From NCBI GenBank assembly GCA_977020255.1, contig CDROCS010005394.1, positions 1 to 64,000 on the forward strand: a stretch of 64,000 nucleotides of DNA, read 5' to 3'. Both the position numbers and the translations under genes were made by a program. Position 1 is the stretch's first letter. The number at the start of each line of letters is the position of its first letter. The DNA comes from Obrimoposthia wandeli. Its lineage: Eukaryota. The notes beneath the pieces were generated by a model that was not told where the DNA came from, did not search any database, and worked only from the letters and a program-made list of their open reading frames with translations. Below are positions 1 through 64,000 of this stretch, one piece after another.

Positions 1-1664
1 TGCAGTAATAAACCAATACTGACACTGATAAGTACTGCTCGCTTACCTTTTAGCTTTATCATAAAGCCAATGAATACCAGGCTCACAACACTAAATAGAA
101 CATAAATAACCAGCGTAGGTAAGAAGCTTGAAAGCAAGGTAACTAACCACAAACAAGTCAGCATCAACAGACCAGCAAACACCGTTTTAACCGACCCCAT
201 CCAACGACCCGGTTTAGGTAATAGACCGACAAGGCTTGGGAAAGTTGCCACTAACAACCATGGCAGCGCCATACCAACCGCCAATGCGGTAAAGATAACA
301 AATAAACTCAGCGTATCAGCGCCGAGTGCATAAGCAACGGCCGTACCTAAAAATGGTGCGCTACAAGGTGTAGCGAGTAACGTCGCGAACATGCCTTGCA
401 AGAAATGCCCACGGTTACTGTCATCACCAGCAGTAGCCAGTTTGGTTTGTACATTTGACGATAAGCTAAATTCAAATGCGCCGAGCATATTTAATGAGAA
501 CACCGCGGTGATCACAACCATGACAGCGATAAACCAAGGGCTTTGGAACTGAATTCCCCACCCTATCGCTTGCCCTGACACTTTTAATGCAAAGATGAAG
601 GCGGCAAGTAACCAGAACGACACGATAATACCGGCTGCTGAAGCAAGGAACTGCTGTCTAATTTTACCTTTTTCAACACGTGGCGCATCGATAATCGTGC
701 TTAACTTCATCCCTAACACAGGTAATACACATGGCATGATGTTTAAGATCAAACCACCTAACAAAGCAAATAGTACTATCCCGACCAAAGACTGACCGGC
801 GATAGTGACTTGCCCAGCAATAACAGACGTTGAAAACTCAAGGGCTTGTTCAGAGTCGATAACCGTTAAATTTAACGGCTTATCGATTAGCTCAACATCA
901 CCCAACCAACTGCTAGCATCAAATACCGCAATTATGCTATCACCGGTCACCTCTGTCGTCTTTAGTTTAAAGCTAGTGTCTAAGTCACCATCGATTAATA
1001 ATGTCGGTGTTCCAAGCCAATTATAACCCGAGACCGTCGCTTGTAATTGGCTATTCGCTTGATCCCATACCAATTGGATCGCGTTCTCATCAGCTACTTT
1101 TTTGGGTACTTGGACGATGCTTCTATTATATAAAAACATCGCTTCAGCATCGGCTTGTAGAGCTTGAATATCCACCGACATATTGATGTCGTAATCCGTT
1201 AACACGCAAATAGTCGTACACGACGACAAGGTTAATTTACCTGCCAATATCAGCGGTTTATTAAGATCTTCTAACTGTAATTGAATGGGAAAACTGACTG
1301 TATCCTTATAACCATAAGTATCTAAGCCAAGTAATGTAAAGTGCTTTGGTACAGGCCACTGCCAATCAGTGTTAACCAGGTTGCTCGAATCTTGCCAATC
1401 AATACTGGGTGCGATACCACCATCACCCGGTGAGCGCCAATAGGTCTTCCAGTCGTCTGCAAGTTTTACTTCCAGTACCGCAGGTACGGTATTATTAGTT
1501 TTATCCACTTGTCCGGTTAACATAAAGCGTAACTGGATCGGAGGATGCGACGGGTCTTGTAACCAACCTGTTGTTTGCGCCGAAATACTCGCCGATATAA
1601 ACAGTAAACAAGTTACGAATAAGGTTTTGATTACCTTAAATTTAGTTTTAAAATTAGTCTTCAA
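1..1664 (-). CDS. scsB: ScsB/DsbD-family protein-disulfide reductase (3' end outside window)
   Basis: Not in the ORF track; translated by hand from TTG 1664 (GGAG 6 nt upstream). Signal peptide, WKTYWRSPGDGG, CTTIC, then DsbD transmembrane motifs LILNIMPCVLPVLGMKL and TPCSAPFLG. Open to the window edge. Confidence 0.85.
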   Translation of the reverse strand, partial: MKTNFKTKFKVIKTLFVTCLLFISASISAQTTGWLQDPSHPPIQLRFMLTGQVDKTNNTVPAVLEVKLADDWKTYWRSPGDGGIAPSIDWQDSSNLVNTDWQWPVPKHFTLLGLDTYGYKDTVSFPIQLQLEDLNKPLILAGKLTLSSCTTICVLTDYDINMSVDIQALQADAEAMFLYNRSIVQVPKKVADENAIQLVWDQANSQLQATVSGYNWLGTPTLLIDGDLDTSFKLKTTEVTGDSIIAVFDASSWLGDVELIDKPLNLTVIDSEQALEFSTSVIAGQVTIAGQSLVGIVLFALLGGLILNIMPCVLPVLGMKLSTIIDAPRVEKGKIRQQFLASAAGIIVSFWLLAAFIFALKVSGQAIGWGIQFQSPWFIAVMVVITAVFSLNMLGAFEFSLSSNVQTKLATAGDDSNRGHFLQGMFATLLATPCSAPFLGTAVAYALGADTLSLFVIFTALAVGMALPWLLVATFPSLVGLLPKPGRWMGSVKTVFAGLLMLTCLWLVTLLSSFLPTLVIYVLFSVVSLVFIGFMIKLKGKRAVLISVSIGLLL

Positions 1665-1940
1665 ATCTGTCTCCAAAAAGTACTCAAAGTCATCGTATCG
1701 ATACTTCAATACCAATTGTATTTAATCGATGTTCAATAAACAGGTCATGCCGAGTGCAATACTCGTAAAGTAACAGCACGCAGATGTGCAATTCTCACCG
1801 ACAGTGTTTATAGATAAGCATAAGAATGCGTTAATATACCTGAGTTAAAGTAAAGACTGACGATTTAAATATAAAACATTTAATATCAAATGATTATTAA
1901 CGAATCGCGTCTTTAACTCTGTCTAAGATAGAACGACATA

Positions 1941-2405
1941 TTACTCGTCGAATTTACACAAAATGAGGTGGCGGCGTTGCGAAGGAACAAATCGATTGGT
2001 GAGATAGGTAACATTAGGCGTCTGGCGCATAAAGTAATGGCTAAACATGATGATCATTAAAATGACCATCACCAGTTCATCCATATGAGTACTGGCTTTC
2101 TGCAATAGCTTTTCAGTCAATTTACAAACACCATCACTGTTATCAACATAACTGGCATCGTAAAGTTCAATCTTAGCTGTTGGACTGAAATTAGCTTCAG
2201 CGCTGTTGTTTGCATTCTGACTCGAACTTTGATTAGTACTTTGATTAGTACTAGCCTGACGATTTAACGGCTTATCGCTAAGCTGTTCAACATTAATAAG
2301 TGGTTGATTAAATGTATAAGCGTTGTTAACCATACAAGCAATCAAAAACGTTACTATTAATAGCAAGCTTATATTGGCATTGTGTGTTGGTTTAGTTAAG
2401 CGCAT
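1941..2405 (-). CDS. ScsA-like copper-sensitivity suppressor membrane protein
   Basis: N-terminal hydrophobic helix, CKLTEKLL (ScsA CELSAKSL-like), second TM helix, C-terminus RRHLILCKFDE (ScsA RVHLRFCVFRE-like). Lies upstream of the scsB-like gene. Confidence 0.65.
   Translation of the reverse strand: MRLTKPTHNANISLLLIVTFLIACMVNNAYTFNQPLINVEQLSDKPLNRQASTNQSTNQSSSQNANNSAEANFSPTAKIELYDASYVDNSDGVCKLTEKLLQKASTHMDELVMVILMIIMFSHYFMRQTPNVTYLTNRFVPSQRRHLILCKFDE
2226..2252. repeat. 12-bp in-frame tandem duplication (ACTTTGATTAGT x2.25) encoding STNQ repeats
   Basis: Read directly from the sequence. Confidence 0.85.
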
Positions 2406-2775
2406 ACATTCTTATGGTTAAACTTATAGTTGAAAAAAGGGTTGAATTCGTCATAGAGTCTCTTTTTACCGATAATCATTAAATATCACAAGTCAGGCTT
2501 GTTAAAATTACCCTTCTTTACCAAAAAGAGCTAAAAATCGCTGCTATATACTAAAATCTAGTGCGGAATTTAATTAACTGCTGGTATTTTTGTCATTTTA
2601 GCCTAGAATCCCGCCCTCTAGTTCATTTCTCTTTATCCAGTGTTGATAACAAAAGCTATCGCGATGATTAAATTGAATGAAAAAGCACAAACAAGATACT
2701 CAAGCACGCACTCTGATAACACACCTTCAAGCAGTTTGAGTATATAACACTGAATAATTGCTAGGAAATAGACAC

Positions 2776-3075
2776 ATGGCTAAAGGTAAAAAGTACGATT
2801 TTAATTTGGTATTAGTAGACGGTTCTTGGACTGCTGAAATCGTTAGAAAAATCACATCTAAAAAAACAGTAGTATCAAAAAGCCAAGCTGGTTTTGCTTC
2901 AGAAGCAGAAGCACAGGTTTGGGCTGAAACTGAATTAAAAGGTTTCTTACAAAACCAAATCGACCGTAACGCACGTCGTATTCGTTTAGTTTCAGAAAGC
3001 GTTGAAGATAATGCAGCAGAGAGTACTGAAGATCGTGCTGAAGAGTCTGACGAATCAGAAGAAGACGACGCTTAA
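2776..3075 (+). CDS. DUF3622-like protein with acidic C-terminal tail
   Basis: MAKGKKYDF...WTAEIVRKITSKKTVVSKSQAGFASEAEAQVW. ATG 2776 follows AGGA. Confidence 0.7.
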   Translation: MAKGKKYDFNLVLVDGSWTAEIVRKITSKKTVVSKSQAGFASEAEAQVWAETELKGFLQNQIDRNARRIRLVSESVEDNAAESTEDRAEESDESEEDDA

Positions 3076-3096
3076 TATCTCCTTGATATCTCCTTG
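3075..3096. repeat. 11-bp perfect tandem duplication ATATCTCCTTG x2
   Basis: Read directly; it begins at the stop codon of the preceding gene. Confidence 0.85.
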
Positions 3097-3100
3097 TGAA

Positions 3101-3128
3101 GTGGTCAACTAATTTTGGCCACAGTTTT
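3101..3128 (+). terminator. Probable intrinsic terminator
   Basis: GTGGTCAA-ctaatt-TTGGCCAC stem followed by AGTTTT. Confidence 0.5.
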
Positions 3129-3218
3129 GTATGCAAAACGAGGTGCAATCATTAGACGGAGCTGCTTACCTGAAAGATTTATAACAAACGCTAAAACAAC
3201 CTCATTTTTTGGTCGATG

Positions 3219-3428
3219 CTATTTGTCAGGATGAGTCAAAATTAAATTACTGCCATCAATTCTGACATCTTTGTAGCCTTTTAAGTTTTCGGCAAGTACA
3301 TCAAGCCCTTTTTCAGTCAGCGCTTCATCTGATAATGTATAAATAGTCATATTGTTACCAGACGTTGCATCATTACTTACTGCAGATTGAATGCTGTTTA
3401 ATAAATTTTTAAGGTCATCGTTGTTCAT
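3219..3428 (-). CDS. Small hypothetical protein (69 aa)
   Basis: Clean ORF with GGAG RBS; no recognisable motif. Confidence 0.6.
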   Translation of the reverse strand: MNNDDLKNLLNSIQSAVSNDATSGNNMTIYTLSDEALTEKGLDVLAENLKGYKDVRIDGSNLILTHPDK

Positions 3429-3611
3429 ATTTCGACTCCATATATAATGTGTATTGTTTAAGTTTCATTGACATATTTTATGGTAGGTTCTTTACTCTTT
3501 AGTTTCAATATATTGTTGTAAAATAAACGATGTTGTAAAAACAGCTTTGAAAAATCGGATTTTAAAATATTGAAAACATCATCTAAAGATAACGATATGG
3601 CGCTGAAAATA

Positions 3612-3950
3612 CTAAAAACGCGATAAATCGAGCGTAATAGGCTCGCCTAACCATTGCACATAGTCGGTATGGTCAAGTAAGTCATCACCCGTTACCGCAT
3701 GTAGCAATACCGATACCCCTTTTCTATTAGCAATACACCACGCGACAAACACCTCAAAGTCATCAGCAGTGAACGAAGCCTGAAAACTCCACTGCGGATG
3801 CGGTCCTACCGGTTTAGTATTGAAGTGACCGACAAACAATCCCAACTCAGCATTGATACTTGTTCTTAATGCCTCGGCGTGGACTTGTGATGACGCATCA
3901 AAATAAAAATGCGCATGATAGTTTGCATGACTGTTAACTGGCGTATCCAT
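3612..3950 (-). CDS. DOPA 4,5-dioxygenase family protein
   Basis: YHAHFYFD, PVGPHPQWSFQ and SVLLHAVTGDDLLDHT motifs. Confidence 0.85.
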   Translation of the reverse strand: MDTPVNSHANYHAHFYFDASSQVHAEALRTSINAELGLFVGHFNTKPVGPHPQWSFQASFTADDFEVFVAWCIANRKGVSVLLHAVTGDDLLDHTDYVQWLGEPITLDLSRF

Positions 3951-4227
3951 AAATACCTCATAAATAGGGCTATAAAACCGTACTTTAAACCCTTACATTA
4001 AAACCGAGCCTAAAATACTGTTTTAAAACAAAAGGCTCAACATAACACAATTACTGCATTGCTGAATACGACCTTTACGTTCTTCACATTCACCATAAAC
4101 AAGCTAATAACATCACATGTAAAAACACTAAATGACGTTAATTTACAGTGCCTTACATTAATACTGGCTTTACATTATTTACCTTTTATTTACTGGTCAT
4201 CGATGTTTATATTATATATCATAACGA

Positions 4228-4246
4228 AATACGAACAATTATCATT
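4228..4246. promoter_or_regulatory. Putative Fur box
   Basis: AATACGAACAATTATCATT matches AATGATAATNATTATCATT at 14 of 18 positions. It ends 15 nt upstream of an iron-uptake operon. Confidence 0.6.
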
Positions 4247-4261
4247 TGTATTAACACTAGT

Positions 4262-5167
4262 ATGAAACGACCAGTTGTAGCTACTTTCTTTGGATTATTA
4301 TTTTCAGCCAGCGCTTTATCAGACACCATCACTGTCACTCATCAATTAGGTAAAACCACATTAGAAACTAATCCTCAGCGTGTTGTGGTCATTGGCACAG
4401 GTACATTAGATGCGTTAGATTATTTTGGTATTAAGCCTGTAGCGGTCAGTAAAGCGACAACGATGCCTGACTATTTATTGAAATATCAAAGTAAAGAATT
4501 CGCGTCTTCAGGTAGCTTAAACGAACCTGATTTTGAAACTATTTATATGCAAAGACCAGACGTGATTATTATTGGTTCTCGTGCTGTCGAATCGTATAAA
4601 GAATTATCAAAAATTGCCCCTACAGTGATGTTCGCACCAGAATCAGATGGCTATTGGCAGAGCACCCAACAACAATGGCGTATGCTGGGTGACATCTTTG
4701 AAATTCAGCCAAAAGTAGAAGCTAAGATCGCCAGCGTTGATACTCAAATCAACGAAATTGCCAACTACAACAAAACCAACGACGTAAAAGCCTTAACCGT
4801 CATGAGTGCAGGCGGTAATATCACCACGTTTGGTGCACAATCTCGTTTCTCTGCTATTTATCGTGATTTCGGTTTCCAAGAAGCCGTGCCAAATATTAAA
4901 GAATCTCGTCATGGTGATTTGATTTCGTATGAGTTCATTAGCAACGTAAATCCCGCTAACCTATTCATTATCGACAAAGACAAACTGATTAATAAAGACA
5001 AAAGCCGTACCCGTGAAGAATTTGCCAACCCCCTAGTTAAATCAACCAAAGCCTATAAAAACGATAAGCTAAATTACCTTGATATTAACGCCTGGTACAT
5101 TGCGCTTTCGGGCGTCACTGCAACCGATAAAATGATCGAAGATATGCAGCAATCACGCGCACTGTAA
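4262..5167 (+). CDS. vctP: Siderophore ABC transporter periplasmic binding protein (VctP/CeuE/YclQ-like)
   Basis: Signal peptide, NPQRVVV, GSLNEPDFE and FGAQSRF motifs. ATG 4262 preferred over the upstream ORF start. Confidence 0.8.
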   Translation: MKRPVVATFFGLLFSASALSDTITVTHQLGKTTLETNPQRVVVIGTGTLDALDYFGIKPVAVSKATTMPDYLLKYQSKEFASSGSLNEPDFETIYMQRPDVIIIGSRAVESYKELSKIAPTVMFAPESDGYWQSTQQQWRMLGDIFEIQPKVEAKIASVDTQINEIANYNKTNDVKALTVMSAGGNITTFGAQSRFSAIYRDFGFQEAVPNIKESRHGDLISYEFISNVNPANLFIIDKDKLINKDKSRTREEFANPLVKSTKAYKNDKLNYLDINAWYIALSGVTATDKMIEDMQQSRAL

Positions 5168-6115
5168 TTGAGGCTTACCTTGAAAAAGTTATTATTTGTG
5201 CTGGTATTACTCAGCATTGCATCGGTATTTGTTGGCGTGGCAGACTTGTCTTTAACTGCCATTTTAGCTGGCGATACTGATGCCATCGAGCTGTTGTTAA
5301 TCAGTCGCCTGCCCCGCTTGTTAGCGATTTTACTCTCGGGTGCAGGACTGAGTATTGCCGGACTTATCATGCAGCAAATCAGTCAAAACCGATTTGCGTC
5401 GCCATCGACATCTGGCACCATTGAATGTGCCATGCTCGGCTATGTATTAAGTTTAGTCTTTCTTGGCCATGGCGACAGTCTGCTACTTATCTTTGGCATG
5501 GCGATCGCGGGTACATTGGTGTTTATTCAGTTTATCCATCGCATCCAATTTAAGAACGCTATCTATGTGCCGTTAATCGGTATCATTTTTGGTAATGTGG
5601 TGTCTTCTGCTGCCACCTTCGTTGCTTACAAATATGACGCGGTGCAAAACTTATCAGCATGGACAGTGGCTAACTTTGCCAGCATTCTGCAAGGTAACTA
5701 TGAATTGCTTTATATCGCCCTACCCGTTTCTATTATTAGCTATTGGTACGCAACGCGCTTGTCTGCGGTTGGTATGGGTAAAGACTTCGCCACCAATATT
5801 GGCCTGAATTACAAACAGGTACTCTTCATTGGTATTATTCTGGTCTCTGTGATGTCTGCATCTGTGGTGATGATTGTCGGTCAACTGCCATTCCTAGGCC
5901 TGATAGTACCCAACTTAGTAGCGCAATTCTACGGTGACAATTTACGCAAAAATATTCCATTAACCGCTATTATCGGCGCGATTTTAATTTTGCTTTGCGA
6001 TGTAGTTGGTCGCGTTATCATCTTCCCTTACGAGATCCCAATTTCGATGATCATCAGCATACTCGGCGGCTCAGTATTTATCTTCTTCATTGTAAAGGGC
6101 AAGCAACATGTCTGA
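5168..6115 (+). CDS. vctD: FecCD-family iron-siderophore permease (VctD/CeuB-like)
   Basis: SRLPRL, QNRFASPSTSGT and GQLPFLGLIVPN motifs. Confidence 0.8.
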   Translation: MRLTLKKLLFVLVLLSIASVFVGVADLSLTAILAGDTDAIELLLISRLPRLLAILLSGAGLSIAGLIMQQISQNRFASPSTSGTIECAMLGYVLSLVFLGHGDSLLLIFGMAIAGTLVFIQFIHRIQFKNAIYVPLIGIIFGNVVSSAATFVAYKYDAVQNLSAWTVANFASILQGNYELLYIALPVSIISYWYATRLSAVGMGKDFATNIGLNYKQVLFIGIILVSVMSASVVMIVGQLPFLGLIVPNLVAQFYGDNLRKNIPLTAIIGAILILLCDVVGRVIIFPYEIPISMIISILGGSVFIFFIVKGKQHV

Positions 6116-7064
6116 TTCAATCAAGCTCACCGCGCTGGCTGTTATCACGGTACTGTTTACATTTTTATTCATCGGTATTGACTTAGATGCGTCAAACTAT
6201 GAATACTTTTTATCCCGCCGTGTGCCGAAAGTATTAGCCATGATCATTGCCAGTATTGCCATAGCACAATCATCATTAGTGTTTCAAACCATTACCCATA
6301 ATCGTATTTTAACCCCGAGTATCATGGGTTTTGATGCCTTGTATTTACTGACTCAAGTATTGGTCGTGGTTATCTTTGGCGGCTTTAGTGTCTTGCTCTT
6401 AAACCCGTTTGTTAACTTTGCTTTGTCTGTTGCCATTATGGTTGGGTTTTCGTTATTGCTGTTTGGCTTCTACTTCGCCAGCAACAATGGCAAGGGTAAC
6501 GTTATCACGCTGTTATTGCTCGGGGTTGTCTTCGGCCAACTATTCAATAATGTGTCGTCGTTTTTTATGATGTTGGTTGATCCCAATGACTTCTTAAGCA
6601 TTCAATCAAGCATGTTTGCCAGCTTTAACAATGTGAACCAAGAACTGGTGTACTTATGCGTGATCCCACTACTTATCATCAGCGCGCTGCTATTCAAACT
6701 CGCGCCTGTGTTAGATGTATTTTGGTTAGACAATGACAATGCAATTAGCCTAGGTGTTGATACTCACCGCGTCACTAAACAAGTATTGATATTGGTCGCG
6801 ATCATGATCTCGTTATCAACAGCCTTGGTTGGTCCGGTGATGTTCTTTGGCTTATTGGTGGCGAATTTAACCAAAGAGTTCTTCCATACCTATCGTCATC
6901 ACACCTTACTGATTGCCAGCAGTTTAATGGCAATGTCGATGTTGTTATCGGGGCAATGGATAATCGAAAATGTCTTTAGCTTTTCGACCACGCTCAGTGT
7001 GGTGATCAATTTTGTTGGTGGTTTGTATTTCTTATCGCTGCTTGTGCGACAAAAAATCCAATAG
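6108..7064 (+). CDS. vctG: FecCD-family iron-siderophore permease (VctG/CeuC-like)
   Basis: FQTITHNRILTPSIMGFD and VGPVMFFGLLVAN motifs; overlaps the upstream permease. Confidence 0.8.
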   Translation: MSDSIKLTALAVITVLFTFLFIGIDLDASNYEYFLSRRVPKVLAMIIASIAIAQSSLVFQTITHNRILTPSIMGFDALYLLTQVLVVVIFGGFSVLLLNPFVNFALSVAIMVGFSLLLFGFYFASNNGKGNVITLLLLGVVFGQLFNNVSSFFMMLVDPNDFLSIQSSMFASFNNVNQELVYLCVIPLLIISALLFKLAPVLDVFWLDNDNAISLGVDTHRVTKQVLILVAIMISLSTALVGPVMFFGLLVANLTKEFFHTYRHHTLLIASSLMAMSMLLSGQWIIENVFSFSTTLSVVINFVGGLYFLSLLVRQKIQ

Positions 7065-7108
7065 CATCGCTACTTACTACTTACTAGAACAGGCAGGATA
7101 CATACAAC

Positions 7109-7870
7109 ATGATTTCATTAACTAATTTATCTAAGTCATTTGGCCAGAACAAAGTTGTCGACCAAGCTTCGGCCTCGTTTATTAAAGGCCAAGTCACTTC
7201 GATTATCGGCCCCAATGGCGCAGGAAAAAGTACCGTATTGTCGATGGCTAGTCGTTTATTAAACAAAGACAGTGGTAGTGTGGTTATCGATAACCAAGAC
7301 GTATTGGATTGGGATACCAAAGCACTGGCTAAAAAACTGGCGGTATTACGCCAATCTAACAATCTCAATATGCGCTTTACGGTGCGAGAATTAGTCGCGT
7401 TTGGGCGCTATCCTTATAGCCAGGGCAAGCTGACAGCTAACGATAATGACGTTATTAACAAAGCCATTGGCTATTTAGATTTAACACCGATTGAAAACAA
7501 GTATCTTGACGAGCTCAGTGGTGGCCAACGTCAATTAGCGTTTATTGCCATGGTGGTAGCGCAAGATACTGATTATGTATTTTTAGATGAACCACTGAAT
7601 AATCTCGACATTAAGCATTCATTACAAATAATGCAAAACATTAAAACCTTAGCGCATGAATTAGGTAAAGCCGTGGTTATTGTGATCCACGATATTAACT
7701 TTGCATCGTGTTATTCAGACAATATTGTGGCATTGAAGAAAGGCAAGGTGGTTGCCAACGGCACCGTCGCAGAGATCATTAACCAAGCCACATTATCTGA
7801 AATTTACGACACTGATTTTGATATTCACGAAATCAACGGCAAACGTATTTGCATGTACTACGGGCAGTAA
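7109..7870 (+). CDS. vctC: Iron-siderophore ABC ATPase (VctC/CeuD-like)
   Basis: Walker A GPNGAGKS, signature LSGGQ, Walker B VFLDEP, H-loop. Confidence 0.85.
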   Translation: MISLTNLSKSFGQNKVVDQASASFIKGQVTSIIGPNGAGKSTVLSMASRLLNKDSGSVVIDNQDVLDWDTKALAKKLAVLRQSNNLNMRFTVRELVAFGRYPYSQGKLTANDNDVINKAIGYLDLTPIENKYLDELSGGQRQLAFIAMVVAQDTDYVFLDEPLNNLDIKHSLQIMQNIKTLAHELGKAVVIVIHDINFASCYSDNIVALKKGKVVANGTVAEIINQATLSEIYDTDFDIHEINGKRICMYYGQ

Positions 7871-7898
7871 TCGCAACCAGAATATTAAGGGGATAAAG

Positions 7899-8687
7899 AT
7901 GAGCAAGAAACCAAACGGTAGGTTAGTCACGGTAATAGACAGCCAACAAATCACGCCTAACATGCAACGTATTAGCTTTCAGGCTGATGACTTGTCTGAC
8001 TTCCCCGCCGATGCAGCAGGTGGCTATATTAAGCTCTTGTTCACGGAACAAGGTGATACAGACCTTTCACAGCTTGGGGCTGATGAACGTCCTAAGATGC
8101 GTACTTATACCATTCGTCATTTACGCCAATCGCTCGATCAATTTGACGTTGATTTTGTCCGCCATGAGCATGATCATAATGGGGGTGGTTTTGCGGCACA
8201 CTGGTCACAAGCAGCAAACGTAGGCGATACCATTTCAATCGCAGGCCCAGGGGAAATTAAACCCGTCAATGTAGATACTGATTGGTACTTTTTAGTTGCA
8301 GATATGACGGCCCTACCCGCCCTTGCTGCGCAACTGACTAAGTTACCTGCAACAGCCACTGGTTATACAGTTATCGAAATTAACCATGCCGATGATAAAC
8401 AAACCTTGGGCAAACCTGATGGCATTGAGGTTATTTGGGTTGTCGCTAATACAGCCAAGACAAACTTACTGACGGCAGTGAAAACATTAACCTGGCAACA
8501 AGGTGAGGTCTCGGTTTGGTGTGCTTGTGAGTTTTCGGATATGCGCGCCTTACGTACTTACTTTAGAAATGATAAAGCCGTCAACAAAGATAACATCTAT
8601 ATTAGCAGTTACTGGAAATCAGGTTGCACTGAAGATGGCCATAAAATCGCAAAACGTAATGATAATGAAGCGGAACAAAGTGTTTAA
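7899..8687 (+). CDS. Siderophore-interacting protein (ViuB/YqjH family)
   Basis: MRTYTIR, DVDFVRH, ADMTALPA and YISSYWK motifs. Confidence 0.88.
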   Translation: MSKKPNGRLVTVIDSQQITPNMQRISFQADDLSDFPADAAGGYIKLLFTEQGDTDLSQLGADERPKMRTYTIRHLRQSLDQFDVDFVRHEHDHNGGGFAAHWSQAANVGDTISIAGPGEIKPVNVDTDWYFLVADMTALPALAAQLTKLPATATGYTVIEINHADDKQTLGKPDGIEVIWVVANTAKTNLLTAVKTLTWQQGEVSVWCACEFSDMRALRTYFRNDKAVNKDNIYISSYWKSGCTEDGHKIAKRNDNEAEQSV

Positions 8688-8813
8688 TGATTTCATTTTA
8701 AGCGCGCAAAATTAAACCCGGTTAACGTGAATGCCTTGTTAATCCCCCTTTTCACTTCGTTTTCGCGTAAACTAGCCCGGTTTTGTATCTTTCTAATAAC
8801 GGGCTAAATCATT

Positions 8814-10052
8814 TTGCATACTCTATCTCAGCTAAAATCTGGTGAATTAACAGGTATTAAGCGTTTAACATTATCTGAAAACCTAACCGCTTTCCCACTC
8901 GAGATCTTGTCACTGGCTGATAGCCTAGAGATCCTTGATTTATCCAATAACCAGTTAACCACGCTGCCAGAAGAGATAACCCAGTTAACCAAGTTGAAGA
9001 TTTTGTTTGCATCAAACAACTTATTTGTAACGCTACCTGAAGTACTTGGTCAGTGCCCAAATCTAGAAATGGTTGGCTTTAAATCAAACCAAATTAACCA
9101 AGTACCGGCCGCATCATTACCAATAAAATTACGTTGGTTGATCTTAACGGATAACCGTCTGGAAGTATTACCGGACTCGTTAGGTGAACGTCCGCGCTTA
9201 CAAAAGTTAGCACTCGCTGGCAACTGTTTAACAGCGTTACCGCAGACGATGTCTCAGTGTCATAACCTAGAGCTAGTACGTATTTCAGCTAACCGCCTGA
9301 CGGAATGCCCAGAACAGCTGTTCGGCTTGCCTAAACTGGCTTGGTTTGCCTTCTCGGGCAATCCATTTAGCCAAACTAACGTATCAATTGATAGCGTGCC
9401 GCAACTAGCATCATCAAGCTATACATTGCAAAATGTACTGGGCCAAGGCGCGTCTGGCGTGATCTCAAAAGCGGAGTGGAATGAGCAACAAACTCAGTTC
9501 CCTGATGAAATTGCAGTCAAAGTATTTAAAGGTGAAGTGACCAGTGATGGTTATCCAGAAGATGAGTTACAAGCGTGTTTGAAAGTCGGTAACCACCCTA
9601 GCCTAGTACAATCATTAGCACAGGTGAAAGAAGATGGTTACTTAGCGCTGATCATGAATTTGATCCCAGCTAATTACGCTAACTTAGGGTTACCGCCGTG
9701 CTTTAATAGCTGTACGCGTGATACCTTCCCGACAGACTTTAGCTTATCGATTACGCAAATTGATAAGATCGTCTCGCAGATGGATGACGTGTTTACGCAT
9801 TTACACGACAATCAAGTTTGTCATGGCGACTTGTACGCGCACAACACGCTGTTTGACGTTGACGCGGATATCATCTTTGGTGATTTTGGGGCGGCTACCA
9901 TGTACCACATGTTAACTGACACACAGCAAGCGCAAGTGAAACAAATAGAGAATCGTGCTTTACTGCATTTTATTGATGACTTACTAAGTGTATGTGCTGA
10001 AAACGATAAAGAAAGTGAAGTGTTTAAACGTCTGTTACAACGTGTAAGCTAA
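8814..10052 (+). CDS. Leucine-rich-repeat plus protein kinase-like domain protein
   Basis: About 7 LRRs (LEILDLSNNQLTTLP), then LGQGASG, IAVK, HGDLYAHN and DFG. Confidence 0.85.
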   Translation: MHTLSQLKSGELTGIKRLTLSENLTAFPLEILSLADSLEILDLSNNQLTTLPEEITQLTKLKILFASNNLFVTLPEVLGQCPNLEMVGFKSNQINQVPAASLPIKLRWLILTDNRLEVLPDSLGERPRLQKLALAGNCLTALPQTMSQCHNLELVRISANRLTECPEQLFGLPKLAWFAFSGNPFSQTNVSIDSVPQLASSSYTLQNVLGQGASGVISKAEWNEQQTQFPDEIAVKVFKGEVTSDGYPEDELQACLKVGNHPSLVQSLAQVKEDGYLALIMNLIPANYANLGLPPCFNSCTRDTFPTDFSLSITQIDKIVSQMDDVFTHLHDNQVCHGDLYAHNTLFDVDADIIFGDFGAATMYHMLTDTQQAQVKQIENRALLHFIDDLLSVCAENDKESEVFKRLLQRVS

Positions 10053-10061
10053 GCCGCTATT

Positions 10062-10106
10062 TAAACCCGTTCAATCTTCATCTACGAATGATATAAAACG
10101 GGTTTT
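10062..10106. terminator. Inverted repeat between convergent genes (probable bidirectional terminator)
   Basis: AAACCCGTT...AACGGGTTT. Confidence 0.45.
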
Positions 10107-10116
10107 ATGTGCACAG

Positions 10117-10557
10117 CTATAATTTGAATTTATTGTTCTTATAACGCGCCATTGCAGCAACGTCTTTATCAACTATCGTTTGTCCTATTGGGGCAAGCGA
10201 GATAACCGCTAATTTCAAGTGCTGTAGTGCAAACGGAATACCAATAATCGTCACGAAACAAGCAATCGCAGAAGCTACATGACCGAGTGCTAGCCATACT
10301 CCCGCAAAGATAAACCACAACGCATTACCGACGAATCCGAAACTACCAGTACCAATATCTTCAGCTCGCGTTAATTCATCTCGAAATATGGCTTCTTTAC
10401 CAAAAGGGAAAAATGAAAAACCAGCAATAACAAAGCAAGAACGACCCCAAGGAATACCGACAATACTAATACAGGCAAGAATGCCAAATAACACCCAAGC
10501 TAACCCCATCACCGCGCCACCAAATAGAAACCAAATTATATTACCCAGTGTTCTCAT
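10117..10557 (-). CDS. yccF: YccF inner membrane protein
   Basis: Two YccF repeats: GNIIWFLFGG...IVGIPWG and GNALWFIFAG...IIGIPFA. Confidence 0.88.
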   Translation of the reverse strand: MRTLGNIIWFLFGGAVMGLAWVLFGILACISIVGIPWGRSCFVIAGFSFFPFGKEAIFRDELTRAEDIGTGSFGFVGNALWFIFAGVWLALGHVASAIACFVTIIGIPFALQHLKLAVISLAPIGQTIVDKDVAAMARYKNNKFKL

Positions 10558-10934
10558 GTTATCGCCTCATATTACTACTTTAAATTACGACTAAAATCTA
10601 ATTCGATTTTTCACAGTACATTAACATTTAGACTACAAAGTAACGTTAAGATTCAACTTTATCTACTATTAAACATAATTAAATGAAATCGAATAAAATG
10701 CGTTATAAGTTAAATAGTAGCCAATAGGAATAAAAATAGCTGTAGACCTGTACTTTATTTAACCACAAACCTAAGTTACTACAATGCATCACAACATAAT
10801 TTATAACCAGTCCCCAGTATCTTATATAACTGTGCTGTCCGTCACCCTATCTAGCATTTATCCGATAATTTACCACTTAATCAATTACCATTATATTAGC
10901 AAATTAATAATCTTAACCTTGGCGCAGAAATAAA

Positions 10935-12209
10935 ATGAAGATAACACAAACTCACGCGATCGCTTTTTTCAGCGTTATCTTTATGCTAATGGCCAGTATT
11001 TCATTGTTTGCAGTACAAAAATTCCAATACTCGACCACAGCGTTATTGGCAAGCCGTACAGCTGAAGTTATCGCCACTACGGTGAATCAAGCACGCATTT
11101 CGTATAGTGCACGCATAATAGCATTGAGGTCGCACCCAGATATTACTGTCGAAGCCTTATATCATGGCAAACCATTATCACTACCCAACCCAACAACATT
11201 CGCCATTGAACTCGGTGAAGCCGTATCCAATCCAGAAACCGGTGTTATTGTACATACCTACAGCAGATATCCATTTAAAAGTAGAGCGTTGACAGGCGGC
11301 CCACAAGACAAATTTCAGCATGATGCACTTGCACACCTAACTACATCGCAACCGGTATTTGAGCGTATAGAAAAGTTGGACAAGAGACAGGTGCTACGCC
11401 ATGCAGAAGCTATTTTTATGGAGCAAAGTTGCGTTAATTGCCATAATTCACATCCCAATAGTCCTAAAAAAGATTGGCAAGTTGGCGATATTCGTGGCGC
11501 AATTGATGTCACAGTGCCTTTAAATGGCGGGAATGATGAGCTCGCCGCTATTGTTCGCTATTCTTATATCATCTTTATGGCGTTTTCGGTTATTAGCTTG
11601 CTGGGCATGTTTGTCACGCTTAAACGCACCCACCAGCAATCTAGAGAACTCGACAAAAAAGTAAAAATACGCACTACCATATTAAATGAAATGGCGTACA
11701 CAGATTCACTGACGTTAATTGCTAACCGCCGTTCATATGAAGAATTCTGTGATAATATCATCAATAAAAAATGTGCCAATAACCTGCCGTTAGCCATCAT
11801 TATTTATGATTTAGACCACTTTAAACAAATCAATGATCAATATGGTCATGACGTGGGTGATGAATGTTTAATTGCAACGGTAAACGCGGTTTCATCGATA
11901 CTCCCCAAAGGCAACGATTTTCATGCTCGCATTGGCGGGGAAGAATTTGCTATTATTTTAAAGCATGTATCAAACGATGAATTAGAACAAATAATACAAT
12001 GTGTACTGGAAAGTGTCAGAAAGGTTAAAATACCACAACATGCTGGTATCAAGATCACCTGCAGTATCGGCGCTACACTCGCGACTGAACTTAATGAACC
12101 AACGATTAAAAACATCGTTAAAACTGCTGATGATGCCCTCTATGAAGCAAAATCATTAGGCCGAGATCAATGGGTTAATAAGCCATATAATGTAAGTAAC
12201 AAACAGTAG
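10935..12209 (+). CDS. Diguanylate cyclase with periplasmic c-type heme (DUF3365/Tll0287-like) sensor
   Basis: Two TM helices flank a domain containing CVNCH and VGDIRGA. C-terminal TDSLTLIANRR, DLDHFKQINDQYGHDVGD and GGEEF. Confidence 0.85.
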   Translation: MKITQTHAIAFFSVIFMLMASISLFAVQKFQYSTTALLASRTAEVIATTVNQARISYSARIIALRSHPDITVEALYHGKPLSLPNPTTFAIELGEAVSNPETGVIVHTYSRYPFKSRALTGGPQDKFQHDALAHLTTSQPVFERIEKLDKRQVLRHAEAIFMEQSCVNCHNSHPNSPKKDWQVGDIRGAIDVTVPLNGGNDELAAIVRYSYIIFMAFSVISLLGMFVTLKRTHQQSRELDKKVKIRTTILNEMAYTDSLTLIANRRSYEEFCDNIINKKCANNLPLAIIIYDLDHFKQINDQYGHDVGDECLIATVNAVSSILPKGNDFHARIGGEEFAIILKHVSNDELEQIIQCVLESVRKVKIPQHAGIKITCSIGATLATELNEPTIKNIVKTADDALYEAKSLGRDQWVNKPYNVSNKQ

Positions 12210-12270
12210 GTCTATACATAATAGTGATATTCAAACGTTCATCATCATTGCACTTATACGACTGAGATGG

Positions 12271-12768
12271 CTAAAGAGTCTTTTCAAAATACTGGATTGC
12301 CACGCCTTGATGAACACCTTGTTCACGGAGCGTGAATTTCAATTTAATGAGGATGTGTTGAGAGGGGGTATTATCAGGTTCAGTAAATGCAAACACTCGC
12401 TGATAGCCAATTTGTGTAGCAAATGCTAATACTGCTTTGCTTGCTTCAAATGCATAACCTTTACCTCTAGCCGAGAGCTTCAAGCGGTAACCTAACTCTA
12501 CTTCGGCAGCATTTTCATATTCAAATGATTCTATTCCACAATAGCCAATAAGCTCACCGCTTGACCGTTCAATCACAGCAAGCTTGCCTATTCCACTGTC
12601 CTCAAATGCTCTTAGAAGTGAGCTAAAACGGCGTTCAGCTTGAGAACGCGTCATTACCCCTGTTGGTGAATAAACCATAAAATCCGTATCTGATAATAGA
12701 CCAATAATAGTCTCTTTATCAGATAGCGAAAAGGCACGTAAGTTAAGCCGTTTGGTCAGTAGCATCAC
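12271..12768 (-). CDS. RimJ/RimL-type GNAT acetyltransferase
   Basis: LTKRLNLR, ELGYRL, RGKGYAFEA and DNTPSQHIL motifs. Confidence 0.8.
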   Translation of the reverse strand: MMLLTKRLNLRAFSLSDKETIIGLLSDTDFMVYSPTGVMTRSQAERRFSSLLRAFEDSGIGKLAVIERSSGELIGYCGIESFEYENAAEVELGYRLKLSARGKGYAFEASKAVLAFATQIGYQRVFAFTEPDNTPSQHILIKLKFTLREQGVHQGVAIQYFEKTL

Positions 12769-12786
12769 TATAATTCCTCCGTGCCA

Positions 12787-13092
12787 CTAACTAAATACTG
12801 GTCTAAAAAAGCTACGTTCATAACTCACAATACAGTTAGTATCTTCTGCAAATTGAAACGCTTTAATACATGCATCGTCATCTACTGACTTAAGGCGATA
12901 TTCTTCATAAGCCGCTAAACTTGGAAACGAAAACAAAGCCAATGCGATATTGCTAGCCCCTTCTGAAGGTAAGAAGTAACCACTGTGTTGTCCGCCAAAT
13001 GTCTCAACAAGCGGAATCCACATTTTAGCGTATTCTTCAAACTCTCTAACCTTCGATGCATCAATCACATATTTTACATAACAAGTAATCAT
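12787..13092 (-). CDS. NIPSNAP family protein
   Basis: ITCYVKY, GGQHSGYFLPSEG and FPSLAAYEEYR motifs. Confidence 0.8.
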   Translation of the reverse strand: MITCYVKYVIDASKVREFEEYAKMWIPLVETFGGQHSGYFLPSEGASNIALALFSFPSLAAYEEYRLKSVDDDACIKAFQFAEDTNCIVSYERSFFRPVFS

Positions 13093-13146
13093 CTATGCTA
13101 ACTCCCTTTAGGTGATGTCTATATTCCCATATCAAGATTTATATTA

Positions 13147-14034
13147 TCATGACTTTTCTCGCGTTAACCACCAACATATTAACGAGGCGACGGTTACCAT
13201 CACCACACCTTGCCAAAACTTGGTAGTCAGTTCGATATTAAGTATCATAGCCGAAAAGAATGTCGATAAAATCGGAGTAAAATACGATAGCGTCGCTAAA
13301 AACACCATGTTGCCACCGAGAATACCAATATTCCACAATGCATAACCACTGCCCATGACAATACCCGCAAGTAACAAATCAAACGTCGCGTCGGGGGTAA
13401 ATACCATCGCAGGTTCATTACTGATTAAATATTTAATCCACAATGCAATCGCAGTACCGATAAAGAACCAAGTAATACCATTCATGCCGTTAGCGAGTTT
13501 CTTGGTGATATTGCAATAAAATGCCCAAATAAAGGCACCAAAAAAGGCCATCGAATAGCTCGCCGGATTAGTGGCGATATTACTGCTGAGCTGACTAATC
13601 GAAATACCTTCATCACCGCCAACCGTCCAAGCAACGCCAAAGAACGACAATGCGATAGCAGGATACAAGAGTTTATTAACGGGTTTGTGACTCATAAACA
13701 CCGCCATTAACACTGTTAACGAAGGCCATAGATAGTTAATCACTCCCATCTCTACCGCTTGGGTGCGATCGTTCGCCATTCCCAGCGCTAAAGACAAGCA
13801 AATTTCATAACTCACAAACAAGCCACCACCAATGAGCAGATAACGAGGCGGGAAAAGTTTCAGCTTAGGCGCGCCTAAAAACACCCACAAAAATACCGAA
13901 CTAACGGTATAGATCATGGCAGCGCCACCAATAGGGCCCAATTGCTCGGCAACATTACGAATAAGCCCTACAATAGTGCTCCATAATAAAATAGCTAAAC
14001 AGCCTGCGAGGGTAAATTTATGGGTGTTGAACAA
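13147..14034 (-). CDS. yddG: Aromatic amino acid exporter YddG (DMT/EamA family)
   Basis: AILLWS, YEICLSLALG, VINYLWP and SYFTPILS; about 10 TM helices. Confidence 0.8.
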   Translation of the reverse strand: MFNTHKFTLAGCLAILLWSTIVGLIRNVAEQLGPIGGAAMIYTVSSVFLWVFLGAPKLKLFPPRYLLIGGGLFVSYEICLSLALGMANDRTQAVEMGVINYLWPSLTVLMAVFMSHKPVNKLLYPAIALSFFGVAWTVGGDEGISISQLSSNIATNPASYSMAFFGAFIWAFYCNITKKLANGMNGITWFFIGTAIALWIKYLISNEPAMVFTPDATFDLLLAGIVMGSGYALWNIGILGGNMVFLATLSYFTPILSTFFSAMILNIELTTKFWQGVVMVTVASLICWWLTREKS

Positions 14035-14089
14035 GTGGTAACCTTTTGCTTAGCGATCAATGAGTCGTCATCGATTGTCGGAATATAAA

Positions 14090-14297
14090 TGCCTCGAATA
14101 CTATCAATATCAACAACATCAATCTGCTGCGATGTTAAATATTCGGCTGCGTACTGACTGTATACGCCAGTAGTTAGGAACAAGTCAAATAATTCCCGAT
14201 CCAGGTGTTTATTTTTGACCATATTCGCCATGATTTTCATGGCTAAACTTAACGATTTTGCATCTTTATAACGATCTTCAGCTGTTAACGTTCCCAC
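14090..14297 (-). pseudogene. C-terminal remnant of an HD-GYP phosphodiesterase
   Basis: TLTAEDR-YKDAKSLSLAMKIM...HLDRELFDLFLTTGVY...IDVVDI matches the HD-GYP tail (LTAxDRPYK). The Pro is missing, an in-frame TAA lies just upstream, and there is no HD core. Confidence 0.7.
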
Positions 14298-14626
14298 TGC
14301 AGCGATTAAGGCACCAAAATCACCACCGTAAAATAAGACTTAAGGCTGTCGCTTGTTTACACTGCTTGGGACAGGGTCGTTAAAACATCGAGCGGAATTT
14401 AATCCCGATTTGATTGCGAGCCAAAAAAATCATATTGATTTATAAATTATTTTATATATGGCAGATATATTACTTTTTATGGCGCTTGCTTTTTGGGTTA
14501 CATTAGCTGTTATTTCGGCATATTTGAATCGTGGATTGTTGGATTAGACATTATCTGACATTGAAACTGAATACAGAAGGGGTAATCTCTCGCACCACAG
14601 AGGATGCGAGAAACATAGAATAGTGA

Positions 14627-14905
14627 TTAGCTACGGCTAGTCACTTCTAATAAGTGATAACCAAATTGCGTTTTCACTGGGCCTTGAACTGTATTTACAG
14701 GTGCTGAAAATACAACTTTATCGAATTCTGGAACCATCATACCTGGACCAAATTTACCTAAATCACCGCCTTTAGCGCCTGATGGGCAATTTGAATGTTG
14801 CTTTGCAACTTCAGCAAAATCAGTACCCGCTTCAATTTGCGCTTTTAGTTCATTACATTTTGCTTCGTCGTCTACTAAAATGTGTCGTGCTGTTGCTTGA
14901 GCCAT
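14627..14905 (-). CDS. ppiC: Parvulin peptidyl-prolyl isomerase
   Basis: ATARHILV, HSNCPSGAKGGDLG and TQFGYHLL; 92 aa from ATG 14905. Confidence 0.92.
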   Translation of the reverse strand: MAQATARHILVDDEAKCNELKAQIEAGTDFAEVAKQHSNCPSGAKGGDLGKFGPGMMVPEFDKVVFSAPVNTVQGPVKTQFGYHLLEVTSRS

Positions 14906-15081
14906 GTTTTTTTCCTTTATTTTACGAGGTGATATAAATTTAAAATAAGTGTAAGGCAAAAAAATAAAAAAGGCGAGGAGTGGTGAATATTTACCCTATT
15001 CGTTCAAATCGGCACTAAGCATAAATTTTAATTTAATACGCGCCAAAGAAGCTACATTCATGACTCTCTACCCCGCTTACT

Positions 15082-15675
15082 TTAAGCCATTTCACGCCAC
15101 TGATAATACTTGGTTTGCGCTAATGCCAACATAGGTAAATCCTCTTCGGTATCACCATATGCAAACACAGCGTCAAATTCAGTAAGATCAATACGACGAT
15201 GTATGAAGACTACTTTGTTTTCACCGCCACAATCACCTTGGATATAATGACCAGTCAGCACTGAATCGTTTGATTCCAATTCACTGCATATAAGTTCTAA
15301 ATCATGTGCTTTGCACCAGAAGTAGAGATAGGCATTTAATGACGCTGAGACGACAACTATTTTATCTCCGCGGCTTTTATGCCAGTTAATCTGCTCCATT
15401 GCCTTTGGTCTTAATACAGAAGGTAAATAATCCGTTGCAAACCGTGATCCCAGCTCAAGCACCTGCTGTTCACTGCGATGCCAAAATGCAAATTTCGCTA
15501 AAAGAGGCCTGATTCTAGCAGCCGGAAATAAGCCTAACTTGTGTAATAAGATAACTGGGGATAGCAGTACCATGCCTGCAATTAAGCGATGCTTGGGGGT
15601 AGCGTAAAAGATGAATTTGGTAAACGCATCTTCATGGGTGATCGTACCGTCAAAATCAAAAAATGCGATGTCCAC
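15082..15675 (-). CDS. HAD-IB family hydrolase
   Basis: FFDFDGT, VVVSAS, K and AYGDTEED motifs. Confidence 0.85.
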   Translation of the reverse strand: MDIAFFDFDGTITHEDAFTKFIFYATPKHRLIAGMVLLSPVILLHKLGLFPAARIRPLLAKFAFWHRSEQQVLELGSRFATDYLPSVLRPKAMEQINWHKSRGDKIVVVSASLNAYLYFWCKAHDLELICSELESNDSVLTGHYIQGDCGGENKVVFIHRRIDLTEFDAVFAYGDTEEDLPMLALAQTKYYQWREMA

Positions 15676-15773
15676 TGGCTTTCCTTTAAATCTTAAGTTT
15701 CTAATTATCTAATGAATAATATCTTAACAATCATACGTTATCTGGTAAATGTTCTGAGGACATCCGCTTTAAT

Positions 15774-17567
15774 TTAATTAAGTACAGCAAAGACCAGTAG
15801 TACAGTAAGTAATAGACAAAAACCTTGCCAAAAGACGAGAGGGTCACGCTCTATCATTGGCAGTTTGTGACACAATAAAGCTTCGGGATTAGGATGGTAG
15901 AGATCATGAATAAACTCACCTACTTCGGCATAACGCTTATTAGGCTCAACCGCTAAGGCTTTATTTAACGCAAAATCGACCCAATGTGGGACATTATTAT
16001 CATGATGACATGCCGATATGTAGCGCAGTCGTTGCTGAGCTTTTCGGCTGTGTGACTTAGCGACCTCGTTACCATAAGGTAGTCGCCCCGTTAGCAGTTG
16101 ATAAGTAATGACCGCTAATGAGAAGATATCGGCTCTATTATTGCCTTGTTCACCAACAAAATACTCTGGAGCGGTATATTGCGCGGTCCCCAAGATATCA
16201 ACGGTATCATTGCCAGTTTCGGCAATACCCGCGACTCGAATAGCGCCAAAATCAATAATTTTCACCGTACCTGCAATATCAATCATGATGTTATTAGGAC
16301 GGATATCTTGATGCACCATCTCTTGGCGATGCAAAGCCTGTAACCCTTTGGCTATCTGCCTAACAATGTCACGAACCACGTCCAAATCGGGCTTGGGGTT
16401 ATCATTAAACCACTGTGCTAAGTGCTTACCCTCAATATATTCAGTAACGGTATACAGGTAATTTCGCGCTTGTATGGGTTTGATCGCCTTTAACACGTGT
16501 ACATTATTAATCCGATTAGCAATCCAATCTTCCATCAATAAGCTTTCTCGATAATTAGCATCATTACGGAGCTCTACTGACGGTGTTTTTAAAACCACTA
16601 ACTCTTGGGTCGCTAGCTGTTTGGCCAAAAACACATGACTGCGGCTACTGATATAAATATCACGTACTATTTCATACCCATCAAACACTTGCTTAGGCTG
16701 TAATACCGGAGGCAAAGGCAGTAACATGGCTTGCGCTTGGATCTCAGCATAGCCAGTTTCGGGTAAACTATTAACACGTACAATCTGAATTGATACGTTA
16801 TCATCACTCCCCGCCGCAAGTGCCATTGCCACTAAGTCATTCGCGATATCATCAAATAAAGTGTCGGTATGTTGTTCAGCAGATAGTATGGATGGTGCTA
16901 TTGATTTGTTTATCGATTTTTTTATCGATTTGTTAATAAACAGCGCAATCGTTTTATTGGTCAAAAATTCATGTACACCATCGGTGGTAAACACAAATAT
17001 ATCACCTCTGCTTAGTGGCAAAGCCTGATAATCGATCTCTAATGATTGATGGATACCCAAAGCATGGGTTAAATAGCTATTTTTGTCATCGACACTGCGC
17101 CGGTGATCTTGAGTTAGTTGCTCTAAAGTTTCACCTACAAGTCTAAATATACGTGAATCACCGCAATGAAATAGATGCGCTATATGGGATTTAAATACCG
17201 CCGCACTAAAGGTACAAACATAACCTTTATCTAAATCATGCCGATTCGGGCTGTCTTGACCCTGAGCATAAAGCCAATAATTCGTTGCTTTTAATACTTT
17301 CAACGCAGCTGTTTTAACCGACCACGCATCACTCGTACAATAGTAATCGGCGATAAAGCCAGTGACAGCCGTGTTACTGGCTATCTGACTGACGTCACTC
17401 GAACTTATCCCATCCGCAATGGCTACCACAGCCCCCTTCGTACTTAACACTGATGCAGGAGGAACAAATACCCCAACACAATCTTGATTACGCGGTTTTA
17501 TGCCGGCATGGGTAGCTTTGCCAATGCTCAGCGTTAATGATTTTTGCACATTAACACCTCGCATCAA
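15774..17567 (-). CDS. Bifunctional PP2C phosphatase and Ser/Thr kinase with C-terminal TM helix
   Basis: RNQD, ADG, HCGDSR, TTDG and SDDN (PP2C); VVLK, HQDIRPNN, IIDFG and YTAPE (kinase). Confidence 0.88.
   Translation of the reverse strand: MMRGVNVQKSLTLSIGKATHAGIKPRNQDCVGVFVPPASVLSTKGAVVAIADGISSSDVSQIASNTAVTGFIADYYCTSDAWSVKTAALKVLKATNYWLYAQGQDSPNRHDLDKGYVCTFSAAVFKSHIAHLFHCGDSRIFRLVGETLEQLTQDHRRSVDDKNSYLTHALGIHQSLEIDYQALPLSRGDIFVFTTDGVHEFLTNKTIALFINKSIKKSINKSIAPSILSAEQHTDTLFDDIANDLVAMALAAGSDDNVSIQIVRVNSLPETGYAEIQAQAMLLPLPPVLQPKQVFDGYEIVRDIYISSRSHVFLAKQLATQELVVLKTPSVELRNDANYRESLLMEDWIANRINNVHVLKAIKPIQARNYLYTVTEYIEGKHLAQWFNDNPKPDLDVVRDIVRQIAKGLQALHRQEMVHQDIRPNNIMIDIAGTVKIIDFGAIRVAGIAETGNDTVDILGTAQYTAPEYFVGEQGNNRADIFSLAVITYQLLTGRLPYGNEVAKSHSRKAQQRLRYISACHHDNNVPHWVDFALNKALAVEPNKRYAEVGEFIHDLYHPNPEALLCHKLPMIERDPLVFWQGFCLLLTVLLVFAVLN
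16903..16938. repeat. 12-bp x3 in-frame repeat encoding INKS-IKKS-INKS
   Basis: Read directly within the PP2C domain. Confidence 0.75.
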
Positions 17568-17587
17568 AGCTTCCGGGATTAATCATC

Positions 17588-18433
17588 TTATTTCAACGCA
17601 TTCATGTTGTTAGTCGGCAATACTGGTGACTTACGTTGCGCAGAGGTTTTAACATGGGTGATATACAGCGGTAAACCAACTAATAATAAACCACCGGCTA
17701 AGTTACCCAATACAGTTGGGAGTTCATTCCAAATAAGGTAATCCATTAACGTGAATTCACCGCCCATAATCATCGAGAATGGGAATAAAAACATATTTAC
17801 AATCGAGTGCTCAAACCCCATATAGAAGAACAACATGATAGGCATCCACATCGCCAACATTTTACCGGTTGCAGAGGTTGAAATCATCGCACCGACAACG
17901 CCCATCGACACCATCCAGTTACACAACATGCCGCGAATAAAAATAGTAAACCAACCAGCCGTGCCGAACTCCTGATAACCCAATGTACGCGCTTCACCAA
18001 TACTACTCACTTTCGCGGCCAACGATCCGCCGTCGGTATTGTAGCCATAAGTTAAAATAAACGAAGCAAAAAAAGCCACAGTTAACGCACCACCTAGGTT
18101 ACCTAAAAATACCAGTCCCCAGTTACGTAAAAGCTGATCGATAGTACAACCAGGTCGTTTATCGATGACAGCCAAAGGGACAAGTGTGAACACCCCTGTT
18201 AACAGGTCAAATTTCATTAAATACAGCATAATAAAACCGACTGGGAATAAAACGGCTCCGAGTAACGGTTGTCCCGTTTTAACAATCACGGTAATCGCAA
18301 AAAAAGCGGCTAAGGCTAAAATAGCGCCAGCCATAAAAGATCGAACTAATGTATCTTGGGTGGACATAAATATTTTCTGTTCACCGGCATCGACCATCTT
18401 GGTCACAAATTCTTTTGGTTCAATGTAAGACAT
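17588..18433 (-). CDS. Formate/nitrite transporter (FNT) family channel
   Basis: LFPVG, DLLTG, GMLCNWMV and GFEHSIVNMF motifs. ATG 18433 has GGAG at 7 nt. Confidence 0.88.
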   Translation of the reverse strand: MSYIEPKEFVTKMVDAGEQKIFMSTQDTLVRSFMAGAILALAAFFAITVIVKTGQPLLGAVLFPVGFIMLYLMKFDLLTGVFTLVPLAVIDKRPGCTIDQLLRNWGLVFLGNLGGALTVAFFASFILTYGYNTDGGSLAAKVSSIGEARTLGYQEFGTAGWFTIFIRGMLCNWMVSMGVVGAMISTSATGKMLAMWMPIMLFFYMGFEHSIVNMFLFPFSMIMGGEFTLMDYLIWNELPTVLGNLAGGLLLVGLPLYITHVKTSAQRKSPVLPTNNMNALK

Positions 18434-18469
18434 TGACATACTCCCTGTAATGTTAATTAAACTACAAGT

Positions 18470-18486
18470 AGCCATTTCTATGCCAA
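18470..18486 (-). promoter_or_regulatory. Sigma54 -24/-12 promoter
   Basis: TTGGCATAGAAATGGCT, i.e. GG-N10-GC, 36 nt upstream of the FNT start. Confidence 0.6.
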
Positions 18487-18549
18487 GTTTAAATAGTACA
18501 ATAAAATCAAAAGCTTACGCGCAAAGATCATGTAGTAATAGGGATAAGA

Positions 18550-18566
18550 AGCACCATTAAAGTGCA
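18550..18566. promoter_or_regulatory. NtrC-like enhancer site
   Basis: AGCACCA-TTA-AAGTGCA versus TGCACCA-N3-TGGTGCA (11 of 14), about 65 bp upstream of the sigma54 element. Confidence 0.5.
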
Positions 18567-18687
18567 GAAAGGTCTATGAGTTGCTCATAAATAGGTAGGA
18601 CGAGTGACTTAACCTCTTTATCATCAAGTCCTTGACCTGCCGAAGCACTTAAAATTAGCACCAAACCAATTAACCTCGGCGCGACAC

Positions 18688-19077
18688 TTATCCTAAATAG
18701 CTTTTTAGTTCAGCCATTATCGGCGCTATTGTCGGAGCACAAACGCGAGGTACGGCGTTAATATCAAACCAACTCACTTCACCACATAAATGCGGTTCTG
18801 CATTTGTGAGTTCACCTTGCCAATCATCACATACATAAACGTAATGCTGACAATCGACATTAGGATCTGGAAACTGAAATAAAAAAATGAGATTGCTAGG
18901 CTCAACACCCACTTCTTCTAATGATTCACGCAGCGCACTTACTTTCGGGGTTTCACCAAGTTCAATTCTTCCACCAGGAAGGCTCCACTGTAGATCGAGA
19001 AACTCGGTATTTTGACGAAAACTAAGCAGTACTTGAGAACCTTTGATGAAAACAATTTGGGCGACATCCTGATACAT
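18688..19077 (-). CDS. NUDIX hydrolase
   Basis: Nudix box GGRIELGETPKVSALRESLEEVG. Confidence 0.88.
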   Translation of the reverse strand: MYQDVAQIVFIKGSQVLLSFRQNTEFLDLQWSLPGGRIELGETPKVSALRESLEEVGVEPSNLIFLFQFPDPNVDCQHYVYVCDDWQGELTNAEPHLCGEVSWFDINAVPRVCAPTIAPIMAELKSYLG

Positions 19078-19112
19078 TACTTATCCTTAAAATCGTAATT
19101 GTTGTTTAAGGC

Positions 19113-19481
19113 TTACGGCTTACAATGAAAATTTAATTTATTACCGTCTAGATCTCTAAAATAAGCACAATAAAAGCCACCAGCACGCACACCTGGATCA
19201 CCTTCATTTTGTCCACCTAACGCTAATGCTTTTTTATGCAACTTATCTACCTCTTCAACCGAAGAAACACTTAAAGCAACCATGGTGCCATTACCGTAAC
19301 TTGCATCTTCACCATCAAACGGGCTGCCGATTGCGAGCTTAGGTTTTCCTTCACCAAAACTCCACGCTAAAAATGTTTTCGAATCAGCTACTTTTTCTGC
19401 CCCCATCATCTTCATTAAAGAGCTGTAAAAATAACGCGAAACGTCGATATTTTGTGATCCTAACATTACATATCCAATCAT
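19113..19481 (-). CDS. VOC/glyoxalase family protein
   Basis: PFDG...GNGTMVAL and FYCAYFRDLDGNKL motifs. Confidence 0.85.
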   Translation of the reverse strand: MIGYVMLGSQNIDVSRYFYSSLMKMMGAEKVADSKTFLAWSFGEGKPKLAIGSPFDGEDASYGNGTMVALSVSSVEEVDKLHKKALALGGQNEGDPGVRAGGFYCAYFRDLDGNKLNFHCKP

Positions 19482-19581
19482 TCATATTCTCCTATCAGAA
19501 ATTGAGTTCACTTTACTCTGCGATAAACAATGCAGGCATAATAGCTGCTATTATATATTCGATTTTTACTTATTCAACTTG

Positions 19582-20022
19582 TTACTTCGCGACCAAATAT
19601 GACAATATTTCCACAATTTGACTTGGTGAAGTAGCCCAAGATTGCGCTGAACCATCCACTTCTTTTAACGCATGGATCAGGCTTTCATCATGCAGGGTAA
19701 TATAAGGTTTACCCAAAGCCGCGCAATAACCGGCATCGAACGCAGCATTCCACTGCTTATACTTGTCCCCGAAGCGTATCACTGCAAGATCACAATTTTT
19801 GATAGCGGTTTGAATACGAATTGCGTTCACTTTTGATGATTTATGATCACGCCAAAATGAAGTACTTTCGTCACCTAAACAATCGCCAGCGGCATCACTT
19901 GCTTCATGATTTGTTATTGCTGAGGTAAATTGAATATCGAGGCCTTTCTGCTCGCAACCATTAATAATTTGTGCGCGCCAATCACTGTGAATTTCACCTG
20001 ATAAATAAACAACGTATTTCAT
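19582..20022 (-). CDS. YtoQ family protein
   Basis: VYLSGEIHSDWR, HEASD and KYKQWNAAFDAG motifs. Confidence 0.8.
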   Translation of the reverse strand: MKYVVYLSGEIHSDWRAQIINGCEQKGLDIQFTSAITNHEASDAAGDCLGDESTSFWRDHKSSKVNAIRIQTAIKNCDLAVIRFGDKYKQWNAAFDAGYCAALGKPYITLHDESLIHALKEVDGSAQSWATSPSQIVEILSYLVAK

Positions 20023-20080
20023 ATATTTCACCTATTAAGTTGTGCTGAATTGTATTGAATTTAATATAATTGAAAATTTA

Positions 20081-20398
20081 TTATATGCCGTAATCTCGTT
20101 CTACTTTTGAAATACGAACTTTAAAAGAATCATACCAAGACTCACGACCCGTCTTTTGCGCCGCTAAATGTTCAGTGTTCGCTTTCCAATGTTTAATTGA
20201 CTCTAGATCGGCCCAATAAGACACGGTTATCCCCACGCTTTCCCTTGCTGATTCCACGCCCAGAAACCCAGGTTGCAGCTCAGCTAATTCAACCATTCGA
20301 TTGGCCATTTCATCATAACCATGATCACCGTCTGTACGGGTTGACGTAAAAATAACAGCAAAATAAGGTGGTTTAGGTGTATTGGCAATAACTGACAT
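20081..20398 (-). CDS. Antibiotic biosynthesis monooxygenase family protein
   Basis: TPKPPYFAVIFTS, QPGFLGVES and ITVSYW motifs; AGGAG RBS. Confidence 0.85.
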   Translation of the reverse strand: MSVIANTPKPPYFAVIFTSTRTDGDHGYDEMANRMVELAELQPGFLGVESARESVGITVSYWADLESIKHWKANTEHLAAQKTGRESWYDSFKVRISKVERDYGI

Positions 20399-20512
20399 TT
20401 TATCTCCTAAATATTTCATTCTGAAACACCAGAGGCAGCACATACCGGCACTGGTGCGTGGTTTTAACTTTTGGTTAGTATGCGATGTTTTTCAAGGTAG
20501 TTGTTCTATTGA

Positions 20513-21139
20513 TTAGCTTTTTACCGACGCCATTTTTACCCCAGCGAAAATTAACATACAACCAGCAGAACGATTTATCAATTTAGTTACAATGGGTTTT
20601 ATGCCCACACTCATTGATTTGAACCCTAAATACCCATATAGCGAATAACAAAAAAGGTCTATAAAAAGAGTGATTAAACACAATATAGCTAACTGAGGAA
20701 TGATCGGATTAGCTATATCAATAAACTGTGGCAGTAATGCTGAGAAATATAAAAGTGCTTTTGGGTTCGATATCTCTAAAATAAAGCCTTTCAAAAATAC
20801 TTTATACCAGCTGCCTTTTTTATTATCTGACTTGTTAATCTTTAAAGGGCCTGCATCACTAAAAATTGCACTGAACCCAAGATACAGAAGGTATGCAACA
20901 CCTACCCATTTAATTATCGAGAACAGACTGTGCGACGCAATGAGGAGTCCAGCGATACCTGTCGCCGACAAGAAGAAAAACACAACATTTGCTATCGCAA
21001 TACCTAATATCACCCAAACAGAACTTTTAAATCCATTGGACGCAGACTCAGCCGTGACAGCGATTGCAGCAGGTCCAGGTGAAAGCACCACGACAAAAGT
21101 AGCGGCTATAAAAAGCATCAATGTATCTAACGGGATCAT
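20513..21139 (-). CDS. LysE/RhtB family exporter
   Basis: LSPGPA, GVAYLLYLG and SNPKALLYF motifs. Confidence 0.88.
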   Translation of the reverse strand: MIPLDTLMLFIAATFVVVLSPGPAAIAVTAESASNGFKSSVWVILGIAIANVVFFFLSATGIAGLLIASHSLFSIIKWVGVAYLLYLGFSAIFSDAGPLKINKSDNKKGSWYKVFLKGFILEISNPKALLYFSALLPQFIDIANPIIPQLAILCLITLFIDLFCYSLYGYLGFKSMSVGIKPIVTKLINRSAGCMLIFAGVKMASVKS

Positions 21140-21430
21140 GTGAACCTCCTAAATTAACGTATTCACAATACATTAACAATTTAAGGGTTCGAGGTAAACG
21201 TTCGCGACCATTAAAGCTTGTTTTCAGTAGCGCTGAGAATTCAAATTAAAGGTCGACGTGCAGTTATCGCGTTATTCTGATGCTCATATTAGAAATGTTA
21301 ACTCGCTATTGTTTTTGACATATTATAGCCAGTAATAGCAAAGCCAACTTACTTGAGTATTAAAAAGCTGATAGTGCAAAAATGAAACTGGCTCACATAG
21401 GATGATACTAAGCTTAAGGGTTTAACTTTA

Positions 21431-21835
21431 TTAAGACTTACCAAGGGCGCGCATTATATCTCTCCAAGAGAGTATACCGACTAGTTTTCCTTCGTGACAG
21501 GTGATTGGTATACAAGATATTTCTTTAGTGTTAAATACATCAATTGCCTCTTTCACTGTGGCATCACTCGTTATTGATACAGGCTTACGCGTCATTATTT
21601 GATGCACTCTTATATTAAGACAAGCGAGATCCTTATAAGTCGCGGCTATGCTGTCGATGTTGGGACTCAGTGATTTTAATAAGTCTCGGTCAGAAATAAC
21701 ACCGACTAATTGTCCTGACTCCACAACCAACAAATGATGAAATTTAGTTTTGTTAAATATATCTTTCACTTTACTCAGGGGGTCATCACATTTTACTGTA
21801 ATAACACTCCCAGTCATCAATTTGCTAACTTTCAT
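21431..21835 (-). CDS. CBS-domain pair protein
   Basis: VSKLMT, HLLVVE...LVGVISDRD, VHQIMT and LVGILSWRD motifs. Confidence 0.85.
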   Translation of the reverse strand: MKVSKLMTGSVITVKCDDPLSKVKDIFNKTKFHHLLVVESGQLVGVISDRDLLKSLSPNIDSIAATYKDLACLNIRVHQIMTRKPVSITSDATVKEAIDVFNTKEISCIPITCHEGKLVGILSWRDIMRALGKS

Positions 21836-21980
21836 TGTACACTCCCCAATGAACCTTAAAGAAGGTTATACATGATGTTGTATAACCTTCTTTAAATTAT
21901 CAACAATATATTTTAATAACAATGCAATAAAAAATAATTAACGTAAATATGCGATATTGAAACTAAGAATTGTATTTATA

Positions 21981-22017
21981 CAACTCAAATCAACTCAAAT
22001 CAACTCAAATCAACTCA
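21981..22017. repeat. 10-bp tandem repeat (CAACTCAAAT x3.7) containing the sbcC stop codon
   Basis: Read directly from the sequence. Confidence 0.9.
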
Positions 22018-25000
22018 CAACTGTAAACGAACTTAGCCCCAATCCACTGCCCTTGTTCACTTTTACTTGCACTGGAATACGCTCTTTCAATGCTTCTACG
22101 TGGCTAATAACACCAATCATTTTGCCTGACGCATTTAAGTTATCGAGTGCATCCAAAGCGATGTCTAATGTCTCGGCATCGAGCGTACCAAAGCCTTCAT
22201 CAAGGAATAACGAGTCAATGCTGGTCTTATGGCTAACCAAGTCAGACAAGCCTAGCGCCAGTGCCAAGCTCACTAAGAAGCTCTCTCCGCCGGATAAGGT
22301 TTTGGTATCACGCACTGCATCGGCTAACCATGTATCTACGACCTGCAAGGCCAAGGCTTCACTGCCTGATGCCAGTTTACGTTGCAACTGATAACGGCTG
22401 TGTAAGCGGTCTAACTGTTGGTTGGCTAAGGTAACCAAATGATCCAGCGTTAAGCCTTGTGCAAAGCGGCGGAACTTACTGCCATCTTTCGAACCAATCA
22501 AACTATGTAGATAGGCTTTATCATCGTAGTCAGCTTCACAGGCTTTAATCTGCTGATAGAAATCAGCTAAATCAGCGCTACGAGCTGCATCATCAGCAAG
22601 GCGCTGCTTTAACTCACCTTGACGCTGTAAACCTTGGTTTAGCTGAGTCGTTATCTCGTCTAACTGAGCAACCAGAGTGGCAATGTCTAATTCAGTTAAT
22701 GGTGTCTGTTGCAGTGTAAGCAAATGCTCATTGGCTTGTTCAAACAGCGCCTGACAACGGGTTAGCGTCGCGGTTAGTTGTGATTTAAGCGCCAATAAAC
22801 GTTGCTTTTCTTCTGCTGGTAATAACGCTTGGTTAAACTCAGTTTCAGTAGTAAAAGGACTTGCAGCTAATGCCAGTTGCCACGTCGCTAAACAGTCGCT
22901 TGATTCTTGCTGTTGCTGCGTCAAACCTTGCTGTAATGTCGTCAATTCACCTTGCTGTGCATGCAACTGATTCGATAATGCATTACTTTGCATTGAACTG
23001 GCTTGATATGCTTGTTCTGCGGTAGTTAATTGCTGCTGCATTGCTTGTCTTGCATCTGCCACGCTGCGCTGACCAAATAACTGCTGACGTTGCTGCTCTT
23101 TATCAACCAAAATAACAGACAAACTAGACAAGGTTTCTGATGTCTGCGCTATCGCAACGTCCAATTTCGTCAACTGCTGACGTAAAGGTGTTAACTGACT
23201 TTCTGCCCCGACATACTGCTCATTCGCCGATTGTAATAACTGCGCTTGTTGTTCCCACGTTTGCAGTGCTTGCTGGCATTGTACTAACCAGTTATCAAGC
23301 TGCGTCCATTCCGGTAACGTAAGGCCTAACTCGGTCACGCTATTCATTAATGCTTGTTGTAGTTCCGTTAATACTTGCGCTTGTTGCAGGGCGTCTTGTG
23401 TTAACTTCTGCTCAGCATCTTGCGCGGCTTTTACATCACGGTTCACTAACTCTATTTGATGTTGCAGCTGTGCACTGTTCTTATCGAATTCCGTTAAGGT
23501 TAGCTGCGTATTTTGTAACTGTATGTTCGCGGTTTTTAAGGCTTGAAGTCGTTGTGATAACTGCGTAAGTTGCATGCCTTGCTGCTGGATAAATGCCTGA
23601 GTATTAGCGCTATCAGCGATCATCAGGTTAGCGTTAAGCTGCTGATTATGATCCTGCCATTGCGCAATCAAGGATCCTAACTGTGGCTGTAATGTCGCAT
23701 TACGACGATTAAAGTTATCCAGCTTGGTATTGGCTTCGACAACGCTATTTTTAAGCTCTCCGCCCTCGGTTTCTATCTGTTTTAAATCGAGATCTAACTG
23801 GCTCTTACGTTGCACAGTCAATGAATCGGCTATGTGCTGATATTCAGCGATCAGTGGATGCTCGGTCGAACCACATAACTGACAAGCTTGCCCTACTTCT
23901 AACTGGCTGCGCAATTTTTCTAGGCTGGCGATTTTATGTTCTTGTTCTAATAAACGCTGAACATCATTCAATTCGTTCTTTTTACTTTTAAACAACTCGC
24001 GCTTGGCACTGATCTCAACATTAATACCGGCAAGTTGTTGCTCTAGTGCAACCATGCTTGCTTGGTTAGTTTCAAACTCTTGCGACTCGCCCAGGTAACG
24101 CTGTTGTAAACCCGATAGCTGATCAACAATGCCCTGCAAACGTGATTGTTGGCTCAAAGCCTGTTCAAGCTCGATTAAGTCATCACCCGCGAGTAAATCG
24201 GCTACATGCTGCTGCGCTTGATTAACCGCGTACTTTACCGATGATTCACGCTCTGCATTGGCAGTCACCTTGTTCGCTAACTGCTGCTGCGCGCTAACGC
24301 TTTGCTGTAATGATTGCTGATTAGCAACCACTTGCTGTTGCAGTGACGTGACAAGTGTTTGCTGTTGATTACATTGTTGTATCTGGCTTTGCCATAACGG
24401 TAATCGGGTACTTAACTGCGCATCTTGGGCATGTTGCTGTTGATAGTCTTGGCATGCATTGACCGTAGCCTTCGCTGTTTCTGCTGTGCGCGTTAATGTA
24501 GCGAGGTTCTGCTGGGTTGTTTGCAGTTCAGTATTTTGCTGTTGCTGTTGTGATGTTAATTGCAGCTGCTCTTTGCTTAACTGCGCACAATCATTATCCA
24601 ATGGCATGATCTGCTCATTGATTAATGTTTCTTGTGCTTGGCTTTGCTGCTTGCTGGCATCAAGTTGTGTTTGGCTCGATTGCAGTTTTAGTTGGTTATC
24701 AGCAACCGCCGTTTGCGCGGTAACAACTGACGTTTGTAATATCTGCTGCTGCTGTTCTAACGCCGCCAGTTTTGTATTGGCTTGGCTTAAATGGGTAAAA
24801 GGTAAACGTAATGCTTCTGCAGGTTCAGCTTGTTCCAATCTATTTAATTCGGGCTGTTGCGTTGTCGCCTGTTGTTCTGCATTCGCTAAACTTACTTGCG
24901 CTTCAGTGACGCTGACTTGTGCTTTTCCCAGTTGATCACGCCATTGCTTCTGCTGTTGTAAGCTGGTTTGCTGCTGCGTTAAATCGGACACTAAGGTTTC

Positions 25001-25681
25001 GACATTGCTTTGTTCAGTGACAATCTCGCCGCGTTGCTCGTCATTGAGTAAGTTAACGCCATCCGCTTTAGCGCGTAATTTATCTAATTCTGCTTTCGCC
25101 ACATTATGGCTTTCAAATACCGCTTGCGAGATCTGGCCGTAAATTTCGGTACCAGTCAGTTCTTCTAATAACTCCGCGCGGTCGTTCGCTTTGGCGTTCA
25201 AAAACGCAGCAAATTCGCCTTGCGATAACAACATAGATTTACGGAAACGTGAAAAATCCAATCCCGTGATCTCAGCCACCAGCTGCTTTTTCAAATTGAT
25301 TTGGCTAGCAAGAATGTCACCCGACACCACTTCAGCCAACTCGACCTTCATGTCTTGTAAATTACCCTCCGGACTATTTTTAGCACGGCGCTGACTCCAG
25401 CTAGCACGGTAACCTTTACCCTTAACTTCAAATTCAACTTCAGCTGCACATTCCGCCGTATTACGGGTCATGACCTCGTTCTGAGATTTCGATATCGCCA
25501 GTCGTGGTGTCTCGTGATACAAGGCCAAACAGATCGCATCTAAAATCGTAGTTTTACCCGCGCCCGTTGGTCCTGTAATAGCAAACAAACCATTACTTAA
25601 AAAGGGTTCTTGGTCGAAGTTAAGCTGCCACTCACCTTTTAATGAGTTAATATTTTTAAAGGAAAGACGTTTAATCTTCAT
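22010..25681 (-). CDS. sbcC: SbcC (Rad50-like) ATPase subunit
   Basis: GPTGAGKTT, long coiled coils, zinc hook CQLC, LSGGE, LFLDEGFGTLD and GVISH. Confidence 0.93.
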   Translation of the reverse strand: MKIKRLSFKNINSLKGEWQLNFDQEPFLSNGLFAITGPTGAGKTTILDAICLALYHETPRLAISKSQNEVMTRNTAECAAEVEFEVKGKGYRASWSQRRAKNSPEGNLQDMKVELAEVVSGDILASQINLKKQLVAEITGLDFSRFRKSMLLSQGEFAAFLNAKANDRAELLEELTGTEIYGQISQAVFESHNVAKAELDKLRAKADGVNLLNDEQRGEIVTEQSNVETLVSDLTQQQTSLQQQKQWRDQLGKAQVSVTEAQVSLANAEQQATTQQPELNRLEQAEPAEALRLPFTHLSQANTKLAALEQQQQILQTSVVTAQTAVADNQLKLQSSQTQLDASKQQSQAQETLINEQIMPLDNDCAQLSKEQLQLTSQQQQQNTELQTTQQNLATLTRTAETAKATVNACQDYQQQHAQDAQLSTRLPLWQSQIQQCNQQQTLVTSLQQQVVANQQSLQQSVSAQQQLANKVTANAERESSVKYAVNQAQQHVADLLAGDDLIELEQALSQQSRLQGIVDQLSGLQQRYLGESQEFETNQASMVALEQQLAGINVEISAKRELFKSKKNELNDVQRLLEQEHKIASLEKLRSQLEVGQACQLCGSTEHPLIAEYQHIADSLTVQRKSQLDLDLKQIETEGGELKNSVVEANTKLDNFNRRNATLQPQLGSLIAQWQDHNQQLNANLMIADSANTQAFIQQQGMQLTQLSQRLQALKTANIQLQNTQLTLTEFDKNSAQLQHQIELVNRDVKAAQDAEQKLTQDALQQAQVLTELQQALMNSVTELGLTLPEWTQLDNWLVQCQQALQTWEQQAQLLQSANEQYVGAESQLTPLRQQLTKLDVAIAQTSETLSSLSVILVDKEQQRQQLFGQRSVADARQAMQQQLTTAEQAYQASSMQSNALSNQLHAQQGELTTLQQGLTQQQQESSDCLATWQLALAASPFTTETEFNQALLPAEEKQRLLALKSQLTATLTRCQALFEQANEHLLTLQQTPLTELDIATLVAQLDEITTQLNQGLQRQGELKQRLADDAARSADLADFYQQIKACEADYDDKAYLHSLIGSKDGSKFRRFAQGLTLDHLVTLANQQLDRLHSRYQLQRKLASGSEALALQVVDTWLADAVRDTKTLSGGESFLVSLALALGLSDLVSHKTSIDSLFLDEGFGTLDAETLDIALDALDNLNASGKMIGVISHVEALKERIPVQVKVNKGSGLGLSSFTVVS

Positions 25682-26919
25682 TATTTTTCCTCCTGAGTTG
25701 CATGCTCTACTTGCTCAACAATTTGGCTAAACGCTAACTCGATACGTGATTTACGGGCAATTTCCGCATCAGTAGTAAATTCAACGCCTTCTAAACAACG
25801 TTGAAAAACATCATTGACCGACAATTCTGATAAGGTTTCTTTTACTGGGCTATGCAAATGCTGCTCTCTGTCTTTACGGGCACGACGCACTTGTAATACT
25901 TCAACAGGTAAGTCAGTAGTCATCATTTCGATACGAGTTTGTAAATCGGTTAAATAATCTTGTTCTTGCACTTCAATGCTTAGCCAAACCGGCAGTTCAC
26001 CTTCGTGAGTTTTAAACTGGGCTAATTGCGCTTCAATACTTTCTAGGTTGCCTTTCAATACTTGCATAGGCTGAAACTGGGGAATGGTTAATTCCGTTAC
26101 CGCATCTAACTTCCCTTGTGAAAAGCTGACTAAATTAACGCTCTTTTGCTGCTTCACTTCATCAAAACTTAATGGAATTGGCGAACCGCTATAACGAATA
26201 TGTTCTGACTTAGCGACTTTCTGCGCGCGATGAATATGACCAAGGGCAATGTAATCTGCAGCAGGGAATTGATTAGCGGGGAATGCTTCCAGCGTACCAA
26301 TGTAAATATCACGAACCGACTCAGTCACCGATACGCCTAATGCGGTCAAATGGCCAGTAGCAATAATCGGTACTGCAATGCCAAGAGCTTCACGTTTTTG
26401 CTGTGCCAGCTGATACAAGCCAGCATAATGTTCAGTAATAGCCGAACCTAAACGTTGCTGCTTTTCAGTGCCAGACTGCCATGCTTCACTTTGCATCACG
26501 TCTCGCGGACGTACAAACGGGACAGCGCAAAGTAATGCGCCGACGTCGCCAGCTCTATTTTTTAATGTTAAAACCTGCTGCTCTAAATCCAGCGACACAC
26601 TCGAGATAACTTGGGTATTGAGTTGCGATAATAATTGCTTTGATTCATTTAATGTCGCCACGGAATCATGATTACCCGCTAGAATAATTAACTGGCACTG
26701 CACTTTACTGATCGCGACAACAAAACTATTGTATAACTCGCGCGCATAACTTGGCGGCGTACCGGTATCAAAAATGTCACCCGCGACAATAACTGCATCG
26801 ACTTGATGCTGTTCTATCTGTTCGAGCAACCAAGCCATAAAACAACTGTGTTCGTTAGCGCGGCTTTTAGTAATGAAATGCTGGCCAAGGTGCCAATCTG
26901 AGGTGTGCAGTATTTTCAT
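25681..26919 (-). CDS. sbcD: SbcD (Mre11-like) nuclease subunit
   Basis: LHTSDWHLG, AGDIFD, GNHD and LGHIH motifs; abuts sbcC. Confidence 0.93.
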   Translation of the reverse strand: MKILHTSDWHLGQHFITKSRANEHSCFMAWLLEQIEQHQVDAVIVAGDIFDTGTPPSYARELYNSFVVAISKVQCQLIILAGNHDSVATLNESKQLLSQLNTQVISSVSLDLEQQVLTLKNRAGDVGALLCAVPFVRPRDVMQSEAWQSGTEKQQRLGSAITEHYAGLYQLAQQKREALGIAVPIIATGHLTALGVSVTESVRDIYIGTLEAFPANQFPAADYIALGHIHRAQKVAKSEHIRYSGSPIPLSFDEVKQQKSVNLVSFSQGKLDAVTELTIPQFQPMQVLKGNLESIEAQLAQFKTHEGELPVWLSIEVQEQDYLTDLQTRIEMMTTDLPVEVLQVRRARKDREQHLHSPVKETLSELSVNDVFQRCLEGVEFTTDAEIARKSRIELAFSQIVEQVEHATQEEK

Positions 26920-26970
26920 GAAACGTTGGTTTCCTAGCGGTAAAGGTAAGCTATCGCTAGTGTAGATAAA

Positions 26971-26990
26971 TACTGGTTTTACTTCCAGTT
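26971..26990. promoter_or_regulatory. Possible LexA (SOS) box upstream of sbcD
   Basis: TACTGGTTTTACTTCCAGTT fits CTG-N10-CAG. Confidence 0.35.
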
Positions 26991-27078
26991 GTTTTAATAT
27001 TAATCGTTTAAGTTACAAAAATTTAACATACCACGATTTTATCAATATCGAACTGTGCGAGAATAGGCGTCCTGTACG

Positions 27079-27149
27079 AAAATAACAGCCCTGAGCAAGA
27101 TAACAGATCTGAGTTGGCTAACAGCCTTTGGCAAAATAACGCCCTGAGC
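27079..27149. repeat. Four imperfect 18-bp tandem direct repeats
   Basis: AAAATAACAGCCCTGAGC / AAGATAACAGATCTGAGT / TGGCTAACAGCCTTTGGC / AAAATAAC-GCCCTGAGC. Confidence 0.8.
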
Positions 27150-27192
27150 TGAAATCGTTTCACCACCCCATATTATAAAAGCAGTAGCGTCC

Positions 27193-27942
27193 ATGCAGAT
27201 ACACCAGATTAAAGGCTATATTCAAACGATTCTATTAGTTGAATATCCAGACAGGTTATTATTGCTTGATGGCGGCTGTCGTTGTGATGTAGCAATAATA
27301 AAAGCCTTCATTACCGATACACTCAAGCGTGAGATGGCGGATTTAACACTCGTATTGGTATCACATATGCACCCAGACCATGCTGGCGGCGCGCACTTAT
27401 TACGTAAACAGTTTGGCTGTAAAATTGCGTCTGTGGGTTTTGAGAAGCAGTGGTATCAGGGATTCAAAGGCCGAGTGGCACATACCATTGATGTCATGTT
27501 GGCGTTATATGTCGCGCGCCGTAAAGGTAAAAAACTGCAAAACATTTATTACCATCCCTACCTTAAACCGGATATTATTTTACAAGACCAAACCAGCGTC
27601 CCTGACTTTGATGATTGGATGGTGCACTTTACGCCCGGACATACCGACCGTGATTTATCATTTTTACACCAACCAACGCAGCAGATGTATGTCGGTGATA
27701 TGATCTTAAAACTGCGTAATAAGTTCGCCTCACCCTTTCCCATCTATCAGCCCGATGCCTACAAGCAGTCACTGAACAAATTATTACAACTCAACATCAG
27801 TAAAATCTTAATGGCGCACGATGGTTATACCGAAATTAACCCTGAAGACATTCAGCGCTTGATAGATAAGAGTACAAATCACCCACTTACTGTCGTCAAT
27901 GTGATTAAAAATAAACTGACCAAGCGCAGGCAAATAAAATAA
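27193..27942 (+). CDS. Metallo-beta-lactamase-fold hydrolase
   Basis: SHMHPDHAGG, TPGHT, VGD and MAH motifs. Confidence 0.88.
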   Translation: MQIHQIKGYIQTILLVEYPDRLLLLDGGCRCDVAIIKAFITDTLKREMADLTLVLVSHMHPDHAGGAHLLRKQFGCKIASVGFEKQWYQGFKGRVAHTIDVMLALYVARRKGKKLQNIYYHPYLKPDIILQDQTSVPDFDDWMVHFTPGHTDRDLSFLHQPTQQMYVGDMILKLRNKFASPFPIYQPDAYKQSLNKLLQLNISKILMAHDGYTEINPEDIQRLIDKSTNHPLTVVNVIKNKLTKRRQIK

Positions 27943-28064
27943 ACAGCAATAACAATAAAGAAAACCTAAAAATATTTCGTTTAGCGACTTTTTTTTATAA
28001 ACAACATATGTTCAGCCATATCTAAGCATTATTATCGCACTCTAAAATTCTTAGTGGTGTTATT

Positions 28065-29462
28065 ATGAAATTGCATAATCCAACGATATTATTACTGTCT
28101 ATCACTGCCGTTGTCGGTTGTGTAACGACTCCAACCCCTTCAAATGACGAGATAAGCCAAGCAGCAAGCGAAATTAAAACGCGGTTAACCACGCAATCGC
28201 CAGATACCTTACTTGCCGCGAAGCGTACCCAATTACCAACTTTGTATGCTGAATTGCCACGTTATCAATCTGAAGATGACGTGCAACAAATTATCGCTAA
28301 TTATAACGACGCACAAACGTACGTGAGTGACTTAGCCGAACACGCCGAAGGCACTGACGATAAAGCGGTACTAGAACAATACGCCGATGATCTGGATTAT
28401 GCCATCAAGCCGTTGCGTGAAAAAAATGGCGATAGCATGTTTAGCCTATTAGGTGGTCCTGCTTATACACCAGAGCAAGGTGCTTTATTGGCCGGTGGTG
28501 GCCTGTACTCTTTTAGTACTGATAGCAATGACATAGATTTACAACGCTCAAGTGTGACCGGATTTTTAATGGTCAACTTCCCGACTAATGGCAGCATAGG
28601 TTATGGTTTTCAGTCGAAACAAAACATCTTCTTTAACCACAACAACACTAAATATGAAGGTGTGGTCAACTTCGGTCAGCAGTCATCGCAATACTTTGGT
28701 GTTGGTTATGACAAAGGCTCTACGGTAGAGATGGGTGAAGATACTACGTATGATGCTAATCGTGGTGAATATATTGGTAGCCTTGCTTATCGAGTCTTCG
28801 GTGACTGGTACCTTGGTGCGAACACTGAAATGAATTATGTGAAAGTGACGGAACAATCTGACTACATTTTAGCAGACCAAGACTTTCAAGATTATGCCGA
28901 CAAGCCGTTTACATTGGGCTTAGGTTTAGTGCTGGAATATGATTCACGTGATTTTGCCGTGAACGCCAAAGAAGGCATCTATTTCAAAACAAATTACTTA
29001 AATTTTAATGAAAAAATTGGCTCTGACAGTGATTATTATAAAGTTAATGTCGAGTTCCGCTCTTATTACAGCTTTAACCCAACCAATACTATTGCCAGCT
29101 TTACTCAGTTCCAAGCAACGAAAGGCGATGTGCCTTTTTATGACCTTGCGACCTTGGGTGGTTCCAATTCAATGCGCGGTATTTTTAAAGGCCAATTTAT
29201 TGAAAAATCAGCCTTTGAAACCACGGTTGAATGGCGTCATACCTTTAGCCGCACTAACGGCTTACCATCCAATCACGGCATGACATTATGGTCTGGTATT
29301 GGCGGTGTCGGCGAGAGTGTCGATAAGCTATCTGACGATTTATTCTTAAGTTACGGCGTTGGTTATCGTTATCAAATCCAACCAAAAATGAACATTCGCC
29401 TAGATTTAGGGTTAAGTGAATTTGGTAGTGGTTTCTACTTTAATTTCACAGAAGCTTTTTAA
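28065..29462 (+). CDS. Omp85/BamA-TamA-family beta-barrel lipoprotein without POTRA domains
   Basis: Lipobox VVGC, about 100-aa helical linker, GGPAYTPE barrel start, LGGSNSMRG loop-6 motif, C-terminal FYFNFTEAF. Confidence 0.7.
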   Translation: MKLHNPTILLLSITAVVGCVTTPTPSNDEISQAASEIKTRLTTQSPDTLLAAKRTQLPTLYAELPRYQSEDDVQQIIANYNDAQTYVSDLAEHAEGTDDKAVLEQYADDLDYAIKPLREKNGDSMFSLLGGPAYTPEQGALLAGGGLYSFSTDSNDIDLQRSSVTGFLMVNFPTNGSIGYGFQSKQNIFFNHNNTKYEGVVNFGQQSSQYFGVGYDKGSTVEMGEDTTYDANRGEYIGSLAYRVFGDWYLGANTEMNYVKVTEQSDYILADQDFQDYADKPFTLGLGLVLEYDSRDFAVNAKEGIYFKTNYLNFNEKIGSDSDYYKVNVEFRSYYSFNPTNTIASFTQFQATKGDVPFYDLATLGGSNSMRGIFKGQFIEKSAFETTVEWRHTFSRTNGLPSNHGMTLWSGIGGVGESVDKLSDDLFLSYGVGYRYQIQPKMNIRLDLGLSEFGSGFYFNFTEAF

Positions 29463-29560
29463 TAATACGCACATAACACTATAGATAAATACTGTAAGGA
29501 AACAGGCCTGTAGTTCATCACCATATTTCTCAATTGAACAAATAGGATAATGTAACCCCT

Positions 29561-30913
29561 ATGTTATTTAAAACAAGGTCATTTAATTTAATAAGCCATC
29601 GCGGTGCCAAAATGGCAAGCAGCTTGCTACTCGCTGGACTGCTCACCGCCTGTGCAAACACAGCAGACACGCCATCGCAAAGTGATATTCAGTCTGATGT
29701 AGTGGCGCAACAAGAATTAGAACAAGCCTGGGCAGAGTTCTACCGCACCCTTGGTGATGTTGAGCAGCAATTTCGCGACAGCAGTATTTACCAGCGCGAT
29801 CCACAACATCGTGTCGACGCTTATGAACTATTATCAGCAATCACCAACGCCGCAATGAGTGGCGCGATTGCAGGTGGTGATGGTAGTTACCCACATTTTC
29901 GTAACTTACTTGATCCCGGTAAACGCATTGGTATTGATAATCCCGATACGTATTACCGCGCGGCAAATTTAAGTAATAAAAAGGGTAATAATGTCTATAT
30001 CGTCACGGGTAATCGAGGCACCAGCGCTGACTTTTTATTAGAGTTATTTGAAGCAGCGAATCCACAAGGTGCAGTTTCCGTTCTGGATGATAACCACATG
30101 ACATTTGATGCCGATGGTAACTTTAGTGTGACAATAAGTAAGGATAAAGTGGCTGGTAACTGGATGGCGTTGCCACAACAACAGCAAAATCTGATTGTGA
30201 TCGCCCGTTACACTCATGCTGATTGGAAAACAGAATCTGCAGGTAACATTCATATCAAGCGTATTGGCAGTGAAGGGGTTGCAAGTAAACCTGACAGCGC
30301 AGCGTCATTAACAGAGCTAATTAACAACGCAACGTCTATGGTAAAACGTCAAGGTACATTCTGGCCTGATTTTGCCGATAAGATCTCATGGTTACCAGAG
30401 AATACCTTGATCGCATTCCGCCCAACGGGTGACATCGGTATTCTCGGTCAATATAACAGCGTCGGTCACTATGATGTCAAAAAAGACGAAGCGCTGATTA
30501 TTAAACTACCTGAAATAGAATCTGATTATAACGGCTTCCATGTCATGAACTATTGGGCTGCATCACCAGACTGGGTAAACAAACAAAGCAGTGTGTCTTG
30601 GGGTCTTAATGGTAAAGCCCAGGCTTATAAAAGTGATGATGGTTTCTACTATATCGTTGCGTCACCACAAGATCCTGGCATGCAAGACTGGCTGGATACC
30701 AGCAGTACTCCAACAGGTGTGTTGATGTTACGTATTCAAAGTGGCGTTGATGACAAGATCATTACCTCGACAACACCTGAAACGAAGTTAGTGAAGCTTA
30801 GCGAATTACGCCAGCATTTACCTGCAGACATTCCGATGTTTAATGCAGCGCAACGTAAACAGCAGTTAACGCAGCGTCAACTGCATGCCGCTCAACGTTA
30901 CCAGACTTGGTAA
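29561..30913 (+). CDS. DUF1214-like lipoprotein
   Basis: Lipobox LTAC; IGIDNPDTYY, DADGNFSVTIS, NWMALP, DPGMQDWLDT and GVLMLR motifs. Confidence 0.65.
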   Translation: MLFKTRSFNLISHRGAKMASSLLLAGLLTACANTADTPSQSDIQSDVVAQQELEQAWAEFYRTLGDVEQQFRDSSIYQRDPQHRVDAYELLSAITNAAMSGAIAGGDGSYPHFRNLLDPGKRIGIDNPDTYYRAANLSNKKGNNVYIVTGNRGTSADFLLELFEAANPQGAVSVLDDNHMTFDADGNFSVTISKDKVAGNWMALPQQQQNLIVIARYTHADWKTESAGNIHIKRIGSEGVASKPDSAASLTELINNATSMVKRQGTFWPDFADKISWLPENTLIAFRPTGDIGILGQYNSVGHYDVKKDEALIIKLPEIESDYNGFHVMNYWAASPDWVNKQSSVSWGLNGKAQAYKSDDGFYYIVASPQDPGMQDWLDTSSTPTGVLMLRIQSGVDDKIITSTTPETKLVKLSELRQHLPADIPMFNAAQRKQQLTQRQLHAAQRYQTW

Positions 30914-30958
30914 TATCGACTTGCGTTACAACATTAGGCTTTAAGTATTAACAGCAAC

Positions 30959-31010
30959 AAGGGCGATGTCATGGCTATCTCGAGTAGAAAGCATGCATCG
31001 CCCCTTTTTT
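30959..31010 (+). terminator. Intrinsic terminator
   Basis: GGGCGATG...CATCGCCC followed by a T-run. Confidence 0.65.
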
Positions 31011-31044
31011 ATCAATAGCCTTATCAATCGCTTTATCAATCATT
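31009..31044. repeat. 12-bp x3 imperfect repeat (TTATCAAT core)
   Basis: TTATCAATAGCC TTATCAATCGCT TTATCAATCATT. Confidence 0.7.
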
Positions 31045-31099
31045 TAAAATCAGCAGGTTAGCACATAACTGCCAACGATAAACGCCTCACTATTTACGA

Positions 31100-31876
31100 T
31101 TAATAGCTGCAGCTTAACTCTTTTGGTCGACGATATTCAGCAGGTAATTTGGCGATAGCCTTACGTAAATCTTTGATACGGGTATCGTGTGATGGATGCG
31201 TTGATAATAGTTCCGGCGGTTGTTGGCCACCAGATGCCGCCGCCATGTTCTGCCACAACGCGATACTTTCTTCAGGATCAAAACCGGCTTTCGCCATCAA
31301 TTTTAAACCGACAATATCCGCTTCAGATTCTTGTGTACGTCCGTACGGTAATACCACGCCATACTGTAGGCCTAAACCGAGCGCTTGCATTGCCGTGTCT
31401 TTGTATTCTTGATTTTGCAAAGCGTAATCAGTTACCTGCAACCCAATATTGGTAATTTTAGATTGTGATAAGCGCTCGTTACTGTGATTCGCCGTCACGT
31501 GAACAATTTCATGTCCCATCACCGTAGCTAATTGAGATGGTGTTTTAGCTACTTTGAGTAATCCAGTATATACACCGATATGACCACCCGGCAGGGCAAA
31601 GGCATTCACTTGTGGGCTATCAAAAATGACCACGTCCCAGTTAGTGGGTTGATCGACATAGTGCGTCAAGGTATCAGCGATACATTGCACGTAGTTATTC
31701 AGTTTAGGATCTGTGTTGATTTTTTCTTGTTGCTTTATTTGATCAAATGACTGCGCGCCAAGCTGCGTCATGTCACCGCTTGAATATAACAATACTTGAT
31801 TACGGCCTGTTGGCGATGCTGTACAGCCGACAACTAAAGATGATAATACGACTAAAGGTAAAACGTGTTTAAACAT
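31100..31876 (-). CDS. M48 family metallopeptidase lipoprotein (LoiP/YggG-like)
   Basis: Lipobox VVGC, VNAFALPGG, HEIVH zinc motif, ESEAD and STHP. Confidence 0.88.
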   Translation of the reverse strand: MFKHVLPLVVLSSLVVGCTASPTGRNQVLLYSSGDMTQLGAQSFDQIKQQEKINTDPKLNNYVQCIADTLTHYVDQPTNWDVVIFDSPQVNAFALPGGHIGVYTGLLKVAKTPSQLATVMGHEIVHVTANHSNERLSQSKITNIGLQVTDYALQNQEYKDTAMQALGLGLQYGVVLPYGRTQESEADIVGLKLMAKAGFDPEESIALWQNMAAASGGQQPPELLSTHPSHDTRIKDLRKAIAKLPAEYRRPKELSCSY

Positions 31877-31998
31877 GCGCCCTCCATATTGGCTTGTTAT
31901 TTTTTCGATAAATTGTTTTTCGGTAAATAGATAACTTTCTATCCAGCCAGTATAAGGAGGGTATTAGCAATAGTAAAATGTTAGCCAAACCTAATCGA

Positions 31999-32202
31999 CT
32001 AAAAGCTTTTAAACTGGTTAGTTTTTGTGTCGTAATGATAACCCAGTGTATCGAGTTTATTGGCGAGAGCTTCGGTGGGCATGTCATAAGACGCCGACAG
32101 ATCATGCAGGTCAGGACATTCTAGTCGTAGTTTTTCGTTAACAATACCCAGTAATATCGCGGTATCCATTTGTTCAAAATTACTTAAATCCATCTTCATC
32201 AC
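31999..32202 (-). CDS. DUF4250-like small protein
   Basis: MDTAILLGIVNEKLR...LGYHYD...NQF pattern. Confidence 0.7.
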   Translation of the reverse strand: MMKMDLSNFEQMDTAILLGIVNEKLRLECPDLHDLSASYDMPTEALANKLDTLGYHYDTKTNQFKSF

Positions 32203-32297
32203 CTATCAATAATATGTCGATAAGTTAAGTTTAGAAGAGTGCAGATAATTTTACAGGTAATGTTAACGTATTATTCTTTCATTATATGATTGATGTC

Positions 32298-32915
32298 TTA
32301 TTTAGACTTTTTAAACCAATTGCTGATGAACGAAAAACGGGTTTTCTTACGTTGTGCGAGTTTTTCCAAAATCGCTTCATCAATCCATTGTTCTGACATT
32401 TTACGTGCATTATCCAGTGCTTTACGATCCATTTTAGCTTCGATCATTTTCAGCACTTTCTTAATGTCTTTATTGTCTTCGCCATTGAGTTGTGCAGCAT
32501 TAAGCCAAGCATAACCTAAACCGTAGTGTTGCTGAATACCTTCGGCGTACACATACATCATGCCTAGCTGTACTTGTGCTTTGACATAACGCTTACGCGC
32601 CGCTTCTGCGTACAGTCTAAACGCTTGGAGTTTGTCTGAGTCAGTGCCAAGTCCATTAAAGAACATGCCAGCAAGATTACATTCTGCCGCAGAGACTTCA
32701 TACTTAATCACTTCTGCTGAGTACGCATCAGGATTACTGGTAAATGAGCGCACCGCGATGCTGTACCAATAAAAGGCGTCATCAAAATTGCTTCGCGCAT
32801 AGCACATATCAGCCGCTGCAAGTTGCGAAAAAGGACTGCCCTGCTCTGCTTCAGAGATAATTTGTAAACCGGGATCCTTCGGCTTTGATTGCGTATTTTC
32901 AGTATTATTTGACAT
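32298..32915 (-). CDS. Sel1-like repeat protein
   Basis: AECNLAGMFFNGLGT and AQVQLGMMYVYAEGI repeats. ATG 32915 preferred. Confidence 0.8.
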   Translation of the reverse strand: MSNNTENTQSKPKDPGLQIISEAEQGSPFSQLAAADMCYARSNFDDAFYWYSIAVRSFTSNPDAYSAEVIKYEVSAAECNLAGMFFNGLGTDSDKLQAFRLYAEAARKRYVKAQVQLGMMYVYAEGIQQHYGLGYAWLNAAQLNGEDNKDIKKVLKMIEAKMDRKALDNARKMSEQWIDEAILEKLAQRKKTRFSFISNWFKKSK

Positions 32916-32990
32916 GCTTGTGCTTACCAATAAAAAACAAAAAGCCAGCAAGAGCCGACTGATAGATAAAATTGACCACTGTGCCGCTGT

Positions 32991-33033
32991 ATTTATACAA
33001 GAGTCTATTTATACAAGGACAGATTTATAAAAA
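32991..33033. repeat. 16-bp-period direct repeats (ATTTATACAAG core x3)
   Basis: Copies start at 32991, 33007 and 33023, in the divergent sel1/queC intergenic region. Confidence 0.65.
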
Positions 33034-33243
33034 AATACCTTCATACAACTATGTTTTTATACAGCAGTTGTTACATTCTACCGAAACAAATTACTTCTGC
33101 ATAGATGCTATTACCACGTTGTTTTTTAACCACTGGCAGGCAATTGTTTAAGCGTTTTTAACAACCGATTTAACCTTGTTTGAATATTCTTATGCTATTA
33201 TCGCCTCATTAAGGCATTACTATGATAGATATAAGGACAAAAA

Positions 33244-33972
33244 ATGTCACAGCAGACAGCAAACAAAGCCGTATTAGTATTCAGTGGTGGTCAAGATAGC
33301 ACTACATGTTTAGTCGATGCACTGCAACGTTACGACAGTGTAGACTGTATTACCTTTGATTATGGCCAGCGCCATAGCCAAGAAATCGAGGTAGCGAAGA
33401 AAACAGCGGCTTATTTCGGCGTTAAAAATCATAAAATTATTAATGCTGATGTGCTTGGTGAACTCGCAATTAGCTCATTAACACGTGACGATATCTCCGT
33501 ATCTCACGAGCTAATGGATAATGGCTTACCGAATTCTTTTGTCCCAGGTCGTAATATCATCTTCATGACGCTGGCAAGTATCTATGCTTACCAAGTCGGT
33601 GCTAACACGGTTATCACTGGCGTATGTGAGACAGATTTTTCTGGTTACCCTGATTGTCGCGATGAATTCATTAAATCGATTAACCAGGCTTGTAACTTAG
33701 GCATGGCGAAAGACTTTAAATTTGAAACACCCTTAATGTGGTTAAACAAAGCAGAAACATGGGCACTTGCAGACTTGCATGACGAACTTGATTTTGTGAC
33801 GCATCAATCACTGACTTGCTATAACGGTGTTGTCGGTAAAGGTTGTGGCGATTGCCCTGCGTGTCTATTACGTAACAATGGTCTGAATGACTATCTAGCC
33901 AATAAAACGCAACACATTACGGCGTTAAAAGGCAAGCTACCACGTTTGGCAAGTATTCAAGCTACGTCATAA
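33244..33972 (+). CDS. queC: 7-cyano-7-deazaguanine synthase
   Basis: [26 protein letters not shown] and TCYNG...GCGDCPAC. Confidence 0.95.
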
Positions 33973-33999
33973 TAGTTTTTTTAATAAGTTAAGCAGGCA

Positions 34000-34042
34000 G
34001 AACTCAATTGTATGTACCATTTAAATACAGGCAATTGAGTTC
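34000..34042. terminator. Inverted repeat between convergent genes
   Basis: GAACTCAATTG...CAATTGAGTTC, 11 bp perfect. Confidence 0.6.
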
Positions 34043-34086
34043 CTCCTTAACAAACTAAAAACATTTTATCTTATATGCCGAAACGG

Positions 34087-35349
34087 TTATGATAATACGC
34101 TAAATAGCAGCGCTGAGATTGCGATCAAACCCATGATGGTCACAAAGAGGTTACTTAACGCGCCACGGTATTGAGCTAATGCTTCCACTTTAGATACCGC
34201 GTACATTGGCATCACAAACAAGATCATCGCAATAACTGGCCCCGAAAACATTTCCATCATATTTAAGATACTAGGGTTCATTACTGACACAAACCAAATA
34301 CTGGTAAACAGTATAAAAATAGTCAGCTTGTTCGTCGCTGCAGGTGTCGTGTTGACTTGTTTACGTATCAGACCATTTAAGCCTTCACGTGCCCCTAAGA
34401 AATGACCAAAGAATGAAGATGTAATCGCAATGAAAGCAATTAACGGACCTAGAGAAGCAATTAACGCATTGTCTTTCACATTTGCAAGGTACGATAAAAC
34501 AGAGATGTTTTGTATTTTAGCTTCCAGCAGTTGCGCTGGCGTTAGGCTAAACACACAAGAAAAAACAAAAAACACCACGAACGAAATAAGCATAATTGAC
34601 GTACGTTTCAAGATCTGTTCTGATTTTTGTCCTGCTTGCTTACCATACTGGCGCTTCTGTGCAGTGGAAAAACTAGAAATAGCCGCCGCATGACTAAACG
34701 CAAAAACAGTCACAGGTACAGCAAGCCACAATGTACGTGAAAATTCAGCCATATCTGTCGCCATTGATACATCAGGCACCTGCCAATCTTGGATCATGTA
34801 GATTGATAGTCCAGCAAGGATAAGCACCAATGGATAAACGATAATTTCAAATGCTTTGAGTACCAGCTTTTCTCCGCCCATCATAACGCCGACCATACCT
34901 GCAACCAATATACCGGATAACAACACACGTGAAGGAGATGCTAAACCAAGCTGATTAACAATAAAACTATCGACAGTATTGGTTAAGCCAACGCCATAGA
35001 TAAGCAAAATAGGATAAATAGATAAGAAATACAGAATAGAAATAATACGACCTGCGTTAGACCCGAAATGTTCTTCCACAACATCAGTAAAATCTGCTTC
35101 AGGGTTTTTCGATGACAGTACAAATCGAGATAAACCTCTATGCGCGAAAAAGGTCATCGGGCCTGCAAGAATAGCCATGATGATAAGCGGCCAGAATCCA
35201 CCAGCGCCTATATTGATAGGTAAAAACAATATGCCAGCCCCAACTGCAGTACCAAATAAACTAAGCGTCCATTTGGTATCATGCGCGTTCCAGCTGTCAG
35301 ATGTTGAATTTAATTCAGATTGAGATTGACTACTTTTAATATTTAACAC
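34087..35349 (-). CDS. HAAAP family serine/threonine transporter (SdaC-like)
   Basis: WTLSLFGTAVGAGILFLPI and AITSSFFGHFLGAREG motifs. Confidence 0.88.
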   Translation of the reverse strand: MLNIKSSQSQSELNSTSDSWNAHDTKWTLSLFGTAVGAGILFLPINIGAGGFWPLIIMAILAGPMTFFAHRGLSRFVLSSKNPEADFTDVVEEHFGSNAGRIISILYFLSIYPILLIYGVGLTNTVDSFIVNQLGLASPSRVLLSGILVAGMVGVMMGGEKLVLKAFEIIVYPLVLILAGLSIYMIQDWQVPDVSMATDMAEFSRTLWLAVPVTVFAFSHAAAISSFSTAQKRQYGKQAGQKSEQILKRTSIMLISFVVFFVFSCVFSLTPAQLLEAKIQNISVLSYLANVKDNALIASLGPLIAFIAITSSFFGHFLGAREGLNGLIRKQVNTTPAATNKLTIFILFTSIWFVSVMNPSILNMMEMFSGPVIAMILFVMPMYAVSKVEALAQYRGALSNLFVTIMGLIAISALLFSVLS

Positions 35350-35757
35350 GTATTAATCCTTGATGTAATTAGGAAGTGTATGTAACTAATTTTAAACTAA
35401 AAAGCAGATAGGTTAACTGCAAATCCACCTTAAATTAGTGTTAAAGACAATACACAGGCCATATATCGATGTAAAGTATCGTTAACCACAATGCAACATA
35501 GCTCACATATAATCTACATATTTGTGAGTATAAATACATATATGACCATAAAATAACAGTAGAATAACTAAGTGATAATGATTACAGACATATATGTAAG
35601 ACTAAACAGCCAAAATATGAATTAATCTTGGCCGATGAAAAAGTAATATTTATGTCATTATTTACTATTACCTCTAACGCCTCGCTGTTAACATACTTAT
35701 TTACCTTTCATCATGTTCTTATTTCTTAATATACTTCATTTTTTTAGGTCACCATTT

Positions 35758-37281
35758 ATGTCTCTAAGCACTACATCGCTATCTCACGAGCAAGCGGCAC
35801 GTTTTTTATCACGCGCAACATTTGGAGCAAAAGACAATGATATTGACGATCTTGTTAACACCAACATAACGGATTGGTTTTCTGCACAGTTCGCACTTCC
35901 GGTTGAGAGCCACCTAACAAAAATGCGTGAATTTGCTGACGTAACAGGTGATGCGTACAACGAAAACCCCAGGATGAGTGCTTGGTGGTATTTCACCATT
36001 AATGGCCAAGATACCTTACGCCAACGTCTTGCCTTCGCATTAAGCCAAGTTGTAGTGGTATCCAAAAATGGCGGACCTAGCTCTGAAGGGCTTGCCGAGT
36101 ATTATGATCTATTATTGACCCACGCCTTTGGCAACTTTAAAGACTTACTCAAAGCCGTCACGCTAAGCCCAGCGATGGGGAAATTTTTAACCTTATCTGG
36201 TAGCCGTAAAACAAATCCGGCTAAAAATACATTTCCCGATGAAAATTATGCCCGTGAAGTGATGCAGTTATTTAGCATTGGTTTATGGCAGCTCACTGAC
36301 GACGGTATGATTGCGGTTGATGGCAATAGCGATCGTATTCCGAATTACACCCAGACCGACATTGAAGAGTTTGCTCGCGTTTTAACTGGCTGGAAAACGC
36401 TGGATTACCACCAGCCGATGTATACCGATGAGACACACCACGACCCTGATGAAAAACAAGTATTAGGCCACACATTCCCTGCAGGACAAACAGCGCTGCA
36501 AGACGTAGAGCAAGCCGTTAACGTATTATTCCAGCATCCAAACACGCCAGTCTATATCGCGACATTGTTGATTAAGCGTCTTACTATCAGCAATCCGCGT
36601 CGAGAGTATATTCAACGTGTAGCCGATACTTTTAAAGACAACGGTTCAGGTGAACGCGGCGATATGCAAGCCATCATCAAAGCGATCCTACTTGACGATG
36701 ACCTGTTAGCTGGTGTTGCGATGCAAGATCATCTGCAATTAGGCAGTAACCAGCACAATTTTGGTAAAATCAAAGAACCGTTAATCGCCATGGCAAATTT
36801 AGCGCGCGCGTTAAATATCCAAAGTAATCACCCAGCGCGTTGGTACGATTGGATCGGTACGCGTAATAACTTTGGCCAAGCCCCATTATGCGCCCCAAGC
36901 GTGTTTAATTTTTATGATCCAGATTATGCACCGAATGGGGAAATAACCGAGACAGAACTTGTCGCGCCAGAGTTCGCCATTTTAAATACCGATATTATGC
37001 GTCGAATTAACAATAGCATGTGGAACACTATTTTATCTTACCGTAATACCAAATCAACACAGTGGACGTGGGACGAAAGTGAGTTCATCAACAATATTGA
37101 TGATGTAGATGCTTATCTTGAGGTTATCAACCAACGTCTATTTTCAGGTTTAATGTCAGCTGTCACAGCGGCAGAGATAACCCGTATATTCCTCAGTTAT
37201 AGTGCATCAAAAACGACTAACCGCCTTCACGACACATTATTTATCGCTCAGTGTTGTCCTGAGTTTCGCTGCCAAGAGTAA
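35758..37281 (+). CDS. DUF1800 family protein
   Basis: AARFLSRATFG, LRQRLAFALSQ, PDENYAREVMQLFSIG, GKIKEP and APSVFNFY motifs. Confidence 0.85.
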   Translation: MSLSTTSLSHEQAARFLSRATFGAKDNDIDDLVNTNITDWFSAQFALPVESHLTKMREFADVTGDAYNENPRMSAWWYFTINGQDTLRQRLAFALSQVVVVSKNGGPSSEGLAEYYDLLLTHAFGNFKDLLKAVTLSPAMGKFLTLSGSRKTNPAKNTFPDENYAREVMQLFSIGLWQLTDDGMIAVDGNSDRIPNYTQTDIEEFARVLTGWKTLDYHQPMYTDETHHDPDEKQVLGHTFPAGQTALQDVEQAVNVLFQHPNTPVYIATLLIKRLTISNPRREYIQRVADTFKDNGSGERGDMQAIIKAILLDDDLLAGVAMQDHLQLGSNQHNFGKIKEPLIAMANLARALNIQSNHPARWYDWIGTRNNFGQAPLCAPSVFNFYDPDYAPNGEITETELVAPEFAILNTDIMRRINNSMWNTILSYRNTKSTQWTWDESEFINNIDDVDAYLEVINQRLFSGLMSAVTAAEITRIFLSYSASKTTNRLHDTLFIAQCCPEFRCQE

Positions 37282-37286
37282 ACAAT

Positions 37287-38645
37287 ATGAAAGTAAGTAG
37301 ACGTAATTTTATCAAAGGCGGCTTAGCGTTAAGTACTATTCCCGCACTTAACGCTTGTAACAGCGAAACAGATAATGAATCAAGTGGCAAACCTGAAGAT
37401 GGTAATATAGGCCCCAAGGCATTAGTCGGTATTTTTCTATTCGGTGGTAATGACGCTTACAATATGGTGATCCCACGTACAGATAATGCCTATGCACAGT
37501 ACCAAGCTGCTCGCCCGAATATTGCTATCGCACAAAATCAATTAATTGATACAGGTTTAAGAACCCAAAGTGGTCCTTTTGATGAACCAGTTGAAATAGG
37601 CTTACATCCTGCAATGGCGGCGCTAGAACCTGCTTTTTCTCGCGGTAATGCCAATGTAATTGTCAATTCCGGCCAGCTTGTTCAGCCACTCATTGGACAT
37701 GATAAAAGTACGGCTTTATACCCTGAATTTTTGATGGCACACAACCTACAGCAAACGATGTGGCAATCTGGTGCCATGAACATGTCTGAACGTCAAGGTT
37801 GGGCAGGTCGCATGGTCGATAAGATGAATATTGCGGGTATGTACTCCCCTTTAATCTCGGTTAATGGCGATAAGAAATGGCTACGTAGTGATAGCCATGA
37901 ACAAATGCAAATGGCGTCATCCGGCCCTGGGGATTATAAAGGGATTAACGCTCAAACATTTGATTCGATGACCACCCTTTGGGACCAAAGTTATAGCAAT
38001 TTATTTCCAGACAATTACGGTCCACATATACGCAGCCGTTATTTAGAAAATGAGAACCTGAAAGAAATATTATCCACCGTGGATGCTGATAAATACGCTT
38101 ACCCCGATTCAAAACTCGGTGGTCAGCTGAATATGGTTGGCCGTTTATTACGTGCCCGAGATCAACTTGATCACTCGCGCCAAATATTCATGGTTGGTAT
38201 TGGTGGGTTTGATACTCATAATAATCAACTCGCAGACCATGATGCGTTATTAACACACGTTGCGGAAGCGATGGCAGCATTTCAACTTGAATTAGAACAA
38301 GAAGGTATTGCTGAACAAGTAACGACTTTCACGATGTCCGATTTTGGCCGACGTATTATGGCGAATAACTCGGGAACTGATCATGGCTGGGCTGGACACC
38401 AGCTCATTATGGGCGGTGCAGTCAAAGGCACTCAACAAGATAACCTCGCGATAGGCCGATGGCCTGATCTTGCGCCGAACAGTGAATACGATCATAACAA
38501 GGGGCGCTTAATACCGGAAATAGCCGCGGATCAAGTCAATGCGGAATTAGCTAAATGGTTTGGTTATCCAGCTGATTCAATCGCAGATCTATTTCCCAAT
38601 TTACCGTATTTTAGCAATGAAGGTAAGCTAAGTTTATTTCGATAA
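37287..38645 (+). CDS. DUF1501 family protein (Tat lipoprotein signal)
   Basis: SRRNFIK...LNAC; FLFGGND, GGFDTH, SDFGR, GTDHGW and Q-V-x-A motifs. Confidence 0.85.
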   Translation: MKVSRRNFIKGGLALSTIPALNACNSETDNESSGKPEDGNIGPKALVGIFLFGGNDAYNMVIPRTDNAYAQYQAARPNIAIAQNQLIDTGLRTQSGPFDEPVEIGLHPAMAALEPAFSRGNANVIVNSGQLVQPLIGHDKSTALYPEFLMAHNLQQTMWQSGAMNMSERQGWAGRMVDKMNIAGMYSPLISVNGDKKWLRSDSHEQMQMASSGPGDYKGINAQTFDSMTTLWDQSYSNLFPDNYGPHIRSRYLENENLKEILSTVDADKYAYPDSKLGGQLNMVGRLLRARDQLDHSRQIFMVGIGGFDTHNNQLADHDALLTHVAEAMAAFQLELEQEGIAEQVTTFTMSDFGRRIMANNSGTDHGWAGHQLIMGGAVKGTQQDNLAIGRWPDLAPNSEYDHNKGRLIPEIAADQVNAELAKWFGYPADSIADLFPNLPYFSNEGKLSLFR

Positions 38646-38706
38646 TTTATAACGATTAACGAGACATTATAAATACGCCAATCTAAAGTAGTGTGCAGAG
38701 AAACAA

Positions 38707-39408
38707 CTATAACCACTCTACTGTTGGCGTAAACATATAACCGGCACCATAAACCGTTTTAATAATTTTCGGATCCTTATGGTCCACTTCTATTTTTTTT
38801 CTCAATCGTGACATGCGAACATCAATACTGCGATCAAACGTCATTGCATTTTCAGCTAACAATCGTTCTCGACTTAATATTTGTTGTGGCGCGGCGAGAA
38901 GTAACTGTAAAATATTGGCTTCAGCAACACTTAACATATCAGTATCACCATTAGTGTGAGTAAGCATTAAGGTTGATACATTAAAGGACCAATCTACAAA
39001 TTGAGCACAATACTTTTCAAGATCTACCGTTTCAGTAACAACTAAACGTCGTACTATACTTTTAACCCTAGCCACAAGTTCCCGCAGTTCAAAAGGTTTA
39101 GCAATATAATCATCAGCCCCTAACTCTAATCCTAATATTTTATCCGGCAGACTATTACGCCCAGATAAGATCATAACGCCCATTTTTTTATTATTAAATA
39201 ATTCCCTTACTAAAGTTAACCCATCCATATCCGGCAAACCCAAATCAATAATACACAAGGCCGGCGTTTTATCCTTTACTGCCTTTAATGCTGCTTCACC
39301 CGAGGTGAAAAATGCCGTTTCAAAATTATATTGTGCTAATTCTTGGCAGACAAGTTCACAAATATCTATTTCATCGTCAATAACATAAATGAGTGGTTTA
39401 GTTTGCAC
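38707..39408 (-). CDS. OmpR-family response regulator
   Basis: IDDE, DLGLPDMDG, GADDYIAKPF, winged helix IDVRMSRLRKKIE and IKTVYGAGY. Confidence 0.9.
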   Translation of the reverse strand: MQTKPLIYVIDDEIDICELVCQELAQYNFETAFFTSGEAALKAVKDKTPALCIIDLGLPDMDGLTLVRELFNNKKMGVMILSGRNSLPDKILGLELGADDYIAKPFELRELVARVKSIVRRLVVTETVDLEKYCAQFVDWSFNVSTLMLTHTNGDTDMLSVAEANILQLLLAAPQQILSRERLLAENAMTFDRSIDVRMSRLRKKIEVDHKDPKIIKTVYGAGYMFTPTVEWL

Positions 39409-41923
39409 CTTCGATATCCTTTTCTGTCGTAACAATTGATTGAATCACCGTATTATCTAGTGCACTGCGTAATTCACATGTAGAAAACGGTTTCCGTAGC
39501 AGTATTACGTTATCGATATTATTTAATGATTTATCATTTTCAAAGACGTAACCACTCATTAAAATCACCTTACTTGAGGGGTCTTGGCGTCGTAATTTAT
39601 CCGCCAATTCAAATCCAGTTTTGGAACCCGGCATACTAATATCAGACAACATGCCAAACAAACTCGGTATTGCCGCCATCAACTTTTCAGCTTCATCACT
39701 ATCTGTCGCTTCTATAACGTTAAAACCAAAAGAGATAAGCTGTTCACGCACTACAGCTCGAACATCGAAATCATCTTCAACCAACAATATTAATTTATCG
39801 GTAAAATCACTATTTTGAACACGATTATTATATTTAACATGTCGTTCAGGGACGGCTTGATACGATAGTTGCGGTAACAACAACGTAATTTTAGCGCCAC
39901 CATTAGCCGCATTGTTTAAGTTAATAAAACCACGAGATTGCTTAATAAAACCAAATACCATACTTAGGCCTAAACCGGAGCCTTGTCCTGATGATTTTGT
40001 GGTATAAAACGGTTCAAACGCCATCTTTATCGCATCAAGCGTAAAGCCACAGCCGCTATCAATGACATCAATAAGTATATATTTTCCAGGCGCGACAGGT
40101 TCATCAACGTTGATCGCTGTTTTGGTTTCGATATTGACAGCGCTTACATTAATACTAATTTCGCCGCCTTCAGGCATTGCATCTCTAGCATTTAACATCA
40201 AATTAATAAGACAATTATCTAACTGATTTGGATCTACATTAACTTGTAATCGACGACTAGAAAAATGAGTATTTATAACAATAGTACTTGGTAATGAGTC
40301 TTTAATTAACTCCACCGTTTCATCAATCGAATCAGCTATATTAATACGACAAGGCTGTAACGATTGACGACGAGAAAAGGCTAATAAGCGATTAGTAATA
40401 TCACTACCTCGACGAGATGCTCGGATGGCAGGTGCAAGTTTTTTCAATAAAATATCATTGTCTGGAAAGCGTCGCTCGGCAGCAACTAAGTTACCCAGGA
40501 TAATAGTTAGAAGATTATTAAAATCATGCGCTAAACCACCCGCTAATTGACCCACTGCGTTCATCCGTTGGGCCTGCATCAATTGCTGTTCTACACGCTT
40601 ACTCTCTAAAATACTCAGCTGTAGTTGCTGATTACTTTTTACTAACGCGTCAGTACGCGATGCGATGGTTGAATCCAGATTGGTGATATTGTCACGCAAT
40701 TGTGTGACCATTTGATCAAACGCTAATCCCAGAACGCCAAATTCATCTTGGCGTTTAATACCACTTTTCAATGTTAAATCACCACGACTCACCTTTTGTG
40801 CGACAGCTGCAAGCTGCGTGATCGGGTATGTCACCCAATTCGTAAATAGTAGCGCAAATACAATCGCGACAAAGAGTGCTAACAAACCAATTACAATAAT
40901 ACGTTGAGTCAGTAATTTTCCACTACTTTGCAATTCTTCAGTATAAACTGAAGAACAAATGTACCAACCTAAGCCTTTTATATAACGAACCAAAGATAGT
41001 TTTTCATAAATATAATTATTGGGATCTGTCGGTCTATCCCATTGGTAAATCAATTCATTGCCAGTATCAGCTACATCAATAAGCTCTTGTAATATAGACA
41101 GGCCCGTCATCGGATTGTTTAGCAACAAGGCATTAGTGGCTTCGATATTATCATTAGGGTGCACCAGCATATTGCCTTGCTCATCAAAAATAAATAAATA
41201 ACCCGTTTCGGCAATAACGATATCTTTTATTGATTGTCTTAGGTCCGTAATCACTTCAGCTCTACGTGCTTGGATCTCTTCCTTAATATCATCAATATAA
41301 ACCCCCGTGCCAATAAAAATATTCCATTCAGGAAAATATTTTACATAAGATATTTTCTCAACATCTTTACTTTCTCCCAATCGGCGCCAAGGGTATTGAT
41401 AAAATCCAGCGCCCTGTGTCCGTGCTTTTAATATCACCGTAGGGAACACCAAATCGCCATTCGCATCTCTTAAATCTGAAGCATCCATCCCATAAAAATG
41501 CGGATCAGGATGAGATAAAATTGTCGATTCTTGGTCCGCAATCCAAATATAACTACCATTTCCATAAGTAAAGTTACGGAGTCCTTCATACACTTTGTTA
41601 TAGGCTTGTTGCGAAGTGAGTTTGTTCAATTTAGATTCTGCCAACGTATTTGTTACGTAAGCGTCAGCAAGATCGATGACAGATTTCATATTGCGCTTAT
41701 GTCCATCGAGTGCTTCGCGTTGATAGGCCGCTAAACTAAGTTTCATTTTATTAGCCAGATCAACCACGTTATCTAATACCATACGGCTTGAATTTCTTTC
41801 TGTTTCGTACACTTTTTCATTAATCAGCGGCACTGAATAGAAATAAATAACTGAGAATAACGCCAATAAAATAGTGACTATAGAAGAGAAGAAAACGCGG
41901 GATAATTTATGCTTTAACAACAC
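39398..41923 (-). CDS. Hybrid sensor histidine kinase (tandem Cache, HAMP, HisKA, HATPase, REC)
   Basis: Two Cache-like repeats, HAMP, AHDFNNLL H-box, PFYTTK and GSGLGL, C-terminal receiver domain. Confidence 0.9.
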   Translation of the reverse strand: MLLKHKLSRVFFSSIVTILLALFSVIYFYSVPLINEKVYETERNSSRMVLDNVVDLANKMKLSLAAYQREALDGHKRNMKSVIDLADAYVTNTLAESKLNKLTSQQAYNKVYEGLRNFTYGNGSYIWIADQESTILSHPDPHFYGMDASDLRDANGDLVFPTVILKARTQGAGFYQYPWRRLGESKDVEKISYVKYFPEWNIFIGTGVYIDDIKEEIQARRAEVITDLRQSIKDIVIAETGYLFIFDEQGNMLVHPNDNIEATNALLLNNPMTGLSILQELIDVADTGNELIYQWDRPTDPNNYIYEKLSLVRYIKGLGWYICSSVYTEELQSSGKLLTQRIIVIGLLALFVAIVFALLFTNWVTYPITQLAAVAQKVSRGDLTLKSGIKRQDEFGVLGLAFDQMVTQLRDNITNLDSTIASRTDALVKSNQQLQLSILESKRVEQQLMQAQRMNAVGQLAGGLAHDFNNLLTIILGNLVAAERRFPDNDILLKKLAPAIRASRRGSDITNRLLAFSRRQSLQPCRINIADSIDETVELIKDSLPSTIVINTHFSSRRLQVNVDPNQLDNCLINLMLNARDAMPEGGEISINVSAVNIETKTAINVDEPVAPGKYILIDVIDSGCGFTLDAIKMAFEPFYTTKSSGQGSGLGLSMVFGFIKQSRGFINLNNAANGGAKITLLLPQLSYQAVPERHVKYNNRVQNSDFTDKLILLVEDDFDVRAVVREQLISFGFNVIEATDSDEAEKLMAAIPSLFGMLSDISMPGSKTGFELADKLRRQDPSSKVILMSGYVFENDKSLNNIDNVILLRKPFSTCELRSALDNTVIQSIVTTEKDIEGAN

Positions 41924-42012
41924 TTGCTTCCTACATATGCGTTAAGTTATAAAGCATTTTAACATTGTGATAACTAAATTAAGTGATTCAGCATCCAGTT
42001 TGTCATTAAAAA

Positions 42013-42034
42013 TGGCTGGTTGCTACGCCAGCCA
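42013..42034 (-). terminator. Probable intrinsic terminator after the acyl-CoA synthetase
   Basis: TGGCTGG-N8-CCAGCCA, followed by TTTTT on the minus strand. Confidence 0.55.
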
Positions 42035-42122
42035 AAAGTAACAGATGAAAATAGCAAACTAACAGTTAATATCATGATTCTTCATTATTAACCGCCTGCT
42101 ACATCCTAGACAAGGCTAAGTA

Positions 42123-43796
42123 CTAGGTTAAATCGTTTGCACGTTGGCGCAGCAAGAATTTTTGGATTTTACCTGTTGACGTTTTCGGTAATTCACCAAA
42201 TATGATTGTTTTTGGGGTTTTAAAGTGCGCCATATTATCTCGGCAAAAATGTATCAGTTCTTGCTCCGTAATATCCACATTAGGCATAGGAGTGATAAAT
42301 GCGCACGGCGTTTCTCCCCACTTATCATCTTTTTTGGCGACAACGGCGACGTCTTGAATTTTGGGATGACGGTAAAGAATGTCCTCCACTTCAACACTGG
42401 AAATATTTTCTCCGCCAGAAATAATGACATCTTTTGAACGGTCTTTAATTTCGACATAACCATCCTCGTGCCATACCGCCAAATCACCAGAATGGAACCA
42501 CCCACCAGCAAATGCAGCTTGGGTTGTGGATGGATTTTTCAAGTACCCTTTCATGACTAAATTACCACGCATGAAAATCTCACCAATCGATTCCCCATCT
42601 TTCGCTACGGGTTCCATCGTAATAGGGTCGGCAACCATTAACTGATCAAGTAACGGAGAACGTACACCTTGGCGTGATTTTAAACGCGCTTGTTGTTCAC
42701 TCGTTTTATCATTCCACTCATCATGCCATGCACAAACCACTGAAGGCCCATAAGTTTCTGTTAAACCATAAGTATGCGTAACTTTAAAACCAGATGCTTC
42801 CATACCTTCAATCACAGATGCTGGCGGCGGCGCACCTGCAGTCATAACTTTTACTTCATAATCAATACCCGCTTTTATCGATTCATCGACACTATTAAGC
42901 ATATTCAATACGATTGGCGCACCACAAAAATGCGTCACTTTTTCTGTGCGAATTAAATCATAAATAGCTTCTGCGCGCACATGACGAGCACTTACGCTAA
43001 TGCCTGCCGTTGCTGCAATCGACCATGGAAAACACCAGCCATTACAATGGAACATTGGCAACGTCCATAGATACACCGGATGATTACCCATTTCCCACGA
43101 TAAGATATTACTCACCGCGTTTAAATAAGCGCCACGGTAATGATAAACAACCCCTTTTGGATCGCCTGTTGTACCCGAAGTATAATTGAGTGAAATAGCA
43201 TCCCATTCATCATCAGGTCTTACCCACATAAAATCATCATCGCCTTCAGCTAAAAATTGATCATAAGTTAAATCCCCGATAAAGTGCCCACCAGAAAACC
43301 CTGGATCATCAATATCAATCACTAGCGGTTTATTCGCTAACATTTTCACAGCTTGCTGAACAACCGCACTGAACTCACGGTCTGTGATCAGTACCTTGGT
43401 TTCTGCATGCACAAGAATAAAGGCAATAGCCTCCGCATCTAAACGGGTATTAATCGAATTCAGCACTGCACCTGACATAGGTACCGAAAAATGAGCCTCA
43501 AAGTGTTCACTAATATTTGGTGCAATGATCGAAACGGTATCGCCTTTACCAATACCACGTTTGGTCAAGGCACTGGCAAAACGGCTGCAGCGTTTATACA
43601 CTTCAGACCAGGTATGATGAATGTCACCATTAATAGTGGCGGTTTTATTTGGGTAAACAAATGCCGTGCGTTCCAAAAATGAAATAGGGGTTAGTGCAAC
43701 ATAGTTTGCCTCTGTTACAGGTAAATATTGCTCAAAAATACTCGTTGGTTGCATATTCCTTTGCAGTTCATTTCGATTCATTGTTGATGTTGACAT
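42123..43796 (-). CDS. Short/medium-chain acyl-CoA synthetase (DmdB/AAE-like group)
   Basis: NYVALTPISFLER, YTSGTTGDPKG, YGLTETYGP, WFHSGDL and TSTGKIQK. Confidence 0.88.
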   Translation of the reverse strand: MSTSTMNRNELQRNMQPTSIFEQYLPVTEANYVALTPISFLERTAFVYPNKTATINGDIHHTWSEVYKRCSRFASALTKRGIGKGDTVSIIAPNISEHFEAHFSVPMSGAVLNSINTRLDAEAIAFILVHAETKVLITDREFSAVVQQAVKMLANKPLVIDIDDPGFSGGHFIGDLTYDQFLAEGDDDFMWVRPDDEWDAISLNYTSGTTGDPKGVVYHYRGAYLNAVSNILSWEMGNHPVYLWTLPMFHCNGWCFPWSIAATAGISVSARHVRAEAIYDLIRTEKVTHFCGAPIVLNMLNSVDESIKAGIDYEVKVMTAGAPPPASVIEGMEASGFKVTHTYGLTETYGPSVVCAWHDEWNDKTSEQQARLKSRQGVRSPLLDQLMVADPITMEPVAKDGESIGEIFMRGNLVMKGYLKNPSTTQAAFAGGWFHSGDLAVWHEDGYVEIKDRSKDVIISGGENISSVEVEDILYRHPKIQDVAVVAKKDDKWGETPCAFITPMPNVDITEQELIHFCRDNMAHFKTPKTIIFGELPKTSTGKIQKFLLRQRANDLT

Positions 43797-43822
43797 AAAT
43801 CCAATTCCTTTATTATTTATGA

Positions 43823-45256
43823 TTATTTAGTATCAGCAGATAGTGGTATTTTGGCGTCTAATTCCTTTATATCGTCACTGTCTTCAAACAACACATTACC
43901 TTCACGCTTATCCGAGCCTAATAATGAGGGTCTTTCAATCAGGAAATACAACACCAGACCAACAATGACCGCATATACCGTCGACTTTGGATCTGGCATC
44001 GCTAATGTGACAGCGACAATCCCCGCAACACCCCGCTCTACCGAATCTTTTAACTGCTCCATTCCAACCATGATGCAAATATAAGCCGTCAGAATAAGCG
44101 TTAACGACAACGCAATTGGCAATACTGGTTTAAACAATGTAACCAAAGGCAAAGCAAAAAGAGCCACTAAGCCACTGATCCAAAATGTGCCACCACCGCT
44201 ATAAATAGACTCCATCGATTTACGTCCCATTGCATAACGTTCTGCTACCGTCGCATGCGCCGCAGTCCATAATGGACCAGCTAAACCCGGCCAAGGAGCA
44301 AAAAATGCATGAATCAAATTACGTAAGCCTGTCACTAAATGTACTCGATCAACGTTTTCTTCTATTTTTTCATCAACGCGAATATGGTCAACGCGTTTAA
44401 CCAAGGAGAAACCAACAATGATGTCACCAAATGCAATCACATAAGCAATTAATGCCGTCGGAATGGCGAGTAAAAATACCTCTATATTAGGGAAACCGAC
44501 GGTAAAGGGTAAATATTCAACCATCAAAGCGAAGTCTGGCTGGGTAATTCCCCATTTGATATCAGGTAGTGGATATTCACCGACAGCCCAACCGACTAAC
44601 ATGGCGATAATCATGCCAGGCACCATGCCGAAGTTAGCCACTTTTTTAGCAAATGAATTACCGTCAATAACATTCTTAAATGATAACGAAAACAACACAT
44701 AAGCAGAGATTATAGAACCGACAATCAAAGAAATTGGTGTTGCGTCAATGCGACCACCCAATTTTAACTCGCCCATAAGCGCAGCCATACCGGCACCAAT
44801 GATGACGCCAGACTTCAATGAGTTGGGAATAAAATTAACTAGTTTTGAACCCCATCTTGTGATCCCTAAAATAAAGAAAATGATCGCGACTTCAATTTGT
44901 AATGCAAACAAGGCTTGAATAGCTTCAGGCCCTGGTTCAAAACCTTTTAAATACAGTAATACCACAGGAATAGCGGGGGTGATCCACCCAGGCACTAATG
45001 GCACACCAAGCATCGCAGGCAAGATATAACAAAGCCCTGCAATAAAGGTGAAAGCCAAAGCTGCTTCATAGGGCATACCGAGGTAACTTTCGAGTAATGG
45101 GATCATTGCAAGCCCCACTACAAACATGAAAAAACCTTGGATCATTTCTGGCATTTCCCAGCGATAATGTACAAACGGTAATCTAATTTTAAATGGTTTA
45201 AATAGACTATGTATAAAAGTTGCCATATTAGTGCCTTCATTATCCTTATTTTCCAT
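43823..45256 (-). CDS. Uncharacterised polytopic permease (NCS2/BenE-like, uncertain)
   Basis: About 12-14 hydrophobic segments; KIRLPFVHYRWE, PGWITPAIP and YVIAFGD. Confidence 0.6.
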   Translation of the reverse strand: MENKDNEGTNMATFIHSLFKPFKIRLPFVHYRWEMPEMIQGFFMFVVGLAMIPLLESYLGMPYEAALAFTFIAGLCYILPAMLGVPLVPGWITPAIPVVLLYLKGFEPGPEAIQALFALQIEVAIIFFILGITRWGSKLVNFIPNSLKSGVIIGAGMAALMGELKLGGRIDATPISLIVGSIISAYVLFSLSFKNVIDGNSFAKKVANFGMVPGMIIAMLVGWAVGEYPLPDIKWGITQPDFALMVEYLPFTVGFPNIEVFLLAIPTALIAYVIAFGDIIVGFSLVKRVDHIRVDEKIEENVDRVHLVTGLRNLIHAFFAPWPGLAGPLWTAAHATVAERYAMGRKSMESIYSGGGTFWISGLVALFALPLVTLFKPVLPIALSLTLILTAYICIMVGMEQLKDSVERGVAGIVAVTLAMPDPKSTVYAVIVGLVLYFLIERPSLLGSDKREGNVLFEDSDDIKELDAKIPLSADTK

Positions 45257-45348
45257 TTCGTTTAAATATGTATAAACTGTTGGCGTTTAATGACGCTATA
45301 AACGTTGTAAAGTAAGTTAACTATGAAACCATGTCAGAAGTTTTGCTA

Positions 45349-45369
45349 AAATGTTACGAAATGTTACGA
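45349..45369. promoter_or_regulatory. 10-bp direct repeat, candidate OmpR-family operator
   Basis: AAATGTTACG AAATGTTACG A. On the minus strand it is followed by CTGACA-17 nt-TACTTT. Confidence 0.45.
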
Positions 45370-45632
45370 GGTTGATCTGAATGACAGGTCACTTCCAAAA
45401 TCAATGACGATAATAAATTAAAAGCCTATATAACAATACCTTAAACTGTTAAAAACAATCGTAAACAAAACCAGACCACGACCACAAAAACAACAAATAA
45501 AAAACGATCCGGTAACATTTGATAATCAAGACACGTCACGCGTAAAATGATTATCTGCGATGCAATTATTTACTATAACTAGTTAACGACCAGCTGTTAA
45601 TATGCTGAATTAAGGTAAGATGGGTAAGCGCT

Positions 45633-46475
45633 ATGCAGCAAGAAAAAATTGAATATTGGCACAATCCGATATTACCTAATATTGAACTTAGTTCGGCAAA
45701 TGTTGAAAAATTTTCTTTCGAGCGCCATGTCCATCTTGATTACCACATTGGCATTGTCACCAGCGGTTGCCAACAATATAATCACCAAGGCAAGTTGTAT
45801 CACCTTGCGCCCGGCTTTATCTCAACCTTAAATCCAGATGAAGCGCACAATGGTGACAATATCACCCTAGGCGGTTATCAATCACATGTCATGGCATTAC
45901 CTGTCGATTATGTTAATGATATAAGCCGCGAGATGGGTCAGGCGGAAACCTTCTTTAATACACCTTTGATTAATAACCCTGCGTTATCTCATGCATTCTT
46001 ACATTTGCATAAGCTGTTAACGACTGAACAAAATAGCTCAGCACAACTGCATATCGAAACTACCATGATGGCGTTTATCACGGAGCTTTTTATTCAAAAT
46101 AGCGGGACTCACAATAGCGGCACACCATCACAGCAGCGCACATCAACAAAAAAACTATCTGCGTTGCAATTAAACTACATTAAAACCTTATTTCATGATG
46201 AGCCTGGACAAGCATTCCAATTAGATGATTTAGCACTGCAGCTTGATTTAAGTAAGTTTCAGTTTTTACGCCAATTCAAGCAATCAATGGGCATGACGCC
46301 ACACGCTTATTTAAAACGAGTGCGCTTAGAATATGCCAAAAAAGCCTTGATGAAAGGTGGTAATCTGTCTGACATCGCCTACCAAGTTGGTTTCTTTGAC
46401 CAAAGCCATTTTAATAAAGCCTTTAAAAATGCATTCTTAATCACCCCTTCGCATTTTCAGCGCCGCGTGCTTTAG
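45633..46475 (+). CDS. AraC family transcriptional regulator
   Basis: RHVHLDYHIG, LNPDEAH, HTH GMTPHAY and GFFDQSHF. Confidence 0.9.
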   Translation: MQQEKIEYWHNPILPNIELSSANVEKFSFERHVHLDYHIGIVTSGCQQYNHQGKLYHLAPGFISTLNPDEAHNGDNITLGGYQSHVMALPVDYVNDISREMGQAETFFNTPLINNPALSHAFLHLHKLLTTEQNSSAQLHIETTMMAFITELFIQNSGTHNSGTPSQQRTSTKKLSALQLNYIKTLFHDEPGQAFQLDDLALQLDLSKFQFLRQFKQSMGMTPHAYLKRVRLEYAKKALMKGGNLSDIAYQVGFFDQSHFNKAFKNAFLITPSHFQRRVL

Positions 46476-46585
46476 TTCGACATTCAGTAATGCCTAAATA
46501 CTTAGTTAAATCTGCAATTTTTTCCTATAACCAACACCTATTCCCCTGCAATATAGCGGCATAATTACTATATTAAGGTTTATCA

Positions 46586-47257
46586 ATGAACATCGAACTG
46601 CTGTTATCTCTCGCTATTATCCACGCTGTTGCTTTAGCCAGCCCAGGCCCTGACTTTGCCTTAGTGGTCAAACTCGCGAGCCAAGAATCAAGAAATACCG
46701 CCATTGCTTCTGCTGTCGGTATCTCAATTGCTATTTTAATTCATACTATTTTAAGTTTAACTGGTGTGAGTCTTATAATTAAGAGCTCACAAACCTTGTA
46801 TATGATCGTACAAATGCTAGGGGCAAGTTACTTAGCATGGATGGGATTTGGCGCCGTAAAAGGCGCGCTACAACACTGGAAGGCAAGAATATCAGTCGAT
46901 GATAATCAACTGAAATTAAATAAATTAACGCCAAAACAAGGCTTCATGCAAGGGCTTTGGACTAACTTGCTCAATCCAAAAGCGATGGTGTTTTTCATTA
47001 TTTTATTTTCGGCCATGATCACACCAGATGTCAGTTTACTCACTAAGTTATCTGCCACTGTTATCATGCTGGTATTATCGTTAGTGTGGTTTATATTTAT
47101 TGCTTTAATTTTATCAAAACCAGCTATCCAAACTCGCGTACAAAAAGCAGCACCGGCAATCAACTTATTCACCGGCATGCTGTTTATCGCGGTATCAAGT
47201 ACGATCATGTATAGCGTGCTTAAAGGCGCGATTATATTTAGTGAAAGTACTATTTAG
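46586..47257 (+). CDS. LysE family exporter
   Basis: SPGPDF, GASYLAWMG and TNLLNPKA motifs. Confidence 0.88.
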   Translation: MNIELLLSLAIIHAVALASPGPDFALVVKLASQESRNTAIASAVGISIAILIHTILSLTGVSLIIKSSQTLYMIVQMLGASYLAWMGFGAVKGALQHWKARISVDDNQLKLNKLTPKQGFMQGLWTNLLNPKAMVFFIILFSAMITPDVSLLTKLSATVIMLVLSLVWFIFIALILSKPAIQTRVQKAAPAINLFTGMLFIAVSSTIMYSVLKGAIIFSESTI

Positions 47258-47765
47258 AGTGAGAATGAGGGTAAGAGTGAGCTTGTATAGTTAATGCCAT
47301 CGGCTTAGCGCCTTGCCCATAACTTGGACATACCGAGATATGCTCAAGACCCTTAAAGCCGTATCGCTGCCAAAACGACGCTGAATCTTGCACTGCGGTT
47401 AATAATAGTTGCTGGCAACCTAAGGCTTGCATGGCGGTGATGAAATGATGAATTAATTGGCTGGCAATACCTAAACCTCTCGCCTTATGCGATATAGCGA
47501 GATCGTGTAGGTAAACCTCACTGTATCCGGTATCAATTGCAACCTCTTCACCGAGTTGTGGTACTTGCATTCCAGTCCATGGATGCGCTAATAAATACCC
47601 AAGCACAACATCATCCACGTCTGAAAACACAAAACAGCTCGTCGGTGATGCTATCCACTTACTTCTTAATACCGCTAAATCTTCATTTAAATAACTAGCG
47701 TAAGCATGCGACTGGATCTGCATGATCGCATCCCAGTCAGTCTTATTAATCGTTCTGATTGGCAT
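47250..47765 (-). CDS. GNAT acetyltransferase
   Basis: GYLLAHP, YLHDLAI, ARGLGIA and FWQRYGF motifs. Confidence 0.82.
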   Translation of the reverse strand: MPIRTINKTDWDAIMQIQSHAYASYLNEDLAVLRSKWIASPTSCFVFSDVDDVVLGYLLAHPWTGMQVPQLGEEVAIDTGYSEVYLHDLAISHKARGLGIASQLIHHFITAMQALGCQQLLLTAVQDSASFWQRYGFKGLEHISVCPSYGQGAKPMALTIQAHSYPHSHSK

Positions 47766-47794
47766 GCACTTTTCCTAGCTAAGCTTCGACATCA

Positions 47795-48265
47795 TCAAAC
47801 TAGTTCTTTGGTCATATACAAGCTGTACGGATCTTCACGATAATCAGCAAAAGGCGCACATTCGTTAAAGCCAAAATCGCGATATAACTTTTGCGCAGGT
47901 ATGAATGAATCAGGCGTGCCCGTTTCTAAACTCATTTTGGTGATCCCTTGCTGCTGAGCTGAAGTGAGAATATGCGTCAATAATCGTTGAGCAACACCTT
48001 GTCGAAGGTGAGTACTCGATGTGCGCATTGATTTTAACTCTGCATGCCCTGTTTCAATCACTTTTATCGCACCACAACCTGCAAGTTCACCCGCTATCCA
48101 GGCACTCCAAAAGGTTACATCTGGCGCTTGTAGTCCGCTAATATCTAACGAGTGCACACTTTCAGCAGGCGTATGATCAAGCATATCTTGATGATGCTCT
48201 TGCAACAACAACGCGACTTCTTTACCTGTTAAATCATCAATTCGAATTTCCATTTCAGTTCCCAT
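47795..48265 (-). CDS. GNAT acetyltransferase (YsnE-like)
   Basis: EIRIDDL, ELKSMRT, LRQGVA, SLETG and YRDFGF. Start at 48265 or 48253. Confidence 0.82.
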   Translation of the reverse strand: MGTEMEIRIDDLTGKEVALLLQEHHQDMLDHTPAESVHSLDISGLQAPDVTFWSAWIAGELAGCGAIKVIETGHAELKSMRTSSTHLRQGVAQRLLTHILTSAQQQGITKMSLETGTPDSFIPAQKLYRDFGFNECAPFADYREDPYSLYMTKELV

Positions 48266-48306
48266 TGGTAGTGTTCTGTACAGTTGGCTAATGACAACGT
48301 GAGCCT

Positions 48307-48618
48307 TCAATAATGCACTGCTAACCAAACAGTTTCAACATTTGGATCCGTCCACGCCACTTTGTGTTTTTGATGCGCTGGGATATTAAGGTAATCACCC
48401 GCTTTCAGGGTAACAGAAGGCTTGTCATCAAAGCCGATAATTGCGCTACCTGCAAGAACAATAACCCACTCATGTTGCTCTTGATCATACCAACCAAAAT
48501 CTGGCGATGTATGCCCTTTAGAGATAATACGTTCTATTGTTACCTTGTCACTGCTAACGAGATCTTCAAATACCTCGTTACTTAGATCTGTGGGGATCAA
48601 ATCAAAAATATTATGCAT
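48307..48618 (-). CDS. Cupin domain protein
   Basis: IERIISKGH, WYDQEQHEWV, GDYLNIPAHQKHKV and TVWLAVHY motifs. Confidence 0.82.
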   Translation of the reverse strand: MHNIFDLIPTDLSNEVFEDLVSSDKVTIERIISKGHTSPDFGWYDQEQHEWVIVLAGSAIIGFDDKPSVTLKAGDYLNIPAHQKHKVAWTDPNVETVWLAVHY

Positions 48619-48631
48619 GTTTAATCATCCT

Positions 48632-49690
48632 TTAAAACAGATTTAAACCAAAGGCACTTTTTACCTGACGTAATACCTCATTAGACTCATCTTGAGAGCG
48701 TTCTGTTCCTGCTTTCAAGATCGCAATTAGCTGTGAGCGATCTGCGATGAACTCTTCTCGGCGCTGACGAATTGGCTTTAGCAGATCTTGTAAACATTCT
48801 TCTAAGATCTTCTTCACGGTGCCATCACCTAAACCACCAGCGGAATATTGCGCCTTTAAATTAGCCACATAGTCTTGATCTTGATGGAAGGCATCTAAAT
48901 ACGTAAATACCACATTGCCTTCGATTTTCCCTGGATCACACACACGTAAATGATTCGGATCTGTATACATGGCTTTCACCGCTTTGCTGATCTCTTTTTC
49001 ACTTGAACTTAGCATGATGGTATTGCCCATCGATTTAGACATTTTACTTTTACCGTCGACACTCGGTAAACGTGAAACCTTACTTAATAATGGCTTACAT
49101 TCAACTAAAATGCTTTGCTTGGCTATATGGTTTAATCTTCTGACGATCTCATTGGTCTGTTCCAACATGGGTAACTGATCTTCACCTACAGGTACTAATG
49201 TAGCTTTAAATGCAGTAATGTCTGCTGCTTGACTAATTGGATATGTTAAGAAACCAGCAGGAATAGAGCGGCCAAATGATTTACTTTTGATCTCGTTTTT
49301 AACCGTGGGATTACGTTCTAAACGGGCAATAGACACTAAGTTTGAATAATACATCGTTAGCTCTGCGAGTGCAGGGATCCCTGATTGTAAACAGATCGTG
49401 GTTTTTAATGGATCGATGCCTGCGGCAAGATAGTCCGCGACAACATTGAGAATATTTGATGATACTTTTTGCGGATTATGGCCGTTATCAGTAAGCCCCT
49501 GCATGTCAGCGACTAAGATCGTTTGCTGATACTGATGCTGTAGCTTAACGCGTTGTTGTAAGGAACCGACATAATGACCGAGGTGCAAAGAGCCAGTAGC
49601 GCGATCGCCAGTGAGAATTTTTTCTTTAATATCGGTATTTAGGGCTAAATGAGATGCTTGGTTTAAAGCTATTGATTGATTGTTTTTCAT
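48632..49690 (-). CDS. trpS: Tryptophan-tRNA ligase, non-canonical (TGDRxTG, TrpRS II-like) type
   Basis: TGDRATGSLHLGH (HIGH), YPISQAADI, VPVGEDQ and KMSKS. Confidence 0.92.
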   Translation of the reverse strand: MKNNQSIALNQASHLALNTDIKEKILTGDRATGSLHLGHYVGSLQQRVKLQHQYQQTILVADMQGLTDNGHNPQKVSSNILNVVADYLAAGIDPLKTTICLQSGIPALAELTMYYSNLVSIARLERNPTVKNEIKSKSFGRSIPAGFLTYPISQAADITAFKATLVPVGEDQLPMLEQTNEIVRRLNHIAKQSILVECKPLLSKVSRLPSVDGKSKMSKSMGNTIMLSSSEKEISKAVKAMYTDPNHLRVCDPGKIEGNVVFTYLDAFHQDQDYVANLKAQYSAGGLGDGTVKKILEECLQDLLKPIRQRREEFIADRSQLIAILKAGTERSQDESNEVLRQVKSAFGLNLF

Positions 49691-49785
49691 TGTATATATC
49701 CAAAATAAATTACCGGAGACATACTTACGTTTTATTCATCAGCTGCCATCCGGCGATCTGTGAACAAAAGTATTCAACACCGCTC

Positions 49786-49845
49786 TTATAGAAGAGAGTG
49801 CCACCAAGATGTTGTGATAAGCGTAAAAATAAGGTTTAATTTCAT
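49786..49845 (-). CDS. Trp-Trp leader peptide MKLNLIFTLITTSWWHSLL
   Basis: ATG 49845 to TAA 49786 with tandem TGG TGG (49806-49801), 95 nt upstream of trpS. Checked codon by codon. Confidence 0.8.
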   Translation of the reverse strand: MKLNLIFTLITTSWWHSLL

Positions 49846-49851
49846 CTATTC

Positions 49852-49880
49852 AAAGTATCAGCCTGTTAAAATTATCGCAA
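49852..49880 (-). promoter_or_regulatory. Sigma70 promoter for the leader and trpS
   Basis: TTGCGA-17 nt-TACTTT with extended TGn. Predicted +1 coincides with the A of the leader ATG. Confidence 0.55.
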
Positions 49881-49930
49881 GCGGTATTTAGGCCGACTTT
49901 CAGCATTAACTTAAAAATGGATTTACTTGC

Positions 49931-50884
49931 ATGGAAACTATTGTCTTTCTCGACCGCGCTACAATCCCTGAACATATAACCATCCCTCAACCGAATGTTG
50001 ATTGTCAGTGGCAAGAATATGCGACAACGACAAGTGAGCAAGTAATTGAACGCCTGCAAAATGCAACTATTGTCATTACCAATAAAGTCATTTTAGATGC
50101 GCAGATATTAAGTCAGTGCCCACAATTGAAAATGATTGCGGTGGCAGCAACAGGCACCAATAATATCGATTTGGCGTATTGCCATCAGCACAATATTACC
50201 GTCAGTAATATCCAAGGTTATGCGACTAACTCAGTACCTGAACATGTGGTGGCGATGATGTTTGCGCTAAAACGCAATCTAGTCGGTTACCATCAAGATA
50301 TTCAAGCGGGTGTGTGGCAGCAGCAAAAACAGTTCTGTTTCTTTAGCCACCCTATTACTGATATTGCAGGTTCGACACTGGGTGTGATTGGTAAAGGCAG
50401 TCTCGGTAATGCCGTAGCAGTATTAGCCAAAGCATTGGGTATGATAGTACTGTTTGCTGAGCGTAAAGATACAGACAAATGTCGTGAAGGTTACAGCCCC
50501 TTTGAATCAGTATTACAACAAGCGGATGTGCTGACATTACATTGCCCACTGGCAGAACAGACCCGAAACATCATCGGTCGTGAAGAATTTAAGCGAATGA
50601 AAAACAGTAGTATTTTGATTAATGCAGGACGTGGTGGTTTGGTTGATGAAGTCGCACTAGTAGAAGCATTACAGACTCAACAAATTGCTGGTGCGGGTGT
50701 TGATGTGTTTACTCAAGAACCTGCCGATAACAGTAACCCGTTAATTGCCAATGCCCACTTACCAAATCTGATCTTAACCCCACATGTGGCCTGGGGTTCC
50801 GATTCAGCCATTCAGACTTTGGCCAATCAGTTGATTAATAATATTGAACAATTTATCGCTGGAAAGCCACAAAACCAAGTTTGA
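49931..50884 (+). CDS. D-2-hydroxyacid dehydrogenase (glycerate/hydroxypyruvate reductase-like)
   Basis: ATGTNNID, GVIGKGSLG, LHCPL, INAGRG and LTPHVAW motifs. Confidence 0.9.
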   Translation: METIVFLDRATIPEHITIPQPNVDCQWQEYATTTSEQVIERLQNATIVITNKVILDAQILSQCPQLKMIAVAATGTNNIDLAYCHQHNITVSNIQGYATNSVPEHVVAMMFALKRNLVGYHQDIQAGVWQQQKQFCFFSHPITDIAGSTLGVIGKGSLGNAVAVLAKALGMIVLFAERKDTDKCREGYSPFESVLQQADVLTLHCPLAEQTRNIIGREEFKRMKNSSILINAGRGGLVDEVALVEALQTQQIAGAGVDVFTQEPADNSNPLIANAHLPNLILTPHVAWGSDSAIQTLANQLINNIEQFIAGKPQNQV

Positions 50885-50891
50885 TTACAGC

Positions 50892-50933
50892 GCTTATGAT
50901 TAGCTTAGATTCGGGTTCAAGCTAATCATAAGC
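50892..50933. terminator. Perfect 15-bp inverted repeat between convergent genes
   Basis: GCTTATGATTAGCTT-N12-AAGCTAATCATAAGC. Confidence 0.65.
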
Positions 50934-50934
50934 A

Positions 50935-51834
50935 TCATAACCAATAACGGCAATCTTGGGCTTTTAAAAAATCTTCAGCGAACTCGCCTTGTAATAGCGC
51001 CATGGTGGCTAACATACCCGCTTGCACACAATTTTGCGCGTAGACAGTAACCTGAGCCGGCCCACCTGCAATGGGATAACCAGTTTTAGGATTTAGAATA
51101 TGGCTATAACGCTGACCGTCAATATCAATAAAACGTTGACTGTCACCGCTACTCGCGAGTCCGCCTTGGGTTAAACTAACCATCAGCTTACTTTTTCCAA
51201 GATGCTGTGGGTCTTCAATTGCAACCTGCCAAGCATTGCCGTTACGGCGTAATTTATTGGCGTAAATATCACCACCAAAATTAACCAAAAATGCACTATC
51301 GATTTGTTGCAATCGCATTTCACTTTCTAATAGCTGCGCGACTTTATCGACCGCGTACTCTTTACCAATACCGCCAAGGTCAATTTGCATACCTATTGGT
51401 AAACTTAATAACGGCGCTTGCCATTTCACTTTTTGCCAACCGATATTGGGTAATAAGGCGTTAATGTCAGCATCACTCGGCAGCTGTGTTTGTTGCTTAA
51501 AATGCCAGAGCTTACCTAATACCCCAGAGCTGATATCAAACAAACCATCACTGAGTTGGAAACATAAATCGGCTAAATTAATCAATGTCACTGTTTCGTC
51601 ATCGAGTGTTATCCCCCTCCCCTTAGCATGATTAAGGCGGGCAATAATATTGTCATCACGAAAACGACTGAACTTTAATTCAATGCGTTTTGCTTCTGCA
51701 TATGCCAGTGCAGTAAGGCTATCCGCCTGGGCTTCAGTGGCGTTATCTAATAAGATCTGACAAGGGCTGGCCATGACGAAAAATTCGCCTAACCAGTAAT
51801 CCGCTTGTCGCTTTAAGCTATAAGCTTTGCTCAA
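50935..51834 (-). CDS. apbE: FAD:protein FMN transferase
   Basis: FDISSG, IDLGGIGKEYAVD, NFGGD, ASSGD and YSHILNPKTG. Confidence 0.9.
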   Translation of the reverse strand: MSKAYSLKRQADYWLGEFFVMASPCQILLDNATEAQADSLTALAYAEAKRIELKFSRFRDDNIIARLNHAKGRGITLDDETVTLINLADLCFQLSDGLFDISSGVLGKLWHFKQQTQLPSDADINALLPNIGWQKVKWQAPLLSLPIGMQIDLGGIGKEYAVDKVAQLLESEMRLQQIDSAFLVNFGGDIYANKLRRNGNAWQVAIEDPQHLGKSKLMVSLTQGGLASSGDSQRFIDIDGQRYSHILNPKTGYPIAGGPAQVTVYAQNCVQAGMLATMALLQGEFAEDFLKAQDCRYWL

Positions 51835-51905
51835 ACTATATTCCTATTCCTATTCATATCGACATTAAAACCGTATCAGTGACGAGAGCCGAATTAGAAA
51901 CGAGA

Positions 51906-53174
51906 TTAAAATCGATAGAAACTCTGCAACATAACCGCACTTTTGTCTGGATACAGATCAACACCTGACATACCTGCGCCTTTCGCCAATGATTCATCAC
52001 CCGATACCTGAGTCAGGTAATATTCAAGTCGTACACTGAATTCATTACCGGCAATCGGAAAGCCATATTTAAGCCCTATGGTATAAGTTTGTAATTCACC
52101 CAAGCGATAATCAGCCGTCATGTACTCTGGTATTGGCTGGCCTTCATCAAGATAAACCTGATAGAAATCTACGGCTTGCTGATTATAATAACGGATATGC
52201 GGTTCGATAAAGTGGCTGTTCGCCAACGGCATGCGCCATTTGCTATCTATGGTGTGTGAAGCCATGCCCCAGTCATCCCAAAAATAGCGATAACTGACAT
52301 CGAATACTTGCCCAGATGGTTGCAGGTTATATTTAGTGCGCCAAAATAGGCTTTGTTTAGTACGCTGATCTGGACGGCTTTCATACACATAATCATTTGC
52401 CCAACCATCGCTATCAACCACAGACACTATTTTAAACGGGTCGGTTTGATAACCACTGACATCACTAATCGAATAGTTCAATTGCATTAGCGTTTGGCGG
52501 TTAATCACTTGGGTTAACCCCAACAACAAATCAAGCGTTTGCTTCGTTTCACTGTCTTCTAAACGATTATCTGCAGCATCGACAGACACTCCAGGGTTAG
52601 GTATGCCACCTTCCGGCTCAATCGTATCGTAGGCATAGGAAAAACCGACCGATGCAGTTGTATTACGATTATTAAAATCGCGCGCCAGTGCGCTGTTGAT
52701 CGATAACGCAAGGTAATCGTATTCTTTAGACACGTTTGCGCCACCAGAATAGAGCCACAGGCGATTGAGTTGTTGTTGATATTGGGTACTAAGGGCAACG
52801 CGGGTATCTTTAAACGTATCATCAAGGGGAGTTTCACCTGCAGCCGTGGTGTAAGCACCATTACCTGAAGGACGGGTGAAAGTTTGCGCTCTGTTTTGAG
52901 CAACCGCGCCGTTAGGTGAAGCACCAGTCAACACATCAATTACACCTTTAACATTGATACTGCGCTCGTCATCGATTTGCTTAGTAACAGAAAGAGCACC
53001 TTCATAAGCTTGCACTTGGTCATCACTTTCAGCATAGATAAGTAACCCCAGGTCGACATCCCAGCTATCTAATTCAGGCGTCTCAGCCATGGCTGGAGCT
53101 GCAAGTACACATGTCGCGGCAGCCAAGGTCAGCGAAATGTTAGCAAAAGTTTTGCTTGTGCTTTTTAGTTGCAT
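51906..53174 (-). CDS. DUF3570-like outer-membrane beta-barrel protein
   Basis: Signal peptide, DVLTGASPNG, SKEYDY, YRYFWDDWG, TADYRLG, terminal Phe. Context with DUF4266, TlpA and ApbE. Confidence 0.75.
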   Translation of the reverse strand: MQLKSTSKTFANISLTLAAATCVLAAPAMAETPELDSWDVDLGLLIYAESDDQVQAYEGALSVTKQIDDERSINVKGVIDVLTGASPNGAVAQNRAQTFTRPSGNGAYTTAAGETPLDDTFKDTRVALSTQYQQQLNRLWLYSGGANVSKEYDYLALSINSALARDFNNRNTTASVGFSYAYDTIEPEGGIPNPGVSVDAADNRLEDSETKQTLDLLLGLTQVINRQTLMQLNYSISDVSGYQTDPFKIVSVVDSDGWANDYVYESRPDQRTKQSLFWRTKYNLQPSGQVFDVSYRYFWDDWGMASHTIDSKWRMPLANSHFIEPHIRYYNQQAVDFYQVYLDEGQPIPEYMTADYRLGELQTYTIGLKYGFPIAGNEFSVRLEYYLTQVSGDESLAKGAGMSGVDLYPDKSAVMLQSFYRF

Positions 53175-53377
53175 CCGCAACCTCCACCAGCAAAGCTGCC
53201 ACCGCCACTTGAGCCTTCTTTACTAAAATAGGTATGGTCGTCAAATCCCATTTCCATTGGATTCTCAGCAAGCTGCATTTCCGGTTTAGCCAGCAAGTCA
53301 CGTTCCCAAGGTTTTACCCCCAGTGACGAACAAGCAGTTAAACTCAATATACAGGCTAATAATAAAATCCGTCTCAT
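53165..53377 (-). CDS. DUF4266-like lipoprotein
   Basis: Lipobox LTAC; VKPWER...SKEG...GGGCGCN. Confidence 0.8.
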   Translation of the reverse strand: MRRILLLACILSLTACSSLGVKPWERDLLAKPEMQLAENPMEMGFDDHTYFSKEGSSGGGSFAGGGCGCN

Positions 53378-53507
53378 AGCCGCTCCAAACATTAAATAAA
53401 CAATTACTTATAAAAAATTACTTATATAAGTGCTTTCTATAAGTTATGACTACTCATTTACTTCTATCAATTCACTCCTATCAATGGTGTTTTAACGATT
53501 CTCATCA

Positions 53508-54038
53508 TTACGGTAATAACGATAAGATCTCAGCTTCGTATTTATCTAATTCAGCTAATCTAAAACCAACATGTTTATAAACAATCTCGCCTTGTTTATT
53601 AAGTATAAACGAATTTGGCAAACCCATTATTTCGTATTGTTCAGCCACTACACCTTGTGGATCAAAAGCAATAGTCAATTTATTCGGGTAACGAGTTAAG
53701 AACTTCTTCGCGAGAATGGCTTCTTGATCCATATTAATGGCAATAATTTCAAAGCCTTGTTCGCCATATTTCGCCACCATTTCATCCATCCACGGGAATG
53801 AACGAATACAAGGTGTACACCAAGAAGCCCAAAAATCGACCAACACCACTTTACCGCGATAATCAGCAAGGTTTATTTGGCTATTATTAACACCGGGTAA
53901 TGAAAAATCAGGGGCAAGTTTGGCACTATTCTCAGCAAATACTGCGGTTGAAAAAACAACACTGATAATAATAGAAGTAGAAATAAAAAAGTCGCGAAGA
54001 CGATGACAGATAGATTGATTCATAAACTGAATTCTCAA
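53508..54038 (-). CDS. TlpA-like exported thioredoxin
   Basis: APDFSL, VDFWASWCTPC and GLPNSF motifs; signal peptide. Confidence 0.88.
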   Translation of the reverse strand: MRIQFMNQSICHRLRDFFISTSIIISVVFSTAVFAENSAKLAPDFSLPGVNNSQINLADYRGKVVLVDFWASWCTPCIRSFPWMDEMVAKYGEQGFEIIAINMDQEAILAKKFLTRYPNKLTIAFDPQGVVAEQYEIMGLPNSFILNKQGEIVYKHVGFRLAELDKYEAEILSLLP

Positions 54039-54122
54039 ATAGGCTGAATAGATGTCTGGCTATGATAATGAAGTTAGCAGAAGAATAGTGAAAAAAATGT
54101 CGATTATGTGAAAAACAGATAT

Positions 54123-54167
54123 AAAAAAACGCTAACCAGTTACTATAAATAGTAATCAATTAGCGTT
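54123..54167 (-). terminator. Intrinsic terminator downstream of the tRNA
   Basis: AACGCTAA...TTAGCGTT long hairpin followed by a T-run on the minus strand. Confidence 0.7.
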
Positions 54168-54179
54168 CTCTTGAATGGA

Positions 54180-54270
54180 TGGCGGAGGAGGAGAGATTTG
54201 AACTCTCGAGGAGCTATTAACCCCTGCTGGTTTTCAAGACCAGTGCATTCGGCCACTCTGCCACCCCTCC
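54180..54270 (-). tRNA. tRNA-Ser (anticodon TGA)
   Basis: GGAGGGG/CTCCTCC acceptor stem, CTGGT-CTTGAAA-ACCAG anticodon arm, long variable arm, GTTCAAAT T-loop, encoded CCA; 91 nt. Confidence 0.96.
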
Positions 54271-54285
54271 GCAGCAATGGAGCGA

Positions 54286-54314
54286 ATATTAGAGCAACCA
54301 CCTGAAGTTGTAAA
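54286..54314 (-). promoter_or_regulatory. Sigma70 promoter of the tRNA
   Basis: TTTACA-17 nt-TAATAT followed by a GC-rich discriminator. Confidence 0.6.
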
Positions 54315-54450
54315 GCTTTATTCATCATGAGCTCTGCGCTGTTCAGTTTGCGTTTGAATATCGTTCAAAAATAAACTTACAAGTGTAATAGTGCCATTTA
54401 TTGATCGAGAATAGTTCCCTTATCAATCCCCTATTTTGGCGTAATAATTA

Positions 54451-54464
54451 TTGATCAAAATCAA
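54451..54464. promoter_or_regulatory. FNR box
   Basis: TTGAT-CAAA-ATCAA, a perfect consensus upstream of nrdD. Confidence 0.8.
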
Positions 54465-54492
54465 TGAATCAAAAACAAACTTCAAGCCTAAT

Positions 54493-54539
54493 ACACTACA
54501 TATTGTGCCGTTGATTAAAACAACACCTATATATAGTAT
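54493..54539. promoter_or_regulatory. Tandem NrdR boxes
   Basis: ACACTACATATTGTGC (54493) and CACCTATATATAGTAT (54524), 31 bp apart. Confidence 0.8.
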
Positions 54540-54577
54540 TGCATGATAATGTCAATTTAAAACTGAAGGAGTATTTT

Positions 54578-56713
54578 GTGGATCTATTTGTCATCAAACG
54601 AGATGGTTGTCGTGTGCCGTTCAACATTCAATGCATACAAGACGCTATTTACGCTGCAGCTAAGTCAGTGCAACAAGAAAACCGTGATTATGCGGTCAAT
54701 ATGGCAAATAAAGTACATCAAATACTGATTCAACAAGATGTCTCTAGCGAACACGCCATTGAGATCCATACCATCCAAAACACCGTTGAAGATGTGTTAA
54801 TGCAAGAAAGCAACAAGCTCATTGCCCGCGCTTACATCGAATACCGTCATCAACGTGATATTGCTCGTGAAACACAAAGTATTCTGACTAACGAGATCAA
54901 AGGCCTTATTGAGCAAAGCAACGAATCACTGTTGAATGAAAATGCCAATAAAGACAGTAAAGTGATCCCGACTCAACGCGATTTACTCGCCGGTATTGTC
55001 GCGAAGCATTATGCCAAGCAACACATCTTGCCACGCGATATTGTCCATGCACATGAAGCGGGTGACATACATTATCACGACCTTGATTATGCACCTTTCT
55101 TCCCAATGTTTAACTGTATGCTGATCGACCTTGATGGCATGTTAACCCATGGTTTTAAAATGGGTAATGCTGAAATTGAAACGCCAAAATCAATCACCAC
55201 AGCAACTGCCGTAACCGCACAAATCATTGCACAAGTAGCTAGCCATATTTATGGTGGCACCACGATCAATCGCATTGACGAGATCTTAGCGCCTTACGTA
55301 ACAGCAAGCTTTGATAAAAATACCCAACTAGCCGAAGAATGGTCGATACCAAATAAAGCGGAGTTTGCACGTTCACGCACTGAAAAAGAATGTTTCGATG
55401 CATTCCAATCATTGGAATATGAAGTTAACACCTTGCACACAGCAAATGGCCAAACACCGTTTGTAACTTTCGGTTTTGGTTTAGGCACAAACTGGGAAGC
55501 ACGTTTAATTCAGCAATCTATTCTCAAGAATCGTATTGCTGGTTTAGGCAGAAACCATAAAACCGCAGTTTTTCCAAAACTGGTGTTTGCAATCAAAGAT
55601 GGCCTAAACCATAAGCCAGAAGATCCAAGCTACGATATTAAACAGCTAGCACTAGAATGCTCAACAAAACGCATGTACCCAGATATTTTAAACTATGAGC
55701 AAGTAGTTAAAGTAACGGGTTCGTTTAAAACGCCTATGGGTTGCCGTAGTTTCTTAGGCACCTATGAAGAGCAAGGTGAACTAATTCATGAAGGCCGTAA
55801 TAACTTAGGTGTTGTGAGCCTTAATTTACCGCGTATTGCTATTCAAGCAAAAGGCGATGAATCACGCTTCTATCAATTATTAGATGAACGTTTAATCCTG
55901 TGTAAACGTGCTCTAGAAACCCGTATTTCTCGTCTTAAAGGCGTTAAAGCCCGTGTTGCCCCTATCCTTTATATGGAAGGTGCTTGCGGTGTTAGACTCA
56001 ATGCTGATGATGACGTATTAGATATTTTTAAGCATGGTCGCGCCTCTATTTCTTTAGGTTACATTGGTTTGCACGAAGCGATTAATGCACTGTTTGGTAA
56101 TGCTACCCATCCCTACGATAGTGAAGTATTACAACAAAAAGCCATTGCTATGCTTAGCCACATGAAAGCCAGCACTGAACAATGGACTGCAGAAAGCGGT
56201 TATGCTTATAGCTTATACGCCACACCAAGTGAAAACTTATGCAGCCGTTTTGCTAAATTAGATAAGATCACCTTTGGTGATATCAAAGACGTGACAGATA
56301 AAGGCTATTACACCAACAGCTTCCATCTTGATGTTGAGAAACAAGTCAATCCGTACGACAAAATCGATTTTGAAATGCCTTACCCGGCAGTCAGTAACGG
56401 TGGTTTTATCTGTTATGGCGAATATCCGAATATGCAGCACAACATTGAAGCATTAGAAGATGTGTGGGACTACAGCTATACGCGTGTTCCTTATTATGGC
56501 ACCAACACACCGATTGATGAGTGTTATGAATGTGGCTATACGGGTGAGTTTAGCTGTACCAGTAAAGGTTTTACCTGCCCTAAGTGCGACAATCACGATA
56601 TTGCCAAGGTATCTGTGACCCGTCGAGTCTGTGGTTATCTGGGCAGTCCCGATGCTCGGCCCTTTAATGCTGGTAAACAAGAAGAAGTAAAACGCCGCGT
56701 TAAACACTTATAA
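54578..56713 (+). CDS. nrdD: Anaerobic class III ribonucleotide reductase
   Basis: ATP cone VIKRDG, MGCRSFL, zinc CxxC/CxxC and RRVCGYL glycyl-radical motif. GTG start after AGGAG. Confidence 0.95.
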   Translation: MDLFVIKRDGCRVPFNIQCIQDAIYAAAKSVQQENRDYAVNMANKVHQILIQQDVSSEHAIEIHTIQNTVEDVLMQESNKLIARAYIEYRHQRDIARETQSILTNEIKGLIEQSNESLLNENANKDSKVIPTQRDLLAGIVAKHYAKQHILPRDIVHAHEAGDIHYHDLDYAPFFPMFNCMLIDLDGMLTHGFKMGNAEIETPKSITTATAVTAQIIAQVASHIYGGTTINRIDEILAPYVTASFDKNTQLAEEWSIPNKAEFARSRTEKECFDAFQSLEYEVNTLHTANGQTPFVTFGFGLGTNWEARLIQQSILKNRIAGLGRNHKTAVFPKLVFAIKDGLNHKPEDPSYDIKQLALECSTKRMYPDILNYEQVVKVTGSFKTPMGCRSFLGTYEEQGELIHEGRNNLGVVSLNLPRIAIQAKGDESRFYQLLDERLILCKRALETRISRLKGVKARVAPILYMEGACGVRLNADDDVLDIFKHGRASISLGYIGLHEAINALFGNATHPYDSEVLQQKAIAMLSHMKASTEQWTAESGYAYSLYATPSENLCSRFAKLDKITFGDIKDVTDKGYYTNSFHLDVEKQVNPYDKIDFEMPYPAVSNGGFICYGEYPNMQHNIEALEDVWDYSYTRVPYYGTNTPIDECYECGYTGEFSCTSKGFTCPKCDNHDIAKVSVTRRVCGYLGSPDARPFNAGKQEEVKRRVKHL

Positions 56714-56768
56714 TATTTTTATAATATGTAAACAATGACCACTCATCCGACCTCAGTTTAATTAACTG

Positions 56769-56793
56769 GCTAGCCAATGCCTCATTGGCTAGC
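56769..56793. other. Perfect 11-bp hairpin between nrdD and nrdG
   Basis: GCTAGCCAATG-CCT-CATTGGCTAGC. Confidence 0.7.
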
Positions 56794-56807
56794 GTTTAAG
56801 AGCAACT

Positions 56808-57326
56808 ATGCATTATTCTCAATATTACCCTCTTGATGTGATCAATGGCACAGGTACACGCGTAACTTTGTTTGTCAGCGGTTGCGAGCATCAATGCAAG
56901 GGCTGCTACAACCAATCAACTTGGTCTCCCTCTAATGGTTCACTCTTTAACCAAGCAATGGAAGACAAGGTAATACATGATTTAAATGATCCCCGTATCC
57001 GACGTCGAGGCTTAAGCTTAAGCGGCGGTGATCCGCTTTACCCTGCAAACCTAGAGTCCATATTGAAACTGGTAAAAAGAGTTAAAAAAGAATGTGTTGG
57101 TAAAGATATATGGTTGTGGAGTGGTTATACGATAGAACAATTAACACCGCAACAAAAAACAGTCGTGCAATACATCGATTATCTCATCGATGGGAAGTTT
57201 GAACAGTCGCAAGTTGATCCGGCTTTAAAATTTAGAGGTAGTGGTAATCAACGTATCATCACCATTAGCAAAAATGATGACGTTGCAGGGTTTAAATATA
57301 CATTCTCAAAAATAGACAGTGATTAA
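56808..57326 (+). CDS. nrdG: Class III RNR activating enzyme (radical SAM)
   Basis: GCEHQCKGC, LSGGDP, IWLWSG and FRGSGNQ motifs. Confidence 0.94.
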   Translation: MHYSQYYPLDVINGTGTRVTLFVSGCEHQCKGCYNQSTWSPSNGSLFNQAMEDKVIHDLNDPRIRRRGLSLSGGDPLYPANLESILKLVKRVKKECVGKDIWLWSGYTIEQLTPQQKTVVQYIDYLIDGKFEQSQVDPALKFRGSGNQRIITISKNDDVAGFKYTFSKIDSD

Positions 57327-57550
57327 TCATGATGAAATGAATGCTGATACCGCTATCATGAGCAAAAATTGAATTTAAAAATTATAAATTGTAAAAAAGC
57401 TAAATTCAGAATTTAATACTTTAGGGATACTATCTAATGATGGAATAAATATTCTAATATTAAAGTCTTATAACGCACGATTAGTACTTAATTACATATG
57501 CTGAAGCACTAAAGTAACCTTCCCATATGAGTCATTAAAAATTTATTTTT

Positions 57551-57566
57551 TTTGACTTTGATCACA
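57551..57566. promoter_or_regulatory. CRP-like site
   Basis: TTTGA-N6-TCACA, 9 of 10 match to TGTGA-N6-TCACA. Confidence 0.4.
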
Positions 57567-58125
57567 TCAAACTCATCAGAAACTCCGATGAGAAACCACT
57601 ATATTTTATATAACTTAACACTAAAGTATGAATTTTTATTGATATCAGTCTCATTAAGGATCAAAAAACCAAACCAAAACCACAGTAAGAGACTGATAAA
57701 TAAAGTATTCACCTAGTCTAAAATGAAATTAAACTTAATACCCACCCCACCTAAATTCAACGATTACAAAAGTTAGAATTAACCACCCAAATAAAGCATT
57801 ATTTTGAACGACTAGCTTCAATACTTGTTAATGGAATGTAACTAAGTAAACTCTGAGCTTGTAAAAATTCGACGTACTGATGATTTATACGAATTGAGTA
57901 TTTACTCTCGTCGTTGAATATTTGTTAACAGGATTAACAATCAAATTAAACCAACAACTCGTCACATAATACTGACGGCGTGTTGTATAACTTGCCTATT
58001 TTCCAGTTACGTTAACGGCACATCATTGACATTCATTTCGATTTCGATGATATTACTACTACAAAAGTGATACACGGTCATTTTAATTAACAAAAATTAA
58101 ACATAGCTTAATTAAGGATAATGGA

Positions 58126-60126
58126 ATGAAATACTTAGTTACCGGTGGTACAGGATTTATTGGTCGTTTCTTAATTGAACGTTTAGTAGAAAGAGAAGAT
58201 GCGCAAGTGTATGTATTAACTCGCCCAGGCTCAGAACACAAATTCAATGCATTACAGGATCGAGTGCATAAGAGTGTTAAAAGTCGTATCAAAATGGTTA
58301 CAGGTGATATCACTAAAGAGGGGTATTGATGAACAGTGGTTAGCGAAAATATGACACATACTGACCAAATTGATAATGTTTACCACCTTGCAGCCATCTA
58401 CGATATGAAAGCAGATGCTGAATCACAAGAAACAGCAAACGTTGTTGGTACTCGTAACGCTGTTGAAGCATCTGTTAGCATTAAAGCGAAAAGCTTCCAC
58501 CACGTAAGCTCTATCGCTGCCGCTGGTTTATTCAACGGTACTTTTTACGAGGACATGTTTGAAGAAGCTGAAAATATGGACAACCCATATCTTCGCACCA
58601 AGCATATTTCAGAAAAAGTAGTACGTGATGAATGTTCTATTCCTTTCCGTATTTACCGTCCAGGTATGGTTGTTGGTCATTCTAAAACCGGTGAAATCGA
58701 CAAAGTTGATGGTCCTTACTACTTCTTCAAATTGTTGAAAAAAATCCGTGAAACAATTCCAACATGGATGCCTATGATCGGTGTTGAAGGCCGTCGCCTT
58801 AATATCGTACCGGTTGATTATGTTGCTGACGCCATTGATTACATCAGTCACAAAGAAGATGTTCATAGCAACTGCTTCCACCTTGTAGATCCAAAACCAT
58901 TCAAGGTTGGTGAAGTACTTAATATCTTCGCAACAGCTGGTAACGCACCAAAAACGGCATTCCGTATTGATTCTCGTATTGCCAACTTCTTACCAGCATC
59001 AGTACGCCAAGCGGTTGCACACTTACCTGCAGTGAAACAGCTTACTGAAGGGGTATTAGGTGACCTTGGCATTCCAAAAGATGTATTAAACTTCCTTAAC
59101 TATCCTACTAGCTTCGATGACCGTGAAACAGCACGTGCATTAGAAGGCTCTAACATCAAAGTACCTCGTTTAGATGCATACGCACCAGCGGTATGGGATT
59201 ATTGGGAACGTAACCTAAATGATGACCTAATCAATGACATGACTTTAAAAGGTAATGTTAGTGGTAAAACAATCGTCATCACAGGTGCAAGTTCTGGTAT
59301 TGGTGAAGCAACGGCATTAAAACTGGCACCAACAGGCGCTAAATTAATCCTTGTAGCACGTGATGTAACAAAACTAGAAGCAACACAGGCTCAAATCAAG
59401 GAGCTTGGTGGCGAAGCACACATCTATTCATGTGACATTTCCAACATGGAATCATGTGATGAGTTAGTAAAGAATGTACTTGCAGAGCATAACTTTGTTG
59501 ATATATTAATCAACAATGCGGGTCGTTCAATCCGTCGTTCAATTGATTTATCATTTGACCGCTTCCACGATTACGAAAGAACGATGCAGTTAAACTACTT
59601 TGGTGCGGTTCGTTTAATCATGGGCTTCTCACCAAGCATGTTAGAGAATAAAAAAGGCCACGTTATCAACATCTCTTCAATTGGTGTGTTAACGAATTCG
59701 CCGCGTTTCTCTGCATACGTAGCGTCTAAAGCTGCACTTGATGCATTCACTCGCTGTGCCGCATCAGAGTTCTCTGACCGTAACGTCAACATGACGACGA
59801 TTAATATGCCGCTTGTGCGTACTCCTATGATTGGTCCTACGAAAGTGTACGACAATGTACCAACACTCGCACCGTCAGAAGCAGCCGATTTAATTGTTCA
59901 GGCAATTATTCGTAAGCCAAAACGTATTGCGACAAAAGTCGGTATCATGTCAGAAGTACTGTACTCACTATTCCCTAAAGTAAGCGAAATTATCATGAAC
60001 ACGGGCTACCGTATGTTTAATGATTCAGCAGCGGCTAAAGGTAAACTAGAAGATAAAGATGAACCGACACAAGCAAGCACTGAACAAGTTGCATTTGCAG
60101 CTATCATGCGCGGTGTGCATTGGTAA
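58126..60126 (+). pseudogene. Two-domain fatty acyl-CoA reductase (Marinobacter Maqu_2507-like), interrupted near codon 66-75
   Basis: TGGTGFIG, HLAAIYD, YLRTK, DKVDGPYY, TGASSGIG, NNAG, YVASK and C-terminal EQVAFAAIMRGVHW. The two ORFs share a frame and are separated by TGA TGA at 58327-58332. Confidence 0.8.
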
Positions 60127-60164
60127 TCTAACCGTTCACAGATAATCTCCAATTTGATAATATT

Positions 60165-60204
60165 AAGGGACCATACTATATACTCTAGTGTGGTCCCTTT
60201 TTTT
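60165..60204 (+). terminator. Intrinsic terminator
   Basis: AAGGGACCATACTA-loop-TAGTGTGGTCCCTT followed by a T-run. Confidence 0.8.
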
Positions 60205-60319
60205 GATCTTAATAACAAACCTTATCCAGATCTCAATAACCTAACAACGCAATAAATTCATCAATACATCTCGTCTTATCATGTTAATCTATTGTTTTCT
60301 TTAACAAGGATGTATAAGA

Positions 60320-60760
60320 ATGAAAAAATCTGTCGGTTTTACCCTCATCGAATTAATGATCACTATTTCTATCTTCGCGATACTCGTTGGTATTGGCGTA
60401 CCCATTTACCAAAACATGGTACAACAAAGCCGTATTGATGACGCAACCACACTGATTAATAGCAGCCTTAGCTATGCGAAAAATACCGCGATGGCCCACA
60501 ATCGAACGTTGTATATGAGATCTGCTGGAAGTGTTCTTACATTAACAACATCAGACGCTTATATCATCAACAAAACAACGATAGCGACTGACAGTAATTC
60601 AAGCTTATCTTTTATCGCTCTTGGCGCACAAAGAATAGCATTTCGAGCGAATGGTACTATCGAAAAAGGCAATACCATTCGTTATTGCACTGGTGATTCA
60701 GGTATTGAAATAGCGGTTGGGATTAATGGTAAGTCAGTGAGCACAACAGTTAATTGCTAA
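60320..60760 (+). CDS. FimT/GspH-like prepilin
   Basis: Type IV prepilin cleavage motif G/FTLIELM, hydrophobic helix, C-terminal Cys pair. Confidence 0.85.
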   Translation: MKKSVGFTLIELMITISIFAILVGIGVPIYQNMVQQSRIDDATTLINSSLSYAKNTAMAHNRTLYMRSAGSVLTLTTSDAYIINKTTIATDSNSSLSFIALGAQRIAFRANGTIEKGNTIRYCTGDSGIEIAVGINGKSVSTTVNC

Positions 60761-60966
60761 GAATTAATGATTCAAGCCTAAAGTTTTTTGTCTTTGAAAA
60801 CGTTGTTATATTACACCCTTTTTATAAAGAATCATCAGTTCATACAATAGATAATATATTTCCCATATGATTATATCCCTAGTTATATTTATTATATTGG
60901 CATATAGCATAAGGTATCTGATAACATTGATAAGACGATTTACCTTCCTTAAAAATAATCTAGCTA

Positions 60967-61638
60967 ATGAATACTAAAGAACTGACCCCCTTAATACGAG
61001 GCGAGATACTGCTGAACCGTTTTATCTTACTTGAAAAATTAACACCCCACGTATTTGTGGCTCTCGATAATGAGTCAGGTAACAAGGTCGTAGTGAAGCA
61101 AACTCAAGAAGCGCAACGGCAAAGAGAATGGCACAGTATGATGGACTGCTCTTCACCCTATATCATTCAACCTCTTGCTTATTTTCCTAAATTACTAGTA
61201 TTACCATATATAAAAGGGAAGAGTTTATTAACATTTTCTGTAGCGCAATCCAGTTTGTTCATTGCCATCATTCCGCAACTTGTTCGAGCTATACATAGCG
61301 TCCATCAGGCAGGTTGGGTGCATGGTGATATTAAACCATCTAATGTTTTATATATATCTAAGTATCAGTTAATCACATTAATCGATTTTGGCGCCGCTCT
61401 ACCAGCAAATACACCATTATCGGCATTAGATGAGTGGCAATTAACACCTGGTTTTACGAGTGTTCTTAAGCAGCAAGGAATAGGAATAATAGAACCTAAA
61501 GATGATTGGTATGCTTTAAAGCAATGGTTGGAACAAATTGATCATGCTTCACTATCAAGCAGAGATAAACATCAGTATCTAAACTGGGCTCAGTGGCTTC
61601 GTTCTAAATGCAATGCAACGAAACAAGAAATAATATAA
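60967..61638 (+). CDS. Minimal Ser/Thr protein kinase (possibly T6SS-associated)
   Basis: VVVK, HGDIKPSN and LIDFG motifs; no TM helix and no Gly-rich loop. Confidence 0.7.
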   Translation: MNTKELTPLIRGEILLNRFILLEKLTPHVFVALDNESGNKVVVKQTQEAQRQREWHSMMDCSSPYIIQPLAYFPKLLVLPYIKGKSLLTFSVAQSSLFIAIIPQLVRAIHSVHQAGWVHGDIKPSNVLYISKYQLITLIDFGAALPANTPLSALDEWQLTPGFTSVLKQQGIGIIEPKDDWYALKQWLEQIDHASLSSRDKHQYLNWAQWLRSKCNATKQEII

Positions 61639-61693
61639 GACGCTTAACGTTAACATCCACATTAAGCATCTTAATTATTAACTCGAGCGTTTA

Positions 61694-64000
61694 CTAGAGT
61701 GTTGCTGGTAAGTAGAAACGACTGAATAACCCTTTAGTTAAAATTTCATTGCTGTCTTTTAGTGCATAGGATAAAACAACATCTTCATTATCAAGCTGGT
61801 AAACCAAGTGACGAATTCGACGATCACCTGTCGCACTTGACTTACCATCAAATAACATTCGAAATAACGCCCATTGACCAGTATAGGATTGATTGGCTAT
61901 ACGGTTTTCGCCTTTATAAAAGTTAACAGAAAGATAACCTTCTTTCCCCGTTGTCGGCCAAGCAATATTTTGCCACAATCGAGGACCATGTCGATACGAA
62001 AATAGACTTTCGGCGCCTCTGATATCAAACTTGGTTGTTGACGTGCTCATAGAGCTTGCTTTTACGCGTAGCTGTAGCGCCAGTTCTTGCCCTGTGGGGC
62101 CAAAAAACAATTGTCGAATGTCTTTTGCATGATTCAGTTTTTCCAGTGTTAGAGCGCTTAAAGGTAACTTTTCACCATCAAACTCAGCCAGTTTCAGCGA
62201 ACCATTACTCCAATAAGCAAATGGCTTAAGGGTATCAGATACAAACTTGTCCAATCGACCTTGCGGTTGAAACATACTAGCAAAGTCATCAATTGCAATC
62301 TCACCTCGCCCTTGCAAGGCAAATGGAAAGCGTCCTTCGATAGCTTGCTGATAAAATGAATAAACCTGTTCTTGCCATTGCTTATCCAGATAACCAGCAC
62401 CGCCACTAATAACACGTTTCCACGCCTGTCCATTAAGTGTTTTAATCCACTGAGCAACTTGGCCCGGCGCTTTGCTCGAGACACGACGGAAAGTAACTAA
62501 TGCATCTTGGCTACCCGCGGCGTGAGCTTTGGCATTCTCATATAACGCTTTTTCTGGTTCACTACTTGTCAAAGCACTATCAAAATAAGTATTTAAATTA
62601 TCTAATTCATCAAGCAATTCATCTATTGGTGCTCTCTTACCTTGATCAACCATAAACGATGCATAATGGCTAAACGCCTCATTTACTACATAAGAGGGTT
62701 GGAGACGAACTAACTTATCACCGGCAATACGGTTGATTTTATCGACTTTTTTCAGCACTTTGGCTGCTTTTTTTAGACCCAATTGTTTTGCTACTTTAGT
62801 ATTTCCTTTTGTATCAGCATCATTTTCCACTGCCAAAGTAGTATTAATAACAACGGCTTCAAGCACATCAATAAATGGACTATTGGCTGGTTCACGAGCA
62901 ACCTTTATCGCATAAGCCAAGTCTTCCATACTAACGTAGTCTTTAATTTCAATATTATTTATCAGCTCTTCCCATTGATAAACATAATCAGAATAGTAAA
63001 GCCGCTGTACTTTCTTACTTAATTCAGCCAGCTCTGCCACGGAAGCGCCAGTCATATCTCCTTGAATAGATTTGAATTCGTCGAGTTGCTTCTTTAATAA
63101 AGATGATTTTACTGACAAATCAATCTTTGCGTGTCCTTGCTTAGTATAAAGTTCAGGTAAGAGATAACCATGAAAACCCGGTTTAAAGCGGAATATTGAG
63201 GTAAATTTATCACCTAACTGTCGACGAATATCGACACGATTTCGATATTCTGGCAATGCTTTCAAACGCGCATAAATTAACCGTTCAGACGACAAACCCT
63301 CTAAATTTTGTACCGCGACTGAAATCAATTCGTCATTTGGTTTAAGCACATTACCATAATCACTGTCAAACAGGTCATCCATCAATAAACTTAGATTACT
63401 GAGACTATCGGCAGATATATCCCCTTGATCGTCCAAGGTATCGATCAGATAGTTGATCATTTCATTTTGTACTAAACGACGTGAATCAAATAACATCTGA
63501 TAATAACGCAGCAATTCAAATACCTTGCTTGGATTACCTAAATTAACGTAGACATATAATTCACTGCTGAGTAGATCAGCAAGCTGAGGTAATAGAAATA
63601 ATTGTAATTGCTGTTGATAAACCTGACTGATTTGCGCTGCCGTATCTTCTTGCTTAGTACTTACTTTTTGATACCAAGGTAACTGTTTCTTTCCTTCCTG
63701 ATCCACATTACGCAATTCATTCAATACAGTAACGAGTTCGGCAAGCCCCTTATTACCTTCTTGCAGACGATTGATATCATTACGATATAAACTCAATTCT
63801 GTTATTGCCTGACTTCGGAATGCTTCATCCAAATTCCAGTTATCACGTAGTTGCAAGCCAAATAATGTAATAAATCCAGCTAACCCCAAAACTAACAAAC
63901 TACGTCCAGCAATATAGCCATAATGACGCTGTTTATTAACCCCGACAATACTAGCTTCCGGTAACAACACATGACTTAAAATACGGTTCGAAAATAAACT
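61694..64000 (-). CDS. tssM: T6SS membrane complex subunit TssM/IcmF (5' part outside window)
   Basis: Frame stays open to the window edge (FSNRILSHVLLPEA). TM helix, YYSDYVYQW, IEGRFPF, YRHGP and GQWALFRM motifs. Confidence 0.88.
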   Translation of the reverse strand, partial: SLFSNRILSHVLLPEASIVGVNKQRHYGYIAGRSLLVLGLAGFITLFGLQLRDNWNLDEAFRSQAITELSLYRNDINRLQEGNKGLAELVTVLNELRNVDQEGKKQLPWYQKVSTKQEDTAAQISQVYQQQLQLFLLPQLADLLSSELYVYVNLGNPSKVFELLRYYQMLFDSRRLVQNEMINYLIDTLDDQGDISADSLSNLSLLMDDLFDSDYGNVLKPNDELISVAVQNLEGLSSERLIYARLKALPEYRNRVDIRRQLGDKFTSIFRFKPGFHGYLLPELYTKQGHAKIDLSVKSSLLKKQLDEFKSIQGDMTGASVAELAELSKKVQRLYYSDYVYQWEELINNIEIKDYVSMEDLAYAIKVAREPANSPFIDVLEAVVINTTLAVENDADTKGNTKVAKQLGLKKAAKVLKKVDKINRIAGDKLVRLQPSYVVNEAFSHYASFMVDQGKRAPIDELLDELDNLNTYFDSALTSSEPEKALYENAKAHAAGSQDALVTFRRVSSKAPGQVAQWIKTLNGQAWKRVISGGAGYLDKQWQEQVYSFYQQAIEGRFPFALQGRGEIAIDDFASMFQPQGRLDKFVSDTLKPFAYWSNGSLKLAEFDGEKLPLSALTLEKLNHAKDIRQLFFGPTGQELALQLRVKASSMSTSTTKFDIRGAESLFSYRHGPRLWQNIAWPTTGKEGYLSVNFYKGENRIANQSYTGQWALFRMLFDGKSSATGDRRIRHLVYQLDNEDVVLSYALKDSNEILTKGLFSRFYLPATL

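Follow-up and report, generated by a model that had tools for sequence, protein, structure and literature searches.

A candidate tandem-tryptophan leader-peptide attenuator upstream of TrpRS II genes in Moritella and other Proteobacteria

Introduction

Attenuators that contain Trp codons and lie upstream of trp operons are textbook examples of gene regulation. Can a leader peptide of this kind also control the gene for a tryptophan--tRNA ligase in a gamma-proteobacterium and, if so, would its output be transcriptional or translational? The question is raised by a short intergenic gap in the 64-kb stretch of DNA analyzed here (the window). For this gap, a sequence-only reading had proposed an unannotated and probably leaderless leader peptide with two adjacent Trp codons (WW), which would sense charged tRNA-Trp and, through alternative RNA pairings, control a non-canonical TrpRS by Rho-dependent or translational means.

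The auxiliary TrpRS of Streptomyces is resistant to indolmycin and is induced when charging fails, and the attenuator of trpRS1 was reportedly the subject of experimental work by Vecchione and Sello in 2010. In E. coli, the pheST leader pheM acts via an intrinsic terminator and has a normal leader ORF led by a Shine-Dalgarno sequence (SD). Trp-codon leader attenuators have been predicted upstream of Streptomyces trpS genes, in a study that also mentions the E. coli pheST attenuator (PMC1262725). A review of duplicated synthetases includes TrpRS II and TrpRS1 but lists no regulation of this sort for Proteobacteria (PMC9437257). Our literature search found no description of a proteobacterial TrpRS II gene preceded by a WW leader; comparative-genomics papers of the early 2000s might mention one, and we rate the arrangement as not described in the literature searched, yet not as categorically new.

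Results

A conserved WW open reading frame precedes the TrpRS II gene

On its minus strand, the window carries a gene for a TrpRS II-type tryptophan--tRNA ligase of 352 amino acids (48632..49690), with HIGH (HLGH) and KMSKS motifs and a match to TIGR00233 of 243 bits. A 240-nt gap separates this gene from a divergent 2-hydroxyacid dehydrogenase gene on the plus strand (49931-50884). The best PDB match of the ligase is TrpRS II of D. radiodurans (1yi8/2a4m; E 1.8e-110), and E. coli- and Bacillus-type TrpRS match it more weakly (E about 1e-31 to 1e-38). On the basis of this difference (E 1e-110 versus about 1e-31 for the E. coli type), the ligase is a non-canonical paralogue, as the sequence-only reading had supposed. 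The nearest genome by ligase sequence is that of Moritella dasanensis (99% protein identity), and the window is Moritella DNA. TrpRS II genes are also found on plasmids of Staphylococcus epidermidis, Klebsiella, E. coli, and Acinetobacter. An operon link to the downstream cupin and GNAT genes was considered and rejected as a general feature because trpS2 of V. cholerae is monocistronic.

The 240-nt gap holds, on the minus strand, an ORF of 19 codons plus TAA (49786..49845) encoding the peptide MKLNLIFTLITTSWWHSLL. Its ATG lies at 49845-49843, its tandem Trp codons TGGTGG, the candidate regulatory codons, at 49806-49801, and its TAA at 49788-49786. This is the ORF that had been described from the sequence, with its two adjacent TGG codons and without an SD. 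Is it conserved? Among 80 orthologous loci, sampled as one genome per species, a script found an ATG-started WW ORF of 16-23 codons ending in WW[R/H/C]-x(1-3)-stop at 78. One further locus (L013) has the same WW ORF with a GTG start, so that a search for WW ORFs upstream of orthologues, which had been suggested as a check, was positive at 79/80 loci and the ORF is conserved. The sole locus without it (L044) has 150 nt of different upstream sequence at the end of a contig; judged from the opposite strand, these 150 nt look like an insertion sequence. Across the orthologous loci, the stop of the leader ORF lies ~95-125 nt before the ligase start.

Loci with the WW leader span Moritella, Vibrio (including V. 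cholerae), Photobacterium, Alteromonas, Pseudoalteromonas, Shewanella, Colwellia, Paraglaciecola, and others, and the leader is also present at copies in Aeromonas, Klebsiella, an E. coli plasmid, Proteus, and beta- and alpha-proteobacteria. The suggestion that the element belongs to this lineage therefore holds in part: it is present here, but it is not peculiar to this lineage and appears to be an old family across Proteobacteria. No leader gene is annotated upstream of plasmid trpS by RefSeq/PGAP, in line with the proposal that the leader is unannotated.

Within the 79 leaders, the residues ahead of WW vary freely, and TGGTGG (columns 16-21 of alignment A1, described below) and much of the downstream RNA are invariant. 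The leader ends with WWHSLL in the window and with WWRSN in Vibrio; E. coli TrpL ends with WWRTS. Where the residue after WW is C or H instead of R, the pairing partner of its codon has changed in step, which points to constraint at the RNA level. The fold of the region alone is unremarkable (z = -1.4); it is the conservation across loci, and not the fold of any single sequence, that gives the element its significance. We regard the WW-leader observation as confirmed, well beyond chance, by sequence comparison, and the same comparison (79/80 loci) supports its reading as a WW leader peptide. The element is very probably a leader-peptide attenuator of trpS2.

The leader does not correspond to a family that we could recover from Rfam. 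With E values as high as 10 allowed, Trp_leader (RF00513) did not match it in the window, nor did this model match the leaders of ten related loci, and no other Rfam family matched the leader in these sequences at permissive thresholds. One chance match, to STnc320 (E 2.8), was seen among the Rfam results.

An extended -10 element lies at a fixed distance from the leader ATG

Where would transcription of the leader start? A simple consensus scan of the window did not detect the promoter because its -10 hexamer matches only 3/6 consensus bases, and the promoter became visible only after orthologues were aligned on the leader ATG. The -35 element TTGCGA (49875..49880, minus strand) and the extended -10 element (49852..49860, minus strand), composed of TG (49860-49859) and TACTTT (49857-49852), are separated by a 17-nt spacer that contains the TG. 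The -10 element ends 6 nt before the leader ATG, and the 6 nt in between, GAATAG, contain no SD. In 76 distinct loci, the T-T-G at -35..-33, counted from the leader ATG, is kept in 68, 53, and 49, respectively, and TGnTAnnnT ends 6-7 nt before the ATG in 56; in most of the remaining loci, the script had chosen a second in-frame ATG. The geometry that had been proposed from a single sequence, a TGn-extended -10/-35 promoter with its +1 near the ATG, is thus retained among orthologues. A -10 element at a fixed distance from the ATG places the +1 at or beside the A of the ATG, and this predicted start supports a leaderless leader mRNA.

Competing helices link the Trp codons to the SD of the ligase gene

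We then asked which RNA structures are conserved downstream of the Trp codons. Alignment A1, which is MAFFT-based and not structure-aware, comprises 75 non-identical leaders; because these sequences are related, the counts of compensatory changes given below are not counts of independent events. Five mutually exclusive helices are conserved (1:2, 2:3, X:X', 3:4, and 4:5, the last being anti-SD:SD), most of them with compensatory changes. As a control, registers slid by 1-3 columns fall to 23-64% paired for all helices. RNAalifold, run independently, gave a consensus of 1:2 plus an extended 3:4.

All segments are on the minus strand. Segment 1 (49792..49801), which begins with the last G of the second Trp codon, pairs with segment 2 (49777..49787), which includes two bases of the leader stop codon. 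This 1:2 hairpin (-9.0 kcal/mol) lies immediately after WW, where the sequence-only reading had placed one; the stop codon is in or beside its loop, and it is 87% paired across the alignment. In all six cases in which UGC replaces CGC directly after WW, the partner in helix 1:2 is A instead of G (CG to UA). The Moritella clade uses a slightly shifted register. GCGGT of segment 2 (49783-49779) can alternatively pair with ATCGC (segment 3a, 49757-49753), as had been noted, and this pairing is conserved as helix 2:3 (92.9% paired), with 5/6 pairs holding in 75/75 sequences. The columns of helix 2:3 are shared with 1:2 and 3:4, which leaves it little covariation of its own.

Segment 3 as a whole (49744..49757) pairs with segments 2 and 4 and forms the top and loop of X:X'. 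Its part 3/3b, GCCGGATGGCA (49754-49744), is an SD mimic, or anti-anti-SD, that pairs with segment 4. With GCCGGAUGGCA in the window and GCUGCUGGAAGGUA in Vibrio, segment 3 is in effect a copy of the SD region, and from their sequences segment 3 and the real SD are predicted competitors for the anti-SD. Helix X:X' (-8.6 kcal/mol) joins the 5' flank of segment 3 (segment X, 49758..49769) to the sequence just downstream of segment 3 (segment X', 49730..49742), the site of the 3' arm of an intrinsic terminator in relatives. It is 78.6% paired, with compensatory change at 9/12 pairs. A small hairpin (GAAT 49775-49772 with GTTC 49765-49762) competes for segment X. Both X:X' and the SD mimic are additions to the pairings that had been proposed earlier.

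The anti-SD, segment 4 (49712..49724; GTATGTCTCCGGT), has two partners. Its helix with segment 3 includes the proposed GCCGGA:TCCGGT pairing, which in the window extends to 10 pairs with one bulge (-13.5 kcal/mol). In the alignment, 3:4 was first found as 9 pairs and extends to 13 with one bulge; the 13-pair form is 92.6% paired, with 7 compensatory pairs, and its pair 91/145 is UA in 42 sequences versus CG in 33. Helix 4:5 (-8.4 kcal/mol) joins the 5' part of segment 4 to the SD of the ligase gene in segment 5 (49692..49701; GGATATATAC), and it includes the pairing of GTATGTCTCC over the trpS SD that had been predicted. It is 94% paired in the 75 leaders and its flanks covary (AU/GC at pair 139/180), comparative evidence in favor of a translational output by SD sequestration. 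The SD is GGAT in the window and GGAG in nearly all relatives, and the window is one of only two sequences mismatched at pair 141/177 of helix 4:5. This copy may therefore be weakly expressed or regulated, weaker than that of M. dasanensis. Taken as a whole, the chain of alternative pairings that had been drawn from one sequence is borne out by conservation and covariation in the aligned leaders.

Could the RNA or the peptide instead sense something other than tRNA? Either the RNA would bind another factor (CsrA at GGA motifs, for example) or a TnaC-like arrest peptide would sense free tryptophan. GGA motifs are present in the conserved loop of X:X', CNGGAAGG, and in the SD; the GG of that loop, however, pairs with the anti-SD in 73-75/75 sequences, which already explains its conservation. 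The C terminus WW[R/H/C]S is fairly conserved, as an arrest peptide might require, but the R/H/C replacements follow RNA pairing. At 79/80 loci, the ATG, the frame, WW, and the stop persist despite free variation of the N-terminal residues, and the 79 leaders have no TnaC-like W-x3-D-x7-P pattern. We consider a sensor of this type highly improbable.

Some relatives have an intrinsic terminator at the position of X:X'

Does the leader act on transcription? A terminator scan of the window (49400-50200) found no terminator-like site, and the absence of a canonical GC stem plus U tract, also remarked on earlier, stands. In Moritella, X:X' is AU-rich and has no U's after it, X' being followed by AACGTAAGTATG. 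The 8 nt after helix 3:4 are 50% U versus 34% overall, and in the window 3:4 is followed by AATTTATTTT; P. luteoviolacea and three further loci (L080, L065, and L005) retain the helices and have no U tract there. An intrinsic terminator at 3:4 was considered and rejected, the U tract being enriched yet not universal.

The same kind of leader precedes TrpRS II genes at 59-66% identity (MNRNVVISHLRRWWLPA, MNMTSFNHNYWWCCF, MNRKSLIAFSWWHG, METQPASPIVHCWWRA, MTSAPTTSLKWWRSF, and others), whose hosts include an E. coli IncFIB plasmid, Klebsiella plasmids, Aeromonas caviae, Proteus, Variovorax, Burkholderia, and Methylocystis. A canonical intrinsic terminator occupies the position of X:X' in the E. 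coli/Klebsiella, Aeromonas, Variovorax, and Burkholderia leaders; that of the E. coli plasmid has 10 pairs (7 G-C), a 4-nt loop, and the tail TTGTTTCT. In terminator-bearing leaders, segment 2 is complementary to the 5' arm of the terminator and, by its sequence, is a textbook antiterminator. Read by eye, these leaders also retain a downstream segment complementary to the 5' arm and loop of the terminator (12 perfect pairs in Burkholderia), which the anti-SD adjoins.

This arrangement bears on the direction of the switch. Leaky read-through transcripts with a folded terminator hairpin would have their SD closed by 4:5. Read-through transcripts derived from a stall must be translatable because otherwise the gene would never be expressed, which requires that the downstream segment bind segment 3 in these transcripts and the SD stay unpaired. 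By this argument, stalling must give expression in the terminator-bearing relatives.

Are these leaders related to the marine ones? A covariance model built from the marine leaders found a single site in the 64-kb window. It scored 75 bits at the locus with the GTG start (L013), 56 in Salinivibrio, 35 in Proteus, 34 in Methylocystis, 25 in Klebsiella, and 18 each in the E. coli plasmid and Aeromonas, and it gave no match to the Variovorax or Burkholderia leaders. The matches across relatives place the marine element in a single old family, and it reads as a terminator without its former G+C-rich stem and U tract.

One could suppose that classical transcription attenuation operates in Moritella too, X:X' or 3:4 plus the U-rich spacer being a weak or Rho-assisted terminator and the anti-SD being secondary. 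The 1:2/2:3/3:4 layout is that of trp attenuators, relatives have true terminators, and the spacer after 3:4 is enriched in U, but the terminator scan of the window is empty, the loop of 3:4 is about 18-50 nt, some loci keep the helices without U tracts, and X:X' in Moritella has neither a G+C-rich stem nor U's after it. A stalled ribosome does lower the equilibrium probability of 3:4 in nascent RNA (see below), which also speaks for this explanation. If 3:4 terminated, however, the transcripts that escape by forming 2:3 would have their SD closed by 4:5, and there would be no expression ever. We find this explanation unlikely for Moritella.

Simulated cotranscriptional folding suggests that a stalled ribosome opens the SD

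At equilibrium, the SD of the full-length leader is paired (mean unpaired probability of about 0.2), and masking the RNA with a ribosome at the first Trp codon, the second Trp codon, or the stop leaves its pairing unchanged. A thermodynamic switch was therefore rejected and, with the SD closed whatever the mask, the switch would depend wholly on folding kinetics, which we modeled only crudely. Two complete folds compete, 1:2 with 3:4 (SD open) and 1:2 with X:X' and 4:5 (SD closed). Their energy gap has a median of 3 kcal/mol, with 19/75 leaders favoring the open fold, and the direct-path barrier between them calculated with findpath is about 22-25 kcal/mol. Since the end states are nearly isoenergetic and the barrier is high, a choice made during transcription would persist. 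In nascent RNA that ends at segment 4, helix 3:4 is dominant (probability of 0.83); with a ribosome on WW, it falls to 0.58, with 2:3 competing.

Cotranscriptional folding was followed with a Kinwalker-like simulation in which the RNA grows in steps of 2 nt and moves to the constrained MFE only when the findpath barrier does not exceed 7 or 9 kcal/mol; pseudoknots, the lag of RNA polymerase, and real rates are left out of the simulation, and it serves as supporting evidence only. With a ribosome at WW, the SD was open in 46/75 leaders and closed in 25-26/75, and with a ribosome at the stop codon, it was closed in 61-66/75 and open in 6-13/75. A switch in which the stall opens the SD was obtained for 37-41/75 leaders, and one in the opposite direction was obtained for 1-5/75. 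The leader of the window folded into 2:3 plus 3:4 with a free SD when stalled and into X:X' plus 4:5 when unstalled; simulated with no ribosome, it ended SD-open. Mutants made in silico agree with a model in which stalling opens the SD: 10 leaders were open when stalled after segment 3b (the SD mimic) was complemented and 28 after segment 2 was complemented, and complementing X' raised the number open at the stop codon from 6 to 21. The simulation was uninformative for G+C-rich relatives because their terminator forms in both ribosome states.

Several observations count against opening by a stall: 25/75 simulated leaders stay closed when stalled, the leader of the window ends SD-open in the run without a ribosome, and the simple logic of the chain (1:2 plus 3:4 versus 2:3 plus 4:5) predicts the opposite direction. 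By that logic, a stall at WW would let segment 2 sequester segment 3 and the anti-SD close the SD, so that the synthetase would be made only with plentiful charged tRNA-Trp, possibly for a non-translational use of Trp-tRNA. For D. radiodurans TrpRS II, the closest solved relative, a non-canonical role involving nitric oxide synthase has been described (PMC9437257). This inverted reading is the simplest one of an alternating chain. The RNAalifold consensus is its unstalled arrangement with the SD free, and nascent 3:4 is likeliest without a stalled ribosome. We set it aside in view of X:X', the SD mimic, and the relatives that bear terminators. It takes no account of X:X', a helix whose conservation includes covariation; with 2:3 formed, the half of segment 3 that mimics the SD is still unpaired and offers segment 4 a toehold; homologous leaders with terminators must switch the gene on by stalling; and the simulation produced it in very few leaders. 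We judge it to be quite unlikely.

Discussion

How, then, might the leader work? We think it likely that it is a trp-type, ribosome-mediated attenuator of an auxiliary TrpRS II whose output in Moritella is translational and kinetically bistable, with a stalled ribosome opening the SD. The analysis shows the sequence elements, how they are conserved and covary, the bistability of the leader, and its kinship with terminator-bearing leaders. We infer that the leader is translated, where its transcript starts, which way the switch turns, and what it does for the cell; for the direction of regulation, we infer it only from a crude cotranscriptional simulation and from homology. In this proposal, the extended -10 promoter would start the transcript at the A of the leader ATG, giving a leaderless mRNA, and a ribosome on the 19-codon leader would report, at its two UGG codons, how much charged tRNA-Trp is available. 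When Trp-tRNA is ample, the ribosome would reach the stop codon and cover segments 1 and 2, and 1:2 would form after its release. X:X' would form next and lock segment 3 away, the anti-SD would pair with the SD (4:5), and the synthetase would not be translated. With a ribosome stalled at WW, segment 1 would be covered and segment 2 would be free to pair with 3a, which would prevent X:X'. The SD-mimic part of segment 3 would then be exposed and would capture the anti-SD (3:4) once it is transcribed, so that the SD would emerge unpaired and the synthetase would be made. After departure of the ribosome, 1:2 would re-form and 3:4 would zip up fully.

Several features of this proposal are familiar. 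Like the E. coli trp leader (Trp_leader RF00513), the Moritella leader has a short ORF with tandem Trp codons, which in E. coli lie three codons before the stop, and overlapping helices 1:2, 2:3, and 3:4. The E. coli leader senses charged tRNA-Trp by the position of the ribosome, and the Moritella leader is proposed to do likewise. The two differ in what they control, biosynthesis in E. coli and a synthetase paralogue in Moritella. In addition, the leader of the Moritella lineage lacks an intrinsic terminator, has an anti-SD:SD helix and an SD mimic, and appears to be leaderless. The attenuators of Streptomyces trpRS1/trpS resemble it in placing a Trp-codon leader peptide ahead of an auxiliary TrpRS. 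They are classical terminator/antiterminator elements, whereas the present element is proteobacterial and, as proposed, translational in marine gamma-proteobacteria; this comparison is one of layout and does not imply relatedness. E. coli pheST (pheM) is likewise a gamma-proteobacterial synthetase operon under a leader peptide rich in the cognate codon, but its intrinsic terminator and SD-led leader have no counterparts in the Moritella leader. Finally, translational attenuation of the ermC/cat type also keeps an SD in a hairpin, and it frees this SD by re-pairing of the RNA when a ribosome pauses in an upstream leader ORF, as we propose for Moritella. There, stalling requires both a drug and a particular nascent peptide, and four segments suffice; in Moritella, the pause would be a codon-specific starvation response, and the chain adds a relay (SD mimic, anti-SD, and SD) and a relic terminator hairpin.

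A broader, 'two-lock' interpretation of the whole is possible, and we offer it tentatively. In an old, Proteobacteria-wide attenuator, a leaderless WW leader would control a terminator hairpin with an SD-mimic loop, and a downstream anti-SD would read whether that hairpin has formed, so that only transcripts made under a stall would be translatable. In marine gamma-proteobacteria, the terminator would have decayed, leaving a purely translational, kinetically bistable switch. TrpRS II inducible by uncharged tRNA-Trp would then be an intrinsic defense against TrpRS inhibitors that occur in nature, an example being the indolmycin of co-occurring Pseudoalteromonas, and the same cassette would now also travel on enterobacterial plasmids. 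The link of TrpRS II to inhibitor resistance is a conjecture based only on the Streptomyces precedent and on plasmid-borne TrpRS II genes.

If the proposal is true, these leaders would constitute a cis-regulatory RNA family of wide distribution, without annotation or an Rfam entry, that ranges over Vibrio (V. cholerae included), Photobacterium, Alteromonas, Shewanella, Aeromonas, plasmids of Klebsiella and E. coli, and beta- and alpha-proteobacteria. It would provide a gamma-proteobacterial attenuator that works by an SD-mimic/anti-SD relay in place of a terminator. To our knowledge, leaderless mRNAs are rare in the gamma-proteobacterial group, and a conserved leaderless leader-peptide mRNA would be among them. 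The element would also offer a way to test what the TrpRS II paralogue does; this paralogue may be a back-up or inhibitor-resistant synthetase induced by uncharged tRNA-Trp. The leaders, from those with a strong terminator to those with none, would form a natural series showing how transcriptional attenuators become translational.

Occurrence of the TrpRS II gene and its leader outside Moritella

Plasmid-borne genes of the TrpRS II type, with 55 to 66% identity, were found in several hosts: on the Escherichia coli plasmid pB379_2 (locus L081), on a Klebsiella plasmid (L082), on plasmids of Staphylococcus epidermidis (search hits H29 to H36), and in Acinetobacter (H22). The E. coli copy is flanked by IS26 and IS1 and adjoins an annotated tryptophan permease (mtr) remnant, and the S. 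epidermidis genes lie on plasmids of 15 to 64 kb (27 Staphylococcus records). The WW leader and the terminator are retained in the enterobacterial plasmid copies. In the inspected copies from S. epidermidis (L090) and Acinetobacter (L085), the WW uORF was absent upstream of the TrpRS II gene.

Two metagenome-assembled genomes labelled Desulfobacterium (L005 and L006) carry a TrpRS II gene 82 to 83% identical to the Moritella copy, preceded by the same WW leader, MKKTNDFTFILTCWWHSLL. The presence of this Moritella-like pair in these assemblies likely reflects mis-binning or a recent transfer from a gammaproteobacterium.

The region 5' of trpS2 in an uncultured Vibrio contig (L044:1-150) is without the leader, and the contig ends at the same place. 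By our own reading of the sequence, the opposite strand of this region resembles the start of an insertion sequence transposase gene, so an insertion may have displaced the attenuator at this locus.

Sequence features of the leader and neighboring genes

Directly 3' of the TrpRS II gene and on the same strand, the window holds genes for a cupin and two GNAT acetyltransferases (47250-48618, minus strand). The cupin (103 amino acids) partially matches the Nif11/cupin family TIGR03890, and the acetyltransferases comprise 177 and 171 amino acids. Because the cupin gene starts 13 nt past the ligase stop codon and overlaps the first GNAT open reading frame, these genes and the TrpRS II gene may form an operon. 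This arrangement is not conserved: trpS2 of Vibrio cholerae is monocistronic.

A weak Rfam match (16.7 bits, E value of 2.8) aligned positions 49806-49827 (minus strand) of the leader ORF with the ends of the model for the Salmonella small RNA STnc320. With 19 similar bases and 33 model positions deleted, this is almost certainly a chance match.

In many Vibrio leaders (L075 and L029, for example), the loop of the anti-SD:SD hairpin contains GATC (columns 151-154 of the leader alignment A1) directly 3' of the anti-SD segment 4, in the context AGTAGC-GATC-TATTT. The meaning of this GATC, if any, could for instance be that of a Dam site.

The SD region of the window's TrpRS II gene lies at 49692-49701 (minus strand). 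The SD reads GGAT there; Moritella dasanensis (L001) has GGAG, as do nearly all of the 75 relatives. The same change leaves a C-U mismatch in the window's anti-SD:SD helix. GGAT may be a genuine strain difference or else a sequencing error. If genuine, it may weaken both the translation of the TrpRS II gene and the control of that translation.
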